The notes under the pieces were generated by a model, which worked only from the letters and a program-made list of their open reading frames with translations, searched no databases and was not told the origin of the DNA. Position numbers and translations under genes: made by a program. 64,000 bases of DNA. Source: an uncultured Alphaproteobacteria bacterium. Its GTDB lineage: Bacteria > Pseudomonadota > Alphaproteobacteria > CAIYWZ01. Where the stretch lies: contig CAZCFE010000001.1 in NCBI GenBank assembly GCA_964497925.1, positions 77,370 through 141,369 of the forward strand. The letters run 5' to 3'. Below, in pieces: positions 1 through 64,000 of this stretch; the stretch's first letter is position 1, and each line of letters starts with the position of its first letter.

Positions 1-1
1 A

Positions 2-2377
2 GCATCCAATGCTAAAGGTAAGATTCTGCATGCTATTTTATCCCTTTTTACAAATGTATCCGATATCAAGACTCTCGTCTCTGGAAAAAATGGTCAAATG
101 TTAATTACTGAAGCGCTGGGCACCGCCAACACTACTTCTGTCATTCCTTTAGTTGATACAAGCATCACAGAAAGCACAGAAAGACGAATTTTACGCACAA
201 CAACAGCTATTTCTCTTAACGGCGCTTTAACCTCCAATACAATAGGTAAAGATGTTGTAAACGAAATTGTAACATCTCAAATTTCTCCATCCACAATAAC
301 GCCCGCCATGAACATTATTGGATTTCCCCCAGCAGAATCGGCAACATCACGTATTAATCGAATCAAAATAGGAATTTTCATCTCTGGTAATACATTTATT
401 TATTCAAGGGTTTCCGGATCAACGCCATCTCAAAGTCTTATGAATGCGATCGTTTCCTTAGCCCTTGATCCAAATGATATTTTGGCAGCTAAAGACTCAA
501 TTGACACATCAATCACAGAAGACGCCATAGCAAGAGCCAACAGAATAAACATGGCCATATCCGTTATAAAAGGTGGACTTACTTCCACAAAAAGTCTTGT
601 AAATTCACTGATCAGCTCTTCTATGACCCCTTCACAAATTTCATCTATTACTGCAATGGCGGATAATTTAACAGCTAAAAATGCGCTCATCAACAGCTAT
701 AAAAGTGATACAGCAAATCAACCTATTTTTTTATCTGCATTAAACGCTCAAATTTTATCAGATTTCACATCGGAAGTATCGTGGAATGCAAATATTCAAG
801 TTGCATTGAATAATTACAGAACCGCTGGAAGCAACGCCTTAACCATAACAAAGTTTGCATCAACTGGGTTTGATAAACGCTCTCTTCTAGCAAGCTACAA
901 AACAGACACGGCTAATCAATCAAATTTTGCCCAAGCGGCCTCCTATCTAACGGATTTAACTTCTGAAACTTCCTGGGCTTCAAAAATTAAGCCATTTTTA
1001 AATGCATATACTTCTGTAAAAGCTTCAAATTGGAGCAATATGGGTATATTTTTAAATTTATTTCAAACTCTTCCAGATAAAAGATCGGCACTAATATGGG
1101 CATCCACATCAACCAACAGAAGTATATTTGACGCAGCTCTGTCAACTCGAATACTAGAAGGCTTGTCAACTTGGGGGTTTGGCTCTGGCGACGCCGCTAT
1201 CCTTGATATTTTAACTCAATTTGGGGCGCTTAAAAATACAACGCCTTGGACAAGCCTGAACATATTCTTAGGATGCATGTCCGATTCTACAGATAAACGT
1301 TTAGGTCTTGTTTGGGCTCAAAATTCACAAAAACGTACACTTTTTGATGCCTCCACATCATTTATGTCTACAGGCCTTTTTTGGGGAAATGGAGCTGACG
1401 GTAATTTATTAAACATTTTAAATAATTATGAAACATTGCGATCATCTTGGGGAACTATCTCTGCTGTCATTGGCAAAATAACGCAAGCATCATCGGGATC
1501 TTCTCTTCAGGCAGATAAGCGCTCAAGTATTCTTTATTTTGGTGACAACGTAGCAGGGGGAGTGCGTCGCAATAGTTATTCTGCAGCATTAAGCTATTTT
1601 TCTGACTCGGCAAAATGGAGTGATATTCAAGCATGCATAGATGCATATATCTCAATCTCAACACCAACGTTTTGGGTTTCTTCTTTAAATGCATTTTTAA
1701 CGAAAATTATATCTCCTATTCCCACAACGCCAACCAAACGTGAAATTTTACTTTATTTTGGAGATTCTGCTCTTGGTGGGTCAAGGAGGGCGGGGCAAGG
1801 AGTAGCCAGCGCTCAAGGTTTTCTCAGTAGCTTAACAGCGTGGACCGCGTTTCAATCAACAATTAATAAATTTGCCCCTCTTGGATCAAATGCTGGTGTC
1901 CTCTTTTCTGGATTTTCTGGAACACTCAAAGTTGGTATTTTAGATTGGTATACAACCAAAGGGGGATTTCCAGAGTCTATTTCAATCCCATCTATTTATG
2001 CAGGAGTCTATGATATTGCAACCGTGTCAGCAAATCAAAATGGATATCAAAGATTGATCAGCGCATTAGATACGGCGAATATTCTTTCTAATGGTGAAAT
2101 TATAAAACCCACAGCAGAACAAATAAAAAACATTTCCAATTTCATAAGCCCTGTTAGCGAAAATGCAATAACACGCGCAAAACGTATAGCTATCGCTATC
2201 AATCTAAATTTAAATCCTATATTAGTAGATGGCATGACAGGTGGAGGGATCAAAGAACTTACAGATTCTCTCATGATAAAAGGCGTTTTGCCAACAAAAT
2301 TTACAGCCAATACCATATCAGGAGAATTTCGTCCAGGAACGGTTACACAAAGAGCAGACGCTATTAAAGCAAAATAA
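2..2377 (+). CDS. Large repeat-rich hypothetical protein (surface/secreted type), 5' partial
   Basis: The track ORF is 98..2377 (759 aa), but the same frame has no stop back to nt 2, so the gene probably begins left of the window. It is Ser/Thr/Ala/Asn-rich with no enzymatic motif recognised, and it contains internal tandem repeats. Confidence 0.6.
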   Translation, partial: ASNAKGKILHAILSLFTNVSDIKTLVSGKNGQMLITEALGTANTTSVIPLVDTSITESTERRILRTTTAISLNGALTSNTIGKDVVNEIVTSQISPSTITPAMNIIGFPPAESATSRINRIKIGIFISGNTFIYSRVSGSTPSQSLMNAIVSLALDPNDILAAKDSIDTSITEDAIARANRINMAISVIKGGLTSTKSLVNSLISSSMTPSQISSITAMADNLTAKNALINSYKSDTANQPIFLSALNAQILSDFTSEVSWNANIQVALNNYRTAGSNALTITKFASTGFDKRSLLASYKTDTANQSNFAQAASYLTDLTSETSWASKIKPFLNAYTSVKASNWSNMGIFLNLFQTLPDKRSALIWASTSTNRSIFDAALSTRILEGLSTWGFGSGDAAILDILTQFGALKNTTPWTSLNIFLGCMSDSTDKRLGLVWAQNSQKRTLFDASTSFMSTGLFWGNGADGNLLNILNNYETLRSSWGTISAVIGKITQASSGSSLQADKRSSILYFGDNVAGGVRRNSYSAALSYFSDSAKWSDIQACIDAYISISTPTFWVSSLNAFLTKIISPIPTTPTKREILLYFGDSALGGSRRAGQGVASAQGFLSSLTAWTAFQSTINKFAPLGSNAGVLFSGFSGTLKVGILDWYTTKGGFPESISIPSIYAGVYDIATVSANQNGYQRLISALDTANILSNGEIIKPTAEQIKNISNFISPVSENAITRAKRIAIAINLNLNPILVDGMTGGGIKELTDSLMIKGVLPTKFTANTISGEFRPGTVTQRADAIKAK
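668..1927 (+). repeat. Six tandem degenerate ~70-aa protein repeats inside the 5' partial ORF
   Basis: Successive units open with DKRSLLASYK, DKRSALIWAS, DKRLGLVWAQ, DKRSSILYFGD and KREILLYFGD. Each carries a conserved Trp (SW/TW) mid-unit and a hydrophobic F/L-rich tail. Conservation is at protein level only; the DNA copies are diverged. Confidence 0.6.
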
Positions 2378-2388
2378 AAAAAGAGAAA

Positions 2389-4533
2389 TCAAACTCTTTC
2401 AACCAAAGAAACAATTGGCATTGACCGCAATTCTGCTAGAATATTGGACAAGTGAACTGAATTTTTAACTTCGATATCCATCATCATCTCAAAAAAGTCA
2501 TTATCATAAGATGTAGTACGAACATGAGCTATGTTTCCGGCCTGCCGACTAATAGCCATTGTTGTTGCCGCCAAGGCACCTTGCACATTCATAAGAAGCA
2601 AATGGATTCTTGCAACATGGGTTTGTTTTTCATCACGCTTTTCTTCCCATGCAACATCAATCCATCTTTCGGGAGCTTTCATGAATTGTTGTAAATTTTC
2701 GCATCCTTGTGTATGAATTGTCACGCCTTTTCCTGTCATTACAATTCCCGCAATATGATCCCCTGGAATTGGGTGACAACACCCTGCAAAATGAACAGCC
2801 ATTCCAGGTATTAAGCCTGCTATTGGAACCCGTTCTTTAAGATTTTTTTGAGGCTTTTGTGCTGAGTTTAAACTATCAATAGTAACTTCTTTTTTTGATT
2901 TATCATTAAAATGAGACTCGTATAACAAGATGCCCACATCGCGAACCCCTAAATGGCCAAGTCCTATATTATAGTAAACATCATCAACTTCCTCGCATTC
3001 AAGTTTTTCAAGAAGTCCATCAATCATCTTATCTGTTAACAGTAAATTTTCATTTTTAAATGCTTTATAGAGCATTTCCTTCCCAAGTTGCACATATTGT
3101 GTACGTTGTTGGGTGCGAATAAATTTACGAATAGCAGATCTTGCTTTTCCAGTAACAGCAAAACGCTCCCATAAAGGAGAAGGAGCTTGGCTTTTTGAAG
3201 TCACAATTTCAACAGAATCACCATTATACAATATCGTTCTTAAAGGGACCATTTTTCCATTAACCCTAGCGCCGGAACAATGGTTTCCAACTTGAGAGTG
3301 AACAGCGTATGCAAAATCAACAATTGTTGCACCTTGAGGCAAGGAAATCAAATCGCCGCCTGGCGTAAAGCAAAAAACCTCATCAGAAAACATTTCAAGC
3401 TTTGTGTGCTCTAGAAATTCTTCTGGATCAGAGGCGTGCTCTAAAATATCAAGTAAACTCTTAAGCCATTTATACTCATCCGTATTAGGGCTATTGCCTC
3501 CTTGTTTATACTGCCAATGTGCCGCCACCCCAAGTTCCGCGATTGCTTGCATATCTTGCGTGCGAATCTGTATCTCAATACGTTGCCCCAAAGGCCCGAC
3601 AACTCCTGTATGTATAGATCTATAGTTGTTTGCTTTTGGGGTTGAAATGTAGTCTTTAAATCTTCCAGAAATAACCGAAAATGCACTATGGATTACACCT
3701 AATGCCTGGTAACACTCTGAAATCTCTTTCACAATAACTCGAAACGCCATGATATCAATTAATTCATCAAAGCTGATATTTTTTTGTGTGATTTTTTTCC
3801 AAATAGAATAAGGGGCTTTTTCCCTTCCTTCAATTTCAACTTTCATCCCATGTTTTATAAAAAGATTTTTCAATTCCTGAATAATGGTGCTTACATTTTT
3901 ATTGCCCTCTTCACGCATTTCTTGAAGACGATGCTCAATAGAAATAAAAGCTTCTGGGTACAATTCTTTAAACGCTAACTGATCCAACTTTTCTTTAAAA
4001 TTCTGCATACCGATCCGTTCAGCTAAAGGTGCATAAATCTCAAGCGTTTCTCTGGCAATACGATTTCTTTTCTCTGGCTTAGAAATATGATGCAAGGTGT
4101 TCATATTGTGAAGTCGGTCTGCAAGCTTAACAAGAAGGACCCTAATATCCTTAGACATTGCCAAAACAAGCTTACGAAAATTTTCCGCTTGCTTGACTTG
4201 CTCTGATTGATATTCAAGACGCGTTAATTTTGTGACACCATCAACAAGACTGGCGACCTCTTCCCCAAACATTTCTGTAATTTCTTGAAGGTTTGTGTCC
4301 GTGTCTTCAACGGTATCATGCAGCAATGCGGTAACAATTGTCGCAGTATCAAGCTTCATACCAGCAAGAATTCCTGCAACTTCTAAGGGGTGAGTAAAGT
4401 AGGGATCTCCTGACGCTCTCTTTTGTGAGCCATGAGCTTTCATCGCGAAAACATATGCTTTGTTCAACAAATCCTCATTCGCATGGGGATCATATTTTAT
4501 AACTGCATCAACAAGCTCAAACTGACGTATCAT
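2389..4533 (-). CDS. spoT: Bifunctional (p)ppGpp synthetase/hydrolase, RelA/SpoT family
   Basis: HD hydrolase motifs HPLEVAGIL and LLHDTVEDT, a synthetase core, and TGS and ACT-like C-terminal regions. I prefer the ATG at 4533, which is preceded by AGGA, over the track GTG at 4575. Confidence 0.9.
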   Translation of the reverse strand: MIRQFELVDAVIKYDPHANEDLLNKAYVFAMKAHGSQKRASGDPYFTHPLEVAGILAGMKLDTATIVTALLHDTVEDTDTNLQEITEMFGEEVASLVDGVTKLTRLEYQSEQVKQAENFRKLVLAMSKDIRVLLVKLADRLHNMNTLHHISKPEKRNRIARETLEIYAPLAERIGMQNFKEKLDQLAFKELYPEAFISIEHRLQEMREEGNKNVSTIIQELKNLFIKHGMKVEIEGREKAPYSIWKKITQKNISFDELIDIMAFRVIVKEISECYQALGVIHSAFSVISGRFKDYISTPKANNYRSIHTGVVGPLGQRIEIQIRTQDMQAIAELGVAAHWQYKQGGNSPNTDEYKWLKSLLDILEHASDPEEFLEHTKLEMFSDEVFCFTPGGDLISLPQGATIVDFAYAVHSQVGNHCSGARVNGKMVPLRTILYNGDSVEIVTSKSQAPSPLWERFAVTGKARSAIRKFIRTQQRTQYVQLGKEMLYKAFKNENLLLTDKMIDGLLEKLECEEVDDVYYNIGLGHLGVRDVGILLYESHFNDKSKKEVTIDSLNSAQKPQKNLKERVPIAGLIPGMAVHFAGCCHPIPGDHIAGIVMTGKGVTIHTQGCENLQQFMKAPERWIDVAWEEKRDEKQTHVARIHLLLMNVQGALAATTMAISRQAGNIAHVRTTSYDNDFFEMMMDIEVKNSVHLSNILAELRSMPIVSLVERV

Positions 4534-4663
4534 TAATTTATTCCTGAATTTAAATATACCAACATAGTACTCCACTTTTGCATAAAATTCAATTTTGTTC
4601 TAAGAAGTTTTTAGAAAATGCATTTTTTAATCGAAATTTTTAGCCACATGCTGTATAATGAAA

Positions 4664-4669
4664 TCAAAA
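4664..4669 (+). promoter_or_regulatory. Putative -10 element (TGTATAAT) for the fbaB-efp-suhB cluster
   Basis: TATAAT with an adjacent upstream TG sits about 37 nt upstream of the fbaB ATG, in the divergent spoT/fbaB spacer. No convincing -35 element was seen. Confidence 0.3.
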
Positions 4670-4705
4670 ATTGTTCTTACACAACCAAAGAAGAGGTTAT
4701 AGCTA

Positions 4706-5638
4706 ATGTATTTCCCTGATCCTATTTCAAAAATATTAAGCAATTATGACAGCGAATCTCCAGGAGTTAAAACAAACCTTTCAAGACTTTTAATGCACGG
4801 AAAACTAGCAGGGACAGGGAAAGTGATAATTCTCCCTATAGATCAAGGATTTGAACATGGTCCAGGTCGAGCTTTTTCATCTAATCCCGCAGCATATGAT
4901 CCGTATTTTTTTTATGACATTGGAATTGAAGCTGGATTTTCAGCATACGCTGCTCCACTCGGGTTGCTTGAAGCCGGAGCTGGAAAATACGCAGGGCAAA
5001 TCCCACTCATCTTAAAAATGAACAGCGGGAACTCAGTCTCAAAATCAGGGGGTGCTCCAGATCAGGCAATAACAGCAAGTATTGAGGACGCGTTAAGGCT
5101 TGGCTGTATTGGCATTGGGTTCACCATATACCCGGGCAGTGACGCTTGCCATGGCATGCTTGAAGAACTCAAAACCCTTTGCGCGCAAGCAAAAGCATGC
5201 GGTCTTATTGTTGTGGTATGGTCATACGCAAGAGGGAATCTTTCAAAAGCAGGAGAAACCGCTCTTGACACAATTGCATATGGTGCCCATATCGCTGCAC
5301 TCATGGGGGCCACTATTATAAAAGTAAAACTTCCAACTGATTACTTAGAAAATGAGTTAGCCAAAACTGAATACATAAAAAATAATGTTCCTAAAGATTC
5401 TTTAGCTGACCGCGTAACACATATCAAGCAAGCTTGCTTTAACGGCAAACGAATGGTTGTTTTTTCAGGAGGAGAAGCAAAAGACACTCAAGGAATTTAT
5501 GAGGAAGCAAAAGCTATCATCAAGGGTGGTGGTAATGGCTCGATCATAGGACGCAATGTTTTTCAACGCCCAAGACTTCAAGCTATACAAATGCTTGAAG
5601 AATTAATAAAAATATACACACAAGGAGAAAATAATTAA
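4706..5638 (+). CDS. fbaB: Class I fructose-bisphosphate aldolase (FbaB/DhnA type)
   Basis: Colinear with E. coli FbaB blocks: GKLAGTGKVIILPIDQGFEHGP, IPLILKMN, VVWSYARG, IIKVKLP, VFSGG, GRNVFQR. An AAGAGG RBS precedes the ATG. Confidence 0.8.
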   Translation: MYFPDPISKILSNYDSESPGVKTNLSRLLMHGKLAGTGKVIILPIDQGFEHGPGRAFSSNPAAYDPYFFYDIGIEAGFSAYAAPLGLLEAGAGKYAGQIPLILKMNSGNSVSKSGGAPDQAITASIEDALRLGCIGIGFTIYPGSDACHGMLEELKTLCAQAKACGLIVVVWSYARGNLSKAGETALDTIAYGAHIAALMGATIIKVKLPTDYLENELAKTEYIKNNVPKDSLADRVTHIKQACFNGKRMVVFSGGEAKDTQGIYEEAKAIIKGGGNGSIIGRNVFQRPRLQAIQMLEELIKIYTQGENN

Positions 5639-6205
5639 ATGAAAATCAATGGAAATGCAATCAGACCGGGAAATATTATCGAACACTTAGGTAAGCTTTG
5701 GGTGGCTGTAAAAACCCAGCATACACAACCTGGAAAAGGTGGGGCTTATCTTCAAGTTGAGCTTAAAGGTTTAAAAGATGGCACAAAAATGAATGATCGT
5801 TTTCGTTCAAGCGAATCTGTCGAGCGCGTATTTTTAGAAGATCGTGAATTCCAATTTCTTTACCCAGAGGGCGATAATTTTGTATTCATGGACAATGAAA
5901 CCTACGAACAAGTAACAATTCACCAAGATATGATTGGAGATGCCGCATCTTTCTTAAAAGATGGAATGATGGCGAAACTTTCTTTTTATGAAGGAAACCC
6001 ATTAACGGTAAACTTACCAGATACTGTTATTATGGAAATCATTGAAGCAGATGCTGTTATTAAAGGGCAAACAGCATCCTCATCATACAAACCTGCAAAA
6101 TTAGAAAATGGACTTCGTGTCCTTGTGCCACCTCATATTGAAGCTGGAACACGCATCGTTGTTAACACAGCGGACGGGACATATGTTGAAAGGGCTAAAG
6201 ATTAA
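5639..6205 (+). CDS. efp: Translation elongation factor P
   Basis: 188 aa with the KPGKGGA-type loop [14 protein letters not shown] and a three-domain EF-P layout. The conserved efp-suhB neighbourhood is present. Confidence 0.9.
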
Positions 6206-6208
6206 ACT

Positions 6209-7012
6209 ATGGAACACAGAAATAGAGCTAGCCATCACTCACCAATTTTAAATGTCATGATCACAGCAGCCTATAAAGCAGCTCGTGGACTTATAAGAGA
6301 TTTTGGTGAAATTGAAAATTTACAAGTATCTCGCAAAGGGCCAGGTGAATTTGTAACCGCCTCTGATATTAATTCAGAAAAAAATCTGCGATATGATTTA
6401 TCAAAAGCCAGACCAAATTACAGCTTTTTGCTTGAAGAGGGTGGACAAATCACTGGAGAAGATCCAGACCACACATGGATTGTTGATCCACTTGACGGCA
6501 CAACAAATTTTCTTCATGGGGTTCCACATTTCGCAATTTCTATTGGACTAAAAAAGAAAGATGAAATTATAGCCGGTGTAATTTACGATCCAATCAAAGA
6601 TGAAATGTTCAGCGCAGAAAAGGGTAGAGGGGCGTTCATGAATGATCGTAGGTTGCGCGTTTCTTCTCGAAGAGACTTCCACAACTGCCTACTCGGGACT
6701 GGCGTTACAATGGCAAACCCTCAGTATCATCGTCAGTTTCTAGATTCAATCGAGAAAGTTTTACCGGTCTCTGCGGGTCTTAGGAGAATGGGGTCGGCAT
6801 CTCTTGATTTGGCATATGTTGCCGCAGGACGCCTTGATGGATACTGGGAATACACTCTGAAACCATGGGATGTTGCTGCTGGAATTATTTTAATACGCGA
6901 AGCAGGTGGAATAATCACACAGCTTAATGGTCAGACAAAAGCAGTTCAAGAGGGAGATGTTCTTGCTGGAAATCCTTTCGTTCACGAACAGCTCATAAAA
7001 ATATTAGGATAA
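6209..7012 (+). CDS. suhB: Inositol monophosphatase family protein
   Basis: Motifs WIVDPLDGTTNFLHG and RLDGYWE; 267 aa. Confidence 0.85.
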   Translation: MEHRNRASHHSPILNVMITAAYKAARGLIRDFGEIENLQVSRKGPGEFVTASDINSEKNLRYDLSKARPNYSFLLEEGGQITGEDPDHTWIVDPLDGTTNFLHGVPHFAISIGLKKKDEIIAGVIYDPIKDEMFSAEKGRGAFMNDRRLRVSSRRDFHNCLLGTGVTMANPQYHRQFLDSIEKVLPVSAGLRRMGSASLDLAYVAAGRLDGYWEYTLKPWDVAAGIILIREAGGIITQLNGQTKAVQEGDVLAGNPFVHEQLIKILG

Positions 7013-7019
7013 TAAAACT

Positions 7020-8162
7020 ATGAAACCAAAACACTTTCTCATACGAATGTTCTTATTTTTACTCATTACTGTGACATCGATAATGTTCATTTTGCCGGTA
7101 TTAATTAAAGCATTCTTAGCAAACCCTGTTATAAATTCTTTAATTCTAGGCTGTTTGTGTTTTGGTATTATTTTTATTTTTATTCAAGTTTCACTGTTGG
7201 GTCCAGAAGTTCAATGGCTTGAAGCATGTCGAGATGATCTGCCTTTTCCAGAAGGGCAACCCAAACTTCTAGCGCCACTGGTAAATGTCCTAAAAGAATC
7301 AACTGGAACCTACAATATTTCAACTGTTGCCATGAGATCACTACTAGATAGCGTGGATACAAGGTTGGATGACTCAAGGGAAATATCTAGGTTTTTGCCA
7401 GGTCTTTTGGTCTTCTTGGGGCTTCTTGGGACATTTTGGGGGCTTGTTCAAACGGTTGGATCTATCGCCGAGATTATTTCAGGGTTAAATTTTACCGGAC
7501 AAAGTGACATTGAGGGCGGTTCCATTCAATTTTTTGATCAACTTAAACAAGGATTAAAAGCTCCCCTTGCTGGCATGGGCCTTGCTTTTAGCGCATCCAT
7601 GTTTGGCCTTGCAGGTTCGTTAATTTTAAGTTTTCTCGACCTTCAAGCAGGTCAAGCATACAGACACTTTTCACGAGATTTAGAAGAATGGCTTTCTACG
7701 CTCACACGCCTTCCAATTACAGCCATGGACAGCGAACGTGGTCAATCCGGCGGTGCCGGATATCTCATGGCTTTGATGGAGCAAACAAATGAAACAATGA
7801 ATCATCTTTTTAGAATGCTCAAAGAAACTGAAGATTCCCGTGGCTCTTTAGGAAAAAATTTGGCCGGATTTTCAGAAAAAGTTTCAAAGCTTACAGATCA
7901 AATGAAAACAGAACAAAACCTGATGGTGAAAATTGCAGAATCGCAAATAGATCTGCAAAACACAATCAAGAAGTTCGCAAGTGCAACAAGTAATTTAGGC
8001 CTTGATGAAGGAACAAAAAATAATTTACGGAATTTAGATGCTATTGCCGTTAAAATATTAGAAGAAATGTCAACAGGACGCAAACACGTTGTTGAAGAGG
8101 TCCGAGATGAAATCAGGCTCCTGTCAAGAACAATAGCTAACTTAGCGCAGAGTGAATCTTAA
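7020..8162 (+). CDS. MotA/TolQ/ExbB-type proton-channel protein with a ~140-aa C-terminal coiled-coil tail
   Basis: Two N-terminal TM segments and a periplasmic or loop region. These are followed by the channel-type TM pair FLPGLLVFLGLLGTFWGLVQTVG and PLAGMGLAFSASMFGLAGSLILSF, then a heptad-rich Lys/Glu tail. Confidence 0.6.
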   Translation: MKPKHFLIRMFLFLLITVTSIMFILPVLIKAFLANPVINSLILGCLCFGIIFIFIQVSLLGPEVQWLEACRDDLPFPEGQPKLLAPLVNVLKESTGTYNISTVAMRSLLDSVDTRLDDSREISRFLPGLLVFLGLLGTFWGLVQTVGSIAEIISGLNFTGQSDIEGGSIQFFDQLKQGLKAPLAGMGLAFSASMFGLAGSLILSFLDLQAGQAYRHFSRDLEEWLSTLTRLPITAMDSERGQSGGAGYLMALMEQTNETMNHLFRMLKETEDSRGSLGKNLAGFSEKVSKLTDQMKTEQNLMVKIAESQIDLQNTIKKFASATSNLGLDEGTKNNLRNLDAIAVKILEEMSTGRKHVVEEVRDEIRLLSRTIANLAQSES

Positions 8163-8163
8163 A

Positions 8164-8739
8164 ATGAAATATTTCAAAAGTTTTATTATCATATCATTTA
8201 TAATAAGCCTTTTTTTTCTATACTTTTCTTACCCAAAACAAGAATCAATAGTTCCCATTGGGGGACCTTTTGAGCTATATGACACAAATAACCAAAAGAT
8301 AAAAAATTCAGATTTTCATGGTAAATATATTCTAGTGTATTTTGGGTACACGTTTTGTCCCGATATTTGCCCAACAGCCTTAGAAAATATTACAGGCGCT
8401 TTAAAAGGCATCTCACAAAAAACCCTTGATCAAATAGTTCCTATTTTTATAACAATTGATCCAGACCGTGACAGCTTGGAATTTTTAAAAAAATATCAAA
8501 CTATGTATCATCCTAAAATTATCATGCTACGCGGAACAAAAGAACAAACTGAAATTGCAAAGAAAAATTACCGGGTTTATGGCCAAAAAACGACACCTAT
8601 ACCGGGGCAAAAAGAATACTTGATTGATCATTCATCTATTATTTACTTGATGGGAAAAAATGGAGAGTTTTTAACACACTTCTCACACGGAACGCCATCT
8701 TTAGAAATCATCAATAAAATTAATGAAATTGTCAAATAA
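8164..8739 (+). CDS. SCO1/SenC copper chaperone (cytochrome oxidase assembly)
   Basis: N-terminal TM anchor, CPDICP motif, a thioredoxin-like fold, and a downstream His in IDHSSIIYL. The ATG at 8164 sits directly after the stop of the upstream gene; the track start is a GTG at 8152. Confidence 0.8.
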   Translation: MKYFKSFIIISFIISLFFLYFSYPKQESIVPIGGPFELYDTNNQKIKNSDFHGKYILVYFGYTFCPDICPTALENITGALKGISQKTLDQIVPIFITIDPDRDSLEFLKKYQTMYHPKIIMLRGTKEQTEIAKKNYRVYGQKTTPIPGQKEYLIDHSSIIYLMGKNGEFLTHFSHGTPSLEIINKINEIVK

Positions 8740-8748
8740 GGAGGAAAA

Positions 8749-9312
8749 ATGTTTTTCAAAACACTAACCATTTGTATTTTCACATTATCTTGTCTTTTTG
8801 CAAAAGACCCCCCACAAATCATCCTAGGAAATCCAGATGCAAAAACAGAAGTTGTCGTTTATACAGCACTAACTTGTGCAGCTTGCGCTTTTTTACATAA
8901 AGATACCTTAAAAAAATATGAAAAAACACGAGACTTCCGAATCGTCATTCGTCACTATCCATTAGATGCGCAATCTCTAGAGGCAGCTGTAGCTGTTGAA
9001 TGTGCTTTGGCTAACCGTAAAGTCGAATTTTATGAAGAAATTTTCAATCGTCAAAATGAATTATTTGAGAAAAGCAATAACTTAAGAAGTGTTTTTGATA
9101 GGATTTCTTCAGATTTAAAAATTCCTCTTGATTGCTCAAAAACAGAAAATGTAAAGCAAGATATTTTAGAAAACTACAAACTCATCGAAAATTTAATAGA
9201 AGAAACCCCTACATTTTTTGTAGGACCATCAGATGTGCCCCTTGAAAAAAGACGCAAGGGCGCGGGAGCTTTATCAGCAGAAGAATTTGATAAATTTCTG
9301 AGAAAACCATGA
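8749..9312 (+). CDS. DsbA-family periplasmic thiol:disulfide oxidoreductase
   Basis: Signal peptide, CAAC active site in YTALTCAACAFLH, and an AGGAGG RBS. Confidence 0.7.
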   Translation: MFFKTLTICIFTLSCLFAKDPPQIILGNPDAKTEVVVYTALTCAACAFLHKDTLKKYEKTRDFRIVIRHYPLDAQSLEAAVAVECALANRKVEFYEEIFNRQNELFEKSNNLRSVFDRISSDLKIPLDCSKTENVKQDILENYKLIENLIEETPTFFVGPSDVPLEKRRKGAGALSAEEFDKFLRKP

Positions 9313-10751
9313 CCACTGTTGTTCTTTGTATCTTGGATGGGTGGGGGATTAGCCCTCAAAAACAACATAACGGCATTTATGATGCCCATACTCCAAATTA
9401 CGATCGTTTCTTATCTATATATTCAAACACATTTCTTGAGGCTTCTCAGCATGATGTTGGTCTTCCAGATCATCAAATGGGAAATTCAGAAGTAGGGCAT
9501 ATGAATATTGGGGCAGGGCGTATTATCATGCAAGATCTTCCTCGCATCAATGATGCCATCAAAAATAATCAAATCCGAACAAATAGAGCTTATGAAAAAT
9601 TAAAACACACAACCGGAGTAGTTCACTTAATGGGGCTTTTATCTGATGGGGGCGTTCATTCACACATCAACCACATTATAGAAATTGCATCACTTTTAAA
9701 AAAAGATGGTAGAGATATTGTTTTACACGCATTTTTAGATGGCAGAGATACATCTCCAAAAAGTGCAAAAAAATATATCCAGCAAATAGTAGATCATGAT
9801 ATAAAAATCGCATCAATTGGCGGAAGATATTATGGCATGGATCGAGATCAGCGTTGGGATCGCATCGAAAAATCATTTAATGCCATCAATGCTCAAAACA
9901 GTCCTTTTTTTACATGTCCTTTAGATTACATAGATCAGCAATATGCACAAAATATTACAGATGAATTTATTATGCCCGCAATTGCAAAAGAGTATCAAGG
10001 ATTTAAGAAAGAAGACGCTTTACTTGTTATGAACTTTAGAGCAGATAGAATGCGTCAGATTCTAGAGATGTTTAAAGAAAAAAATCATCTTTTTGGACTT
10101 ACAGAATACTCTCAAGAATTATCGCCTTTTATGACCACTTTTTTTCCTCCAGAACCCCTAAAAAACACCTTAGGTGAAGTTGTTGCCAACTCACACCTGA
10201 ATCAATTACGTTTAGCTGAAACTGAAAAATATGCACATGTAACATTTTTTTTTAACGGAGGGAAAGAGTCTGTTTTTGAAGGAGAGGATCGTATTTTAAT
10301 AGAATCTCCAAAAGTTGCAACATATGATCTTCAGCCGGAAATGTCGGCAGACCAAGTTTGTGAGAATTTAATCACAGCTATAGAGTCCAAGAAATATCAT
10401 TTGATCGTTGTTAATTTTGCAAATGCAGACATGGTTGGACATACAGGTATAGAATCTGCAATTACCATTGCTATTGAAAAATTAGATGATTGTTTAGGGA
10501 AAATCGAGGAATCAATTCTCAAAATGAATGGTGTTCTTATAATCACAGCTGATCATGGAAACGCGGAAGAAACATTTGATGAAACAACACATCAACCTCA
10601 CACCGCACATACGCTAAACCCCGTTCCTTTGATTTTAATTGGGAAAAACACTCCGTTGCGCAACGGAAAACTGTGTGATATTGCACCAACAATCCTAAAG
10701 TTAATGAATCTTAATATCCCGCAAGAAATGACAGGGGATGTTCTGATTTGA
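9309..10751 (+). CDS. gpmI: 2,3-bisphosphoglycerate-independent phosphoglycerate mutase
   Basis: Motifs ILDGWG, NSEVGHMNIGAGR, NFANADMVGHTG and ITADHGNAE. The start overlaps the upstream stop (ATGA). Confidence 0.9.
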   Translation: MTTVVLCILDGWGISPQKQHNGIYDAHTPNYDRFLSIYSNTFLEASQHDVGLPDHQMGNSEVGHMNIGAGRIIMQDLPRINDAIKNNQIRTNRAYEKLKHTTGVVHLMGLLSDGGVHSHINHIIEIASLLKKDGRDIVLHAFLDGRDTSPKSAKKYIQQIVDHDIKIASIGGRYYGMDRDQRWDRIEKSFNAINAQNSPFFTCPLDYIDQQYAQNITDEFIMPAIAKEYQGFKKEDALLVMNFRADRMRQILEMFKEKNHLFGLTEYSQELSPFMTTFFPPEPLKNTLGEVVANSHLNQLRLAETEKYAHVTFFFNGGKESVFEGEDRILIESPKVATYDLQPEMSADQVCENLITAIESKKYHLIVVNFANADMVGHTGIESAITIAIEKLDDCLGKIEESILKMNGVLIITADHGNAEETFDETTHQPHTAHTLNPVPLILIGKNTPLRNGKLCDIAPTILKLMNLNIPQEMTGDVLI

Positions 10752-11632
10752 TAAAGTTCTTAACCTTCTTGCTATTTTCCCTCCCAATATTCAGCACATC
10801 TCATATTGATTTATTAAGAAAAGATTTTGAAAAGCTACAACAAGAAGCTATCGATAAACAAAACCTTCTTGATTCAGCAACAATAAAACTTGAAAATTTA
10901 AAATCTTTTCAAGATCATACTCAAAATCAATATCAAGACACACAAAAGAAATCTCTTGATATGCTTGCACAGCTTTATATTTTATCCCAACTCCCCTTAG
11001 CTATTATCATGACATCTGGGGATAACTCATTAGAACACTTACTTGCTTTAACAACTTTAAAAGCAAATCTGGAATACATTCAAACTCAAAAACTTCCTTT
11101 AAAATTATCCACATCTCAAATCCAAGAGACCCTAACTGGGGCCCATCAAGAGGTTATCGAAATTGAAAACCAAATGAATATTTTAAAGCAAAATATATTA
11201 TCATTAGAACGAGAAATTAAAAAAGAAAATTCCATGTCCCAGGCACTAGATCATAATATTTCTCTAAGCCTTGAAAAAGGTGTTTTAAAACGCCCAGTTC
11301 ATGGAAAAATTATCCCTTCAGACTCAAAGAAATACACAAAAGGCATCCGCTTTGAGGTAAAATCAGGTGAGGTTGTAAAATCCCCTATTGAAGGAAAGGT
11401 CATATTTTGCGGTCAATTTCAATCTTTTGGGAGTTTGCTTATCATCGAAGTTTCAACTCGCATGAATTTAGTCTTGGCTGGAATGTCTGAGATATTAGTC
11501 AATCTTAATCAAAAAATTCATCCAGGAGAAAAAGTAGGTATCATGCCAAAATCAAATCTTCCAACATTTCTTTATCTTGAAATCAGGCAGGACGGCCAAG
11601 CCACACTTCCAGACATTAAGTTTCTAGATTAA
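10748..11632 (+). CDS. EnvC-like murein hydrolase activator (coiled coil plus degenerate LytM/M23 domain)
   Basis: Signal peptide, a long coiled coil, and a C-terminal M23 fold. The metal ligands are missing: GIRFEV replaces HxGxD and FLYLEIRQDG replaces HLHFE. The gene follows gpmI, as is common in alphaproteobacteria. The TTG start is uncertain. Confidence 0.65.
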   Translation: MIKFLTFLLFSLPIFSTSHIDLLRKDFEKLQQEAIDKQNLLDSATIKLENLKSFQDHTQNQYQDTQKKSLDMLAQLYILSQLPLAIIMTSGDNSLEHLLALTTLKANLEYIQTQKLPLKLSTSQIQETLTGAHQEVIEIENQMNILKQNILSLEREIKKENSMSQALDHNISLSLEKGVLKRPVHGKIIPSDSKKYTKGIRFEVKSGEVVKSPIEGKVIFCGQFQSFGSLLIIEVSTRMNLVLAGMSEILVNLNQKIHPGEKVGIMPKSNLPTFLYLEIRQDGQATLPDIKFLD

Positions 11633-11797
11633 ACTTCCAGCATAACCAATAAAAAAAAGTAAATAATGATTTCATATAGATATGAAGTTGATATCAAATA
11701 TGAGACAAAAAAGAAGAGTTACGAAACCTCAATGAGATAAAAGAGTTCTATTCTCTATATCATATCCTCTTCTATATCTCATTTATAGGAAACTTTC

Positions 11798-14566
11798 TTA
11801 ACGGATGGGTGGTGAAAATCCAGAAGATGTTTTTTTATATTTACGCTGCACAAATCCCTTAATTTTTTGTGCAGCCAATTGCTTTCTTTTTTCCATTTCA
11901 TCTTTAAGTATTTTTTTGATTGCAGGGTCTGTGGCACGAATTAATGCTGTACATCCGTGGTGATCTTGTAAATTCACCTGTGCACCTTTATCGAGCAACA
12001 TCTTCACAATGCCTCTGCCTATTACACAATAATTAGCTCCACTTACAGCCTTCATGAGTGCAGTTGTTTCAGAGTCATCTTGTAAATTCACCTGGGCGCC
12101 TTTGTCTAGCAACATGCGTACGGTGGTATGTGTATTATCTACATAATGTGTTTCCTCGAGTACAACCATAAGCGCAGTTTTGCCATAAATATCTTGTAAA
12201 TTTATTCCCACGTTTTCTTCCAGTAGCTCACCAAAAACACTTCTATAGACTCCATGTCGCATTTTTTTTACTGCTTTTGCAAGCGGAGCTTTCGTTTTTT
12301 TTAAAATTGACTTAATCCAATCGTTTCTTAACTTAAGGTCTGGAACTAAAGGTGCCGTACCTAGTAATATATCAATCATGGAATCAGAATGCGGATCATC
12401 CAGAACAGCCCCATATTTTTTATATAAGAATCGCAAAATTAGTTTCTCATAAGACTCTGCAGTAAGCGTTGATTTCCAAACATTTAAAACTGGATTAATT
12501 GGATTATAGGTCTCTTTCGAGATATCTGGGTTTAAAAAAGATGATCTTTCCTTGGGATAAAAATAGCTTAAAAGAGTATTTATCGTAATGTGGTTTTTAT
12601 CTACATCTTTCCTCCAATCCTGATCATTTTTCAGTAAAGAATGGAACCCAAAATGTCCATTTTGGACGTCAAACGTAAACACATCCTCCTTATTTACCTG
12701 AAAAGTGACGGGTTCGTAAACTTTACCTAGCGTTTTCTTATTCCTTGCATGCCAATCAAGCTTAAATCCATCTCTTGAGAACAGCCTACAGAGATAATCT
12801 AGTTTTTGTGTGATTTGAGCTGCGAATTGAGGCGTTTCAGGGTCGTGTGTCCATTGCTCTTGAAGATGTACGTTGCCTGTGAGTTTGCCAATTGCATTTA
12901 AAATATTTCCCCAACCAAGAGGAGATGATTTGATGTTTGTATATCTTCTATTATACGTGACATCGCTTGTGGATGCCGCTTTCTCAGATAAAACCTGTTC
13001 ATGGGGTGGATAATTAAGCCCTGAAACAACACTTGACCAAGCATTTCTAGCTTCTTGCCCTCCATGCATTGATATATGAGGAAAGTTCTGATAAAACTCC
13101 CTTAAAGCCCCTGATTTTGACCAATGCTCAAGGATATGTTCTTTGTTAAAATTTCCAGCAGAAGTATGTGTGAAAAAGTTAAAGAAATTTCGCAAAGCTG
13201 TTTCCCCGCAGTCAGCATATGGGGGATCTTGTGTGAGGTTTTGCATCAAAGGAGCGTCTGCTTGACCATGATAAATCACAGCTGGATAAGGCTGTTCATA
13301 AAGCTCATAGGCATACCCTGCAAATGCCTTTTCTTCAAATGAGGCCTTTTGGAAATGCGTTTTGATACGCTCGTAATCTTTGCGTGTGTAATTTTTAGAA
13401 TGCATTGATAAAAACTTTTTCTGAATTTTTAAGGCAGCTTGTTGTTGCTCGGGGGTATACGCACTTTCTTTACTTTCAGATACCCTGCTTTGAGAAGGTG
13501 ATGTCCTCATAAGCCCTGTCTCTTTCATGACATGAATCACCTGCTCTTTGCTATCAGCCACTGCCCACAAATAGCCAAGAAGGGCATGTAGTGCGATGTG
13601 TTTTGGGTAAAGGGGGTCATTCATCCCTCCAAATGTTCCGTCTTGCTTGAGAGCGTTCCATAAAATATCACAAAAAATCTCTGATTGGCTTATTTGATCT
13701 TTAGGTGTTGAAACATTGGGCAAAACTCCCATCATTCTTGATTTGAAATTTTCATAGGTTGATTGAATTTGATAAAACTCATGAACCACTTTTAAAATTC
13801 CTGCAAAAACTGTTCTTTGGGGAAGAGCTTTGAGCGTATCTTCTTTTTGTTTCCGAAGTTTTGTATATTGCTTTAATTCGGGATTGGTTGTCATAAGATT
13901 TCCTATTTCCTTTTTGTTTCCTACTTTCATAAATTGCATGTAATTGGAAAAATAAGGTTTTTTTAAAAGATTGGTGTGTAGGTTGTCAAATTCAGCTTTC
14001 TTTTTTTGATATGCATACATTAAGGTAATTTCTGCGCCCATTTTTCCAACAGGATCATCTTCTCTGTCATTGGCCACAAAATTCACGCCGTCTACACTTG
14101 GAAAAAGCCACTGAATAAGGGCGGAGATTGGGTCCAGCGGGTATTCAAATTGACGTGCAAAATTTCGTTCTTTTTCTTGATCCCGATTTTCTAGCGAAAC
14201 ATTTTCAATAGATCTTATTCTAAAGACTGGATGCAGCCAAGATGGATTGTTTGGGGTAAGGCTATCGCGTGCCAAATCAGGTGCAATGATGTCTTTTTGT
14301 TCATTGTAAGGTGTTTTATAAGCTTTTGCATAAGGTCCAAAAAAGCGAATTCTTGCAAGAGTTCCGCTTAAATCCGCCAAAGCCCCATGAATGGGAGAAA
14401 AAATATTTTCTCCATTATTCATATGTCTTGCTTCAGGTCCTTTGCACTCTTCCGCCTGTAAACAAACAGGCTTCATCATTGCATCCAGACCTTTCATCTC
14501 AACAAAAGGAACTCTTGCATGAATACTGCAACTCCATAAGCTTAGAATCAACACAATTAACCACAT
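11798..14566 (-). CDS. Secreted 922-aa ankyrin-repeat protein with a large N-terminal region of unknown function (effector-like)
   Basis: N-terminal hydrophobic signal-like segment MWLIVLILSLWSCSIHA. C-terminal ANK repeats are present (GKTALMVV...LLDKGAQVNLQD twice, then GCTALIRA), followed by a basic tail. The ATG is preceded by AAAGAGGAG. Confidence 0.8.
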   Translation of the reverse strand: MWLIVLILSLWSCSIHARVPFVEMKGLDAMMKPVCLQAEECKGPEARHMNNGENIFSPIHGALADLSGTLARIRFFGPYAKAYKTPYNEQKDIIAPDLARDSLTPNNPSWLHPVFRIRSIENVSLENRDQEKERNFARQFEYPLDPISALIQWLFPSVDGVNFVANDREDDPVGKMGAEITLMYAYQKKKAEFDNLHTNLLKKPYFSNYMQFMKVGNKKEIGNLMTTNPELKQYTKLRKQKEDTLKALPQRTVFAGILKVVHEFYQIQSTYENFKSRMMGVLPNVSTPKDQISQSEIFCDILWNALKQDGTFGGMNDPLYPKHIALHALLGYLWAVADSKEQVIHVMKETGLMRTSPSQSRVSESKESAYTPEQQQAALKIQKKFLSMHSKNYTRKDYERIKTHFQKASFEEKAFAGYAYELYEQPYPAVIYHGQADAPLMQNLTQDPPYADCGETALRNFFNFFTHTSAGNFNKEHILEHWSKSGALREFYQNFPHISMHGGQEARNAWSSVVSGLNYPPHEQVLSEKAASTSDVTYNRRYTNIKSSPLGWGNILNAIGKLTGNVHLQEQWTHDPETPQFAAQITQKLDYLCRLFSRDGFKLDWHARNKKTLGKVYEPVTFQVNKEDVFTFDVQNGHFGFHSLLKNDQDWRKDVDKNHITINTLLSYFYPKERSSFLNPDISKETYNPINPVLNVWKSTLTAESYEKLILRFLYKKYGAVLDDPHSDSMIDILLGTAPLVPDLKLRNDWIKSILKKTKAPLAKAVKKMRHGVYRSVFGELLEENVGINLQDIYGKTALMVVLEETHYVDNTHTTVRMLLDKGAQVNLQDDSETTALMKAVSGANYCVIGRGIVKMLLDKGAQVNLQDHHGCTALIRATDPAIKKILKDEMEKRKQLAAQKIKGFVQRKYKKTSSGFSPPIR
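11912..12199 (-). repeat. Ankyrin repeat block (2-3 units) with about 45-nt near-identical DNA segments
   Basis: The DNA segment atcttgtaaattcacctg-gc-cctt-t--agcaacat occurs twice, near 11964 and 12077. Both copies encode MLLDKGAQVNLQD. Confidence 0.8.
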
Positions 14567-14727
14567 TTAGATAACTCCTCTTTCCCTAACTTCATATTTC
14601 CTTAACTTCATAGCAGAAAAAGATTAACAGAGGAATAATTTTCGGAATTACCCTGAAGAGCTCTTTACGCTAGAGAATTTTATCTCATAACCACAATTTA
14701 CAATATCAAGTTATGAAGTCTTTTTTG

Positions 14728-15474
14728 TTATGTAAGAGATCTGTTAAACTTCTTCCAAAATGCTATAGATCTACCACGTAAAATTTCTTCTGCTCGGTCT
14801 GTGTAATGATTATCATCTGTGTGAACAACAATTCCAGGAAAAATTCTGCTTGGTTTTTTAGAATTTTTAACAGCATTAATTACAATTCGCTTTGCACATT
14901 TGCCATTTTTAGGCCACAAGGGAAACGTCACGATACCTCCAAAATTATTAGCCTTCAAAAGCATCATGATTTCTTCCAAAGATTCGGCTGTATGCACAAT
15001 TGAAAGCCTTCCTTTATTTTTTAAATTAGATCCAGCAATGCGAATCCAATCGCCTAGTTTTAACTCACCCTCTATATTAGCTGTACGTGCGATTTGATTG
15101 TGTGGATGCATAAAGTTTTCTGATCTATAATAGGGGGGGTTCATAATAATTGCGTCTATTTTATCCGATATTTTTGATATACAAATTGTTTCACATGAAA
15201 CATTTTCAACGTTGTTTTGAGAAATATTTTCACGCGCAAGGTCAATTAAATTATCTTGAATATCAATCCCGTGAATTTTGATTTTTGGATAAAAAAACTT
15301 CAATGCCAACATTGAGGCACCAACACCACACCCAAAATCAAGAACAGTGTCATTATCCCGAACGTCTGCAAAAAATGCCAAAAAAATAGGGTCTATTCCT
15401 GATTTATAGCCGTCAATAGGTTGAAATAATGTAATTTTTTGTCCTAAGATATATGTTTTTTGGATATTGCCCAT
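14728..15474 (-). CDS. SAM-dependent N6-adenine methyltransferase, tRNA1(Val) m6A37 (TrmN6/YfiC-like)
   Basis: Motif I LDFGCGVGA and motif IV IIMNPPYY; 248 aa. Confidence 0.6.
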   Translation of the reverse strand: MGNIQKTYILGQKITLFQPIDGYKSGIDPIFLAFFADVRDNDTVLDFGCGVGASMLALKFFYPKIKIHGIDIQDNLIDLARENISQNNVENVSCETICISKISDKIDAIIMNPPYYRSENFMHPHNQIARTANIEGELKLGDWIRIAGSNLKNKGRLSIVHTAESLEEIMMLLKANNFGGIVTFPLWPKNGKCAKRIVINAVKNSKKPSRIFPGIVVHTDDNHYTDRAEEILRGRSIAFWKKFNRSLT

Positions 15475-15480
15475 CGGATT

Positions 15481-16479
15481 TTAAATCAAAAAACCAATCG
15501 TATCGTAAACTTGCGCTATTGTTGTTTTTGCAATATCTCTGGCTTTTTCAGCCCCCTTATACAAAAGCGTGTCCAGGTAAACCGTATCATTTTGCAAGTG
15601 CATCATTTCATTTCGAATGGGATCAAGTTCACAAATAAGCAACTCAGAAAGTTCATTTTTTAACTTTGAAAATTGAGCTCCTTCAAAGTATGCGCAAGTT
15701 TTATCAAGATTTTTTCCAGAAAGTGCTGAATATAGCTCCAGAAGATTTTGGGCCTCTGGTCTTGATTCTAAATTTTCTTTTGATCCAGGAAGTAAATCCA
15801 TATCTGTTTTTGCTCGCTTGACTTTATCTCGGATCATATCGGGAGTATCGTCTAAGTGAATTCGCGATTGATCAGATGGGTCAGATTTGCTCATTTTCTT
15901 AGTCCCATCACGAAGGCTCATGATGCGAGAAACTGAATCAACAATAAAAGGTTCTGGTTGAACAAAGACCTGTTTTTGATATCGACTGTTAAACGCTTGA
16001 GCAATATCTCTGGTAAGTTCTAAATGCTGCTTTTGATCAGCGCCCACTGGAACATGCGTGGCATTATAAAGCAGGATATCAGCTGCCATCAAAACTGGAT
16101 AAGAAAGAAGCCCTAAAGATGCTTGGTCTTTTTGTTTTCCAGCCTTATCTTTAAATTGAGTCATACGATTAAGCCACCCCAAAGGAGTAGATGCACCTAA
16201 AACCCAGGCAAGCTCGGCGTGTTGAGGAACATGACTTTGAACAAAAATTGAGCATTTTTCAGGTGTCATTCCGCTGGCAATATAAGCAGCGGCAACTTTG
16301 CGTGTGCTGTTTCTAAGTTCTTGAGGGTCTTGATATATTGTGATGGCATGCAAATCAACAATGAAGAATAAACATTCATGTGAATCTAGAAAATTTCTCC
16401 AGTTTCGAATTGCGCCTAAATAATTTCCCAAATGCAATTGCCCTGTAGGCTGAACGCCTGTAAGTATTCTTTGAGTCAT
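15481..16479 (-). CDS. trpS: Tryptophan--tRNA ligase
   Basis: Class I signatures TGQLHLGNYLG and KMSKSD; 332 aa. It lies directly downstream of murJ. Confidence 0.9.
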   Translation of the reverse strand: MTQRILTGVQPTGQLHLGNYLGAIRNWRNFLDSHECLFFIVDLHAITIYQDPQELRNSTRKVAAAYIASGMTPEKCSIFVQSHVPQHAELAWVLGASTPLGWLNRMTQFKDKAGKQKDQASLGLLSYPVLMAADILLYNATHVPVGADQKQHLELTRDIAQAFNSRYQKQVFVQPEPFIVDSVSRIMSLRDGTKKMSKSDPSDQSRIHLDDTPDMIRDKVKRAKTDMDLLPGSKENLESRPEAQNLLELYSALSGKNLDKTCAYFEGAQFSKLKNELSELLICELDPIRNEMMHLQNDTVYLDTLLYKGAEKARDIAKTTIAQVYDTIGFLI

Positions 16480-16480
16480 A

Positions 16481-18028
16481 TTATTCCTCTTTTTTTGAAT
16501 CCATCATGCTTTTCACATCCAAACATTTCATAAGCTTTGCAGGAATGATAAATGTCACAGTTGCCACTGCCATAAGAATTGCCAAAGAACCAAATTTAAG
16601 GAAAAAACCAACTTGATGAACCTGTAAAAAAGATTGAACCAGATAAACACTAATTCCCATAATTGCTGCTGAAACTAAAATTTTCGGCGTATTGCGAATT
16701 AACTGATCATCCAAAACCATCATTTTTTTTCTCTTTAAAAATGCAGCCAATAAAAGAGCATTAAACCATGAAGCTATAGATGTTCCAATCGCGATACCAA
16801 CATGTTGATAGTGCTGCATTAAATGCCAATTAATGATAAAATTCACAGCCACACTAATAAGACCAATAACAACGGGGGTTGTTGTATCTTTTCTTGCAAA
16901 AAAGCTAGAAGAAAAAACCTTCATAAGAGTATAAGCTGGCATACCAATACAAAACGCCGCCAATGTTTGAGACGTTTGAATTAAATGTCCAGGGTGATCT
17001 ATAAATTTACCATGCCCATAAATCAATGATGTGAAAGCATAAGAGCACAACATAAGAGCAACCGCAACTGGAATGCTTGCTAAAAGAACAAATTCAGTTG
17101 CGCGATTTTGAGTAAATAAAGCCTTATCGAGTTCTTCTTGACGTAATTGCTTGGTCAACATGGGCAATAAAACAATCCCCATAGCAACACCTATAATACT
17201 CAAAGGAAGCTGACTAACCCTTTCACCGTAATTAATATATGTAACACTCCCCTCGGGAAGAGTAGAGCTAAGCCAGATATCCACAATCAAATTAATTTGA
17301 GCAACACCGGCTCCTATCATACCAGGAAGAAGTTTTTTAAAAAACTCTTTAACTTGAGGCGTTAGTTTTGGGATTCTAAGCTTAAGGGGAATTTTTGCGT
17401 GAACACAAAAGAAATATAGCCAAAAGAATTGAATTATTCCAGATCCTAAATTCCCCCAGGCAGCCAAGTGTCCGCCGGTTTGAGTCACCCCCGCTAAAAA
17501 AACATAAAAGAAAATAATCAGGATATTCCCAATGCTTTGCGCAGATGCAGGGGCTGCAAATCTATCCATAGAGTTAAGAACACCACCAAAAATAGCAGAC
17601 ATCGAAATAAAAATGATATAAGGAAAAGTTATTCTTGTGAACTCAACAGCATACTGAAGTCTTTCTGGGGTTTTCAAGAACCCTGGAGCCAAAAGATTCA
17701 CAAATTCTGGCGTAAAAAATTCAACTATTAACACAATTGCCGTAAGCAACAGAAACATAACCATAACAGCATGTTCAGCAAAAACTTTGGCTTGCTGCTT
17801 TCCTCCAGTTGCAAGGGTCCCTGCAAAAATTGGAACAAAAGCAGAGTTGAAGGCCCCTTCAGCAAACAAACGCCTAAAAAGACCAGGGATTTTAATAGCG
17901 ATCAAAACCGCATCTGATAAAACACCCGCACCTAAAATATTCGCTGAAACTGCATCCCTGACATGCCCTAAGACACGACTAATCATAGTGTGTCCACCGA
18001 CAGTTATCATTGATCGCATTAATGCCAT
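16481..18028 (-). CDS. murJ: Lipid II flippase MurJ
   Basis: Multi-TM MOP-family protein with MISRVLGHVRD near the N-terminus. The ATG at 18028 is preceded by AGGAG; the track GTG at 18061 is less likely. Confidence 0.85.
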   Translation of the reverse strand: MALMRSMITVGGHTMISRVLGHVRDAVSANILGAGVLSDAVLIAIKIPGLFRRLFAEGAFNSAFVPIFAGTLATGGKQQAKVFAEHAVMVMFLLLTAIVLIVEFFTPEFVNLLAPGFLKTPERLQYAVEFTRITFPYIIFISMSAIFGGVLNSMDRFAAPASAQSIGNILIIFFYVFLAGVTQTGGHLAAWGNLGSGIIQFFWLYFFCVHAKIPLKLRIPKLTPQVKEFFKKLLPGMIGAGVAQINLIVDIWLSSTLPEGSVTYINYGERVSQLPLSIIGVAMGIVLLPMLTKQLRQEELDKALFTQNRATEFVLLASIPVAVALMLCSYAFTSLIYGHGKFIDHPGHLIQTSQTLAAFCIGMPAYTLMKVFSSSFFARKDTTTPVVIGLISVAVNFIINWHLMQHYQHVGIAIGTSIASWFNALLLAAFLKRKKMMVLDDQLIRNTPKILVSAAIMGISVYLVQSFLQVHQVGFFLKFGSLAILMAVATVTFIIPAKLMKCLDVKSMMDSKKEE

Positions 18029-18144
18029 TAAATTGCTCCTAATTTTATTCGTGTAACTCACAACAAAAGTTATCTACCATATAACACATTTTACAACATT
18101 TGTGTATTATTATCGTCACAAAAAAATAAAGTTTGCTTATTTTT

Positions 18145-19269
18145 TTAAGAAGAAAAACCAGATGACATTTTTTTAAAATTATCGGACTTTTCAAAAATAC
18201 GCATGCCCATTTTTCTAAAAAATCCAAATGATTTTGATTCTAAATCAAAAAGACGAATCAAACCGTGCGTTAATGTCATTGTATTCACGACATTAGGCCT
18301 TGATTTTTTCCAATAATCTTCAAGCATCAAAACTGATCCGATATCTAACCCCAAAGATAAATATTTTTTAATTACCTCCTCTAAAACCTTAATATTTCGA
18401 ACGGCCAAATTAAATCCTTGCCCAGCCACAGGATGCATCGCATGAGCTGCGTCCCCCATCAAAAGAAGACCTTGGCAATAGGGCGGAAACGTAATCTGAG
18501 CGGATAAGGGAAACCAAGCCTGATTGATAATTTCAAAATCTTGTGTGATTCCTTCTAGATGAATTCTTAAAAATGACATCAAAGAATCATTTGTGATTTC
18601 ATTTCTTAAATTTTCCTCCAGGGACCATATTAAAGAAGCTTTATTATCAGGAAGGGGAAGTAAGGCAATTGGCCCCGTTTTCAAGAAACGCTCATATGCA
18701 ACACCACAAAGTCCATTTTTTAATTTTAAAGTTGCTGCAAATGCTGTTTGCTTGTAATCAATATTGATATGCTTTTGATTTACTTTAGAAGAAAAATCTG
18801 AATTCCTGCCGTCGGCAGCAAGTATTAATTTTGAAGAGATAGCTCCTTGTTCATTAAACACTTTCACACCGCTATCAGGTAATAGCTTTTTATAAATTTG
18901 TGTTTTAAGCGATTGATTAAAAACATTCATTCCAAAAAATACGTTCTCTTTTTCAAAATTCACGCAAGGACCGTGAACTCCTTCTTGCGTAATGATTTTT
19001 AAAATCCTCTCTCCTTCAATCTGATTTTCAGATCCAAGGAAATTTTGAATATATTTAAAATTATCAAATGACAATGCAATTGCCCTGTCATCTTTAAAAG
19101 ATAAAATTTCATGAATTGGCTTCTTCTCCACAAGCCCAATCTTAAGGCCTAAGCCAGATAAAACAACAGCTAACAAGCTTCCAACCAATCCGCCACCAAC
19201 AACCATAATATCAAACTGTTCTCTCACAAATAGACTCCATGTTAAGCAATTATTAATATTTTTAATCAT
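18145..19269 (-). CDS. FAD-dependent monooxygenase, UbiH/UbiF/Coq6 family (ubiquinone hydroxylase)
   Basis: Dinucleotide-binding motif VVGGGLVGSLLA and GDAAHAMHPVAGQGFNL. Confidence 0.75.
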   Translation of the reverse strand: MIKNINNCLTWSLFVREQFDIMVVGGGLVGSLLAVVLSGLGLKIGLVEKKPIHEILSFKDDRAIALSFDNFKYIQNFLGSENQIEGERILKIITQEGVHGPCVNFEKENVFFGMNVFNQSLKTQIYKKLLPDSGVKVFNEQGAISSKLILAADGRNSDFSSKVNQKHINIDYKQTAFAATLKLKNGLCGVAYERFLKTGPIALLPLPDNKASLIWSLEENLRNEITNDSLMSFLRIHLEGITQDFEIINQAWFPLSAQITFPPYCQGLLLMGDAAHAMHPVAGQGFNLAVRNIKVLEEVIKKYLSLGLDIGSVLMLEDYWKKSRPNVVNTMTLTHGLIRLFDLESKSFGFFRKMGMRIFEKSDNFKKMSSGFSS

Positions 19270-19299
19270 ACCCTAACTCAAGTTAAATGTGGAGATTTT

Positions 19300-20070
19300 A
19301 TGAAGCTTTCATGGAAAATTATTATATCAATGTTTTTAGTTAGCGCATTTAGCCTTACAATGCTTAGCACGCTAATGTATTATAAATATCATTCAAACCT
19401 TCAAAATTTAGTACAAGACAGATTCACAATCACATTACTTGATATCCAAAACTCAATTAAAAGTAACTTAAAGTTAGGAACTCAACTTTTTGAGATTGAT
19501 AACATCAAAAACATCATCTCCCATTCCAAAAAAAATGATCCAGATATTCTTTCCATAGAAGTTTTTGAAATTAAAAAAGGCAGAATAAATTCAATTCACA
19601 ACACTGATACACAAACAAAAATAGACCCCCTTGAAGAAAAGGGTATTCTTCACTCACAAGAGCCAATATGGAAAATTAAACAAGAAGCAACCACATTAAT
19701 TGGTGTGAACTTAAAAGATAGTATAAAAAAAGATATCGGCGGCATTGCAATCTGCTATTCAAACAAGCCCATCACTGATAATGAAAAAATTATTTTTAAC
19801 AAAATTTATCAAAGACTTGCCATTATGCTTCTTGTTATGTTGGTATTTATTTGGTTCTTAGTATCTGTCTTTTTTAGAAAAACATTCAATACGCTAAACC
19901 ATATGAAAAACTTACTATCAAATAAAAAATCAGAAAAATTAAGAGGCATGGACCAAGATTTATCTCAAGAGTTTCAAGAGACAGTATCAAAAATCCAAAA
20001 AGAAATGCAAGACCTAGAAAAAATAGAAAAATCTATAGATATGCTCACATCAATGAAAGAAAAAATATGA
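19300..20070 (+). CDS. Two-TM membrane protein with a ~145-aa periplasmic sensor-like domain and a short cytoplasmic coiled coil
   Basis: TM1 is aa 5-27 and TM2 is LAIMLLVMLVFIWFLVSVFF. The periplasmic segment has the same layout as the N-terminal module of the next gene (DILSIEVFEIKKGRINS versus EILFLAVSNTNGKILYN). The stop overlaps the next start (ATGA). Confidence 0.6.
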   Translation: MKLSWKIIISMFLVSAFSLTMLSTLMYYKYHSNLQNLVQDRFTITLLDIQNSIKSNLKLGTQLFEIDNIKNIISHSKKNDPDILSIEVFEIKKGRINSIHNTDTQTKIDPLEEKGILHSQEPIWKIKQEATTLIGVNLKDSIKKDIGGIAICYSNKPITDNEKIIFNKIYQRLAIMLLVMLVFIWFLVSVFFRKTFNTLNHMKNLLSNKKSEKLRGMDQDLSQEFQETVSKIQKEMQDLEKIEKSIDMLTSMKEKI

Positions 20071-22136
20071 TTTCTAAAGAAAGCATCATTGAAAGAAAGT
20101 TTAAAAAATTACACTTGAAACTTTTATTAAGCATTTTGACTCTTGTCATCATATCTTCATTTGCCTTGTTTTTTCTCCACTTTAAAGAATTAGAAAATCA
20201 TGTTTTACCTGAAATCGAGAAAAAAAACAAAGCAGTTGGAATGCTTTTAGAAAAAGATTTAGAACGGGCTCTAAATTATGATATACCTCTTGAAAAATTA
20301 AAACGCATGGATGTTTTTTTTCAGGATATTTTAAAGGACCATAAAGAAATTCTCTTTTTGGCCGTCTCAAACACAAACGGAAAAATTCTATACAACACAA
20401 AGTTAGATAAAAAAAAGTTGGATGTTGTAACCGTCAACAATAAGCCAAACCTAAAAATGGAAAAACATGATAATTTTTACCATTCTTCTTTTGGTCTAAA
20501 TCATCAAGAAAAAATTGCTGGGATCCTACACATTGGAACAAACGCCAATTATATCTCCTCCACCCTTAATGAAATTTCCTATGATGCTTTGATTATTTTA
20601 ATCATTTCATTAGTCATTGCTGCAGAAATTATATTTTTCATCATTCACGTCAACCTTACAAATCCAATTGAAAAATTAATAGAAGTATCTAAAAATGCAA
20701 GGATGAAAAGCGTTTCCATTAACAATATATACTCATCCAAAGATGAAATTGGATCTATTTTAAACGGCTTTAATAGTTTACTTATGGCTCTGCGCCTAAA
20801 ATCACAAACTGTATTAAAAAAAATAAAAGCTTCTGCGAAAAAATTTGATCATTTGAAAGAATTTCAAGAAATAAAAGCTAAAGCAATATCAAAAGCACAT
20901 ACGTTTGGTCATCAAAAAAACCAAAATGAATACTCACAAACACCTCACATAAGAACCCCTATTTTTCTGTTTATTTTTGCTGAAATGCTTCCCATATCCT
21001 TTCTTGCCACTTATGGATCAATTTTTTATGAACCTGTTTTTAACATTCCAAAAGACATTGTGATTGGACTGCCTGTGATTGCATTCATGCTAGTTTGTGC
21101 TTTGTTTACACCTTTTTCAGGACAGTTGGCAGATAAATATGGCTTAAAAAAAACATTCTTATGGGGTGTTGCCATTTCTGGTTTTGGATACATTGCAATT
21201 GTATTTGCAAATTCAATTCTTGCTCTTACCTTAATAAGGTGCATTAATGCAATTGGCTTTGCGTTATCATGCACAACCAGTCAGGCTATATTAGCCAGAG
21301 CAAGAACAAAAAATGGCGAGAGTTCTTCTAATACCTTTTTGTTCGCTTTTGCCTCCGCAACTCTTTGCGGAGCTCCAATTGGTGCTATTTTAGCTCAAAA
21401 TATTGGATATAATGCAACTTTTTTCCTCTCTGGTGTCATCTCGCTCATCCTTGGAGCGCTTGCTTACAAATTTATCATCGACCCACCTCAGATACGCAGC
21501 ACTATAATAGGAAATCAAATTTCAAACATGAAAATATTATTCAAAGACCCTCAGTTTTTGAAGCTATTAATCTTATCTGGACTGCCATCTAAAATTATGT
21601 ATAGTGGATTACTATTCTTTTTAGTTCCTGTTTATCTAACTAAAATTGGAACATCCCAGTCTGTTATTGGCAGAATTACAATGCTTTATGGATTATGTTT
21701 ATTAATAATGTCCCCCTTTCTTGCAAAAGTATTACCAAAATCCAATCAGACAAAATGGCACGTCTTTCTTGGCACATTATTAATGAGCTTAAGTTGTATC
21801 AGTATTATTATTTATATATATGCATTTCAAGACACCTCAATTATAAGCTTTGTGATTGCTATTTTGTTTTTAGGAATTGGCCATGCTTTACAAATAAACG
21901 CATCCATGTCAATCATCTTTACACTTTCAAATCACCACCATTCAAACTTAGGGCAAGCAACAATTATCAGCATTTATAATTCTATTGAACGTTACGGGTC
22001 TGTTTTGGGGCCGCTCATTTGTGCGGTCATTATCTCATACTACAGCATAGAATACGCACTCATTTGGATAAGTATTTTGACTTTTGTTCCAAGCCTTTTA
22101 ATGTTGCATCAATTTTATCGATGGAGAGCAAAATGA
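20067..22136 (+). CDS. Fusion protein: TM, periplasmic sensor-like domain, TM, HAMP, MFS transporter
   Basis: One uninterrupted 689-aa ORF. The HAMP-like segment NPIEKLIEVSKNA...SKDEIGSILNGFNSLLMAL spans about nt 20646-20804. The MFS core starts at about aa 295 and carries motif A GQLADKYGLKK. Confidence 0.65.
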   Translation: MISKESIIERKFKKLHLKLLLSILTLVIISSFALFFLHFKELENHVLPEIEKKNKAVGMLLEKDLERALNYDIPLEKLKRMDVFFQDILKDHKEILFLAVSNTNGKILYNTKLDKKKLDVVTVNNKPNLKMEKHDNFYHSSFGLNHQEKIAGILHIGTNANYISSTLNEISYDALIILIISLVIAAEIIFFIIHVNLTNPIEKLIEVSKNARMKSVSINNIYSSKDEIGSILNGFNSLLMALRLKSQTVLKKIKASAKKFDHLKEFQEIKAKAISKAHTFGHQKNQNEYSQTPHIRTPIFLFIFAEMLPISFLATYGSIFYEPVFNIPKDIVIGLPVIAFMLVCALFTPFSGQLADKYGLKKTFLWGVAISGFGYIAIVFANSILALTLIRCINAIGFALSCTTSQAILARARTKNGESSSNTFLFAFASATLCGAPIGAILAQNIGYNATFFLSGVISLILGALAYKFIIDPPQIRSTIIGNQISNMKILFKDPQFLKLLILSGLPSKIMYSGLLFFLVPVYLTKIGTSQSVIGRITMLYGLCLLIMSPFLAKVLPKSNQTKWHVFLGTLLMSLSCISIIIYIYAFQDTSIISFVIAILFLGIGHALQINASMSIIFTLSNHHHSNLGQATIISIYNSIERYGSVLGPLICAVIISYYSIEYALIWISILTFVPSLLMLHQFYRWRAK

Positions 22137-23122
22137 GATTATTAATTTTGTTGCTTACAGTATTTACAATAAATTTACAGGCAAGCACACAAAGCCACCC
22201 TTTTAAAATTTACATCATAACCTGGATTGGAAACACAGACTCGACAAAAGGATTTCAAGATTACTTAAAATTTAAAGACATCCCAACTGAAATAATTTTA
22301 AGAGCTGGAGACACAAAAATTGATCGCATTAAAGAGTTTAAAAAAGAGATTCGTCAACTCAAGCCAGATTTAATTTATATAGAAGGAACTCCCAGTGGAT
22401 TAGAGCTATACGGCCCACACGATAATATAGATCCTGCCAACCATATCACAGATATTCCAATTATTTCTGTCCTTCCCCCAACCCCCATTGCCTCTAAGAT
22501 GATTAAAGATTGGGGGCCAACAGGAAGAAATTTGTGCGGCGTTTCACATATGCTACCAATCAAAGCTCAGGTTCAAGCAATGAAAGATTATATGGATTTT
22601 AAAAAAATAGGAACGCTTTTTACACAAAATGAAAGCAATTCAATATCAGCCGTTAGTGATTTAGAACAGATAGGAATAAAGGAAGGATTTTCTGTCATAA
22701 AAACAGAAATTCCTATTAATCCAGAAACAAAAAAAGCAATTCCTGATGAAATTCCAAAAATATTAAAAAGCCTTGAAACAAAAGGTGTGGATTTGATTTA
22801 TATCCCAGCTGATACAACGTTATCCACAAATACAAAAATCCTAGAACAAGGAATTAACGAGATCAATATAGCATCTTTTGTTCCAATTGAGCTTCTTTTT
22901 ATAAAAACAAAAGCCTTAATGGGATTGGTTTCCAAATGGTACTCTGTAGGAGAATATGCAGGATATAAAGCAGAACAAATATTGGTCCACAAAAAAAGCG
23001 CATCTGAAATGAAGTTTGATCGCTTAGCAAACCATTCATTCTCAATTCGTAAAACAACTTTTAATAAAATTGAAAATTATCCCCCTATGAATCTTTTAAA
23101 ATATGCTGATATTGTAAATTAA
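22133..23122 (+). CDS. Periplasmic substrate-binding protein, COG2984/ABC_sub_bind-like
   Basis: Signal peptide MRLLILLLTVFTINLQA. Family-like blocks are GRNLCGVSHMLPIKAQV, KIGTLFTQNESNS, DLIYIPADTTL and GEYAGYKAEQIL. The ATG at 22133 overlaps the stop of the upstream gene (ATGA), and I discarded the track extension from 22019. Confidence 0.6.
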   Translation: MRLLILLLTVFTINLQASTQSHPFKIYIITWIGNTDSTKGFQDYLKFKDIPTEIILRAGDTKIDRIKEFKKEIRQLKPDLIYIEGTPSGLELYGPHDNIDPANHITDIPIISVLPPTPIASKMIKDWGPTGRNLCGVSHMLPIKAQVQAMKDYMDFKKIGTLFTQNESNSISAVSDLEQIGIKEGFSVIKTEIPINPETKKAIPDEIPKILKSLETKGVDLIYIPADTTLSTNTKILEQGINEINIASFVPIELLFIKTKALMGLVSKWYSVGEYAGYKAEQILVHKKSASEMKFDRLANHSFSIRKTTFNKIENYPPMNLLKYADIVN

Positions 23123-23199
23123 TGGTGCGCCCGACGGGATTCGAACCCATGGCCTCAGGATTAGGAATCCTGCGCTCTATCCTTCTGAGCTACGGGCGC
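23123..23199 (-). tRNA. tRNA-Arg (anticodon CCU), CCA encoded
   Basis: The reverse complement folds as a cloverleaf: acceptor GCGCCCG/CGGGCGC, D arm GCTC..GAGC, anticodon stem CAGGA/TCCTG with loop TTCCTAA, T arm ATGGG-TTCGAAT-CCCGT, discriminator A, CCA. Confidence 0.9.
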
Positions 23200-23350
23200 A
23201 TATATGAATATTTAGATTAATAGCAGTTTTTCATACTATAATCAATAATTTATAAGCGGAATAATTGACGGCCAATCCAATTTGAATCATCTTTTTGACA
23301 AAAACAATAAAGAATTGACTTTTTTTATGGTAAATTTTTTTCAAATTATG

Positions 23351-23414
23351 TATAATGTTATTTATAAAAGGTTTAATAATAGTGCTTTAAATAATTGATT
23401 TAAGGCTGTTTTTT
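23351..23414 (+). promoter_or_regulatory. Putative pnp promoter -10 (TATAAT at 23351) and leader hairpin plus T-tract (23384-23414)
   Basis: TGTATAAT is followed by a 9-bp AU-rich stem, gctttaaat/atttaaggc, with a 5-nt loop. The sequence tgtttttt comes next, ending 17 nt before the pnp ATG. Confidence 0.25.
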
Positions 23415-23431
23415 AGTTAAAGGAAAATTGA

Positions 23432-25540
23432 ATGTTTAATATTACTCGCGAAGAAATTCAATGGGGCGGACGCACACTAACCATAGAAACCGGCAAAATA
23501 GCTCGTCAAGCAGATGGAGCAGTTTTAATCACCTATGGAGAAACAATTGTGCTTTGTACGGCTGTTGGTGCAAAAAAAGCGGCGCCAGATATTGATTTTT
23601 TACCCCTGACAGTTCACTATCAAGAAAAAGCATTCGCAGCAGGTAAAATTCCAGGTGGTTTTATTAAACGTGAAGGAAGACCAAGTGAATTTGAAACTCT
23701 AAGCTCAAGACTAATTGATAGGCCAATTCGCCCTCTTTTCCCGGAAGGTTTTCATAATGAAATTCAAATTGTTTGCACAGTTTTAAGCCATGATTTAGAA
23801 AACATGTCTGATATTGTTGCTATGATTGGAGCATCAGCTGCTCTTTCAATCTCAGGTCTTCCTTTCCAAGGGCCAATTGCTGGTGTTCGTATTGGATATC
23901 AAAATGGAGAATTCATTCTCAATCCAACAATTGATGAACTTAAAGACTCCGACCTTGAACTTCTCGTAGCGGGAACAACACAAGGTATTTTAATGGTTGA
24001 GTCCGAAGCAAAAGAGCTCTCAGAAGAAGTTATGCTCAATGCTGTTATTTTTGGACACAAGCAAATGCAACCAGTTATAAACATGATCAATTCTTTAAAG
24101 AAAAAGTGTGGGAAACCAGAATGGGAGACAAACATCACTCCAATTTGGGAGCAAGATATTTATAAGAAAATTGAAAAAGAGTCATTAAAGCAAGTGGTTT
24201 TGGCTTATCAAGAAAAAGAAAAATTAAAACGCTACGGTGTTCTTAATGAATTATCAGACGCAGCAGTTGAAAAATTCTCAAGTGAAACAACTTCAAAAAA
24301 AGATGTTCAAAGCGCATTTGAGCATCTTAAATATAGAGTAATGCGTGATATGATTTTAGACAACGGGGTCAGAGTTGATGGAAGAGATACAAAAACAATT
24401 CGCCCAATTCTTTCCGAAATTGGTGTTTTACCAAGAGCTCACGGAAGCGCTCTCTTTACAAGAGGGGAAACTCAAGCTTTTGTCGTCACAACTCTTGGAA
24501 CAGGACAAGATGAGCAGTTAATTGATTCACTCGAAGGAGAATACAAAGAACGCTTTATGCTACATTACAATGCCCCATCTTATTCTGTTGGCGAAGTTGG
24601 AAGAATGTCCTCTCCTGGAAGACGTGAAATTGGTCACGGAAAATTAGCATGGAGAGCTATTCGACCAGTATTCCCAGGGAAAGATGCGTTCCCATATACA
24701 ATACGAGTTGTTGCAGAAATCACAGAAATGAACGGATCTTCTTCAATGGCTACAGTTTGCGGATCCTCTTTAGCATTAATGGATGCAGGCGTTCCTCTTT
24801 CAAGGCCTGTTGCAGGGATTGCTATGGGACTTATTAAAGAAGGTAAAAAGTTTTCTGTTCTTTCCGATATCCTTGGCGATGAAGACCACTTAGGGGATAT
24901 GGACTTTAAGGTCACAGGAACTGACAAAGGAATCACAGCTCTGCAAATGGACATTAAAATCACAAGTATTGATGAAGCCATTATGAAGCAAGCCCTTTCT
25001 CAAGCAAAAGAAGGAAGAATGCATATTTTGGGTGAAATGCAAAAAGCAATTGGTTCAGCCAGAGAAGAAGTTAGCGGAAATGCACCGCGGATTATCAGTT
25101 TCTCAATTCCAAAAGAAAAAATCAGAGAAGTTATCGGAACTGGCGGAAAAGTGATTCGTGAAATTGTTGAAGCAACTGGTGTTAAGATTGATATTGAAGA
25201 TGACGGCAATGTAAAAGTTGCAGGGGTTGACTCTGAAAAGTTAGATGATGCAATCGCATGGATTAAATCTATTGCTATGGATCCTATCGTAGGTGATATT
25301 TTAGATGTTGAAGTTGTTCGCATAGCTGATTTTGGTGCTTTTGTCTCATTCTGGCGTGGACGTGACGGTTTAGTCCACATTAGCGAACTCGCTCATAAAC
25401 GAGTAGAAAAAACAACCGATGTTGTAAAAATGGGAGATAAATTCCAAGTAAAGGTTATTGGAATTGAGGAAAAAGGCAAAATCAGACTCAGTCTTAAAGC
25501 AATGATCGAAAAACCAGCTACGGAACAACAAGCATCATGA
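23432..25540 (+). CDS. pnp: Polyribonucleotide nucleotidyltransferase (PNPase)
   Basis: 702 aa with two RNase PH domains, a KH domain ([10 protein letters not shown]) and an S1 domain (FGAFVSF...GLVHISEL). Confidence 0.95.
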
Positions 25541-26934
25541 AATCATTAAACTCCATACTTATAGGCAACAAAGAAATCCTTCCTCTTATTGAAGGGGGAA
25601 AGGGGATTTCTGCGACAAACGGTATTAGCTCAGGAGCCTGGGCTAAAACTGGCGGAATTGGAACATTTTCTGGTGTTAATGCTGATTACTACGATCATGA
25701 TGGTAACATTATGCCTCAAATCTATAAAGGTAAAACCAGGTTAGAAAAACATGAAGAGTTGATTCAGTTTGGAATTCAAGGCGGGATCGCACAAGCACAG
25801 ATTGCACATGATGTTGCTGGCGGTCAAGGAATGATCAATATGAATATCCTGTGGGAAATGGGAGGTGCAATTCCCATTCTTAATGGAATTCTTTCAAAAG
25901 CGAAGGGATTAATTCATGGAATCACATGCGGAGCAGGGATGCCCTATAAGCTTGGGGAAATTGCAAAACAGTATGACATGTTGTTCTATCCAATCGTTTC
26001 CTCAGCCAGAGCTTTTAATATTTTATGGAAACGTGCTTATCACAAAGTAAGTGAAAATTTAGGTGCTGTTGTTTATGAAGATCCTTGGCTTGCGGGGGGG
26101 CACAATGGACTCAGTAACGCCGAAGATCCAAACTCACCGCAGTCTCCTTACGAAAGAGTTCTTGCATTAAGAAACACACTTCGTGAGCTTGGTCACTCAA
26201 TGATTCCAATTATCATGGCAGGGGGTGTTTGGTGGCTTAAAGAATGGGAAAATTGGATCGACAATGAAGAGCTTGGTCCTATTGCCTTTCAATTTGGAAC
26301 AAGGCCGCTTCTAACCCAAGAAAGCCCAATATCCAAAGCCTGGAAAGATCACCTTTTGACACTTAAAAAAGGACAGATTTATTTAAATAAATTCAGCCCT
26401 ACTGGTTTTTACTCTTCTGCTGTCGAAAATGATTTTTTAAATAATCTTAAAAGCAGAACACAAAGACAAATTGAATATAAAGATAAACCAGAAAATGATT
26501 TCACATCTGGGTTTGAATATGGTCCACGTAACAGAGTATTGTTTTTAAAGTCAGATGATCACGCAAAAGCATCATCCTGGAAATCCTCTGGTTATACAGA
26601 TATAATCAAAACACCTGACGATACAATTGTTTTTGTTACGCCAGAAGATGGATATCAAATTCATAAAGATCAAGTTGATTGTATGGGATGCTTAAGTGCT
26701 TGTAATTTTAGCAACTGGTCTCAACATGAAGGAAATACAACAGGGAGAAAACCAGACCCACGATCTTTTTGCATTCAAAAAAGCCTTCAAAATATTGCAC
26801 ACGGACAAAACATACAAGATAACTTAATGTTTGCTGGACACAATGCCTATAGATTTGGTCAAGATCCTTTTTATGAAAATGGTTTTATTCCAACAGTTCA
26901 AGAACTTGTTGATAGAATAATAACGGGGTATTAA
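25537..26934 (+). CDS. Nitronate monooxygenase / 2-nitropropane dioxygenase family (long form)
   Basis: TIM-barrel NMO-like blocks [22 protein letters not shown] and IIMAGGVWW. The start overlaps the pnp stop (ATGA). Confidence 0.55.
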
Positions 26935-26936
26935 TC

Positions 26937-28265
26937 ATGTATAAGTTTGGATTTTCAATAGATAAAAAAAACGCTATTCCTTTGGTAATAGAAACATTTG
27001 AAAATATTGATAAATACAACTCATCCACTCCTTACCCTTTGAAAAAAGAAAGTCTTGTTTTTTTAGAGCCTCCTTTTAGTCATTGGTTATTTATTGCTGA
27101 TCCAGAAAAATCATACCACCAATTTGGAGTCCTACCAAAACAACTACCACCTGATGTCTTTTTTATTGAAAAACGAAAAGACCAATTTGATAGTCATGAT
27201 ATATTTTTAGGTTGGGCACTTGGTAGTTATGTTTTTGATCAATACAAAACAACCAAGAATAAGAACAAACCTTTATTATTTTTAGAGGATGAAAAATCAA
27301 TATCTGATATTTTGGCTATTTATATTACACGAGATCTAATTAACACCCCTCCAAACGACATGGGGCCAAAAGAGTTTGTTGAGTATGCAACCTATATGCT
27401 CAAAGATACAACAGCTGTTGTTCAGATCCATAAAGCAGATTTAAAAACATGGCCTAGCGTTTATCATGTTGGGAAAGGAAGCACTCGTGAACCATTGGTA
27501 TTAGAAATTGATTGGTCTCCTGAGGTCTCTAATTTATCGATTGGTCTTGCTGGTAAGGGTATTTGCTTTGATACTGGCGGATACAACCTTAAAACTGGTA
27601 CATCCATGAATCTAATGAAAAAAGATATGGGAGGCGCAGCACAAGCTTTAGCTCTTACAAAGTGGATTATCGATGAAAAGCTACCTATAAAACTCAAAAC
27701 CATTATTCCTTTAGCTGAAAATAGCATTTCCGGATCGGCTTATAGACCCTCTGATGTTATCACATCTAAAAAAGGAATCACAATTGAGGTAGGAGATACA
27801 GATGCTGAAGGAAGAATTGTTTTATGTGATGCTCTTTATGCATTATGTGAAAACAAGCCGGACCTTGTAATTGATTTTGCAACACTTACTGGAGCTGCTC
27901 GTATCGCTCTTGGTGAAATTCCTGCTCTTTTTTCTAATAACCAAAATTTAGCAAAAGATCTACTCAATATCGCAAACAAGATTCATGATCCATTATGGCA
28001 ATTACCTTTATGGGAACCATACAAAAAAAATATCAAAGGGAAAGTTGCGGATATAAGCAACATAGGATCTTCTCCTTATGCTGGAGCAATAACAGCGGCA
28101 TTGTTTTTAAATGAATTTATCCCCGATGATATTCCTTGGGCTCATATTGACTTTATGGCATGGAACCTTCAAAATTCTCCCGCACGTCCGGAAGGTGCTG
28201 AAGCAATGGGACTTAGATCTGTATTCGAATATTTAAAGCAAAAGGCGCACAATGAATTACGTTAA
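26937..28265 (+). CDS. M17 leucyl aminopeptidase family protein
   Basis: Blocks GKGICFDTGGYNLK, MKKDMGGAA and VGDTDAEGRIVLCDAL. Confidence 0.8.
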   Translation: MYKFGFSIDKKNAIPLVIETFENIDKYNSSTPYPLKKESLVFLEPPFSHWLFIADPEKSYHQFGVLPKQLPPDVFFIEKRKDQFDSHDIFLGWALGSYVFDQYKTTKNKNKPLLFLEDEKSISDILAIYITRDLINTPPNDMGPKEFVEYATYMLKDTTAVVQIHKADLKTWPSVYHVGKGSTREPLVLEIDWSPEVSNLSIGLAGKGICFDTGGYNLKTGTSMNLMKKDMGGAAQALALTKWIIDEKLPIKLKTIIPLAENSISGSAYRPSDVITSKKGITIEVGDTDAEGRIVLCDALYALCENKPDLVIDFATLTGAARIALGEIPALFSNNQNLAKDLLNIANKIHDPLWQLPLWEPYKKNIKGKVADISNIGSSPYAGAITAALFLNEFIPDDIPWAHIDFMAWNLQNSPARPEGAEAMGLRSVFEYLKQKAHNELR

Positions 28266-29436
28266 ATTATTTCTCAAAAAAGGATGTCAAAATAGATTTA
28301 AAAATGGCTCTCCTTGGGTTTATTCCAATGAAATTGTTTTAGATTCTGATATTAAAGCTCTCTTGCCAGGAACACTTGTTATACTCTGCACATCTCCAGA
28401 TTCAGGAGGTAGGGAACTTGGCGTGGGTTATTTTAATCCTCATTCACTTATCTCTTTTAGACTTTTAAGTGAAAATGCCAGCGATATCATTGATGTAAAC
28501 TTTATTATACAAAAAATAAAAAACGCTCATAAGTTACGTGAACAGTTTTACACATCCCCATATTACAGACTTATTCACAGCGAAGCCGATGGTTTTCCTG
28601 GTCTTATTATTGATCGTTATGGTGATACTTTTTGTGTTCAAGCAAACACGGCTGGAATTGAGCTTTTGACTCCTTTATTTATAGAAGCCTTACAAACTGT
28701 TTTTACAGTTAAACATTTAGTGTTAAAAAATGACAGTCCAATTCGAGCGCTTGAGGGGCTTGATCTTTATTCAAAAGAGGTTGTGGGAAAACTTTCAGAA
28801 GCCACAAAGGTTGTTGAAAATGATATAGAGTTTTCTTGTGATTTAAGAGATGGACAAAAAACTGGATGGTTTTACGATCAAAGAGAAAATAGACGTTTTG
28901 TCTCTTCTTTTGCAAAAGGAAAAAATGTTTTAGATGCTTATTGTTATATTGGCGGCTTTGGAATCAACTGTGCGACACAAGGAGCAAAAAATGTCACATG
29001 CTTAGATAGGTCGGAATCAGCAATTTCTTATGCTCAAGAAACAGCAAAAAAACTAAACATCAGCAATATTAAATTTGAAAAAAACAATGTTTTTGATTTT
29101 TTCAATGAATACAAAGGAGAACCTTTTGATATAATCATATTAGATCCTCCAGCATTTATAAAAACAAAAAAAGATCTTCAAGTCGGATTAAAAGGATATA
29201 CAAAACTAATTAAGATTGCTCTTTCTCATGTTGGATCTGGAGGATTTGTTTTTTTTGCATCATGTTCTCATCACTTAAGTCTTGAGTTGTTTCAACAGGT
29301 TCTCTCGCAAGGAATCTTGTCATCTGGTAAAAATGCGCGTATTCTAAAAACAGTTGGCGCAGGTATGGATCACCCCATCCACCCACACTTGCCAGAAACG
29401 ATGTATTTAAAGGGTGCGTTTTTTCAAGTTATATAA
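28252..29436 (+). CDS. PUA-domain class I SAM-dependent rRNA methyltransferase (RlmI-like)
   Basis: N-terminal GSPWVYSNEI (PUA/EEHEE), KTGWFYDQREN, and ILDPPAF motif IV. It overlaps the upstream gene by 14 nt. Confidence 0.7.
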   Translation: MNYVKLFLKKGCQNRFKNGSPWVYSNEIVLDSDIKALLPGTLVILCTSPDSGGRELGVGYFNPHSLISFRLLSENASDIIDVNFIIQKIKNAHKLREQFYTSPYYRLIHSEADGFPGLIIDRYGDTFCVQANTAGIELLTPLFIEALQTVFTVKHLVLKNDSPIRALEGLDLYSKEVVGKLSEATKVVENDIEFSCDLRDGQKTGWFYDQRENRRFVSSFAKGKNVLDAYCYIGGFGINCATQGAKNVTCLDRSESAISYAQETAKKLNISNIKFEKNNVFDFFNEYKGEPFDIIILDPPAFIKTKKDLQVGLKGYTKLIKIALSHVGSGGFVFFASCSHHLSLELFQQVLSQGILSSGKNARILKTVGAGMDHPIHPHLPETMYLKGAFFQVI

Positions 29437-29450
29437 AAAGGTAGAAACTC

Positions 29451-31067
29451 GTGATTAATCTTCAAAAAAGAAAAAATATTGGTATTTTTGGGCTGATCGG
29501 CCTTTTGGTCGTTATTTTGTTTATCTCTGGAGTTATTAAAACATTTGACAATCCAGATAAAGATATAATACACAGAGGGAATAGTATTGAACCACAATCT
29601 ATTGATCCACATTTATCTCAAACCCTAAACGAAGCAAACATTCAACGTGATATTTTCGAAGGCCTTACCGCCGAAGCGGCAAACGGGACCATTATACCAG
29701 GCGTTGCTTTACGTTGGGAAACAAGTAAAGATCAACTGAGGTGGACTTTTTTCTTAAGAAAAGATGCGAAGTGGAGTAATGGAGATACTGTTGTTGCAAA
29801 AGATTTTGTTAATGCATTTAAAAGGGTTGCTGATCCAAAAACAGGCGCCCCCTTTGCAGCTTTTTTAAAACCAATAGTAAACGCTGACAAAATCTTAAAA
29901 GGAGAAGAAAAGGATTTATCAAAACTTGGCATTAGGGAAATTGATGAGCATACATTAGAAATAGAGCTTGTTTCACCAATCCATCATCTTTTAACAATTC
30001 TTGCTCATCACACAACATATCCATTTCATGAAAAAACTTATGAGCAACATAAAGCAAAATGGACCACACCATCAAACATTGTGTGTAATGGTCCATATAA
30101 ACTCTCAGAGCATATACCTCAATCGCATATAAAACTCATAAAAAATGATCAATATTGGGATAAGAAAAATGTAAAAACATCTACTATTATGTATTACCCA
30201 ACGGAAGATAGTCACGCAGAATTAAAAAAATTTATTAACAGTGAGATACACACGACAGAAACCATTCCACAAGACCAAATTGAATGGGTTGAACAAAACA
30301 TGAAAGGCTCTTTTCGAAAAACACCATATCCAGGCGTTGTTTTTTATGGGTTCAATATGACATCAGAACCCTTTAAAAGCAATGAAAAACTAAGACAAGC
30401 ATTAGCATTATCTATAGATAGAACGATTTTAACGGAAAAAATTGCAAAACTTGGCGCAACCCCAGCTTACTCTTGGATTCCAAAGGGTATGGGGAGCTAC
30501 AAACCTCAAGAGGTTTTCTTCTCTTCAATGACACAGGACGAAAGAGAAAAGAAAGCTAAAGAGCTCTTCATGGAGTCTGGTCTTTCTCCTGAAAATCCAC
30601 CAAAAATTGAAATTTTATTAAAAAACAATAATTCAGAAAAAAGCTTAGCTGTTGCAATTTCTGGGATGTGGAAAAAAGTTTTAAATATTGAAACAACCTT
30701 ACACGAGGAAGAATGGAAAGTTTATGCAAACAACAGATCCGAAAAAAAGTTTCAAATCATCCATTTAGATGGTGTCGCTGATTTTCCAAACTCTGGGGCT
30801 CTTTTGGGACTTTTTGTTTCAAACCAAAATACAGTTGGGTATTCAAACCCAGAGTTTGATATTCTTATTGAGCAAGCTTTATCAGCTCAATCAATAGAAG
30901 AGCAGGATAAAGCGTTTGAAAAAGCAGAAACATTGTTCTTAGTTGATCTACCTGTAATCCCATTATACCACTCAACAAAAAGACATTTAGTTAACACTGA
31001 TGTTCAAGGATGGATTGATAATTTTATGGATGTTCACCCATCACGATATCTGTTTATTGCAAACTAA
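29451..31067 (+). CDS. Family-5 peptide/oligopeptide ABC substrate-binding protein (OppA/DppA-like), orphan
   Basis: N-terminal anchor or signal, then EPQSIDPH and FEGLT family blocks; 538 aa. It has a GTG start, and no permease or ATPase genes lie adjacent. Confidence 0.7.
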   Translation: MINLQKRKNIGIFGLIGLLVVILFISGVIKTFDNPDKDIIHRGNSIEPQSIDPHLSQTLNEANIQRDIFEGLTAEAANGTIIPGVALRWETSKDQLRWTFFLRKDAKWSNGDTVVAKDFVNAFKRVADPKTGAPFAAFLKPIVNADKILKGEEKDLSKLGIREIDEHTLEIELVSPIHHLLTILAHHTTYPFHEKTYEQHKAKWTTPSNIVCNGPYKLSEHIPQSHIKLIKNDQYWDKKNVKTSTIMYYPTEDSHAELKKFINSEIHTTETIPQDQIEWVEQNMKGSFRKTPYPGVVFYGFNMTSEPFKSNEKLRQALALSIDRTILTEKIAKLGATPAYSWIPKGMGSYKPQEVFFSSMTQDEREKKAKELFMESGLSPENPPKIEILLKNNNSEKSLAVAISGMWKKVLNIETTLHEEEWKVYANNRSEKKFQIIHLDGVADFPNSGALLGLFVSNQNTVGYSNPEFDILIEQALSAQSIEEQDKAFEKAETLFLVDLPVIPLYHSTKRHLVNTDVQGWIDNFMDVHPSRYLFIAN

Positions 31068-32325
31068 ATTTTTTTTCAAACTGTGTTGATTTTTCAAGAG
31101 TCATAAAAACAGTCACCCTTGTATATTCATCTTCAACGGTTTGATTTTTTACATTTGCATTTCTAAAAAGCCAGGCAATTGCATCTGTTTGAGAGTGAGA
31201 AATATGATACACAAACTCCGTTGCCTCTTTATCTAAAAAATTATCAATCAAAACCAAAAGCTCTATTATTCCTTCCCCTTTGATTGCTGAAACAAGAATA
31301 CTGTTTTCTTTTCTCTCGGTTTGGTTTTTTATAATTTCTTTTTGCTCAAAAGTTAAAAGATCACTTTTATTTAAAACCTCAATCATTGGTTTTTCCTCAT
31401 CACACCCCACATCTTTTAAAACCTTATGAACCTGTGTGTTCTGAAAGTCTGTATGTGTGTGTGAAATGTCTCGGATGTGCAATATAACACTTGCCTCCAA
31501 AACCTCTTCCAGGGTAGCCTGAAAGGCGGCAATGAGTTGGTGTGGGAGTTTTGAGATGAACCCAACAGTATCTGTGATAATAACTTGTCGCCCAGAAGGA
31601 AGCTTTAGAAGCCTTAATGTAGGGTCAAGTGTCGCAAAAAGCATATCTTGCGCCAAAACAGAAGCGTTTGTTAAAAAGTTAAAAAGAGTTGATTTTCCAG
31701 CATTTGTATAACCCACCAAAGAAACAATCGGAAAGGGAATCTTTTTACGTGCATTTCTTTGAAGCGATCTTGTTCTTTTAACATTCACCAATTCATTTTT
31801 TAGCTTTACGATACGGTCCCCAATAATTCTTTTATCAAGTTCAAGTTGAGACTCTCCTGGTCCCCCGGTAAAACCAAAACCACCCTTTTGTCGCTCAAGA
31901 TGTGACCAGGACTTTACTAATCGACTCTTTTGATAAGTAAGAGATGCGAGTTCAACCTGAAGCTTTCCTTCAGATGTTTGAGCTCGACTTCCAAATATTT
32001 CTAAAATTAAAGCGGTTCTATCAATAACTTTTACTTTTAAGAATTTTTCAAGATTTCTTTGTTGAACGGGGCTTACATCTTGATTCAAAAAAACAAGCTC
32101 CACATTCTCAGCTGCCACAAGATTTCTTATCTTTTCAAGGTGTCCCTTGCTTATGTAGGTTGCTGAGCTTATTTTGCTTATACAAACCGTTTCCCTGTTA
32201 GTGATTTCAAGGTTAATGGCTTCTGTAAGTGCGCAAGCTTCATCGAGAATGTCTGTAACATTAAAAAGAGGGTCTTTCGCTTCTGTTTTTAAATATGGCT
32301 GTAGAACAAGTGTTTTTGTTGTCAT
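31054..32325 (-). CDS. hflX: GTPase HflX
   Basis: G1 motif GYTNAGKSTLFN, G3 motif DTVGF, NKSD, and an HflX N-terminal domain. Confidence 0.9.
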   Translation of the reverse strand: MTTKTLVLQPYLKTEAKDPLFNVTDILDEACALTEAINLEITNRETVCISKISSATYISKGHLEKIRNLVAAENVELVFLNQDVSPVQQRNLEKFLKVKVIDRTALILEIFGSRAQTSEGKLQVELASLTYQKSRLVKSWSHLERQKGGFGFTGGPGESQLELDKRIIGDRIVKLKNELVNVKRTRSLQRNARKKIPFPIVSLVGYTNAGKSTLFNFLTNASVLAQDMLFATLDPTLRLLKLPSGRQVIITDTVGFISKLPHQLIAAFQATLEEVLEASVILHIRDISHTHTDFQNTQVHKVLKDVGCDEEKPMIEVLNKSDLLTFEQKEIIKNQTERKENSILVSAIKGEGIIELLVLIDNFLDKEATEFVYHISHSQTDAIAWLFRNANVKNQTVEDEYTRVTVFMTLEKSTQFEKKFSLQ

Positions 32326-33308
32326 TAAAATTGATCCAGTTTGATTTCTATTCTTCTGTTTTTAGTGTAAGCTTCTTCTGTTTCATTTGTATCTATAGAT
32401 TGAAACTCTCCAAATCCTGTAGCTGCAAGACGGTGTGGTGGGATACCTTGTGAAATTAAAAAATTTACAACCGATATCGCTCGGTTTGATGAAAGCTCCC
32501 AATTTGATTTTACGATTGTATTTTTTATTGGCTTTTTATCTGTGTGACCATCAATACGTAAAATCCAATTAATTTCTTTTGGGAAAGTTATGGTTATTTT
32601 TTTTAATGTTTGGGCTAGATGTTCAAGTTGTTTTTTACCTTCATTTTGAAGATCCCAGGCGGCACTCATAAATAAAACCTCTGATTGAAAAACGAACCGG
32701 TCTCCCCTGATGCTTATATCATTCCTGTTTCCTAAAGCTTCTTGTAGCTTTCCAAAGAACTCAGATCTGTATTTTGCTAAATTAAACTCTTGGCTTGTTG
32801 TCTTTAAAGACTTTAATTTTTCAAGAAGGTCTTTAATTTTGTTTTCTTTTTGCTCATTCTCATCTTTTGTTATTTTAAGGTTTGAAGAAAGACCGTTTAG
32901 ATGTGACTTTAGAATTTCGATTTGTTTGCTTAGTTCTTGAATTTGGGATTCTTTAGTCTTTTTTTCTTGATCCTTAAAAATGGATTGCTTTTCAAGATAG
33001 CTTAGTTTTGCTTCTGTCTCAAATATAAAGTTTTTGGCGTCTTTATAATTTTGTTTTAATGTAAAAAAACTTTTTTCAAGGGTTTTGTTTTTTTCTTTTT
33101 CAAGATTTAGCATTTTTGTGAGTTGTTCAAATTGTCCACCAAGATCACGTAAACTTTTTTCACGACCATGTAATATTTCTCCCATATATCTTTGAGATAT
33201 AACAAATATCATTAATACAAAGATTAATGCCATAAGCAAAGTTGCAAGTGCATCTACAAATCCTGGCCAAATATCAAAAAAATGTCTTTTGCTTTTTTTG
33301 CTTCTCAT
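32325..33308 (-). CDS. MotB-like protein: TM with a conserved Asp, ~130-aa coiled coil, OmpA-type peptidoglycan-binding domain
   Basis: WPGFVDALATLLMALIFVL corresponds to the MotB plug/TM region with its Asp. OmpA_C blocks are IDGHTD, NWELSSNRA, ATGFGE and NRRIEIKL. I prefer the ATG at 33308, which has an AAGAG upstream, over the ATG at 33335. The stop overlaps the hflX start by 1 nt. Confidence 0.7.
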   Translation of the reverse strand: MRSKKSKRHFFDIWPGFVDALATLLMALIFVLMIFVISQRYMGEILHGREKSLRDLGGQFEQLTKMLNLEKEKNKTLEKSFFTLKQNYKDAKNFIFETEAKLSYLEKQSIFKDQEKKTKESQIQELSKQIEILKSHLNGLSSNLKITKDENEQKENKIKDLLEKLKSLKTTSQEFNLAKYRSEFFGKLQEALGNRNDISIRGDRFVFQSEVLFMSAAWDLQNEGKKQLEHLAQTLKKITITFPKEINWILRIDGHTDKKPIKNTIVKSNWELSSNRAISVVNFLISQGIPPHRLAATGFGEFQSIDTNETEEAYTKNRRIEIKLDQF

Positions 33309-33399
33309 TTTATAACTCTTGAGTTGTTTATACATAATATAAGTATAATTTTATAATAATAATAGTATATAGTCTTGTTGATAACCATGAATTGATTTG

Positions 33400-33574
33400 T
33401 TATCCACAGTATATCCACAATGTTGTACTTTTTATTATAGCCTATTTTGAGACTTTTCAGGATTTTTTTTTATTATATGTTTATAACTTTGTTTTTCTGT
33501 TACAACCTTGTGGATAGTTTTTGGATTGTTTGTTGTTATTTTTATCATCTTTTTTTACTCACAATTTATCCACA
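33400..33574. promoter_or_regulatory. Cluster of four DnaA-box-like 9-mers
   Basis: TTATCCACA at 33400-33408, ATATCCACA at 33411-33419, CTATCCACA (reverse) at 33509-33517, and TTATCCACA at 33566-33574. An AT-rich tract at 33461-33500 lies between them. Confidence 0.5.
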
Positions 33575-35187
33575 GTTTTAATTGCTTCCAGGAGCTCATC
33601 TTTTGAAGGGAATTCAGATAGAAGTATTCCTTTTTTATTCCCTGGGCCATAAATAATAATTAGTGGAATGCCTAGTCTATTTTTTGCTTGAAGATATTGT
33701 TTTATTTGTGTGTTTGGTTTTGTCCAATCTAAGGTTAAGATTTTAATTTTCGAATTATTTTTAATTTCAGGAATGTTTATAATTTGATGATCAAGAATTT
33801 TGCAATTTAAGCACCATTTGGCGGTTACCTTTGTTATTACAATTCTATCTTTTTGGACGTAGCTTTGGATTTTTTTTTCAATGTTTTCGGAAACATATTC
33901 TGCTTCTGGAAAATATATTAAAAGAACCATGCAAGAGATTAAAAATACGACAAGGCTTGTATAAAATATATGTTTTTTACGTATTAGGATAAGAGTTGGC
34001 AAAAGAAAAAGAGTAGGTAAAAAGTCAATATGATCTGACAGAATCCAAATAAACCAAATGCCGGTTATATACATTCCCCATCCCAAAGCATTTTTAAAAT
34101 ATTTCACCCAGAGACCTGGTTTTGGCAGAGGAATATATTTTGGTGGAATAATTGACAAGAGAAGGTATGGGAGTCCAAATCCAATTCCCATGCAAGCAAA
34201 TATAATAAATATTGTGGATAAGTCTTGGGTAAGAGTAAAAGAGAGAGCCGTACCTAGAAATGGTGCTGAGCAAGGGGTTGCTAGAAACACAGCAATAAAA
34301 CCATTCCAAAGATCGGCAATGATGCTTTTTTTATTAATAACAGGAATGCGATAAACGATACTTTGACCGATTTCGAATAAGCCCCATAAGTTTGCTGTAA
34401 AAAAGAAAATGACGGATATTGTAAAAATAAGAAAATAGGGGTTTTGGAATTGAGTTCCCCACTGAAGCACATCTCCTGATAATTTAAAGGCGTAAGATAT
34501 CAAGCCCAACATTAAAAATGAAAAAACAATACCGATAAATGTTGTAAATGAGCTTGTTTGAAATGTTTTCTTATCTTGATTTGCGTTAGAAATGGCCATA
34601 ATTTTTAAAGATAGAACTGGTAGCACGCAAGGCATAAAATTTAAAATAAAACCACCTAAAAATGCAAAAGCCAGTATCAGAAAAATACTTTCTTTTTGAA
34701 GCTGGGTTTCATCAATACTTTCAAAAAGGTAAGATTGATCAGAAGCGTCTGATGTTCCTGGGGGGATTGTTAGGTCAAAAGGTATCGTTTTTGGGCTGCA
34801 TGTATTATTGCAGATCAAGTAAGATATATTTCCTTGTAAAGAAAGGGGCTTATTTGTATCTTTTATTTCTATTTCTATAGGAATTAAAATATCGCTAGAA
34901 TACCCTTTAAACGGAACATCGTGAAACTCATCATCTTCTTCTTTTGGCCACATAAAATTGTAGCTTTCTAGATTCTCCTTACGGCTCCACTCAATTGATG
35001 GAGGATAACCGGAATTTGTACTGTTGGGGCCGTATACTTTTGATCCTGCCGGAATGGGAATAAAAATCCCAATAATTTGCTTTTTAGAATCTCCAAGATT
35101 AGTTACTGGAGAGATTAATTTTGTTTGAATATCATTTTGAGAATACACACTGGAAAATAGAAAAAATAATATTAACAATATTTTCAT
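33559..35187 (-). CDS. dsbD: DsbD-family thiol:disulfide interchange protein (N-terminal domain, TM core, C-terminal thioredoxin)
   Basis: Signal peptide and an N-terminal domain with ICNNTC. TM core cysteines are in FMPCVLPVL and LATPCSAPFL, and the C-terminal thioredoxin motif is KWCLNCK. Confidence 0.75.
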   Translation of the reverse strand: MKILLILFFLFSSVYSQNDIQTKLISPVTNLGDSKKQIIGIFIPIPAGSKVYGPNSTNSGYPPSIEWSRKENLESYNFMWPKEEDDEFHDVPFKGYSSDILIPIEIEIKDTNKPLSLQGNISYLICNNTCSPKTIPFDLTIPPGTSDASDQSYLFESIDETQLQKESIFLILAFAFLGGFILNFMPCVLPVLSLKIMAISNANQDKKTFQTSSFTTFIGIVFSFLMLGLISYAFKLSGDVLQWGTQFQNPYFLIFTISVIFFFTANLWGLFEIGQSIVYRIPVINKKSIIADLWNGFIAVFLATPCSAPFLGTALSFTLTQDLSTIFIIFACMGIGFGLPYLLLSIIPPKYIPLPKPGLWVKYFKNALGWGMYITGIWFIWILSDHIDFLPTLFLLPTLILIRKKHIFYTSLVVFLISCMVLLIYFPEAEYVSENIEKKIQSYVQKDRIVITKVTAKWCLNCKILDHQIINIPEIKNNSKIKILTLDWTKPNTQIKQYLQAKNRLGIPLIIIYGPGNKKGILLSEFPSKDELLEAIKTVDKL

Positions 35188-36485
35188 GATGTCACCAGTT
35201 TGAAAGAGTTGTCTAGATGCGTAATTGGATTGCTGTTAAATACAGGAGATGTCCAATTGATTTGATCAATTTGATCACAAACGACACATATAAGGCTCCA
35301 ATTATGAGTAACATGTCCGCATGAATCACACAGCCATGTTTTTTCTTGTTTTTGAGAGATTATTTCTTTTGATGAAAGGTGTAATGGAACATGATCTAAT
35401 GATTCAAGCGCATTTGCTAATAATTTTAGCTTAAAGGAAACCCCTTGATTGCATAAAATAGCAAGGTCTAGATGCGTTCTTGCAATTCCTGTGAAGCCTT
35501 CTTCAATGGCTGTTTGTGCGAGAATAAAATGACCCACATAATTTGCATTTGTAATTTTAACAATATATTCTGCGCGTTTTATTTTTTGCGCTGGTGAAAA
35601 CTTATCTTGCAAGTGAACATAAAGATATGCAGTATCTGGATGTGCTTTCTCTTTTAAAGATTTTTCGAGTACTTTTTCTGCTTTGTTGAATTTGTCTAGA
35701 AATATATACTCTTTGGCCAAAGCAAGAGCACATGGAACGAAAGATGGATCTGTATCAAAACCTTTTTCTAAGGACTTTCCTCCCATCAAATAATAGCAAA
35801 CGCTTTCTAAGTGTTTTATTTTTTGATGATCAAATATTTTGTATTTTTTTATCTTTTTTAAAAATACAAAACTTTGCTCAATATCATTTAATCTTAGGCT
35901 TAAATAGAAAATATTCGAAATGCACCATTTAGAAGAAGGTTCTAACTCAAGAGCTTTTTTTGCATAAAGATATGCCGCTGGATAATCTTTTTGAGAATTG
36001 GCGGTTTGAGTTAAACCGTAATATCCTAAAAATTCTGTGGTTTTATCTTTGAGTAAAGCCCCATAAACCCTCGTTGCGCTTGCATAATCATTTGATTTTT
36101 GAGCTGAAAGTGCGGTTAAAATGAGAGGAAGTGGGGAGTCATTTAAAAAAAACTGTGTTTTTAATATTTTTTCTCGTGCTGTTTCAAAATCTTCCATCGC
36201 AAGAGCAGTAAGGCCTTGAGTAAAGCTTTGATATCCTTTTTTCTCTCGAGATTTATTTCTAAAATCACGCCAAATTTGTGGGAGTTTTTTTAGTGTTAGA
36301 AAAATATATAAAACAATCATCCCAAAAACAGAGACAACAAGAATGCCTAAAATTCCAAGACCTATGTGGATTTTATATACATGGTCAAACCATTCAATTG
36401 TCAAACTTCCAGGATTCAGGGTAAACCAGAAGATTGCTCCCCCTACAAGCGCTAGTTTTAATAAGAAAATGAATGTTTTGATCAT
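35184..36485 (-). CDS. HemY-like heme-biosynthesis-associated TPR membrane protein
   Basis: Two N-terminal TM segments, TPR-like repeats, and a C-terminal zinc-ribbon-like CDSCGH...CVVCD. The ATG at 36485 is preceded by AAAGGA, whereas the track start at 36560 is a TTG. Confidence 0.6.
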   Translation of the reverse strand: MIKTFIFLLKLALVGGAIFWFTLNPGSLTIEWFDHVYKIHIGLGILGILVVSVFGMIVLYIFLTLKKLPQIWRDFRNKSREKKGYQSFTQGLTALAMEDFETAREKILKTQFFLNDSPLPLILTALSAQKSNDYASATRVYGALLKDKTTEFLGYYGLTQTANSQKDYPAAYLYAKKALELEPSSKWCISNIFYLSLRLNDIEQSFVFLKKIKKYKIFDHQKIKHLESVCYYLMGGKSLEKGFDTDPSFVPCALALAKEYIFLDKFNKAEKVLEKSLKEKAHPDTAYLYVHLQDKFSPAQKIKRAEYIVKITNANYVGHFILAQTAIEEGFTGIARTHLDLAILCNQGVSFKLKLLANALESLDHVPLHLSSKEIISQKQEKTWLCDSCGHVTHNWSLICVVCDQIDQINWTSPVFNSNPITHLDNSFKLVTS

Positions 36486-36710
36486 TTCAAATAATCCTTT
36501 AATTAATGTTACAATACTAATTGTAGCATGATGAAAAATATTGTCAATATATTTTTTCAATTAATATGGATGGCCTTAGATTTTCTCAAGATAACTCATC
36601 ATTGAACATGCTCTTTTTGTTTCAAGGAAAATTATGTGGAGATTAATTCATATTGCTGTTTTTGTGTAGTTTTGGTAGTATTAATTTATGAATTAACAAT
36701 GAGGAAAAAG

Positions 36711-36941
36711 ATGTCAGATTTTGAAAACTTAAGTTTTGAAGATGCTTTGAAAGAACTCGAAGCTGTTGTGCGGTCTTTAGAAGATGGGCAAGGGAGCTTA
36801 GATAATGCAATTAGCGCCTATGAAAAAGGAATTAAACTGAAGGCTTTTTGCGAAGAAAAGTTAAATGCAGCAAAACTTCGCATTGAAAAAATTACAGCAA
36901 AGCCAGATGGAGAAATTGTAACGTCTGAATTTTTAAGTTAA
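36711..36941 (+). CDS. xseB: Exodeoxyribonuclease VII small subunit
   Basis: 76 aa with MSDFENLSFEDALKELEAVVRSLEDG, typical of XseB. GAGGAAAAAG precedes the ATG. I discarded the track GTG extension from 36636. Confidence 0.85.
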   Translation: MSDFENLSFEDALKELEAVVRSLEDGQGSLDNAISAYEKGIKLKAFCEEKLNAAKLRIEKITAKPDGEIVTSEFLS

Positions 36942-37637
36942 ATGTCCATTTGCAGGCTTTTTATAGATCAACCTTTGGGGTTGTCTAATCATGTTGTGAT
37001 TCCAGATGAGGATTTTCATTATCTTAAAAATGTGCTGCGCGCAAAAAGTGATGATGTTATTGAGCTGTTTAATGGGGTTGACGGTTCTTGGCTTGCAAAT
37101 GTTATAGAGCTTACCAAAACACGATGCTCTGTCCAGGTGATGGATCAAATTAAAAAACAAATACCAGCTCCCAAAGTTACTTTATATTTTGCACCTATTC
37201 GTCAAAACCGTATGGATATTTTAATTGAAAAAGCCACAGAAATTGGTGTTTTTGAATTTCGTCCAATTTTAACAGAGTTTACCCAGGTAAGAAAACTAAA
37301 TACACAAAGACTTCAATTGCAGATTAAAGAAGCAAGCGAACAATCAGAGCATTTTCATGTTGCAAAAATTTATGATCCAATTTCTTTTTCAGCCCTTTTA
37401 AAGCAGGGGGACTCTTTATGGATTTGTGATGAAAGACTTGATGGAAATCATATTTTAAATATGCCAACACCTGATCATATTCACCTTGCTATAGGCCCTG
37501 AAGGTGGTTTTTCAGATTCAGAGAAGAAAATGATGGGGTCTTTGACAAGGGTCAGCCTTGGAAATTCAATTTTAAGGGCAGAAACTGCTGCTCTTTGTGC
37601 TGTTGGTTTTGCAAATTATTTATTTTCTAAATCTTGA
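36942..37637 (+). CDS. rsmE: 16S rRNA (uracil1498-N3)-methyltransferase
   Basis: RsmE layout with the C-terminal GPEGGFSDSE motif; 231 aa. Confidence 0.8.
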   Translation: MSICRLFIDQPLGLSNHVVIPDEDFHYLKNVLRAKSDDVIELFNGVDGSWLANVIELTKTRCSVQVMDQIKKQIPAPKVTLYFAPIRQNRMDILIEKATEIGVFEFRPILTEFTQVRKLNTQRLQLQIKEASEQSEHFHVAKIYDPISFSALLKQGDSLWICDERLDGNHILNMPTPDHIHLAIGPEGGFSDSEKKMMGSLTRVSLGNSILRAETAALCAVGFANYLFSKS

Positions 37638-38863
37638 TTTTTCGCATTTTTAAAAAATATTGATATGATAAAAGAGATAAAAACGCACACGGGTATTAAA
37701 AATAAAGCAATTCTGTAATCTTCTATTTGAAAAACGCGCACACCATCAATCATTTCACCTTTCCATCTTGAATCAAGAATTTGACCCACTAAAGGCTGGA
37801 ATAGGAGGCCGCTGAGCATGGTAAACATGTTGGTAAGTCCAATTGTGACACCGCTGAATTGAACGGGCATATGTGAGCAAGTAAATGCAAATGAGAGTGA
37901 CTGTCCGCCAAATGTGAGACCTATGATAAACAAAAGAGTGCAAGTTGTCATGAGTGATAAGTCAGGTATTAAGACAAGTATCGAGAAAGATATGCCAACA
38001 AGGACAGTTGTGATTTTAAGTGCTGTGAGCATGGTGAGTATTTTCTGAATGAGCCAAGCATAAAGAAGCGCGCCGATAGAAAGCCCAAGATAAATAAAAT
38101 TCACATAAAAGGATGCTTCTTTTGTTGGTATATTGTAAGACTTTACAAGAAAGCTTGCTCCCCAAAGGTCCGCAAACACGGAAAGAACTGTGTAGAGAAA
38201 AAATCCATAAACAGACCCAAGCCATACCTGCGGTGTCTTAAGGGCAACTTTTAATCCTTCAAATATAGATGCGTTGTTTTTTTCTTGTTTATCTCCATCT
38301 TTTGCAAGAAGCCAAATGGCAAGCCCAATCAAAATTCCAAATCCAGCAACGATTAGAAGGCTTGTTCTCCAGTCGTAATGATCAATCAGAATTCGTAAAG
38401 GAGCACCTCCAAAATTCGCTCCCATGGTTCCAAGTAACATGGTCGCTCCTGTGACAATTGATAAATGTTTGATATCAAACCAAAGTGTTCCAAGTTTTAT
38501 ACACCCTAAAAAAGCACAAGAAGATCCAACTCCAATTAAAAATCTTCCAAATTGAGCAAAATATATATTGGAAGATGTTGCAAATAAGGCTGTTGCGAAA
38601 GCGCATAAAACTGCAGCAAATGTGAGAAGTTTTCGTGGACCAAAGTAATCAGCTAAAAGGCCCAGTGGAATTTGCAATGCGCAGTATCCATAATAATAAA
38701 ATGCTGTTAATGATCCAAATTGGCAAGCCCCAATTTCAAAGTCACGCATAAGGTCATCTGCCATAACGCTAGGCGAGACTCGTAAAATAAATTGATAACA
38801 ATAAAATAATGCGGCAGGAAACCAAATTAACCAAGGGTTTGAAAGGATCGATTTTTTAGACAT
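37616..38863 (-). CDS. MFS transporter (paralog 2 of a tandem pair)
   Basis: 12-TM profile and motif A GLLADYFGPRKLL. It is roughly two-thirds identical by eye to the upstream paralog. Confidence 0.8.
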   Translation of the reverse strand: MSKKSILSNPWLIWFPAALFYCYQFILRVSPSVMADDLMRDFEIGACQFGSLTAFYYYGYCALQIPLGLLADYFGPRKLLTFAAVLCAFATALFATSSNIYFAQFGRFLIGVGSSCAFLGCIKLGTLWFDIKHLSIVTGATMLLGTMGANFGGAPLRILIDHYDWRTSLLIVAGFGILIGLAIWLLAKDGDKQEKNNASIFEGLKVALKTPQVWLGSVYGFFLYTVLSVFADLWGASFLVKSYNIPTKEASFYVNFIYLGLSIGALLYAWLIQKILTMLTALKITTVLVGISFSILVLIPDLSLMTTCTLLFIIGLTFGGQSLSFAFTCSHMPVQFSGVTIGLTNMFTMLSGLLFQPLVGQILDSRWKGEMIDGVRVFQIEDYRIALFLIPVCVFISFIISIFFKNAKNQDLENK

Positions 38864-40100
38864 TTTCTTGAATTTTTCCTTCTTTTAAAAATAAAGAAAT
38901 AATAAAAGCAATCGCAACGCAAATAGAAACAGATGATAAAGCAATTCGATAGTCGTTTGTTTCAAAAATTCTTACGCCATCAAGCATTTCGCCTTTCCAG
39001 AACTTATCTAAAATTGCCCCGATAAGAGGCTGAAAAATAACACCGCTGAGCATTGTGACCATATTTGTGATGCCAATGGTTATACCGCTGAATTGAACGG
39101 GCATGTGTGAGCATGTGAATGAAAATGATAAAAATTGACCGCCAATCATAACTCCAACAGCAAATAATAAAACCCCCATGATACTTAAAGGAAGATTTGG
39201 AACAAGCAGAAGAATTGTAAAGGGAATTCCAACTCCAATAGTTGCGATTGTAAGTCCTTTGGTAATGGTGATGAATTTTTCCACTGCAAACGCATAGGCC
39301 AGAGCGCCAATAGCAAGTCCAATATAGATCAGATTGACATATGCGGAGGCTTCAACAGATGAAATTTTGTATGCTTTGACTAAAAAGCTTGCCCCCCAAA
39401 GATCTGCAAATACAGAAAGAGGAGCGTATAGCATAAATCCATAAACGGATCCAAGCCAAACTTGAGGCGTTTTGATTAAATGTTTTAATCCTTCAAAGAT
39501 GTAGGATTCTTCTTTAGTTTGTTTATTTGAAGCTCCATCTTTTGCAATAAACCAAATAAGTAGACCAATTAAGGCACCAAAACAAGAAACGATTAAAAGA
39601 CTTGTTCGCCAGTTGTAATTGTTAGCAAGCATTCGCAAAGGGGCGCCCCCAAAATTTGCCCCCATTGTTCCAAGGAAAATAGTAGCACCTGTAATCAAAG
39701 GTAATTTTTTAGCTGGAAACCACAATGTTCCAAGTTTCATGCTACCAAGAAAAGCGCAAGAGGATCCAACACCAATTAAAAGTCGTCCCATTTGAGCTGT
39801 GCTAAGATCGGTTGATGTTGCAAATAAAGCGGTTGCTCCAGCACAAAGAAGAACAGCAAACGTGAGAAGTTTTCGTGGTCCAAAATAATCAGCAAGAAGA
39901 CCTAGTGGGATTTGAAGGGTGCAATATCCATAATAATAAAATGCTGTTAACGATCCAAAAGCGCATGCCCCAATAGAAAAATCGCGCATGAGATCGTCGG
40001 CCATAACGCTGGGAGAAACACGCAAGATAAATTGATAACAATAGAATAAGGCTGCTGGAAACCAAATTAACCAAGATTTGAATAATGTACTTTGTGTCAT
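38856..40100 (-). CDS. MFS transporter (paralog 1 of a tandem pair)
   Basis: Same architecture as the downstream paralog, and the first ~80 aa are nearly identical to it. The stop overlaps the downstream start by 8 nt. Confidence 0.8.
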   Translation of the reverse strand: MTQSTLFKSWLIWFPAALFYCYQFILRVSPSVMADDLMRDFSIGACAFGSLTAFYYYGYCTLQIPLGLLADYFGPRKLLTFAVLLCAGATALFATSTDLSTAQMGRLLIGVGSSCAFLGSMKLGTLWFPAKKLPLITGATIFLGTMGANFGGAPLRMLANNYNWRTSLLIVSCFGALIGLLIWFIAKDGASNKQTKEESYIFEGLKHLIKTPQVWLGSVYGFMLYAPLSVFADLWGASFLVKAYKISSVEASAYVNLIYIGLAIGALAYAFAVEKFITITKGLTIATIGVGIPFTILLLVPNLPLSIMGVLLFAVGVMIGGQFLSFSFTCSHMPVQFSGITIGITNMVTMLSGVIFQPLIGAILDKFWKGEMLDGVRIFETNDYRIALSSVSICVAIAFIISLFLKEGKIQENV

Positions 40101-40333
40101 GCTTTTTCCTTTGTGAAATTCATTTTATAAATGCAATATACAGGATTTTAAAGCTCAGAGCAGCTTATTTTTTCAACATGATATGTATTTTTAGAAAATA
40201 AAATGATTTTTTATAAAAAATGTATTGCTTTTTATTAAAAAACTGCTGTATAAATTATTTTAGAGAAAAGATCGCAAGAATAATAAAAAGAAGAATCAGA
40301 AAGGAACTTTCTTATTTCTTTTGATAATATTAG

Positions 40334-41755
40334 TCATGCAGCTTGTTTCATTTGTTCTTGTTCAAAAGAGGGGGCATTTTTTTCTTTCTTATAGAACTTA
40401 TGAAACACAAGACCATTGACACAGATTCCAATAAGACCGCTGTCAAAGTCTTGTAAGGCCGAGGGGATGAGTTCAAAATGAGTCCCCAATAGCCATAAAA
40501 TTACAGAACCAATCCCACTTAAGGTCCCTGCCCAGAATGTTCTTGAAGAAGCTTTGGCGCCCATTATGCCAGAAATTAAAGGAACAAGTATAGACGGTGT
40601 CCAAAATTTATATGAATAAAGTAAAATATCAACTACACTGGTAACATAAAGTGCAAAAATAACAGCGATGGCTCCAACAAAAATCGTGGAATATCTTGAA
40701 ATTTGAAGTTCTTGTTTGCCGGTAATTTCTGGATAAAGCGCTTTTACAACGTCGTGTGAGGCTGCAATTCCTGCAGAGTTCAAAAAAGAATCGGCAGAGG
40801 ACATAACAACAGCCATCATTCCGGCAATGGCAAGCCCCTTAAATCCTTCGGGCATAACAGTTTTAATAACGCTTGGAAGAGCTAAATTTGGATCAAGGCT
40901 TTGATCAAGGGTTAGTGCAATTAAACCAATTCCACCGATGGTTAAAAAGAAGGGGATAGAGCAAAATCCACTCCAGTAAGTCCCTTTTGCTGTATGGGAT
41001 AATGTTTTTCCAATAAGCAATCTTTGTACGTAAGGAGGAACAAGCGTTTCTCCGAAAAAAAAGCTTAAAAAAAGACTTAAAACAAGTAAAGGGGATAGCG
41101 TTCCAAACAGATCAAAGTGACTTGTTGGGATGGTATCAATCACGGCTGAAACCCCTCCTACGTGAGAAAATCCAAAATAAAGCGTTAGAGGTAAAGCCAT
41201 AATCAATACGCAAAAATGTAAAACGTCGGCAGCAACAACAGCTTTCATACCACCAAGAGTCGAATATAAAATAACGATAACAGAGCCCAGCAAAATTCCA
41301 GATGTGTGATTCCAATCAGCAAGAACATGTAAAACGTGACCAAAAGCTGCAACTTGTGCCCCTAAAATAGCAGAACAGACCAAGAAAGCAGAAATGCCCG
41401 TAAAGACCCTTGCTCCATGGCCATAAAGTTGATTCATAATGTCGCCAATTGATATTGCATTTTGAAAATTTTTCATACGAGGCGCGAGTATTTTGGCCAC
41501 TAAAATTTCTTTGACGCTGAATCCCCACATTGCAACAACATAAACAAGCCCTATTGAAAACACTTTTTCTGCAAGCCCCGTTGTAAAACCACCACCAATA
41601 AAAGAGGAAGAAAGTGTTGCAAAAATAAAGAAAGATCCGTAATTTCGCCCGCCTGTGGAAAAATCTTCAATTGTTTTAACACCTTTCCCCGCCCATAGGC
41701 CCAGCAAAAGAGTTAATATAAAATATCCACACATCACCATCAGATCCAACGACAT
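40334..41755 (-). CDS. Sodium:solute symporter family (SSS) transporter
   Basis: About 13 TM segments and the N-terminal block GRNYGSFFIFATLSSSFIGGG. The ATG at 41755 is preceded by AAGGGG, whereas the track start is a TTG at 41785. Confidence 0.7.
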   Translation of the reverse strand: MSLDLMVMCGYFILTLLLGLWAGKGVKTIEDFSTGGRNYGSFFIFATLSSSFIGGGFTTGLAEKVFSIGLVYVVAMWGFSVKEILVAKILAPRMKNFQNAISIGDIMNQLYGHGARVFTGISAFLVCSAILGAQVAAFGHVLHVLADWNHTSGILLGSVIVILYSTLGGMKAVVAADVLHFCVLIMALPLTLYFGFSHVGGVSAVIDTIPTSHFDLFGTLSPLLVLSLFLSFFFGETLVPPYVQRLLIGKTLSHTAKGTYWSGFCSIPFFLTIGGIGLIALTLDQSLDPNLALPSVIKTVMPEGFKGLAIAGMMAVVMSSADSFLNSAGIAASHDVVKALYPEITGKQELQISRYSTIFVGAIAVIFALYVTSVVDILLYSYKFWTPSILVPLISGIMGAKASSRTFWAGTLSGIGSVILWLLGTHFELIPSALQDFDSGLIGICVNGLVFHKFYKKEKNAPSFEQEQMKQAA

Positions 41756-41892
41756 TAGAAAACCCCTTATTGTTATTGAGCACAATTAACTGTATGACGA
41801 ATAATTATTGTGTTCAAGTTCTATTTTTTACCTTTTGTTAAGTTTTGGCAATTATGATGAGATGTAATATAATAATATTTAAGAGGTTTGAT

Positions 41893-44169
41893 ATGTTGAT
41901 GAAGAAAATATTGCCGTTATTGTTATTGTCTGGGCCTTTTATATTGCAGGGCAGCGATGCGTCTTCAAAAAATGCCAAGGTAACCTCCATTACAAAAGAA
42001 AAATTTACCAATATATTTGAAAATTCGGGTTCAGATCTTTATGATAAATTAATTGATTTATGGAAAACAAAGGCTCCCTTTAAAACAGAATTTGAAAAAG
42101 TTCGCACGAGATTAAGAAGATTTGGCACGTGTCATCAAAATGCAGATTATTCTGAAAATCCTTCAACAGGCAAAAACTGGACAGCGTGGAGATACGATAA
42201 AACATCTTGTCCAACAGAGAATTTAAAAGAGAGTGATTGGAAAATTCTAAAAATGGAAATCGGGAGCTCAATTTTGCCTGATCATTTCAGACGTTTGACA
42301 ATGAGTTCATTTGAAAGGGCTGTGGGTATTGGAATGTCAGGCCTTGGAATCATAAATGATCCTTCACATCTTACCGCAGACCAAAAAAGGCGTCATATCG
42401 TTTGGGCAGCAATTGGAACTCCCGGCCCTGCATCAGATATTGATACAGTTGCAAATTATCACCCATCAGAAGAAAAGATTTTGCCAAAAATTGTGATTGA
42501 GACAATGGCAAAATCACTTTTTGATACTTTTGGAATTGCAATGTATAATCAGGCAACAGGCGTCAATTTTGACACTGAAAGTTATATTGATGTAACGGCG
42601 GATTTGGATAAACAAAAATATATGCGAAGAATTGCCAGCCCTGTTTATAAAAACCTTTCTTTTACTCTTGCGTTAGTTCAAATTGTTCGTCAGCTTGAGC
42701 ACGGAATTTATATCCAAGTCGCAAAAAACTCAACTCCTACTGAAGAAAAAAAAGTTTTTGATTTGGAGATGCTTACAAAAGCTTGGAAAAATTCCTTGGC
42801 AAACAGATTGCTGACAGATGCAAAAGCTGCTGAGCATACAACGCGTGTTGATGGAACAGCAAAAGAAAAGATTAAGAAGTATCTTCCAATTATTAATCAT
42901 TTAGCAAGAAAAGCAGGAAAATTGGAAGAAACGGATGATTTAGCAGCGTCAAAAATTAAAGGAATTCTTGGAACTTATTTTCCAGAGGCTTATTATACAA
43001 GGGAAGCTTTAGCCCATGTTTGTTATAGCGACGATAGATACAGTCAATTGCTTCTTTCAAAGGCAAGTGAATATTTAAAGAAGAGTGAAACAATAAAAGA
43101 AGAGGAAGTTGATGAGTTTAAAGCCTCTGCAATTACGCCAGATTATTTTATTTATCTTGTAAGTGCTCTTGAAAATTTTGGATATTTTTTACACAAAATT
43201 AACGGAGATAAATCTGCTTATGAATCTTTAAAAGAATCTTCCAAATATCTTTTTAGAATTGCAAGGGCTTTGGCTGGGTATTGGGAGATAAATGTTGATT
43301 TGGAAATGGAAAGACCATCTCGCGTAGTTCAAAATCCAACAGTAAAAGATAATCGCAAAAAATATGTAGTGACATTATTCGAAATTGCTTCAAAATTAGA
43401 GCGATTGAAAAGAGGATTTTTACCATTTTCATCAATAGATGATTTAAAAAGATCTCTCGTAAAAATAGAAAGCGTTTTTGAAGGAAGGCTTAGTAATCAT
43501 GAAGGTTCAAAAAGAGACAGGGCAAATCTTTATTCGACTCATCAAATAGCTTCAAAAATTTTCCAAGCTCATGTCGATATTTACCTTTCAAAAAAACAAA
43601 AGGAAGATAAATTAAAAGAGGTTATTGAAAAGTTGAATTTAGTGGTTGTTTGGAATGAAGAGCTCAAGATGTTTGATTTAGCTCCATCTTTGGTTGAATC
43701 AAGAACCGAAGCTGAAATTGAAGCCGAACAAGATAGAATTGATAATTTATCTGTTAAAGAAAAAAAGATAGCTGTTGCAGAAAAATTGAAAATTTCTTTC
43801 AAAAGAGCCGCCGCATTAGAGTTTGCGTCTTTGTTGAATTTGGTGATTGGTGTTGCCAATGATAGCGGATCTATGAAGAAGCAAAAAATAGTTGAAGAAG
43901 CTAAATTACAGCAAAGTACAGATATGCCCTATTGGCGAGTAAATAAAAAAGATGCAAATATTTTTTCTTTCTCTAAACAAAGAGCTTTTACAGCATCTCC
44001 AATCCAGCTTCAAGAATTCCTTAAGGGTCTGAATTCATTCCTAATTTATACAGTAGCAAACTATCAAAAGAAAAATACGTTTACATTCCAATCGGTTGGA
44101 TTAAATGCTGTGGCGGAAAAAGAGATTAAAAAGTCGACTGCAAAAAGCAGGGATATTGAGCAAAATTAA
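41893..44169 (+). CDS. Secreted 758-aa hypothetical protein
   Basis: ATG at 41893 with an AAGAGG RBS. The signal peptide is MLMKKILPLLLLSGPFILQGSDA. The protein is mostly helical and Lys/Glu-rich and contains the motif IGTPGPASDIDTV (nt 42415-42453). Confidence 0.6.
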   Translation: MLMKKILPLLLLSGPFILQGSDASSKNAKVTSITKEKFTNIFENSGSDLYDKLIDLWKTKAPFKTEFEKVRTRLRRFGTCHQNADYSENPSTGKNWTAWRYDKTSCPTENLKESDWKILKMEIGSSILPDHFRRLTMSSFERAVGIGMSGLGIINDPSHLTADQKRRHIVWAAIGTPGPASDIDTVANYHPSEEKILPKIVIETMAKSLFDTFGIAMYNQATGVNFDTESYIDVTADLDKQKYMRRIASPVYKNLSFTLALVQIVRQLEHGIYIQVAKNSTPTEEKKVFDLEMLTKAWKNSLANRLLTDAKAAEHTTRVDGTAKEKIKKYLPIINHLARKAGKLEETDDLAASKIKGILGTYFPEAYYTREALAHVCYSDDRYSQLLLSKASEYLKKSETIKEEEVDEFKASAITPDYFIYLVSALENFGYFLHKINGDKSAYESLKESSKYLFRIARALAGYWEINVDLEMERPSRVVQNPTVKDNRKKYVVTLFEIASKLERLKRGFLPFSSIDDLKRSLVKIESVFEGRLSNHEGSKRDRANLYSTHQIASKIFQAHVDIYLSKKQKEDKLKEVIEKLNLVVVWNEELKMFDLAPSLVESRTEAEIEAEQDRIDNLSVKEKKIAVAEKLKISFKRAAALEFASLLNLVIGVANDSGSMKKQKIVEEAKLQQSTDMPYWRVNKKDANIFSFSKQRAFTASPIQLQEFLKGLNSFLIYTVANYQKKNTFTFQSVGLNAVAEKEIKKSTAKSRDIEQN

Positions 44170-44209
44170 AAAGAGTGTTGGAAAAATAGTTGGTAAAAAA
44201 AATAATAAA

Positions 44210-45109
44210 TCAAAGGCTGTCGTCGATTGAGGGTGATGAAGAATCAAAGATGGCATGCCTTTCATTGATAAGTAAATTTGAAATAATCTCCCCCCATTTC
44301 TTTTTGACTTGGGGTCTGAATCCTGGAATTTTTTCAAGGTCAGAGTAGGGCTTAAGTGTCCTTGTTACCAGATCTAAAATAAGCCTATCGGACATGATTT
44401 TTTGTCTTGGTATATCATCCTCTTGGGCGATTTCTTCGCGCAATACAACCAGTTTTTCAAGGATCAAAAGTGCTTTTTTAGAGGTGGGTTTGCGTTTGAT
44501 TTTTTTGAGCAAGGAAGGGCCATGAATTTCATTTAAAATAACGCCCTCAAGTCCTACATGTGCATTCTTTAATTTTAAGGGATCTATGTCTTTCATTTTT
44601 TCATATAGCCTGCCCAAATACAAAACATCTAGCGCTGCATAAAAAAGCTGTTCTTGACGCAAAGGACGCAATAACCATTGTGAGAATTGCTCTTGCTTAG
44701 AAAGGGTTATATGAAGGACTGATTCTACTAAATTTGCATATCCAATCTGGTATCCAAGACCGCAGAATCTTGCTGCAATTTGTGTGTCAAACGCAGGGGT
44801 TATTTCTTGTTTAAATAATTTGTTTAAAATTCCTAAGTCTTGGTCTGCTGAGTGAAAAATTTTTAAAATATCACAATCACATAACACTTGAGACAGTCGG
44901 AGTATCTCTTCTTTTAAGGATAAAACGTCAAATAAGAAAATCTGATCTCCGGCACATATCTGGATAAGGGATAAAATAGGCCAGTAAGTATGCACCCTGT
45001 AAAATTCAGTATCAACACCAATCCATGATTGTTCTTTTGCTAAGGAAATAAGCTCCGGCAAAGCGCGGTTAAATTGATCTGAATCTTCAATATATTGATA
45101 CACGTACAA
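44210..45109 (-). CDS. rnd: Ribonuclease D (short form)
   Basis: DEDDy exonuclease blocks IGVDTEF, FHSADQDL and YAALDV, plus one HRDC-like region. The start codon is ambiguous (TTG or GTG). Confidence 0.7.
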   Translation of the reverse strand: MYVYQYIEDSDQFNRALPELISLAKEQSWIGVDTEFYRVHTYWPILSLIQICAGDQIFLFDVLSLKEEILRLSQVLCDCDILKIFHSADQDLGILNKLFKQEITPAFDTQIAARFCGLGYQIGYANLVESVLHITLSKQEQFSQWLLRPLRQEQLFYAALDVLYLGRLYEKMKDIDPLKLKNAHVGLEGVILNEIHGPSLLKKIKRKPTSKKALLILEKLVVLREEIAQEDDIPRQKIMSDRLILDLVTRTLKPYSDLEKIPGFRPQVKKKWGEIISNLLINERHAIFDSSSPSIDDSL

Positions 45110-45240
45110 GGTTTCTTTCTAGATTTAAGTATTCATTAGTATTCTTATTATAATATGAACCATGGAACATTATATACGATATTATGGCAAGGAAACAAGT
45201 TCATGTTTGTTGATTTTTATTTTTTTAAGGTGTTGTCTAG

Positions 45241-47112
45241 ATGAAGCAATCAAATTCTATATTGCTTCGAGCATCAAACTATTTGAAACAAGGTATTTTT
45301 GGTCCGCCCATTCGTCTTTCTGATCATAAAACAGAATTGCTTGGAAAATTCAAAGCTTTGAGTGTTTTGAGCAGTGATGCGTTAAGCAGCGTGGCTTATG
45401 CTTGTGAAGAAATTTTATTAATTCTGATTGGTATTGGAAGTATCATTTTTTTGCTAAATTTATGGATTAGTTGCGCGATTGTGGGGCTAATGTTGATTAT
45501 TATTATTAGTTATAGCCAAACTATTAAAGCATACCCTGATGGGGGAGGTGCTTATACAGTCTGCCGTGAAAATTTAGGGGAAAAGGTCAGTTTACTTGCC
45601 GCATCAAGCCTTCTTTTAGATTATGTTTTAACGGTTGCGGTGAGTGTTTGCGCAGGAGTTATGGCTATAACCAGCATGATACCAAGTTTATCTGCATTTT
45701 CACTTATTATTGCGTGTAGTTCTGTTTTTATAGTCATCATTTTGAATTTGCGAGGTGTTCGTGAGAGTGGGGCAATTTTTGCAATTCCCACATATGGATT
45801 TATTGTTTTGATAGTATGGATGATTATCTCAAGTTTTTTTGTTGAAAAACCTTTACCAAGCTCAACTTCTGGACTTATGTTGTCTTCAGAAATCAGCACA
45901 TTTTTGTTATTGCGTGCGTTTAGTGGAGGATGCACAGCTTTGACTGGGATTGAAGCGATCAGTAACGGGGTAAGAGTATTCACAGAGCCAAGGGCAAAAA
46001 ATGCAGTCATAACATTGCTTATGATGGGGGTTATCTTAAGTTTTCTTTTTGTATCTATCAGTTTTTTGTGTTTGAAATATCAAGTCTTACCAAAGTCAGG
46101 AGAGACGGTTTTAAGTCAAATTGCCCGTATTATCTTTGGGGATGGGGTCGAATATCATAGCGTTCAAATATTCACGGCCCTTATCTTGTTTCTTGCCGCA
46201 AATACGGCTTTTGCTGATTTCCCAAGACTTGTAAGCTTACTTTCCAGAGACGGATATTTGCCAAAACAGCTGATGAACACAGGAGACAGGCTTGCTTTTT
46301 CAAATGGCATTATCCTTTTAGGGGCGCTTGCTATAGTTTTGATTGTTTTATTTAATGCTGATACACATGCACTTATCCCTCTTTATGCAATTGGTGTGTT
46401 TTTAAGTTTCACATTGAGTCAGCATGGCATGCTTGTTCATTGGATGGGAAAACATCCTTTAAAAATGATGATTAATGGATTGGGTGCTGCGTGTTGTTTG
46501 CTGACGCTTTTGGTTATTTCTTATACTAAATTTTTAGATGGAGCTTGGATGGTTTTTTGTATACTTCCTGTTTTTATGCTTCTTTTTTATAAAATAAAAA
46601 ACCATTATGTAAAAATTGATAAAGAGCTTTGTGTGGAAAATGAAGATTTTTTTCTCTTTCAAAAGACCATCTCAAATAAAAATCATTTTAAAATTGTGAT
46701 TCCAGTTAAAAAAATTAATAAGGGCACACTGAGCGCGATTAAGTTTGCACAAACTCTTTCTCATGATGTGACTTTGGTTAATATAGAGCATGATTTAATG
46801 AATTCTGATTTGTATAATGAGAGAAAAAAAATTCAAAGTTTAGCTGAAAAACTAGATTTAAATCTAGAAGTCATTACAAGTCAGTATCGATCTATGATTG
46901 GGCCAATTTTAAATTATATCAATGATTTGGAATCTAAGCTTGATTCTCAGGAGATTGTCATTATTCTTCCAGAGTTCGTGTGTGAAAAACCTTGGCATGC
47001 GTTTTTGCATAATCATACGGCTTTTTGGCTTAAAACATTTTTGATGCAAGAGCGAAAAAAGACAGGAACAACGCGTATTATTATAGATATTCCATATTAT
47101 GTGGAAGGGTAG
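45241..47112 (+). CDS. APC-superfamily permease with a ~170-aa C-terminal cytoplasmic domain (KimA-like architecture)
   Basis: N-terminal block LSVLSSDALSSVAYACEEIL, about 12 TM segments, and a soluble C-terminal domain. Confidence 0.6.
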   Translation: MKQSNSILLRASNYLKQGIFGPPIRLSDHKTELLGKFKALSVLSSDALSSVAYACEEILLILIGIGSIIFLLNLWISCAIVGLMLIIIISYSQTIKAYPDGGGAYTVCRENLGEKVSLLAASSLLLDYVLTVAVSVCAGVMAITSMIPSLSAFSLIIACSSVFIVIILNLRGVRESGAIFAIPTYGFIVLIVWMIISSFFVEKPLPSSTSGLMLSSEISTFLLLRAFSGGCTALTGIEAISNGVRVFTEPRAKNAVITLLMMGVILSFLFVSISFLCLKYQVLPKSGETVLSQIARIIFGDGVEYHSVQIFTALILFLAANTAFADFPRLVSLLSRDGYLPKQLMNTGDRLAFSNGIILLGALAIVLIVLFNADTHALIPLYAIGVFLSFTLSQHGMLVHWMGKHPLKMMINGLGAACCLLTLLVISYTKFLDGAWMVFCILPVFMLLFYKIKNHYVKIDKELCVENEDFFLFQKTISNKNHFKIVIPVKKINKGTLSAIKFAQTLSHDVTLVNIEHDLMNSDLYNERKKIQSLAEKLDLNLEVITSQYRSMIGPILNYINDLESKLDSQEIVIILPEFVCEKPWHAFLHNHTAFWLKTFLMQERKKTGTTRIIIDIPYYVEG

Positions 47113-47138
47113 GGGGATATCTGATATAACTAACCATT

Positions 47139-47537
47139 ATGTTGGATTTAAATTTTTTCATTGGAAGTTGGAGTTTTGAAAGGATCATCTCAAGTCCTGA
47201 AATTATTGTTATGGGCACTTGTGTCTTTGACAAACAGGGGGGCATGATGGAAACGGGTAGTTACCATTTGTGTGGTTCAAATCAAGATTGTTATCAAAAC
47301 TATTTTTATCGGATCGATCAAGAATATTTTTATATTCTAAAGTCTAACAAAGAGATTCTTCATGTTTTTGATACAGCAGATTTTCCAAATTTTCATCACA
47401 CACATCAATGTGGCATGGATTTTTATTCTTGTAATTTTAAAATCACATCAAAGGAATCATTTGAAACTTTTTATGTAGTTCATGGTCCAAAAAAGGATTA
47501 CAGTCTGTCTACCAAGTATTTTAAATTTCCAATGTAA
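47139..47537 (+). CDS. Small hypothetical protein, possibly DUF6314-like beta-barrel
   Basis: Blocks FIGSWSFERII, HQCGMDFY and VVHGPKKDYSLSTKY resemble that family from memory. I have not checked this. Confidence 0.4.
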   Translation: MLDLNFFIGSWSFERIISSPEIIVMGTCVFDKQGGMMETGSYHLCGSNQDCYQNYFYRIDQEYFYILKSNKEILHVFDTADFPNFHHTHQCGMDFYSCNFKITSKESFETFYVVHGPKKDYSLSTKYFKFPM

Positions 47538-47586
47538 AATGAGCTATCGGGGTTATCTTTTGGTCGATAAATAATCTTCAGGGTAG

Positions 47587-47616
47587 TTGACTTCGTGCCT
47601 ATTTTTCGAGTATAAC
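47587..47616 (+). promoter_or_regulatory. Sigma-70-type promoter for the SRP RNA
   Basis: TTGACT at 47587-47592, an 18-nt spacer, then TATAAC at 47611-47616. The RNA 5' helix starts about 7 nt downstream. Confidence 0.5.
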
Positions 47617-47622
47617 AAAAAA

Positions 47623-47712
47623 GAAGGGGTTTTGTGGGCATTTGGCTCGTTAACCCGGTCAGATCAGAAATGAAGCAGCCGTTTCGAAATCAGTGGGTCA
47701 TGATTTCCCTTC
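47623..47712 (+). ncRNA. ffs: Small (4.5S-type) signal recognition particle RNA
   Basis: The conserved helix-8 core GGTCAGATCAGAAATGAAGCAGCC corresponds to E. coli GGUCAGGUCCGGAAGGAAGCAGCC and has a GAAA tetraloop. The terminal helix is GAAGGG/CCCTTC. Its position directly upstream of dnaX-ybaB-recR is classic synteny. The ends are good to a few nt. Confidence 0.85.
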
Positions 47713-47746
47713 GCATTCAATTATTTTTAGGTATCGTTTATTTAGG

Positions 47747-48961
47747 ATGAATACGGATTCGTATGTTGTAATCGCAAGACGTCATAGACCGCAAAGATTT
47801 GCTGATTTGGTCGGGCAAGAGACATTGATCAACGTTTTGAAAAGCGGCCTGAAATCTGGAAAAATAGGACATGCTTTTGTTTTAACAGGAATTCAAGGCG
47901 TTGGAAAAACAACAATTGCAAGACTTCTAGCAAAATCATTAAACTGTCTTAATTTGGATCCCCAGCTTTATGAGCCTTGTGGTGAATGCTTATCATGCGT
48001 GAATTTTGCGCAAGATAAACATGTGGATATTATTGAAATTGATGCGGCATCTAGAACAAGTGTTGATGATATTCGTGAAATTATAGAAAGTGTTCAATAT
48101 CGCCCTTTGATTTCAAAGTATAAAATTTTTATTATCGATGAAGTTCATATGCTTTCAAAAGGGGCGTTTAATGCGCTTTTAAAAACTCTTGAAGAGCCTC
48201 CTGCTCATATAAAGTTTATTTTTGCAACAACAGAGCTTCAGAAAATTCCAGCAACCATCTTATCTAGATGTTTGAAATTTGAATTAAAACGTCTTTCTCC
48301 AGAAGAGTTGAAGCCTTATTACTCTGAATTGCTTAATAAGGATAGTGTTCAAATTGAGGAGGAAGCTTTAGATTTAATTTGCCATATGGCTGGAGGGTCT
48401 GCTCGCGATGGATGTTCTATTTTAGAGCAAGCGATTGCTTTGAGGCAAGACATAATCACGTTAGAACAAGTTCAAAGAATGCTCGGATTTGCGGATCAAA
48501 AATGGGCAGAAAATATTTTTGATTCGTTTTTAAATGGGAAACCAGATAAAGGAATTCGGTTACTTGAAGAAATTAAAGTGCAAGGTGGCATTGACCCAAA
48601 AATTTTAATTTCGAATTTTCTTGATATTTGTTATCGAAAAATGATAACGTGTCTTAAAAATGAAGATTTGAAATTTTCAAATCTTGCAAGGGCATGGCAA
48701 GTCTTACAGCAAACAACAAATGAGATGGCTTATTCTCCAATGATTTTCGAATCATTAGAAGTGGGTTTGATGAAAATTTCTTTTCTGAATTCGTGCGGAA
48801 GTATCCAGGACCTATTAAAAGGCTTAAATACTGCTCAAAAAGTTGGCGATGTTGTGGAAATTGACGATAAGAAATCATTATCAGATTGGAAGAGTGATCC
48901 AACTGTTCAAGCTTTGTTGCAAGAATTCCCAGGTGCAAATATAGAAGTTATTGATATTTAA
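47747..48961 (+). CDS. dnaX: DNA polymerase III subunit gamma/tau (compact, 404 aa)
   Basis: Walker A GIQGVGKTT, zinc module CGECLSC, DEVHML, and SRC. The ATG at 47747 is used because the track start at 47693 lies inside the SRP RNA. Confidence 0.9.
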   Translation: MNTDSYVVIARRHRPQRFADLVGQETLINVLKSGLKSGKIGHAFVLTGIQGVGKTTIARLLAKSLNCLNLDPQLYEPCGECLSCVNFAQDKHVDIIEIDAASRTSVDDIREIIESVQYRPLISKYKIFIIDEVHMLSKGAFNALLKTLEEPPAHIKFIFATTELQKIPATILSRCLKFELKRLSPEELKPYYSELLNKDSVQIEEEALDLICHMAGGSARDGCSILEQAIALRQDIITLEQVQRMLGFADQKWAENIFDSFLNGKPDKGIRLLEEIKVQGGIDPKILISNFLDICYRKMITCLKNEDLKFSNLARAWQVLQQTTNEMAYSPMIFESLEVGLMKISFLNSCGSIQDLLKGLNTAQKVGDVVEIDDKKSLSDWKSDPTVQALLQEFPGANIEVIDI

Positions 48962-49019
48962 ATTCCGTCGTGGCATAGTTAATTTTAAGTTTTTGATAAT
49001 TAAAGTTGAGGAGAATGTA

Positions 49020-49340
49020 ATGAATATTAATGCAATGTTAAAGCAAGCCCAAGAAATGCAAAACAAATTGGCTCAAGCTCAAGAAAAAATAGCACTTCAT
49101 ACACTTGAAGGTTCTTCTGGTGCGGGCATGATTAAAGTCACGGTTTCAGGTTCGGGTGAAGTAAAATCTATCAAGATTGATCCTTCTTTGTTGATTCCTG
49201 ATGATGTGGAAGTTTTAGAGGATTTGATTATTGCAGCACTTAGGGATGCCAAAGAAAAAGTAGACGCTTACTCTCAAGCAGAAATGTCCAGCGTGACAGG
49301 CGGCATGAATTTGCCTAGTGGAATGAAGTTGCCTTTCTGA
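49020..49340 (+). CDS. ybaB: Nucleoid-associated protein YbaB/EbfC
   Basis: MNINAMLKQAQEMQNKL...GAGMIKVTVSG is typical of the family. GAGGAG precedes the ATG at 49020. Confidence 0.9.
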   Translation: MNINAMLKQAQEMQNKLAQAQEKIALHTLEGSSGAGMIKVTVSGSGEVKSIKIDPSLLIPDDVEVLEDLIIAALRDAKEKVDAYSQAEMSSVTGGMNLPSGMKLPF

Positions 49341-49341
49341 T

Positions 49342-49935
49342 ATGTTTGGTCAAGAAATTCAACAACTTATATTTCTTTTATCAAGATTTCCAGGGCTTGG
49401 TCCAAGATCGGGAAGGCGTCTGGCGCTTTATCTTTTAAAAAAAAGAGAAGCCACTTTGTTGCCATTGATTCATACACTTCAAAAAGCGGCGGAAGCCGTT
49501 AAGGTTTGCCGTGAATGTGGAAATTTGGATACCTCTCCTGTTTGTTCAATATGCACATCTCAAAAACGTGATCAACACGTGTTATGTGTGGTTGAGGAGA
49601 TATCTGATTTATGGGCACTGGAAAGGTCTGGTGAATATAAAGGTCGTTATTTTGTTTTGGGTGGAAAGTTATCCGCAATTAATGGTGTAAAACCAGAAGA
49701 CCTCAAGATACCATTCTTGGTCGATAGGATTAAAACTCAAAAGATTACGGAGGTTTTGCTTGCTCTTAATCCAACACTTGAAGGCCAGACAACTCTTTAT
49801 TATATCAAAGAATGCTTAAATGGACTTGATATCAAGGTGACGGGTTTGGCTCATGGTGTTCCTATGGGGGGAGAGCTTGATTTTCTTGATGATGCAACAT
49901 TAACAACTGCGTTGGTAAGGCGTCAAGTCGTATGA
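49342..49935 (+). CDS. recR: Recombination protein RecR
   Basis: Helix-hairpin-helix FPGLGPRS, zinc finger CRECGN..CSIC, and a Toprim domain. Confidence 0.9.
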   Translation: MFGQEIQQLIFLLSRFPGLGPRSGRRLALYLLKKREATLLPLIHTLQKAAEAVKVCRECGNLDTSPVCSICTSQKRDQHVLCVVEEISDLWALERSGEYKGRYFVLGGKLSAINGVKPEDLKIPFLVDRIKTQKITEVLLALNPTLEGQTTLYYIKECLNGLDIKVTGLAHGVPMGGELDFLDDATLTTALVRRQVV

Positions 49936-50525
49936 TTTTAACATGTCCTCAATGTGCGAATAGATATCATGTTGATCGTCCTTCAAAAACAGCTGAAATT
50001 TTAGCGTCTTGTCCAAATTGTGCACATAAATGGATTTTTAAGGTGAAAGTTATCCAGCCACTGGAACTTGAAGAGGAGAAAGCCCCGGATATAAAATCAG
50101 ATTTTTTTGAAAAATGCAAAAAGAACCAAAAAAAAATTTTTATAGCTGTTTTTATTTGTGTGGTTATGGGGTATGTTTTGCAGCCTTTGGTTAAATCTGT
50201 TGTTGAGTCATTGTTTTCTCTTTTAAGAATTCAAGAATCTCAGAAAAAATCACTTATCGTTGAGGGCGTAGATCATTTTTTTGATGAGGTGTTACAAACA
50301 ATTACTGTTTCATGGGAATTGAAAAATGATACGAACATTTCTCAGAATTTAAAACAGTTCCGCATACAATTATTCAATAAGTGCCCGAAAAATCAAGGTG
50401 ATTGTTTGGTGAAAGAGGTTATTTTTAATCCGAATAAGGATATTATTCTTCCAAAAGAAATTTTGCGCTTTGAACATACTCAAAAATGGTCTATACCAAT
50501 TACGAAAATATATATCTTTCCTTAA
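49932..50525 (+). CDS. MJ0042-type zinc-ribbon membrane protein (DUF3426-like)
   Basis: N-terminal CPQC...CPNC ribbon, one TM segment, and a C-terminal beta-rich domain. Confidence 0.5.
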   Translation: MILTCPQCANRYHVDRPSKTAEILASCPNCAHKWIFKVKVIQPLELEEEKAPDIKSDFFEKCKKNQKKIFIAVFICVVMGYVLQPLVKSVVESLFSLLRIQESQKKSLIVEGVDHFFDEVLQTITVSWELKNDTNISQNLKQFRIQLFNKCPKNQGDCLVKEVIFNPNKDIILPKEILRFEHTQKWSIPITKIYIFP

Positions 50526-50546
50526 GGAAAATGGGGGAACTTTTTT

Positions 50547-51443
50547 GTGCTCAAAATAGGAACAAGAACAAGTCCGCTTGCGCTTGCACAAACTCAAATT
50601 GTTGTGGATAAAATAAAATCTATATATCCTCATTTATGTCCAGCAGATGCTATTCAGATTGTTCTGATTGAAACTCAAGGGGACAGGATTCTTGACAAGC
50701 CTTTATCTGAATTGGGAGGAAAGGGGCTATTTACAAAAGAACTTCAGGATTCTCTTTTGGATGGGAGGATTGATTGTGCTGTCCATTCTTTTAAGGATAT
50801 GTCTACCCGTATTCACGATCATTTAGCAATCGGTGCAATCTTAGAGCGGGATGACCCAGAAGACGTCTTTTTGAGTCATATTTATTCATGTCTTGACGAT
50901 TTGCCTGTCGGGGCTATTATTGGGACTGCATCGCTTCGCAGAAAGTCTATTATCGAGCATTATTATCCTCATGTGGAAATACAGCTTATTCGTGGTAATA
51001 TTGGGACACGTATTGAAAAAATGAAAAACGGACCTTTTTCTGGCATTATTTTAGCAAAAGCGGGCATCAATCGTTTAAAAATTCAAGATAATATCAAGCA
51101 AGTATTGCCAATTGAAAAATTTATCCCTTCTCCTGCTCAGGGAGTTCTTGTTGTTGAGTGCGCAAAGGAAAACACTTCTATCTGTGATCTTTTAAAGCCT
51201 TTAAATCATGGAATTACACATTTTGTCAGCACGCTAGAGCGTCTATTCCTAGAAATGCTTGAAGGGTCATGCAAGACTCCTTTAGCGGCTTTTATTAAAC
51301 AAAAAAATGATGTATATGATTTTTCTTATATGTATGTTTTGAAAGATAATAGATTCATCAATGAAACGATGCGCAATATTACAAAAGCTGATCTTCAAGA
51401 TGTTGTAATCGAGACGGCTTTTGCATTAAAGAAAATGCTCTGA
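50547..51443 (+). CDS. hemC: Porphobilinogen deaminase (hydroxymethylbilane synthase)
   Basis: Blocks KIGTRTSPLALAQ, GGKGLFTKEL, VHSFKDM, RGNIGTR, and the cofactor Cys in EGSCKTPLAAF. It has a GTG start. Confidence 0.9.
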   Translation: MLKIGTRTSPLALAQTQIVVDKIKSIYPHLCPADAIQIVLIETQGDRILDKPLSELGGKGLFTKELQDSLLDGRIDCAVHSFKDMSTRIHDHLAIGAILERDDPEDVFLSHIYSCLDDLPVGAIIGTASLRRKSIIEHYYPHVEIQLIRGNIGTRIEKMKNGPFSGIILAKAGINRLKIQDNIKQVLPIEKFIPSPAQGVLVVECAKENTSICDLLKPLNHGITHFVSTLERLFLEMLEGSCKTPLAAFIKQKNDVYDFSYMYVLKDNRFINETMRNITKADLQDVVIETAFALKKML

Positions 51444-52144
51444 TGATTTTGGTCGAACTGGGACCTGGTCACGGGACTTTAATGTGTGATATTTTAAGAA
51501 TTTTGCAGAAAATAGAAGCAAAAATAGATTCAGTTCATTTGATTGAAGTTTCTCCAAAATTGCAAAACATCCAAAAAAATAATATCAGGTCTGTTTATCC
51601 TGTATTTTTTCATGAGAATTTGGGTTCATTACCTCAAAGCCCCGCAATCTTTATTGCAAATGAGTTTTTTGATGCGTTTCCTGTAAGGCAATTCAATGGA
51701 GATCATGAAATTTATATTTCTTTGGATAATCAAGGGGATTTGATCCGGTTGGTTAACGGCGACATTAAAGAAAAAATGTCTCAGGCGATTGATTATTTTA
51801 TAAAAGCTCTTGATTTTTTAAAAATCAATGGTGGCGTTTTTATAATCATTGATTATGGAGAATATCAAGGACAAGGAGACACTCTTCAGGCTTTGGGTCG
51901 GCATGAATTTCAAGACCCCTTCAAAAATCCTGGTCTTTATGATTTGACTACACATATCCAATTTGGAGTGTTTGATGAGATTGCAAAAAATCAAGGATTT
52001 AAAACAAAGTTTCAAACCCAAAACGAATTTTTAAGTTTCCTTGGAATTGAACAACAAGCGAAGAAGTTAAATCTTGAGAAAGATCTCGATAGATTAATGT
52101 TTGATATGGGGACTTTATTCAAGGTTTTGGTTATTTATTCTTGA
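51443..52144 (+). CDS. NDUFAF7/MidA-family SAM-dependent methyltransferase, N-terminally shortened (233 aa)
   Basis: The ORF opens directly at SAM motif I, MILVELGPGHGTLMCDILR. The family C-terminus MGTLFKVL is present, but the usual ~80-100 aa N-terminal region is absent. Confidence 0.55.
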   Translation: MILVELGPGHGTLMCDILRILQKIEAKIDSVHLIEVSPKLQNIQKNNIRSVYPVFFHENLGSLPQSPAIFIANEFFDAFPVRQFNGDHEIYISLDNQGDLIRLVNGDIKEKMSQAIDYFIKALDFLKINGGVFIIIDYGEYQGQGDTLQALGRHEFQDPFKNPGLYDLTTHIQFGVFDEIAKNQGFKTKFQTQNEFLSFLGIEQQAKKLNLEKDLDRLMFDMGTLFKVLVIYS

Positions 52145-52222
52145 TTTTTTTAGAAAATAAATCGTGACAAATATTTCTTCAAGGGATATAATGAAATATT
52201 CGGTAAATTTAGGATAAAACTT

Positions 52223-52699
52223 ATGATAAGATTAAATCTTTATGTCCTTTTAGTTGTTCTTGGATCGTTTTTTAATTTATTTTGTGATTGCTGTTCTTAT
52301 AAAAATAAGACAGAAATTGTATCAGTTGTGCCAAAATCTACAATAATAGAAGATGTTTGGATTAGACCTTCTTTGGGTCCTAATGCTGCTGGTTTTGCAA
52401 CTATTAACGTTGATAAATCCAAAAAACTTATTGGTGTTGAAGTTGTGGGAAATCCTATTTCAAAAAGTATCGAATTGCATACCCACATTAAAGACGGCGA
52501 TATTATGAGAATGAGGGCAGTTGAGAACTTTAACATCAAATCAGGGGTTCTCTTTAGCCTTGCCCCAGGCGGTGATCATATTATGTTTATAGATATACTG
52601 AAAGATATCCAAATTGGTGATGCGCCCGTGTCTTTGCGATTTAAGTTTGATGATGGTCAAGTCGTGGATGCAAATGCAGTCATACGAAGTGGTCAATAA
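52223..52699 (+). CDS. Periplasmic copper chaperone PCu(A)C
   Basis: Signal or lipoprotein-like N-terminus. Cu(I) ligand pattern is IELHTHIKDGDIMRMRAV plus GGDHIMF. Confidence 0.7.
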   Translation: MIRLNLYVLLVVLGSFFNLFCDCCSYKNKTEIVSVVPKSTIIEDVWIRPSLGPNAAGFATINVDKSKKLIGVEVVGNPISKSIELHTHIKDGDIMRMRAVENFNIKSGVLFSLAPGGDHIMFIDILKDIQIGDAPVSLRFKFDDGQVVDANAVIRSGQ

Positions 52700-52705
52700 A
52701 AATTA

Positions 52706-54472
52706 ATGGCGGCCGGATTCGATTTTTTTCTTGAACGATTGAAAGATAAAATAATTTTATCTGATTTGGTTTCTCAAAAGGTAAAACTTAAAAAAAGGGG
52801 TGGACATTATGTTGGGCTATGTCCGTTTCATAATGAAAAAAGCCCTTCATTTATGGTTCAAAACCCAAAGGGAAGATATCATTGCTTTGGTTGTGGTGCG
52901 CATGGAAGCGCAATTGATTGGGTGATGAATACACAAGGTATGGAATTTATGGATGCTGTGGAAACTTTGGCCAGAAGCCATGGCCTTGAAGTTCCTCAAG
53001 ATACACAGCAAGAAAAACAAATTCGTATTAAAAAATCATCTTTTATTGAAATTTTAGATAAAGTAGCTCATTTTTTCACTTCAAATCTACATTCCCCACA
53101 AGGGCGTGAAGCAATGTCATATTTGAAAATGCGCGGCGTTTCATCTTCTATGATCAGTCAATTCAGGCTGGGATATGCGCCTCCAGGAAACGTTTTAGAA
53201 AGATTTTTAGTATCGCAAAACATTGATTTTGAAACGCAGCTATCTCTTGGGGTTATTGGTCAAGATCTTGAAAAAGGCCACGTTTATGATTACTTTCGTG
53301 ATAGACTCATGTTCCCAATTTTTAATCGTCAAAGTCAAATCGTTGCATTTGGAGGTAGAGCTCTAAATGATGATGTGATGCCCAAATATCTAAACTCTCC
53401 AGAAACAAGACTTTTTCACAAAGGAGAGCTTCTTTATGCGGGAAATTTTGCTGCCAAAGCTGTGCGAGAGGGACATGAGTTAATTGTTGTGGAAGGGTAT
53501 ATGGACGTTATTTCTTTGCACCAGAACGGCCTATGTGGTGCGGTTGCCCCTTTGGGGACAGCTTTGGGGGAAATGCAATTTGAAGAAATGTGGCGCATAA
53601 CGCAAAAGCCAATTTTATGTTTAGATGGAGATATGGCCGGAAGAAAAGCAACATTTAAGTCTCTTGAAAGAGCTCTCCCTCTTCTTGAGCCGGATAAGTT
53701 ACTCATGTTTTTGAATTTAAAAGACGGTGAAGACCCTGATTCTTTCATTAAAAAATATGGTAAAGATAAATTTCTTCAAGAAATTTCCTCCGTATCGTCA
53801 ACATTTGATTATATGTGGAATTTTTTTAAAACGCAGCAATCCATTAAAACACCTGAAGGCCTTGCTTTGTTTTCTAAGAATTTTAAAGAGATCTTAAAAG
53901 TCATAGGATCGGCCGATTTGAAAACGGCATATTTTGAAGAATTCTACAAACGGTACAATCTAGAGTTTAAAAACTCATCTGGAAAAATAGTCGATAAATC
54001 AATATCTTTGACTCCTAAATTAAATGCGCGAAAAAAAATGCTTGAAGTATTAATACAAGCGATTATTATAAGGCCACAACTTTTACCTTTAGTGGAAGCT
54101 GATTTTTTGAATATGAGAGTTTTTGAAGGTATGGAATCCTTACATAAATCTATCGTAAGTTATTATTTATCAAACCAGCCTCTTGAAAAAGACATGCTTG
54201 AGCTTTATTTAAAGAGTAATGAAGTATTTACTCAAAACCCGAATTCTTTACAAAGTGTTGGATTTAAAGATCTTTTAAGTTCCTCTTCTAAAGGTATCGA
54301 AACAGCAGCAAAAGAATGGCTAGAGCTTTATTATCGTTGGTCAGATTTTGAAGAGATTAGAAATTTCAAGATAGGTAATATAAAAAAGGATGATCAAGGA
54401 TATCCAGACGTAATTCGTGCGCGTATTCTTGAGCTGCAAGAAACGTTGCAAAATAAAAGTACAGATAAATGA
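52706..54472 (+). CDS. dnaG: DNA primase
   Basis: Zinc finger [11 protein letters not shown]...CFGCGAHG, Toprim motifs VEGYMDV and DGDMAGRKA, and a C-terminal helicase-binding region. Confidence 0.9.
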
Positions 54473-54485
54473 AAAGAGGTACAAA

Positions 54486-56468
54486 GTGACACAAAAAAAT
54501 AACTTAAGAACAGTTGATGAAGAAGCAGAAGATTTATCCTTAACCCCAAACATGATTAATGCTTTAAAAAAGCTGATTGCAAAATCCAAAGAGCAAGGAT
54601 TTGTAACGTACGATGATTTGAACTCAACCTTACCTCAAGAAAAATTAACGCCAGATCAACTTGAAGAAGCAATGACGCTTATTACAGACAGTAGCATTCT
54701 AATTTTAGAGGATGGGGCAGAGCAAACAGCCGCGTCTATGGAATCTATGGAAGAAGGGTTGCCTGATGATGAAGAGGCCCTGTTGAACGGTTCTTCTGAA
54801 GTTCCAGTAGAGTATAGCCGTACGGATGATCCTGTGCGTATGTATCTGCGTGAAATGGGAAATGTAGAGCTTTTAACGCGCGAAGGTGAAATAGAGATTG
54901 CAAAACGCATTGAAGCTGGACGCTTAATGATGTATGAAGCAATTTGTGAAAGTCCTCTTACAATGCAAGCCATTTCATCTTGGCGTGAAGCAATTATTGC
55001 AGGAGATGTCAGCTTACGTGATGTGATTGCAATTGATGCCATGTATGGTGAAGAGCCAAACTTAATTGAAGAAGATGGTGAAGTTGTTGAAATTAAAGAA
55101 GAAAAAGATCAAGATTCATCTGGAGAAGGTGCGGCACCAAATCCATTGGATGATCTAGAATACAATGAAGATGCTCCAGAAGTTGCCACAGAGGAAGACG
55201 TCTCTATTTCAATGGCGATGATGGAAGAAACTCTGACCCCGCAAGTTTTAGAAACTTTTCAAAATGTCACACAATTGAATGAAAAACTAAGAGGACTTCA
55301 AATTTTAAGACTTTCAAAAATGCGTGAAGGCAAAACTTTGAAAAAAAATCAAGAAGATGAATACAATTCTCTTAAGGAAGAGATGGTGACACTAATTGCC
55401 GGTGTCCATCTTCACCCTGCGCGAATTGATCAGCTTGTTCAGCAAATGTACGGGATGAATAAAACATTGTTAGGCCTTGAAGGAAAACTTTTAAGGCTTG
55501 CTCAAAGCAAAGGAGTTCAACGTTCAGAATTTCTTGAGACATACTTTGGAGCAGAGGAAGATCCTCAGTGGATGGATTCAGTTGCAGGAAAAAGCACAGT
55601 ATGGGCTGACTTTATTAAAAAAGATAAAAAAGAACTTGTCAAGCTTCGTTCTCAAGTTCAAGAAATATCAAAAACAGCATCTCTTCCGATTTCTGAATTT
55701 AGGCGTATTTTATCAACGCTTCAACGTGGTGAAAAAGATATGGTTAAGGCAAAGAAAGATATGATTGAGGCTAACCTTCGTCTTGTTATTTCTATTGCAA
55801 AAAAATATACAAATAGAGGGTTGCAATTTCTGGATTTAATCCAAGAAGGAAATATCGGCTTGATGAAAGCTGTTGATAAATTTGAATATCAAAGAGGTTA
55901 TAAATTTTCAACATATGCCACTTGGTGGATAAGGCAAGCAATTACAAGATCAATTGCAGATCAGGCACGCACTATTCGTATTCCTGTGCATATGATTGAA
56001 ACAATTAATAAAATGATTCGTATGTCACGTCAAATGCTCAATGAACTTGGCAGAGAGCCTATGCCAGAAGAGCTAGCAGAAAGACTTGCAATGCCTGTTG
56101 ATAAGGTTCGAAAAGTGATGAAAATTGCAAAAGAGCCTATTAGTTTGGAAACGCCGGTTGGAGATGAAGAAGATAGCCATTTGGGAGATTTCATCGAAGA
56201 TAAAAATGTTGTTTCTCCTATGGATGCGGCCATTCAGACAAATTTACGTGATGCAATGGGAAGAATTCTGGCAAGCCTCACCCCAAGAGAAGAACGTGTC
56301 CTTCGTATGCGTTTTGGAATTGGAATGGCTTCTGATCACACTTTGGAAGAGGTGGGTCAACAGTTTGCCGTGACGCGTGAGCGAATTCGTCAGATCGAAG
56401 CAAAAGCACTTCGAAAGCTTAAACACCCGAGCCGTTCTCGGAGGCTCCGCAGCTTTCTTGACACTTGA
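54486..56468 (+). CDS. rpoD: RNA polymerase primary sigma factor
   Basis: Acidic region 1, region 2 [15 protein letters not shown], and region 4.2 [30 protein letters not shown]. The GTG at 54486 is preceded by AAGAGG, and I discarded the track extension that overlaps dnaG. Confidence 0.9.
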
Positions 56469-57792
56469 TTAAGTTAGAAAAAGACATCGAAGGGGACTTT
56501 TTTAAAGGAGTCCCCGTTGGCTGAAAACAAGGGCTCTTTGATCCCCATGCACTGTTTATATCTCCGGTTGCCGCTCTTCTGGTTCTTGTTTTAGGAACAG
56601 ACGTACGTTCTTTTGTGGGCAAAAGAAAAAATCCTTTAAAGTTCATGATATCTGTAGGGTCTTTTTTATGGTAGTCTAAACGTGCGGTTGTGTCATCAAA
56701 AGTGACACGTAAAGTCGTTTTCTTTTCCTTCTTTCTTTGTAGGGGCATGCTTTTCTTCTGTTGTAATTCTGTTAATTTATTTATAGAGCCATCCCATAAA
56801 AATGAACAAACAGCTTCTTTATTGTCAGGTTCATGAATCATAACATGATCAGCTGCTGTGCTTATAGCTGTTAATCGCTCCACTCTTCTTTGTTGTCTGG
56901 CAAAAACAACACTTTCCAAATACTGCTCTTGTTTTAATTGCATTAAAGTTAGTTGCACTTGTAAATCAGTTTCTTCCTCCAAATCCCTATTTCGTATTTC
57001 TTGCAGCAGAAGTTGTTCTGTGTACTGTGGTGGAGCGCTTTCATCATCTTCACCTTCTACAACGAACATCCACATTTTCGCTAAAATATCATCAATTGAT
57101 TTTTGGTTATCCCATAATTTTAATATATCTTCTCGTTTTTCTGGAAGTCTTTCTGTTTTAACAGCATCTTTTATAAACCCATCTGTCTCATTATGTGAAA
57201 ATGTTTTATTAAATAAAAAGAAATTTATGATTATGATAATTTGAATATTTTCATGATCACGCTTTTCTTGCCATCCTTGAAATTTTCGTTTCTGAAGATT
57301 TTCTTGAGTTTTTGGAGCAAGGGGCGCGAACTCTTCAATGCCTGAAATAATCGATATCAGATCAGGATGAGCCCTTTCTTTTTCCAATATCTGTTCTTCT
57401 TCCCAGGCTTCCTCATTTGTGTCTAAAATCCAGCCTTGTTGGTAAGAGCTTTGAACCGCAGCTTCATAGTATTCGGGGCGCGTGGTTTTGAGTAATAACT
57501 CATAAGGTGGGTATTCTGTGTGAATAAAAGGACCCTGGAGCAATTGCCTTCGGCTATATTCCCATCTTCTGTACTTGAGGCCAGATAGGAAAGTATAAGG
57601 GAAATTCTCTTTGATTCTCAATTCAAAGTGGGGGGAATTTGAGATTTCTTCTTGAATGTCGACTGAAGAAAGGCTAGCTGAGGTATCTGTGACGCCAGAT
57701 GAATTGCTAAATGTTCGAAGCCTTTCTTCGGATGCAAATAGCCAAGATTGGAAAAAACATAAAATAAAGAATATGGATGAGAGATTGATCAT
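56419..57792 (-). CDS. Secreted 457-aa hypothetical protein with an acidic core and a basic disordered C-terminal tail
   Basis: Signal peptide [21 protein letters not shown]; no recognisable domain. The last 50 nt overlap the 3' end of rpoD on the opposite strand. Confidence 0.55.
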
Positions 57793-57887
57793 TTATTTTC
57801 TCCTGAAAATCAAAATTGATAAAGATAGGCTTATAAGAAGGGTATCATATATTAGTCAATAAAAGATTAACGAAAGGTTAATTAACG

Positions 57888-59063
57888 ATGAAGATTGCAT
57901 ATGAATCTTTAATCATTTCATGTTTACATTTTCTTTACTTTTTTTCTTTATATCTGGATGTGATAAGAAAAAAATGCCTTATGGGAAGCAAGATGGAATC
58001 AAGATTGAAAATTATTGGAGTTGTTGCTCTGCTCTTCTTAAATTATCATCACAGCTGTTATGCGTTTGGATGGTTTAAGTCTTCTCAAGATTCTCAAACC
58101 TCTGTTGAAGATCAAGTTCCTAGCATTTCCATACCTTGGGCTTATTCAGACATGAATCCAAATCGTTACGCTAATTTGATTAAAGACATGATTAAGGACG
58201 CAAATGTTCAGGGGCAAGGTCAAGTAGTTGGTTTATTACTTCAAATGCAAGATATTTTAAGAGACAGATCAAATGCGGCTAAATTTGCTCAACAGGGGTT
58301 GCCATACCAAAAAAAATCGTTTTTTAATTCTCAGATAAGTTTAGGAATGAAAGTTTTCCCTGGGCCTAGAGGTGATACTGTTATTAAAAATCTTGAAAAT
58401 GAAATTAATGAATTGGGTCAAAAACTAAGAGGTTTGTATTTAGCAAATAAGCAGAATCCAGGGGGGTTCTTTCAATCAATGATCAATAAACAGTCCGCCT
58501 CATTTTCTGAAATTATTAATAATCTTGATACAGAGTATCAAGAAATAGAGCCAATAGATGATTCTGGATTTAATGATGAAGAAGAAGATGATGAATCAGG
58601 CGACATTTTTTCTGATGGAGGGCAGACATCTCTTCAAGCTCAAGAATTTTCAGAATCAAATTCTGGTACCCCTTCAGTAGCTTCTGCTTCTACTCCTTCC
58701 AGAAACTCTACCAATCAGGTTTTGAGTCAGAACTTATATCTGAAACAATTCGCGCAAAAGTATGGACTGGTTTCATATGACGATGCTTTTAATGGACAGA
58801 TTATTCGCATTTTATCGACTGCTAATATAGGAACTCTTGAAAAAGCTGCAAGTATTTTTGATAGGTACAATTTAAATGGATTAAAATTATCGCAAAAATC
58901 TGACAAAGCACTTTTCATATCAGGCGTTTCATTTTTTGTGGAGCGATTTGATACCGTATGCGCAAATACCCCTGAAATTTGCACACGAGCAGAGATAGAG
59001 CCCTTTGAAAGTGTATTCATGCCAAAATTATTAAATGTATTAAAACGTCAAGGAACATTCTGA
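57888..59063 (+). CDS. Secreted/periplasmic hypothetical protein with an acidic low-complexity linker
   Basis: Alternative starts at 57981 or 57993 give a cleaner signal peptide, MESRLKIIGVVALLFLNYHHSCYA. The central linker is DDSGFNDEEEDDESGD followed by a Ser/Thr-rich stretch. The lytic transglycosylase gene lies 34 nt downstream. Confidence 0.5.
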   Translation: MKIAYESLIISCLHFLYFFSLYLDVIRKKCLMGSKMESRLKIIGVVALLFLNYHHSCYAFGWFKSSQDSQTSVEDQVPSISIPWAYSDMNPNRYANLIKDMIKDANVQGQGQVVGLLLQMQDILRDRSNAAKFAQQGLPYQKKSFFNSQISLGMKVFPGPRGDTVIKNLENEINELGQKLRGLYLANKQNPGGFFQSMINKQSASFSEIINNLDTEYQEIEPIDDSGFNDEEEDDESGDIFSDGGQTSLQAQEFSESNSGTPSVASASTPSRNSTNQVLSQNLYLKQFAQKYGLVSYDDAFNGQIIRILSTANIGTLEKAASIFDRYNLNGLKLSQKSDKALFISGVSFFVERFDTVCANTPEICTRAEIEPFESVFMPKLLNVLKRQGTF

Positions 59064-59097
59064 AGATTTTTTTCAGAAATAAAAATGAGAGAAGAAT

Positions 59098-59769
59098 ATG
59101 AATTTTATAATATTGTTTATTTTAATGTTTTTTCAAACTGCTTTTTGTGCCCCGGATCTATGCATTAATGCCATTAAGAAGGTTGAAAAAGAAGAAGACA
59201 TCCCGCGGCTATTGATGCAGGCAATTTCAGTGGTTGAATCTGGACGTCCTACAGAAGAGAATATTCTTGCACCATGGCCATGGACGCTGAATGTAAATGG
59301 AAAAGGTGAATTTCATCCAACAAAAATTGCGGCAATTACAAGGGTGAAGTCGTTGATGAGCCAAGGAATTAAAAATATCGATGTTGGGTGTATGCAGGTG
59401 AATTTAGGCTACCATCCAGATGCATTTAAAAACATAGAAATGGCTCTAGATCCTTATCATAATGCTCTTTATGCTGCAAAGTTTTTAAAAAAACTTATGG
59501 ATGAAAAAAGATCATGGTCTATGGCAATTGGCCATTATCATTCAAGGGTTCAGCCTCATTATATTTCTTATCGTAAAAAAGTATATCATCAATGGAATCA
59601 AGAAAAATTAAAAGATGCGGGAATTGTTATTGAAAAACAAGGAGTTTCGTTATCGAAAAGATTTCCGTATCGTTGGCTTTTAAACATGAAGCCTCAAGCC
59701 CCTAAGAGTTTTACATCTCCTTCGATCAAATCAAAAACATCCCATCATTTTCTTTTTTCACGAAATTGA
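59098..59769 (+). CDS. Lytic transglycosylase (SLT domain, IagB/VirB1-like small type)
   Basis: Signal peptide, catalytic Glu in AISVVESG, and the blocks WPWTLNVNG and DVGCMQVN. Confidence 0.7.
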   Translation: MNFIILFILMFFQTAFCAPDLCINAIKKVEKEEDIPRLLMQAISVVESGRPTEENILAPWPWTLNVNGKGEFHPTKIAAITRVKSLMSQGIKNIDVGCMQVNLGYHPDAFKNIEMALDPYHNALYAAKFLKKLMDEKRSWSMAIGHYHSRVQPHYISYRKKVYHQWNQEKLKDAGIVIEKQGVSLSKRFPYRWLLNMKPQAPKSFTSPSIKSKTSHHFLFSRN

Positions 59770-59849
59770 AGATTTGTCAAAAAAATATTTGACAATATGT
59801 TTTGTTGTGATATAATTAAACCATAAATAACTAAAAGTGGTTAAATTAA

Positions 59850-60401
59850 ATGAGTGACGATATTTTATTAAAGATAGTTGATTTCCCGATTTTTAAGAAT
59901 TATATTTCCTTTGATGTGTGGCAGGGGAATGTCATTGTTTTGTATGGGGAGAATGGGTCTGGTAAGACAACCTTTTTGAGGAAAATTGGACTTTGTGGTG
60001 TTTTTGCATATCCGCAAATTATGTCCTTTTCCAGCATGGCGTATTTAGGGCATGTTTTTGGTGTGCATACACAGCAAACATCCTTGGATTACCTGAGGCT
60101 TTCTCTTGATATTTTAAAAATCTCACAGGATAATATTTTTTATTTTTTGGATCGTTATGAGATTGATGGATATAAAAAAATATCAGACTTGTCTTTTGGC
60201 CAAATTCAAAAAATAGGAATTGTGCGCGTTTTGTTATCTAAAAAGCAATTATGGCTTTTAGATGAGCCATTTTCTAATATTGATCAGAAATCTGAAATTT
60301 TATTCTTATCTGATTTGGAGAAGCATTTATCTTTGCAAGGAGCTCTCATTTGTGCAACGCATGATAAATTTCCTTTGGCCCATGAGGGGGTTTATTTATG
60401 A
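59850..60401 (+). CDS. ccmA: Heme exporter ATP-binding protein CcmA
   Basis: Walker A GENGSGKTT, signature LSFGQ, Walker B LWLLDEP, and H-loop ATHD. It heads a ccmBCDE run. Confidence 0.8.
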   Translation: MSDDILLKIVDFPIFKNYISFDVWQGNVIVLYGENGSGKTTFLRKIGLCGVFAYPQIMSFSSMAYLGHVFGVHTQQTSLDYLRLSLDILKISQDNIFYFLDRYEIDGYKKISDLSFGQIQKIGIVRVLLSKKQLWLLDEPFSNIDQKSEILFLSDLEKHLSLQGALICATHDKFPLAHEGVYL

Positions 60402-61024
60402 TGGTCCTTTTACGGCATTATTTTAAAGTCCAAAAAAACTTAATAGGATCGGCTATGGTCTTTTCTTTGCTATATGGTTTTTTGTATAGTTTTTTTTGGA
60501 TTGAGTTCTTGTCATTAAAAGAATTTTCTTTATTTACGTGGATCAATATTTTGTTGGGTTTGTTTTTAGTATCATCAGATATCTATATTCAAGATATTAA
60601 AAATGGGTTTTTAGATTTTCTTTTTTCTGAAGGCATTTCAATTAATCAGGTAATCTGGGTAAAAATAACGTTCATTTTTTTAGGCTATTTTGTGCCAATT
60701 TTATGCGCGGCAATGATTAATGGGTTGTTTTGGGATCAAGCTTGGGGGGTGATTTTTAAAACTATTTGCGGAATTATTATATTATCTCCTGCGATGATTT
60801 TTTTGATTCATACCGGTAGCCTTATGATTTTTTACTCCTATATGAATGGATTTTTGATTCCTGTTTTAATGATTCCTTTTTTTATTCCCTTGTTTGTTTT
60901 TGGGCTTTCACTCACAATGAAAATGGAGTCTGATTTACTTTTGGGAGCTTGTGGGATTGATATTTTTTATTGTATCATTTGTTTTGCTTTATCTAAGTTC
61001 TTATTAAAGGAAAATTTTTCATGA
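60398..61024 (+). CDS. ccmB: Heme exporter membrane protein CcmB
   Basis: Six-TM profile, positioned between ccmA and ccmC, with ATGA overlaps on both sides. Confidence 0.75.
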   Translation: MMVLLRHYFKVQKNLIGSAMVFSLLYGFLYSFFWIEFLSLKEFSLFTWINILLGLFLVSSDIYIQDIKNGFLDFLFSEGISINQVIWVKITFIFLGYFVPILCAAMINGLFWDQAWGVIFKTICGIIILSPAMIFLIHTGSLMIFYSYMNGFLIPVLMIPFFIPLFVFGLSLTMKMESDLLLGACGIDIFYCIICFALSKFLLKENFS

Positions 61025-61686
61025 TTTTTTTATTCAAACCTCATTTTTGGAATTATCTATATAGCTACAGATTTGTTTTTGGAATCCTTTCTTGGATCTT
61101 CATTTTGATGGGGTTATACGAAGTATTTTTTGTTGTGCAGCCTGATTATACACAAGGTAATCTTATTAAAATATTTTTTCTTCATGTCCCATTTGCATGG
61201 CTGAGTATTTTGATATACATTATCATTTCTATTGCGGCGTTTATATTTCTTGTTTTCAAGATTCAAATTACAATCAAAATAATGGAATCTGGATCTCTTA
61301 TAGGTACTGTTTTCACCTCATTAACTTTGATTACTGGGAGCATATGGGGAAAGGCCGCATGGGGAACGTGGTGGACTTGGGACGCAAGATTGACATCGGT
61401 TTTGATATTATTTTTTATCTATGTTGGAATTAATGTATTAAAATCCAGTATGAGAAATACTCTAAAATCCTACAGAGTTTTATCTTATTATATTCTTTTT
61501 GGAGCTTTGAATATTCCAGTTATAAAATTTTCAGTTCAGTGGTGGAACACATTGCATCAGCCGGCAACAGTTTCAAAAGATGTTTTTTCTCATATGGACC
61601 CATCTTATTTATTTCCCTTGTTATGCATGTTTTTTGGATTTGGGTTTTGGGGGATTTTTCTAGGAATTATCGGAGTTAGAAGATGA
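61021..61686 (+). CDS. ccmC: Heme exporter protein CcmC
   Basis: Trp-rich WWD motif WGKAAWGTWWTWDARL. Confidence 0.85.
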   Translation: MIFLFKPHFWNYLYSYRFVFGILSWIFILMGLYEVFFVVQPDYTQGNLIKIFFLHVPFAWLSILIYIIISIAAFIFLVFKIQITIKIMESGSLIGTVFTSLTLITGSIWGKAAWGTWWTWDARLTSVLILFFIYVGINVLKSSMRNTLKSYRVLSYYILFGALNIPVIKFSVQWWNTLHQPATVSKDVFSHMDPSYLFPLLCMFFGFGFWGIFLGIIGVRR

Positions 61687-61760
61687 ATGAAATTGCTTTA
61701 ACATATATATTTAGTTTTTTGATCCTTGCTATTTTTAGTGTTTGGATGATTCGAAAATGA
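61683..61760 (+). CDS. ccmD: Heme exporter protein CcmD (25-codon micro-ORF, not in the ORF track)
   Basis: The ORF encodes MNEIALTYIFSFLILAIFSVWMIRK, a single TM helix with a basic end. It overlaps the ccmC stop and the ccmE start, both as ATGA, and sits in the canonical ccmC-ccmD-ccmE position. Confidence 0.6.
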   Translation: MNEIALTYIFSFLILAIFSVWMIRK

Positions 61761-62167
61761 AACCAAAATATAAACGGTTTTTTATCGGTATTTTCCTGAT
61801 TCTGAGCTTATCTGTTGCTTTTTTTTGGATTGGAAAAGCCCTTAAATCAAGCCTTGTATATTATGTAAAACCCAAAGAATTAGAAAGCTTACACCACAAT
61901 AAGATCATTCGTGTTGGCGGAATTGTAAACTCCTGGGATAAAGAGAAAAAATCTTTTATCCTTAAAGATGGAGAAGGATCTGTTTTGGTGGTTTATAAAA
62001 ATGAGCTTCCAATCCTTTTTAAAGAAAACCAAGAAGCTGTCGTGGAAGGGAATTATGGAAATAAAGTTATGCTTGCATATAAAGTTTTTGCAAAACATGA
62101 TCAAAACTATTTCCCCAAAGAAGTTGTTGAAAAATTAAAATCAGCTGGTCAGTGGAGAGGAAATTAA
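61757..62167 (+). CDS. ccmE: Cytochrome c-type biogenesis heme chaperone CcmE
   Basis: N-terminal TM anchor, OB-fold region, and the heme-binding His in FAKHDQNYFPKE. The ATG at 61757 is coupled to ccmD. Confidence 0.85.
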   Translation: MKPKYKRFFIGIFLILSLSVAFFWIGKALKSSLVYYVKPKELESLHHNKIIRVGGIVNSWDKEKKSFILKDGEGSVLVVYKNELPILFKENQEAVVEGNYGNKVMLAYKVFAKHDQNYFPKEVVEKLKSAGQWRGN

Positions 62168-62168
62168 A

Positions 62169-64000
62169 CTATTCATCAATTTCAATCTCCACTTCTTTTT
62201 CAAGAGTTTCAGTCATTTTGTCTGGTTCATTTGAATTGTCCTCTGTTTGCTGAATCGAACTTGGACCATCTTCATTGACAACAGCTTCTTCTCCGATGTC
62301 ATGCTCAATAGAAGCTTCTTTTGGGGGCTCTTTAATTGCCTCTTTGGCCACCCGGGTTTCACCTTTGAACATACCAATTGTTGAATCAGGTTGTGTGTTA
62401 TTTTGCATAACAGTTACTTTTCCTTGAATATTTGCCCAAGGTGTTCCATCATTTTGGTAAAGAGTTGTAAGTCCATTGGTCGTTGATAATTGTGAATAAT
62501 TTGATAATATGCCTTGTACAATAAGAGACAAATCGCCGTCAACATTTATGGGAGCCGATGATGATAATCCAAGCCTTAAATCTCCAGTATTCGAGATCTT
62601 GATATTTGTGTAAGAGCCCGAAATATCTAGAAGGGATAATGCAGTCATAAGATCAATCTCTCCTCCTGATTCAAGACTGAGTTTTGCCCCAAGATTAAGC
62701 GATAACAAATGATTATTTCCCAAAACTCCTTTTTGAGATTTGAATTGGAATGTTGTAAAAGGAGTGCTCAAGGTCAATGCATCACTTAAAGAAATCATAC
62801 CAGGAGTCGAGAAAGATAGCGCTTTCAAATCGTTATGAGAAGTAAGCGCGTTTAAGCTAAGGGCAGAGATTAAGTCTGATGTTTGAGATCCAATGCCAAT
62901 ATCTTGTTGGTTGTATAAATCAAGAACAGATGCCGTAACATATCCATCCGAGATGATTTTTTCTGCTTGTAGTTTTATGGAATTACCTTTTATTACAGCT
63001 GATCCATCATTTTGTAAAGATATTTGTCCCGTAGAGTCCATATAGAGCTCATCCATAACGGTAATAGTTCCTTTTGAAGAAATACTTTCTCCAAACATGG
63101 ATGCTTTTTTAGATATAATATCAATGCTGTCTTTGATGTTTAAGTTGTATGATTTGTTTCCTAATGATAATTCAGCTACGCCTTGGCTGATTTGCATGAG
63201 TTCTTCTGGCGTAAGAAGTCCTTGGAATTTTTCTGACGCATCATTTTTTGAAATAACCGTATCGCTGTCATAGTCATAAACGCTTAAAAATTTTGCTAAA
63301 ACTTGTTTTTTATTATTATCAATATTTAACATTGCTCCGATGATGACATTTTGTCCTGTGCCGTCTATGGCGTATGTTCCAGGAATTGATTCTTCAAAAA
63401 TAACTTCTTTAGCATAAAGATCAAGATTCCCTGTTCGATAAATGAGTTTAGATTTTAATATGAGATTATTGTGCCCTGCATCAAGGGTAAGATGTGTGCC
63501 TTTGTTGACCAGGTTTTCAAAATCATCTCCTTGCATAAAGCCATCTATATTCATATCTAAAATTGACTCTAACGTAACATCTTGTTTTCCAGAATAAATA
63601 GAACTGTTGCCGCGGTTAATAGATAGAGCCGATATTACAATGTCTTGATCTGTCGAAATTGAAGGGGAGTTGTCAAGAAGAAGATTTAAAGTTTGTTGGG
63701 TATTGATTTTGATTTTTCCAGAAGAATATACAGCTGTGGGGCTGTTTTGTGCCAATGCTGTTCCGCCAATATTCAAAGAAGCGGCTGTTGTAATATTTAT
63801 CCCGTCGCTCCCTGCTTTCATGACGACATAACCATTAGCCAGAATATTTAGTGGTGAATTCAAAGAAGAATCGGAAGCTGTTCCAAACTTCCCAATTCCA
63901 TTTTGAGCATCTATGGAAATATTTTTCCCGCTGATTTGGCCATTGAAAATTGTGCCCACGTTTGCAATGATGCTTCCATCGCCAGCTTTAATTTGCTTGC
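62169..64000 (-). CDS. Large beta-helix/filamentous adhesin-like protein, 5' partial (C-terminal ~610 aa in window)
   Basis: The frame stays open to nt 64000 beyond the track GTG at 63959. The sequence is Gly/Asn/Ser/Ile/Leu-rich with a short periodicity typical of parallel beta-helix passengers. The C-terminus has an acidic tail ending EKEVEIEIDE and no recognisable beta-barrel. Confidence 0.6.
   Translation of the reverse strand, partial: KQIKAGDGSIIANVGTIFNGQISGKNISIDAQNGIGKFGTASDSSLNSPLNILANGYVVMKAGSDGINITTAASLNIGGTALAQNSPTAVYSSGKIKINTQQTLNLLLDNSPSISTDQDIVISALSINRGNSSIYSGKQDVTLESILDMNIDGFMQGDDFENLVNKGTHLTLDAGHNNLILKSKLIYRTGNLDLYAKEVIFEESIPGTYAIDGTGQNVIIGAMLNIDNNKKQVLAKFLSVYDYDSDTVISKNDASEKFQGLLTPEELMQISQGVAELSLGNKSYNLNIKDSIDIISKKASMFGESISSKGTITVMDELYMDSTGQISLQNDGSAVIKGNSIKLQAEKIISDGYVTASVLDLYNQQDIGIGSQTSDLISALSLNALTSHNDLKALSFSTPGMISLSDALTLSTPFTTFQFKSQKGVLGNNHLLSLNLGAKLSLESGGEIDLMTALSLLDISGSYTNIKISNTGDLRLGLSSSAPINVDGDLSLIVQGILSNYSQLSTTNGLTTLYQNDGTPWANIQGKVTVMQNNTQPDSTIGMFKGETRVAKEAIKEPPKEASIEHDIGEEAVVNEDGPSSIQQTEDNSNEPDKMTETLEKEVEIEIDE

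Follow-up and report, generated by a model that had tools for sequence, protein, structure and literature searches.

HAMP domains are understood as converters that feed enzymatic or chemoreceptor outputs, and a gene in which such a domain is followed by a secondary transporter raises the question of what a transporter might be doing in the output position. We analysed a gene of this kind in a 64,000-nucleotide stretch of DNA from an uncultured alphaproteobacterium (hereafter the window, whose own numbering is used throughout). The original prediction had described its product as a sensor module and HAMP domain fused to a complete MFS transporter, and had proposed either ligand-gated transport or a transceptor.

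The cassette and its fusion protein

The open reading frame was exactly as claimed: it occupies positions 20067–22136 on the forward strand, starts with ATG and encodes 689 residues without interruption. This gene (gene 2) does not stand alone but is the middle member of a cassette of three genes that is conserved and translationally coupled. The features of the cassette and of the protein encoded by gene 2 are as follows.

19300..20070 (+), gene 1: two-TM protein of 256 aa (open reading frame; no Pfam family matched; free paralogue of the gene 2 sensor module)
20067..20070 (+), ATGA overlap of the gene 1 stop and the gene 2 start (read from the sequence)
20067..22136 (+), gene 2: sensor-HAMP-MFS fusion protein of 689 aa (open reading frame, MFS_1 match, full-length relatives, structure model)
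20115..20177 (+), TM1 of the fusion, aa 17–37 (hydrophobic run LKLLLSILTLVIISSFALFFL, inside model helix 7–70)
20178..20573 (+), periplasmic Cache/PDC-like domain, aa 38–169 (model with long helix, short helix and five strands; sCache_3_2 in relatives)
20574..20651 (+), TM2, aa 170–195 (hydrophobic run YDALIILIISLVIAAEIIFFIIHV, part of model helix 160–212)
20652..20801 (+), HAMP-like helix-connector-helix, aa 196–245 (sub-threshold in Pfam; family matches; profile match to 9trk_A; consensus signature)
20802..20936 (+), Lys-rich helical linker, aa 246–290 (model helices 227–259 and 261–277; ends before R296-x-P-x-F300)
20937..22133 (+), MFS core with 12 TM helices, DHA1-like, aa 291–689 (MFS_1, model, nearest structures, consensus motifs)
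22133..22136 (+), ATGA overlap of the gene 2 stop and the gene 3 start (read from the sequence)
22133..23122 (+), gene 3: PF04392 periplasmic solute-binding protein of 329 aa (N-terminal signal-peptide-like segment MRLLILLLTVFTINLQA; ABC_sub_bind, E = 4.8e-17)

The first description of the locus did not include the context provided by genes 1 and 3. The order that it gave for the gene 2 product, TM1, Cache-like domain, TM2, HAMP and MFS, is real and conserved, as seen in Pfam matches of relatives, in profile comparison and in the structure model. The single-chain model (pLDDT 89.8, pTM 0.87) opens with a long N-terminal helix (residues 7–70) and a helix at residues 81–91, which are followed by five beta strands within residues 95–159. 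Helix 160–212 comprises TM2 and its continuation into AS1 of the HAMP-like region, helix 227–259 corresponds to AS2, and twelve TM helices span residues 292–688 with a central loop at 470–494. Residues R296 and F300, located just before the first helix of the MFS core, are conserved; the family consensus at this position is RxPLF and the window protein reads RTPIF.

An assembly-fused gene pair had been raised as a concern in the original prediction. Such an artefact could take the form of a sensor gene and a transporter gene that mis-assembly or a sequencing error had merged, or of a pseudogene decaying in an AT-rich symbiont. It would fit the degenerate HAMP region and some degenerate motif positions of the window protein, the AT-rich genome (local GC of approximately 32%) and the closest relatives identified by PNPase, which are the endosymbiont-like Holosporales and Paracaedibacteraceae. 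Against this, an independent assembly carries an uninterrupted orthologue of 690 residues with 83% identity, and the full-length architecture is present in 80 other species genomes distributed over the alpha-, beta- and gammaproteobacteria, with the sensor module alone represented by 866 protein clusters at E ≤ 1e-10. Comparison with the 83% orthologue gave dN/dS values of 0.06–0.17 across every domain of gene 2, and the structure model is confident. Because the full-length architecture recurs in 80 species genomes, gene 2 is not an assembly fusion, and we rejected an artefact of either form as extremely improbable. The low dN/dS values of the gene 2 domains, together with those of gene 1 (0.095) and gene 3 (0.068), demonstrate that all parts of the cassette are under purifying selection.

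The sensor modules and the transporter core

The proposed HAMP domain is significant in relatives of the window protein, whereas in the window protein itself the match to PF00672 (residues 197–243; 13.7 bits, E = 0.083) falls below the gathering cut-off of 25. HAMP was matched in 26 of 70 members of the gene 2 family at E ≤ 0.01 (best 7.5e-10, Pfam), the family profile matched the HAMP domain of a histidine-kinase chimera in the PDB (9trk_A, E = 1.4e-8), and the family consensus retains the HAMP signature P...GDF...DEiG. In the window protein AS1 begins at Pro198 and AS2 begins at DEIG; the connector GDF, present in 60–80% of the family, is replaced by KSV and the conserved glycine is missing. 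The model places a helix-loop-helix at the HAMP position, directly after TM2. For the PDC/Cache-like stretch the outcome was similarly divided: no Pfam Cache match was obtained for the periplasmic segment of the window protein, and sCache_3_2 was matched in 21 of the 70 relatives (best 2.4e-9, Pfam). The modelled secondary structure of this segment, a long helix and five strands, appears to fit the Cache/PDC layout. Since neither domain is significant in the window protein alone, both calls are drawn from its relatives.

The N-terminal 240 residues weakly resemble histidine-kinase sensor regions (HK_near_YfiR_like, E = 8e-7, and the WalK N-terminus; NCBIfam). A shallow N-terminal profile returned only coiled-coil noise against the PDB, and both fold searches mainly picked up the MFS core and gave no information on the sensor part. 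Pfam matched neither HisKA/DHp nor HATPase_c after the HAMP region, where the MFS core follows instead. A histidine kinase, chemoreceptor or cyclase identity for the gene 2 product was rejected, as Pfam identified no such domain in it.

The product of gene 1 has a layout of TM1 (approximately residues 5–27), a periplasmic part (28–172), TM2 (173–193) and a helical cytoplasmic tail. Comparison of the gene 1 family profile (A8, 74 sequences) with that of the sensor module (A2) by hhalign gave a probability of 98.4% (E = 5e-15) over 246 columns, in an alignment spanning TM1 to the HAMP-like region, and the sensor profile matched all proteins of the gene 1 type. Direct BLASTP of gene 1 against the sensor module returned nothing, so that the paralogy is seen only by profile-profile comparison. 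The two modules also occur naturally fused. Single chains comprising partner, sensor and MFS core were identified in P0005, whose extra N-terminal module is homologous to gene 1, and at loci L017, L025, L066 and L074; approximately 15 of the best 150 representatives are chains of this kind, with 890–1,000 residues. The model of one natural three-part chain (pLDDT 91.4, pTM 0.89) begins with two modules that share an identical pattern of secondary structure and ends with 12 TM helices. From these comparisons, gene 1 probably encodes the heterodimer partner of the gene 2 product.

The MFS core is complete, as predicted, with MFS_1 matched at residues 311–624 (E = 5.6e-39; 134.5 bits, cut-off 33.4; Pfam) and motif A present as GQLADKYGLKK. 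The modelled helices and motif A agree with the MFS layout of two six-helix bundles and a motif A between TM2 and TM3. Motif C, located in TM5, was reportedly defined by Paulsen et al. in 1996 as GxxxGPxxGG, the antiporter motif, and motif G, in TM11, as GxxxGPL. In the family consensus, motif A and the arginine of motif B are retained, as are motif C (CGpAIGGILADRIG), motif G (GsvlGPl) and a glutamate in TM1. Motif G is also retained in the window protein (GSVLGPL), in which motif C is weakened (CGAPIGAILAQNIG) and lacks D444 and R445. The nearest solved structures to the core are VMAT1/2, VAChT, NorA, SotB and MdfA, and target-normalised TM-scores to solved MFS/DHA1 proteins ranged from 0.73 to 0.87, with DHA1 antiporters as the best matches. 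No curated NCBIfam model reached its cut-off for gene 2, all DHA matches being far below.

Based on this resemblance, we assign the MFS core as closest to DHA1 drug/amine:H+ antiporters. Profile and fold matches to DHA1 proteins (VMAT1/2, VAChT, NorA, SotB, MdfA and YajR) were the best obtained; these share the 12-TM MFS fold, motifs A, B, C and G and the acidic TM1 residue with the consensus of the gene 2 family, at identities of only 13–20% between the DHA1 structures and gene 2. Unlike gene 2, the DHA1 proteins have no N-terminal TM-Cache-TM-HAMP module, no paralogous sensor partner and no dedicated binding protein. With MFS_1 matched in 70 of 70 family members, the motifs and TM1 glutamate in the consensus and the structural matches to DHA1 proteins, the transporter core looks functional. 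DHA1 relatives are mostly exporters that move substrate out of the cytoplasm. The sub-threshold HAMP match, the change from GDF to KSV and the missing D444 and R445 of motif C suggest that HAMP-to-MFS coupling may be weakened in the lineage of the window protein.

The binding protein and the genomic context

Proteins of the PF04392 family normally serve ABC importers, and TrpXYZ-type importers have a binding protein of the same family as gene 3. Unlike those of TrpXYZ, gene 3 scored far under the cut-off of the TrpX-like equivalog model (77.9 bits against 390; NCBIfam), and neither the window cassette nor the recurrent neighbours of 82 loci within approximately 5 kb contained ABC permease or ATPase genes. 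A conventional ABC importer encoded with gene 3 was rejected on these grounds; the genome may still encode an ABC partner at another locus. The nearest solved structures to the gene 3 product are 3LFT, 6HNI and 3LKV. All solved PF04392 proteins bind nutrients, namely L-Trp, L-Tyr and L-Phe (PMC10443332).

The order of partner, fusion and binding protein was observed in the window, in the 83% orthologue and in relatives of 24–38% identity located in unrelated genomic neighbourhoods. The binding-protein gene lies directly downstream of the fusion gene in 76 of 82 loci; the partner gene is the immediate upstream neighbour in 72, and in four the partner forms the N-terminal part of the transporter chain. 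The architecture is not rare, and cultured Proteobacteria with full-length copies are numerous; they include Iodobacter, Massilia, Roseateles, Thalassospira, Tistlia, Chitinimonas and Thiobaca. A word-indexed protein search returned only seven relatives with gene 2 and eight with gene 1. Clustering of neighbouring genes over the 82 loci left one residual cluster, which corresponds to antisense noise.

In the window, the cassette is flanked by a UbiH-like gene and by tRNA-Arg/PNPase, and the open reading frames and Pfam matches of the cassette itself include no kinase, cyclase or ABC gene. The promoter scan (15 sites, fewer than the 21.7 in shuffled controls) and the terminator scan (six matches where 2.3 were expected, with none located at the cassette's 3' end) were uninformative.

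A proposed mechanism and its alternatives

LuxP-LuxQ, TorT-TorS, MBP-Tar and YfiR-YfiN are binding-protein-fed sensors with PAS/Cache-type periplasmic domains and HAMP domains. The cassette appears to follow the same route, from binding protein through a periplasmic domain and TM2 to HAMP. These sensors deliver their output to a kinase, chemoreceptor or cyclase and are homodimers, whereas the apparent output of the cassette is a transporter and its sensor probably pairs two paralogous chains as a heterodimer. The pair of hypotheses in the original prediction, ligand-gated transport or a transceptor, is still the right one, and the cassette context changes the likely mechanism: given this context, the partner protein probably contributes to the HAMP bundle, and sensing of the ligand probably goes through the binding protein.

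We propose, tentatively and with somewhat less than even confidence, that the transporter is gated by a heterodimeric Cache-TM-HAMP module, to which the binding protein signals the presence of ligand. The three genes would encode one membrane machine, a secondary transporter under the control of a periplasmic binding protein. The secreted PF04392 protein would capture a small periplasmic ligand and would dock on the paired Cache-like domains of the 256-residue protein and of the N-terminal module of the 689-residue protein. The two paralogous modules would heterodimerise, with their TM2 helices running on into a shared four-helix HAMP bundle. Ligand-driven rearrangement of this bundle would travel along the helical linker and, by way of the conserved R-x-P-L-F motif (RTPIF in the window protein), reach TM1 of the MFS core. 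The inward/outward equilibrium of this DHA1-type, H+-coupled core would then shift, and transport, in an inferred direction, would be switched on or off. Because of the binding-protein family and the VMAT-like core, our guess is that the substrate could be an aromatic amine or amino acid. Gated transport is favoured by the conserved cassette, the paralogy of the partner with the sensor module, the natural single chains, the HAMP signature kept in the family, the functional appearance of the transporter core, the purifying selection on all domains and both partner genes, and the lack of an alternative output or energiser in the cassette. It is disfavoured by the mostly exporting nature of DHA1 relatives, for which the need for a binding protein is not obvious. 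Adjacent HAMP-SpoIIE and cyclase genes and a DUF5939 variant hint at signalling, instead or besides.

As in TRAP and TTT systems, the PF04392 protein could instead deliver its ligand directly to an MFS core that imports it by H+ coupling, with both Cache-TM modules serving mainly as a docking scaffold (like Q/TctB subunits) and not as signal converters. The cassette has the required tripartite set, consisting of a binding protein that lacks an accompanying ABC permease or ATPase, a small membrane protein and a large 12-TM transporter. Similarly, TRAP, TTT and TAXI-GltS systems combine a binding protein with a small membrane component and a large secondary transporter without an ATPase, their genes are translationally coupled, and their small and large components are sometimes fused, as in TRAP QM and in some species with the cassette. 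The nutrient ligands of solved PF04392 proteins (PMC10443332) would suit uptake, and a 2024 preprint indicates that further secondary-transporter families can recruit binding proteins (10.1101/2024.11.27.625746). Only the tripartite logic is common to the two groups: the cassette encodes an MFS_1 membrane protein, of the rocker-switch type and unrelated to the elevator-type DctM, TctA and GltS, and a PF04392 binding protein in place of DctP, TctC or TAXI, and its HAMP domain is a further difference. A passive scaffold would not need the canonical HAMP signature that the family keeps, and the core has motifs C and G and best matches DHA1 antiporters, which typically move substrate out of the cytoplasm. 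As no rocker-switch transporter is known to take substrate from a binding protein (10.1101/2024.11.27.625746), among these other points, we regard import of this kind as improbable.

Another alternative is a signalling complex, a transceptor or co-sensor in which the MFS core acts as a sensor or scaffold and not as a net transporter, and which would report periplasmic ligand or flux to HAMP-PP2C phosphatases (partner-switching) or to nucleotide cyclases. In 17 of 82 loci, a HAMP-SpoIIE (PP2C) phosphatase gene of the same strand adjoins the cassette; it directly replaces the binding-protein gene in L016 and L022, and in L016 it is followed by an RsbW-like kinase gene; Cache-HAMP class III cyclases adjoin L017, L025, L057, L164 and L166; and one MFS variant carries a C-terminal DUF5939. 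UhpC is a transporter-like sensor and offers a precedent. CbrA (SLC5 and histidine kinase; PMC8871633) offers another. Like CbrA, the proteins UhpC, Mep2 and NRT1.1 unite a transporter fold with signalling elements in a single protein or complex. CbrA uses its transporter domain for input and its kinase for output, whereas in gene 2 the Cache-like and HAMP-like parts precede a transporter in the output position. No signalling gene adjoins the cassette in approximately 80% of loci, the window locus among them, the cassette has no known output domain (Pfam), and motifs A, B, C and G and the acidic TM1 residue are conserved as expected of an active carrier. We consider a purely signalling role unlikely on this basis.

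In support of the earlier claim that the architecture is uncharacterised, the literature searched, which covered few subscription journals, yielded no account of a Cache/HAMP-MFS fusion or of a binding-protein-MFS system. The cassette might represent an unrecognised class, comprising the first binding-protein-coupled rocker-switch MFS, the first HAMP-driven transporter and a heterodimeric HAMP bundle of paralogous Cache-TM modules; we consider this broader proposal doubtful. Before TAXI-GltS, binding proteins were known only with TRAP and TTT among secondary transporters, and all three systems have been argued to be of the elevator type (10.1101/2024.11.27.625746). If true, the existence of such a class would answer the open question of whether binding proteins work only with elevator-type carriers (10.1101/2024.11.27.625746). 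If the output of the HAMP-like region is indeed a secondary transporter, the HAMP paradigm would extend to membrane transport that an extracellular ligand controls directly, at the post-translational level. The family is testable in many cultured Proteobacteria, and its natural three-part fusions are suited to structural work.

Gene context and conservation of the fusion

The original prediction, a sensor module and HAMP domain fused to a complete MFS transporter, describes the architecture of the reading frame correctly but missed its context. The frame lies between two further genes, with which it forms a three-gene cassette:

19300–20070, forward strand: gene 1, a protein of 256 aa and two TM helices that matches no Pfam family (hereafter the small protein)
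20067–22136, forward strand: gene 2, the sensor-HAMP-MFS fusion protein
22133–23122, forward strand: gene 3, a PF04392 (ABC_sub_bind) periplasmic binding protein of 329 aa (E = 4.8e-17) with a signal-peptide-like N-terminus

Start and stop codons overlap as ATGA at both junctions, implying translational coupling. A tRNA-Arg (anticodon CCT; 23123–23199, reverse strand), the sole tRNA in the 64-kb window, starts one base past the gene 3 stop. The same trio was identified, among unrelated flanking genes, around two relatives of the fusion protein at 26% (P0003) and 38% (P0075) identity and around a variant relative, P0074, with a dCache_1-guanylate-cyclase gene (L166:9789–12245) after its cassette. 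Of the 82 loci compared, 76 have the binding-protein gene immediately downstream of the fusion gene and two have it just upstream of the pair. The small protein is encoded directly upstream in 72 loci and is fused in frame to the transporter N-terminus in four; two loci lie at contig ends and could not be assessed, and no copy was found in one. In the last three it adjoins the transporter and its match is truncated (L034, L039), or its best match is a second downstream copy (L038). Near one relative, an intein bearing a LAGLIDADG endonuclease domain lies within a ribonucleotide reductase large-subunit gene (L068:9466–11943).

As first read, gene 2 is one ATG-initiated frame of 689 aa without interruption. 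That it might be an assembly-fused gene pair, or a pseudogene, is refuted and can be regarded as extremely improbable because several observations converge. An orthologue of 690 aa (83% identical) occurs with the same flanking genes in an independent assembly, and relatives at 22–26% identity span 93–94% of the fusion protein. Our scan of one genome per species yielded 263 confirmed relatives, the best 80 of which are all full length with the same architecture (query residues ~3–683, profile positions ~3–21 to 678–697) and belong to the alpha-, beta- and gammaproteobacteria. Among the genera in culture that carry the fusion are Iodobacter, Roseateles, Massilia, Mitsuaria, Tistlia, Thalassospira, Chitinimonas, Thiobaca, Aquibaculum and Ideonella. 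A profile limited to the 287 N-terminal positions was run against 1.84 billion representative proteins; 2431 clusters passed E ≤ 1e-3, of which 866 also passed E ≤ 1e-10 and 135 passed E ≤ 1e-30. Of the complete proteins in the top 150, nearly all measured 640–770 aa (sensor plus MFS) or 890–1000 aa. Approximate dN/dS values against the 83% orthologue, with dS near saturation, were 0.056 for the sensor, 0.166 for HAMP, 0.060 for the linker and 0.060 for the MFS part.

Composition and structural model of the fusion protein

The predicted segments were all located in the translation: TM1 (aa 17–37), a periplasmic stretch, TM2, a Pro-initiated AS1 and DEIG-initiated AS2 (the first and second HAMP helices), a Lys-rich linker and motif A GQLADKYGLKK. 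The MFS core was confirmed by a Pfam scan (MFS_1 at aa 311–624, E = 5.6e-39, 134.5 bits against a cut-off of 33.4). The HAMP and Cache/PDC-like assignments hold through relatives but not in the window protein alone, where the HAMP match (aa 197–243, E = 0.083) reaches 13.7 bits against a Pfam cut-off of 25 and the Cache-like stretch is not significant. Among 70 diverse family members, MFS_1 was detected in all, HAMP in 26 (best E = 7.5e-10) and sCache_3_2 in 21 (best E = 2.4e-9). Positions 194–259 of the 87-sequence family profile match the HAMP domain of a histidine-kinase chimera (9trk_A, E = 1.4e-8), and the family consensus after TM2, P-l-r...G-D-F...D-E-i-G...N, reads as a canonical HAMP signature. 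We consider HAMP a family-level assignment, with this copy below the Pfam threshold; the window protein keeps Pro198 and DEIG, and its connector reads KSV in place of GDF (20706–20714, aa 214–216). An NCBIfam scan of the fusion protein returned no family at or above its cut-off; aa 13–240 weakly resemble histidine-kinase sensor regions (HK_near_YfiR_like, E = 8e-7, and the WalK N-terminus).

The AlphaFold2 model built on the 87-sequence family alignment (mean pLDDT 89.8, pTM 0.87) places helix 7–70 (TM1 into a long periplasmic helix), helix 81–91 and five strands (aa 95–159) in the sensor half, a predicted secondary structure that resembles the PDC/Cache pattern. These are followed by helix 160–212 (TM2 plus AS1), a loop, helices 227–259 (AS2) and 261–277, and twelve TM helices between aa 292 and 688.

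DHA1-type H+ antiporters (VMAT1/2, VAChT, NorA, SotB, MdfA and YajR) top both profile and fold searches, with profile E-values down to 2.7e-24 and target-normalised TM-scores of 0.73–0.87 at 13–20% identity. The family consensus retains motif A (G.wsdR.G.Rr), the motif B arginine (WR..A.GYA), motif C (CGpAIGGILADRIG), motif G (ERlGsvlGPl) along with a conserved TM1 glutamate; retention of these features speaks for a functional carrier core. The names of these motifs and their tie to 12-TM antiporters reportedly go back to Paulsen and co-workers in 1996. The C-terminal part is an MFS transporter that appears DHA1-like, with the DHA1 motifs present at family level and no curated subfamily model passing. 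In the window protein, D444/R445 of motif C are lost and QN is found there (21396–21401). Together with KSV for GDF, this substitution may stem from lineage-specific drift, the genome being AT-rich, or may signify a change in coupling.

The small protein as a second sensor module

BLASTP of the small protein against the sensor half of the fusion gave no match. With hhalign, a profile of 74 small proteins and the sensor-module profile aligned at 98.4% probability (E = 5e-15); the 246 aligned columns run from TM1 to the HAMP-like hairpin. Every small protein was matched by the sensor profile, and a few weakly matched dCache_1 or sCache_3_2. By these profile alignments, the small protein is a second sensor module. 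The relative P0005 (951 aa) carries an extra N-terminal module homologous to it (BLASTP E = 5e-7), and such three-part chains make up ~15 of the top 150 representatives. The P0005 model (pLDDT 91.4, pTM 0.89) contains two modules with an identical secondary-structure pattern, then a 12-TM core. Because HAMP forms a dimeric four-helix bundle and the free module is paralogous to the fused one, the parsimonious reading is that the two would pair as a heterodimer, with a single sensor pair for each transporter.

Two further relatives, P0070 (1240 aa) and P0143 (1176 aa), have tandem sensor modules (four matched stretches) before a single MFS core; module number is therefore variable. Additional sensor-module copies lie 3' of the cassette in five loci (~8116–10900 in L038 and L061, ~8037–10388 in L019 and L027, 8995–10458 in L047), and Pfam recognises no output domain in these reading frames. 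They may represent another sensor pair that lacks a transporter.

Proposed mechanism, alternatives and relation to known systems

We tentatively propose, as a possibility we rate at just under even, that the binding protein acts through a heterodimeric Cache-TM-HAMP pair on a gated MFS carrier. The binding protein would read a periplasmic ligand and dock on the two Cache domains. Through the heterodimeric TM2/HAMP bundle, docking would move the helical linker and, entering MFS TM1, the R296-x-P-x-F300 segment that is strongly conserved in the family; this movement would gate a DHA1-like H+-coupled carrier. LuxP-LuxQ, TorT-TorS and MBP-Tar are precedents for such input logic; the transporter output would be new. 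The three PF04392 proteins of solved structure have L-Trp, L-Tyr or L-Phe as their ligand (PMC10443332), and the structures nearest gene 3 are 3LFT, 6HNI and 3LKV. Based on those ligands and the VMAT-like core, an aromatic amine or amino acid is a reasonable first guess at the ligand or substrate, and no more.

TRAP-like uptake, in which the binding protein hands substrate to the MFS protein, would also suit the three-part layout and the lack of ABC genes in the cassette and among its recurrent neighbours; retention of a canonical HAMP and an antiporter-type core make this unlikely. A signalling complex or transceptor draws on neighbouring genes: a HAMP-SpoIIE (PP2C) gene adjoins the cassette on the same strand in 17 of the 82 loci (L004:9227–11320, L016:7049–9235, L022:7040–9220 and 14 others), directly 3' of the fusion where the binding-protein gene is absent (L016, L022) and followed in L016 by an RsbW-like kinase gene (HATPase_c_2, 9239–9688). 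Cache-HAMP class III cyclases adjoin several cassettes, including those of L017, L025, L057 and L164, and P0074 (1117 aa, L166:5001–8354) carries a C-terminal DUF5939 after its MFS core. However, no such gene adjoins the cassette in most loci, the window included, and the family conserves the transport motifs, so we give this reading a low probability too. The HAMP-SpoIIE phosphatase is a membrane protein, and its presence suggests that some of the species connect the cassette to partner-switching signalling.

The original interpretation, ligand-gated transport or a transporter-like receptor, is partly supported, and operon context enriches it substantially. We rejected a TRAP/TTT transporter, an ABC importer and a histidine kinase, as their defining components were looked for and are absent, ABC genes both from the window cassette and from the recurrent neighbours in the 82 loci. 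Functionally, the cassette would combine the input half of binding-protein-fed sensors with a secondary carrier.

The window PNPase (23432–25540, forward strand) is 84% identical to that of an uncultured alphaproteobacterial MAG and ~57–66% identical to those of Paracaedibacteraceae and Holosporales MAGs. With a regional GC of ~32%, this points to a probably AT-rich and possibly host-associated alphaproteobacterium, in which the whole cassette appears to be kept under purifying selection.

A full-text literature search, with subscription journals, InterPro and TCDB outside its scope, found no description of the sensor-HAMP-MFS architecture, and database annotations go no further than "MFS transporter" or "HAMP domain-containing protein". 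The individual components are known; together they form a conserved, widespread combination that has no description in the literature searched. According to the 2024 preprint on TAXI-GltS (10.1101/2024.11.27.625746), soluble binding proteins had until then been known only with TRAP and TTT transporters, and the same preprint raises the question of whether elevator mechanics are required, on which an MFS example would have a direct bearing.
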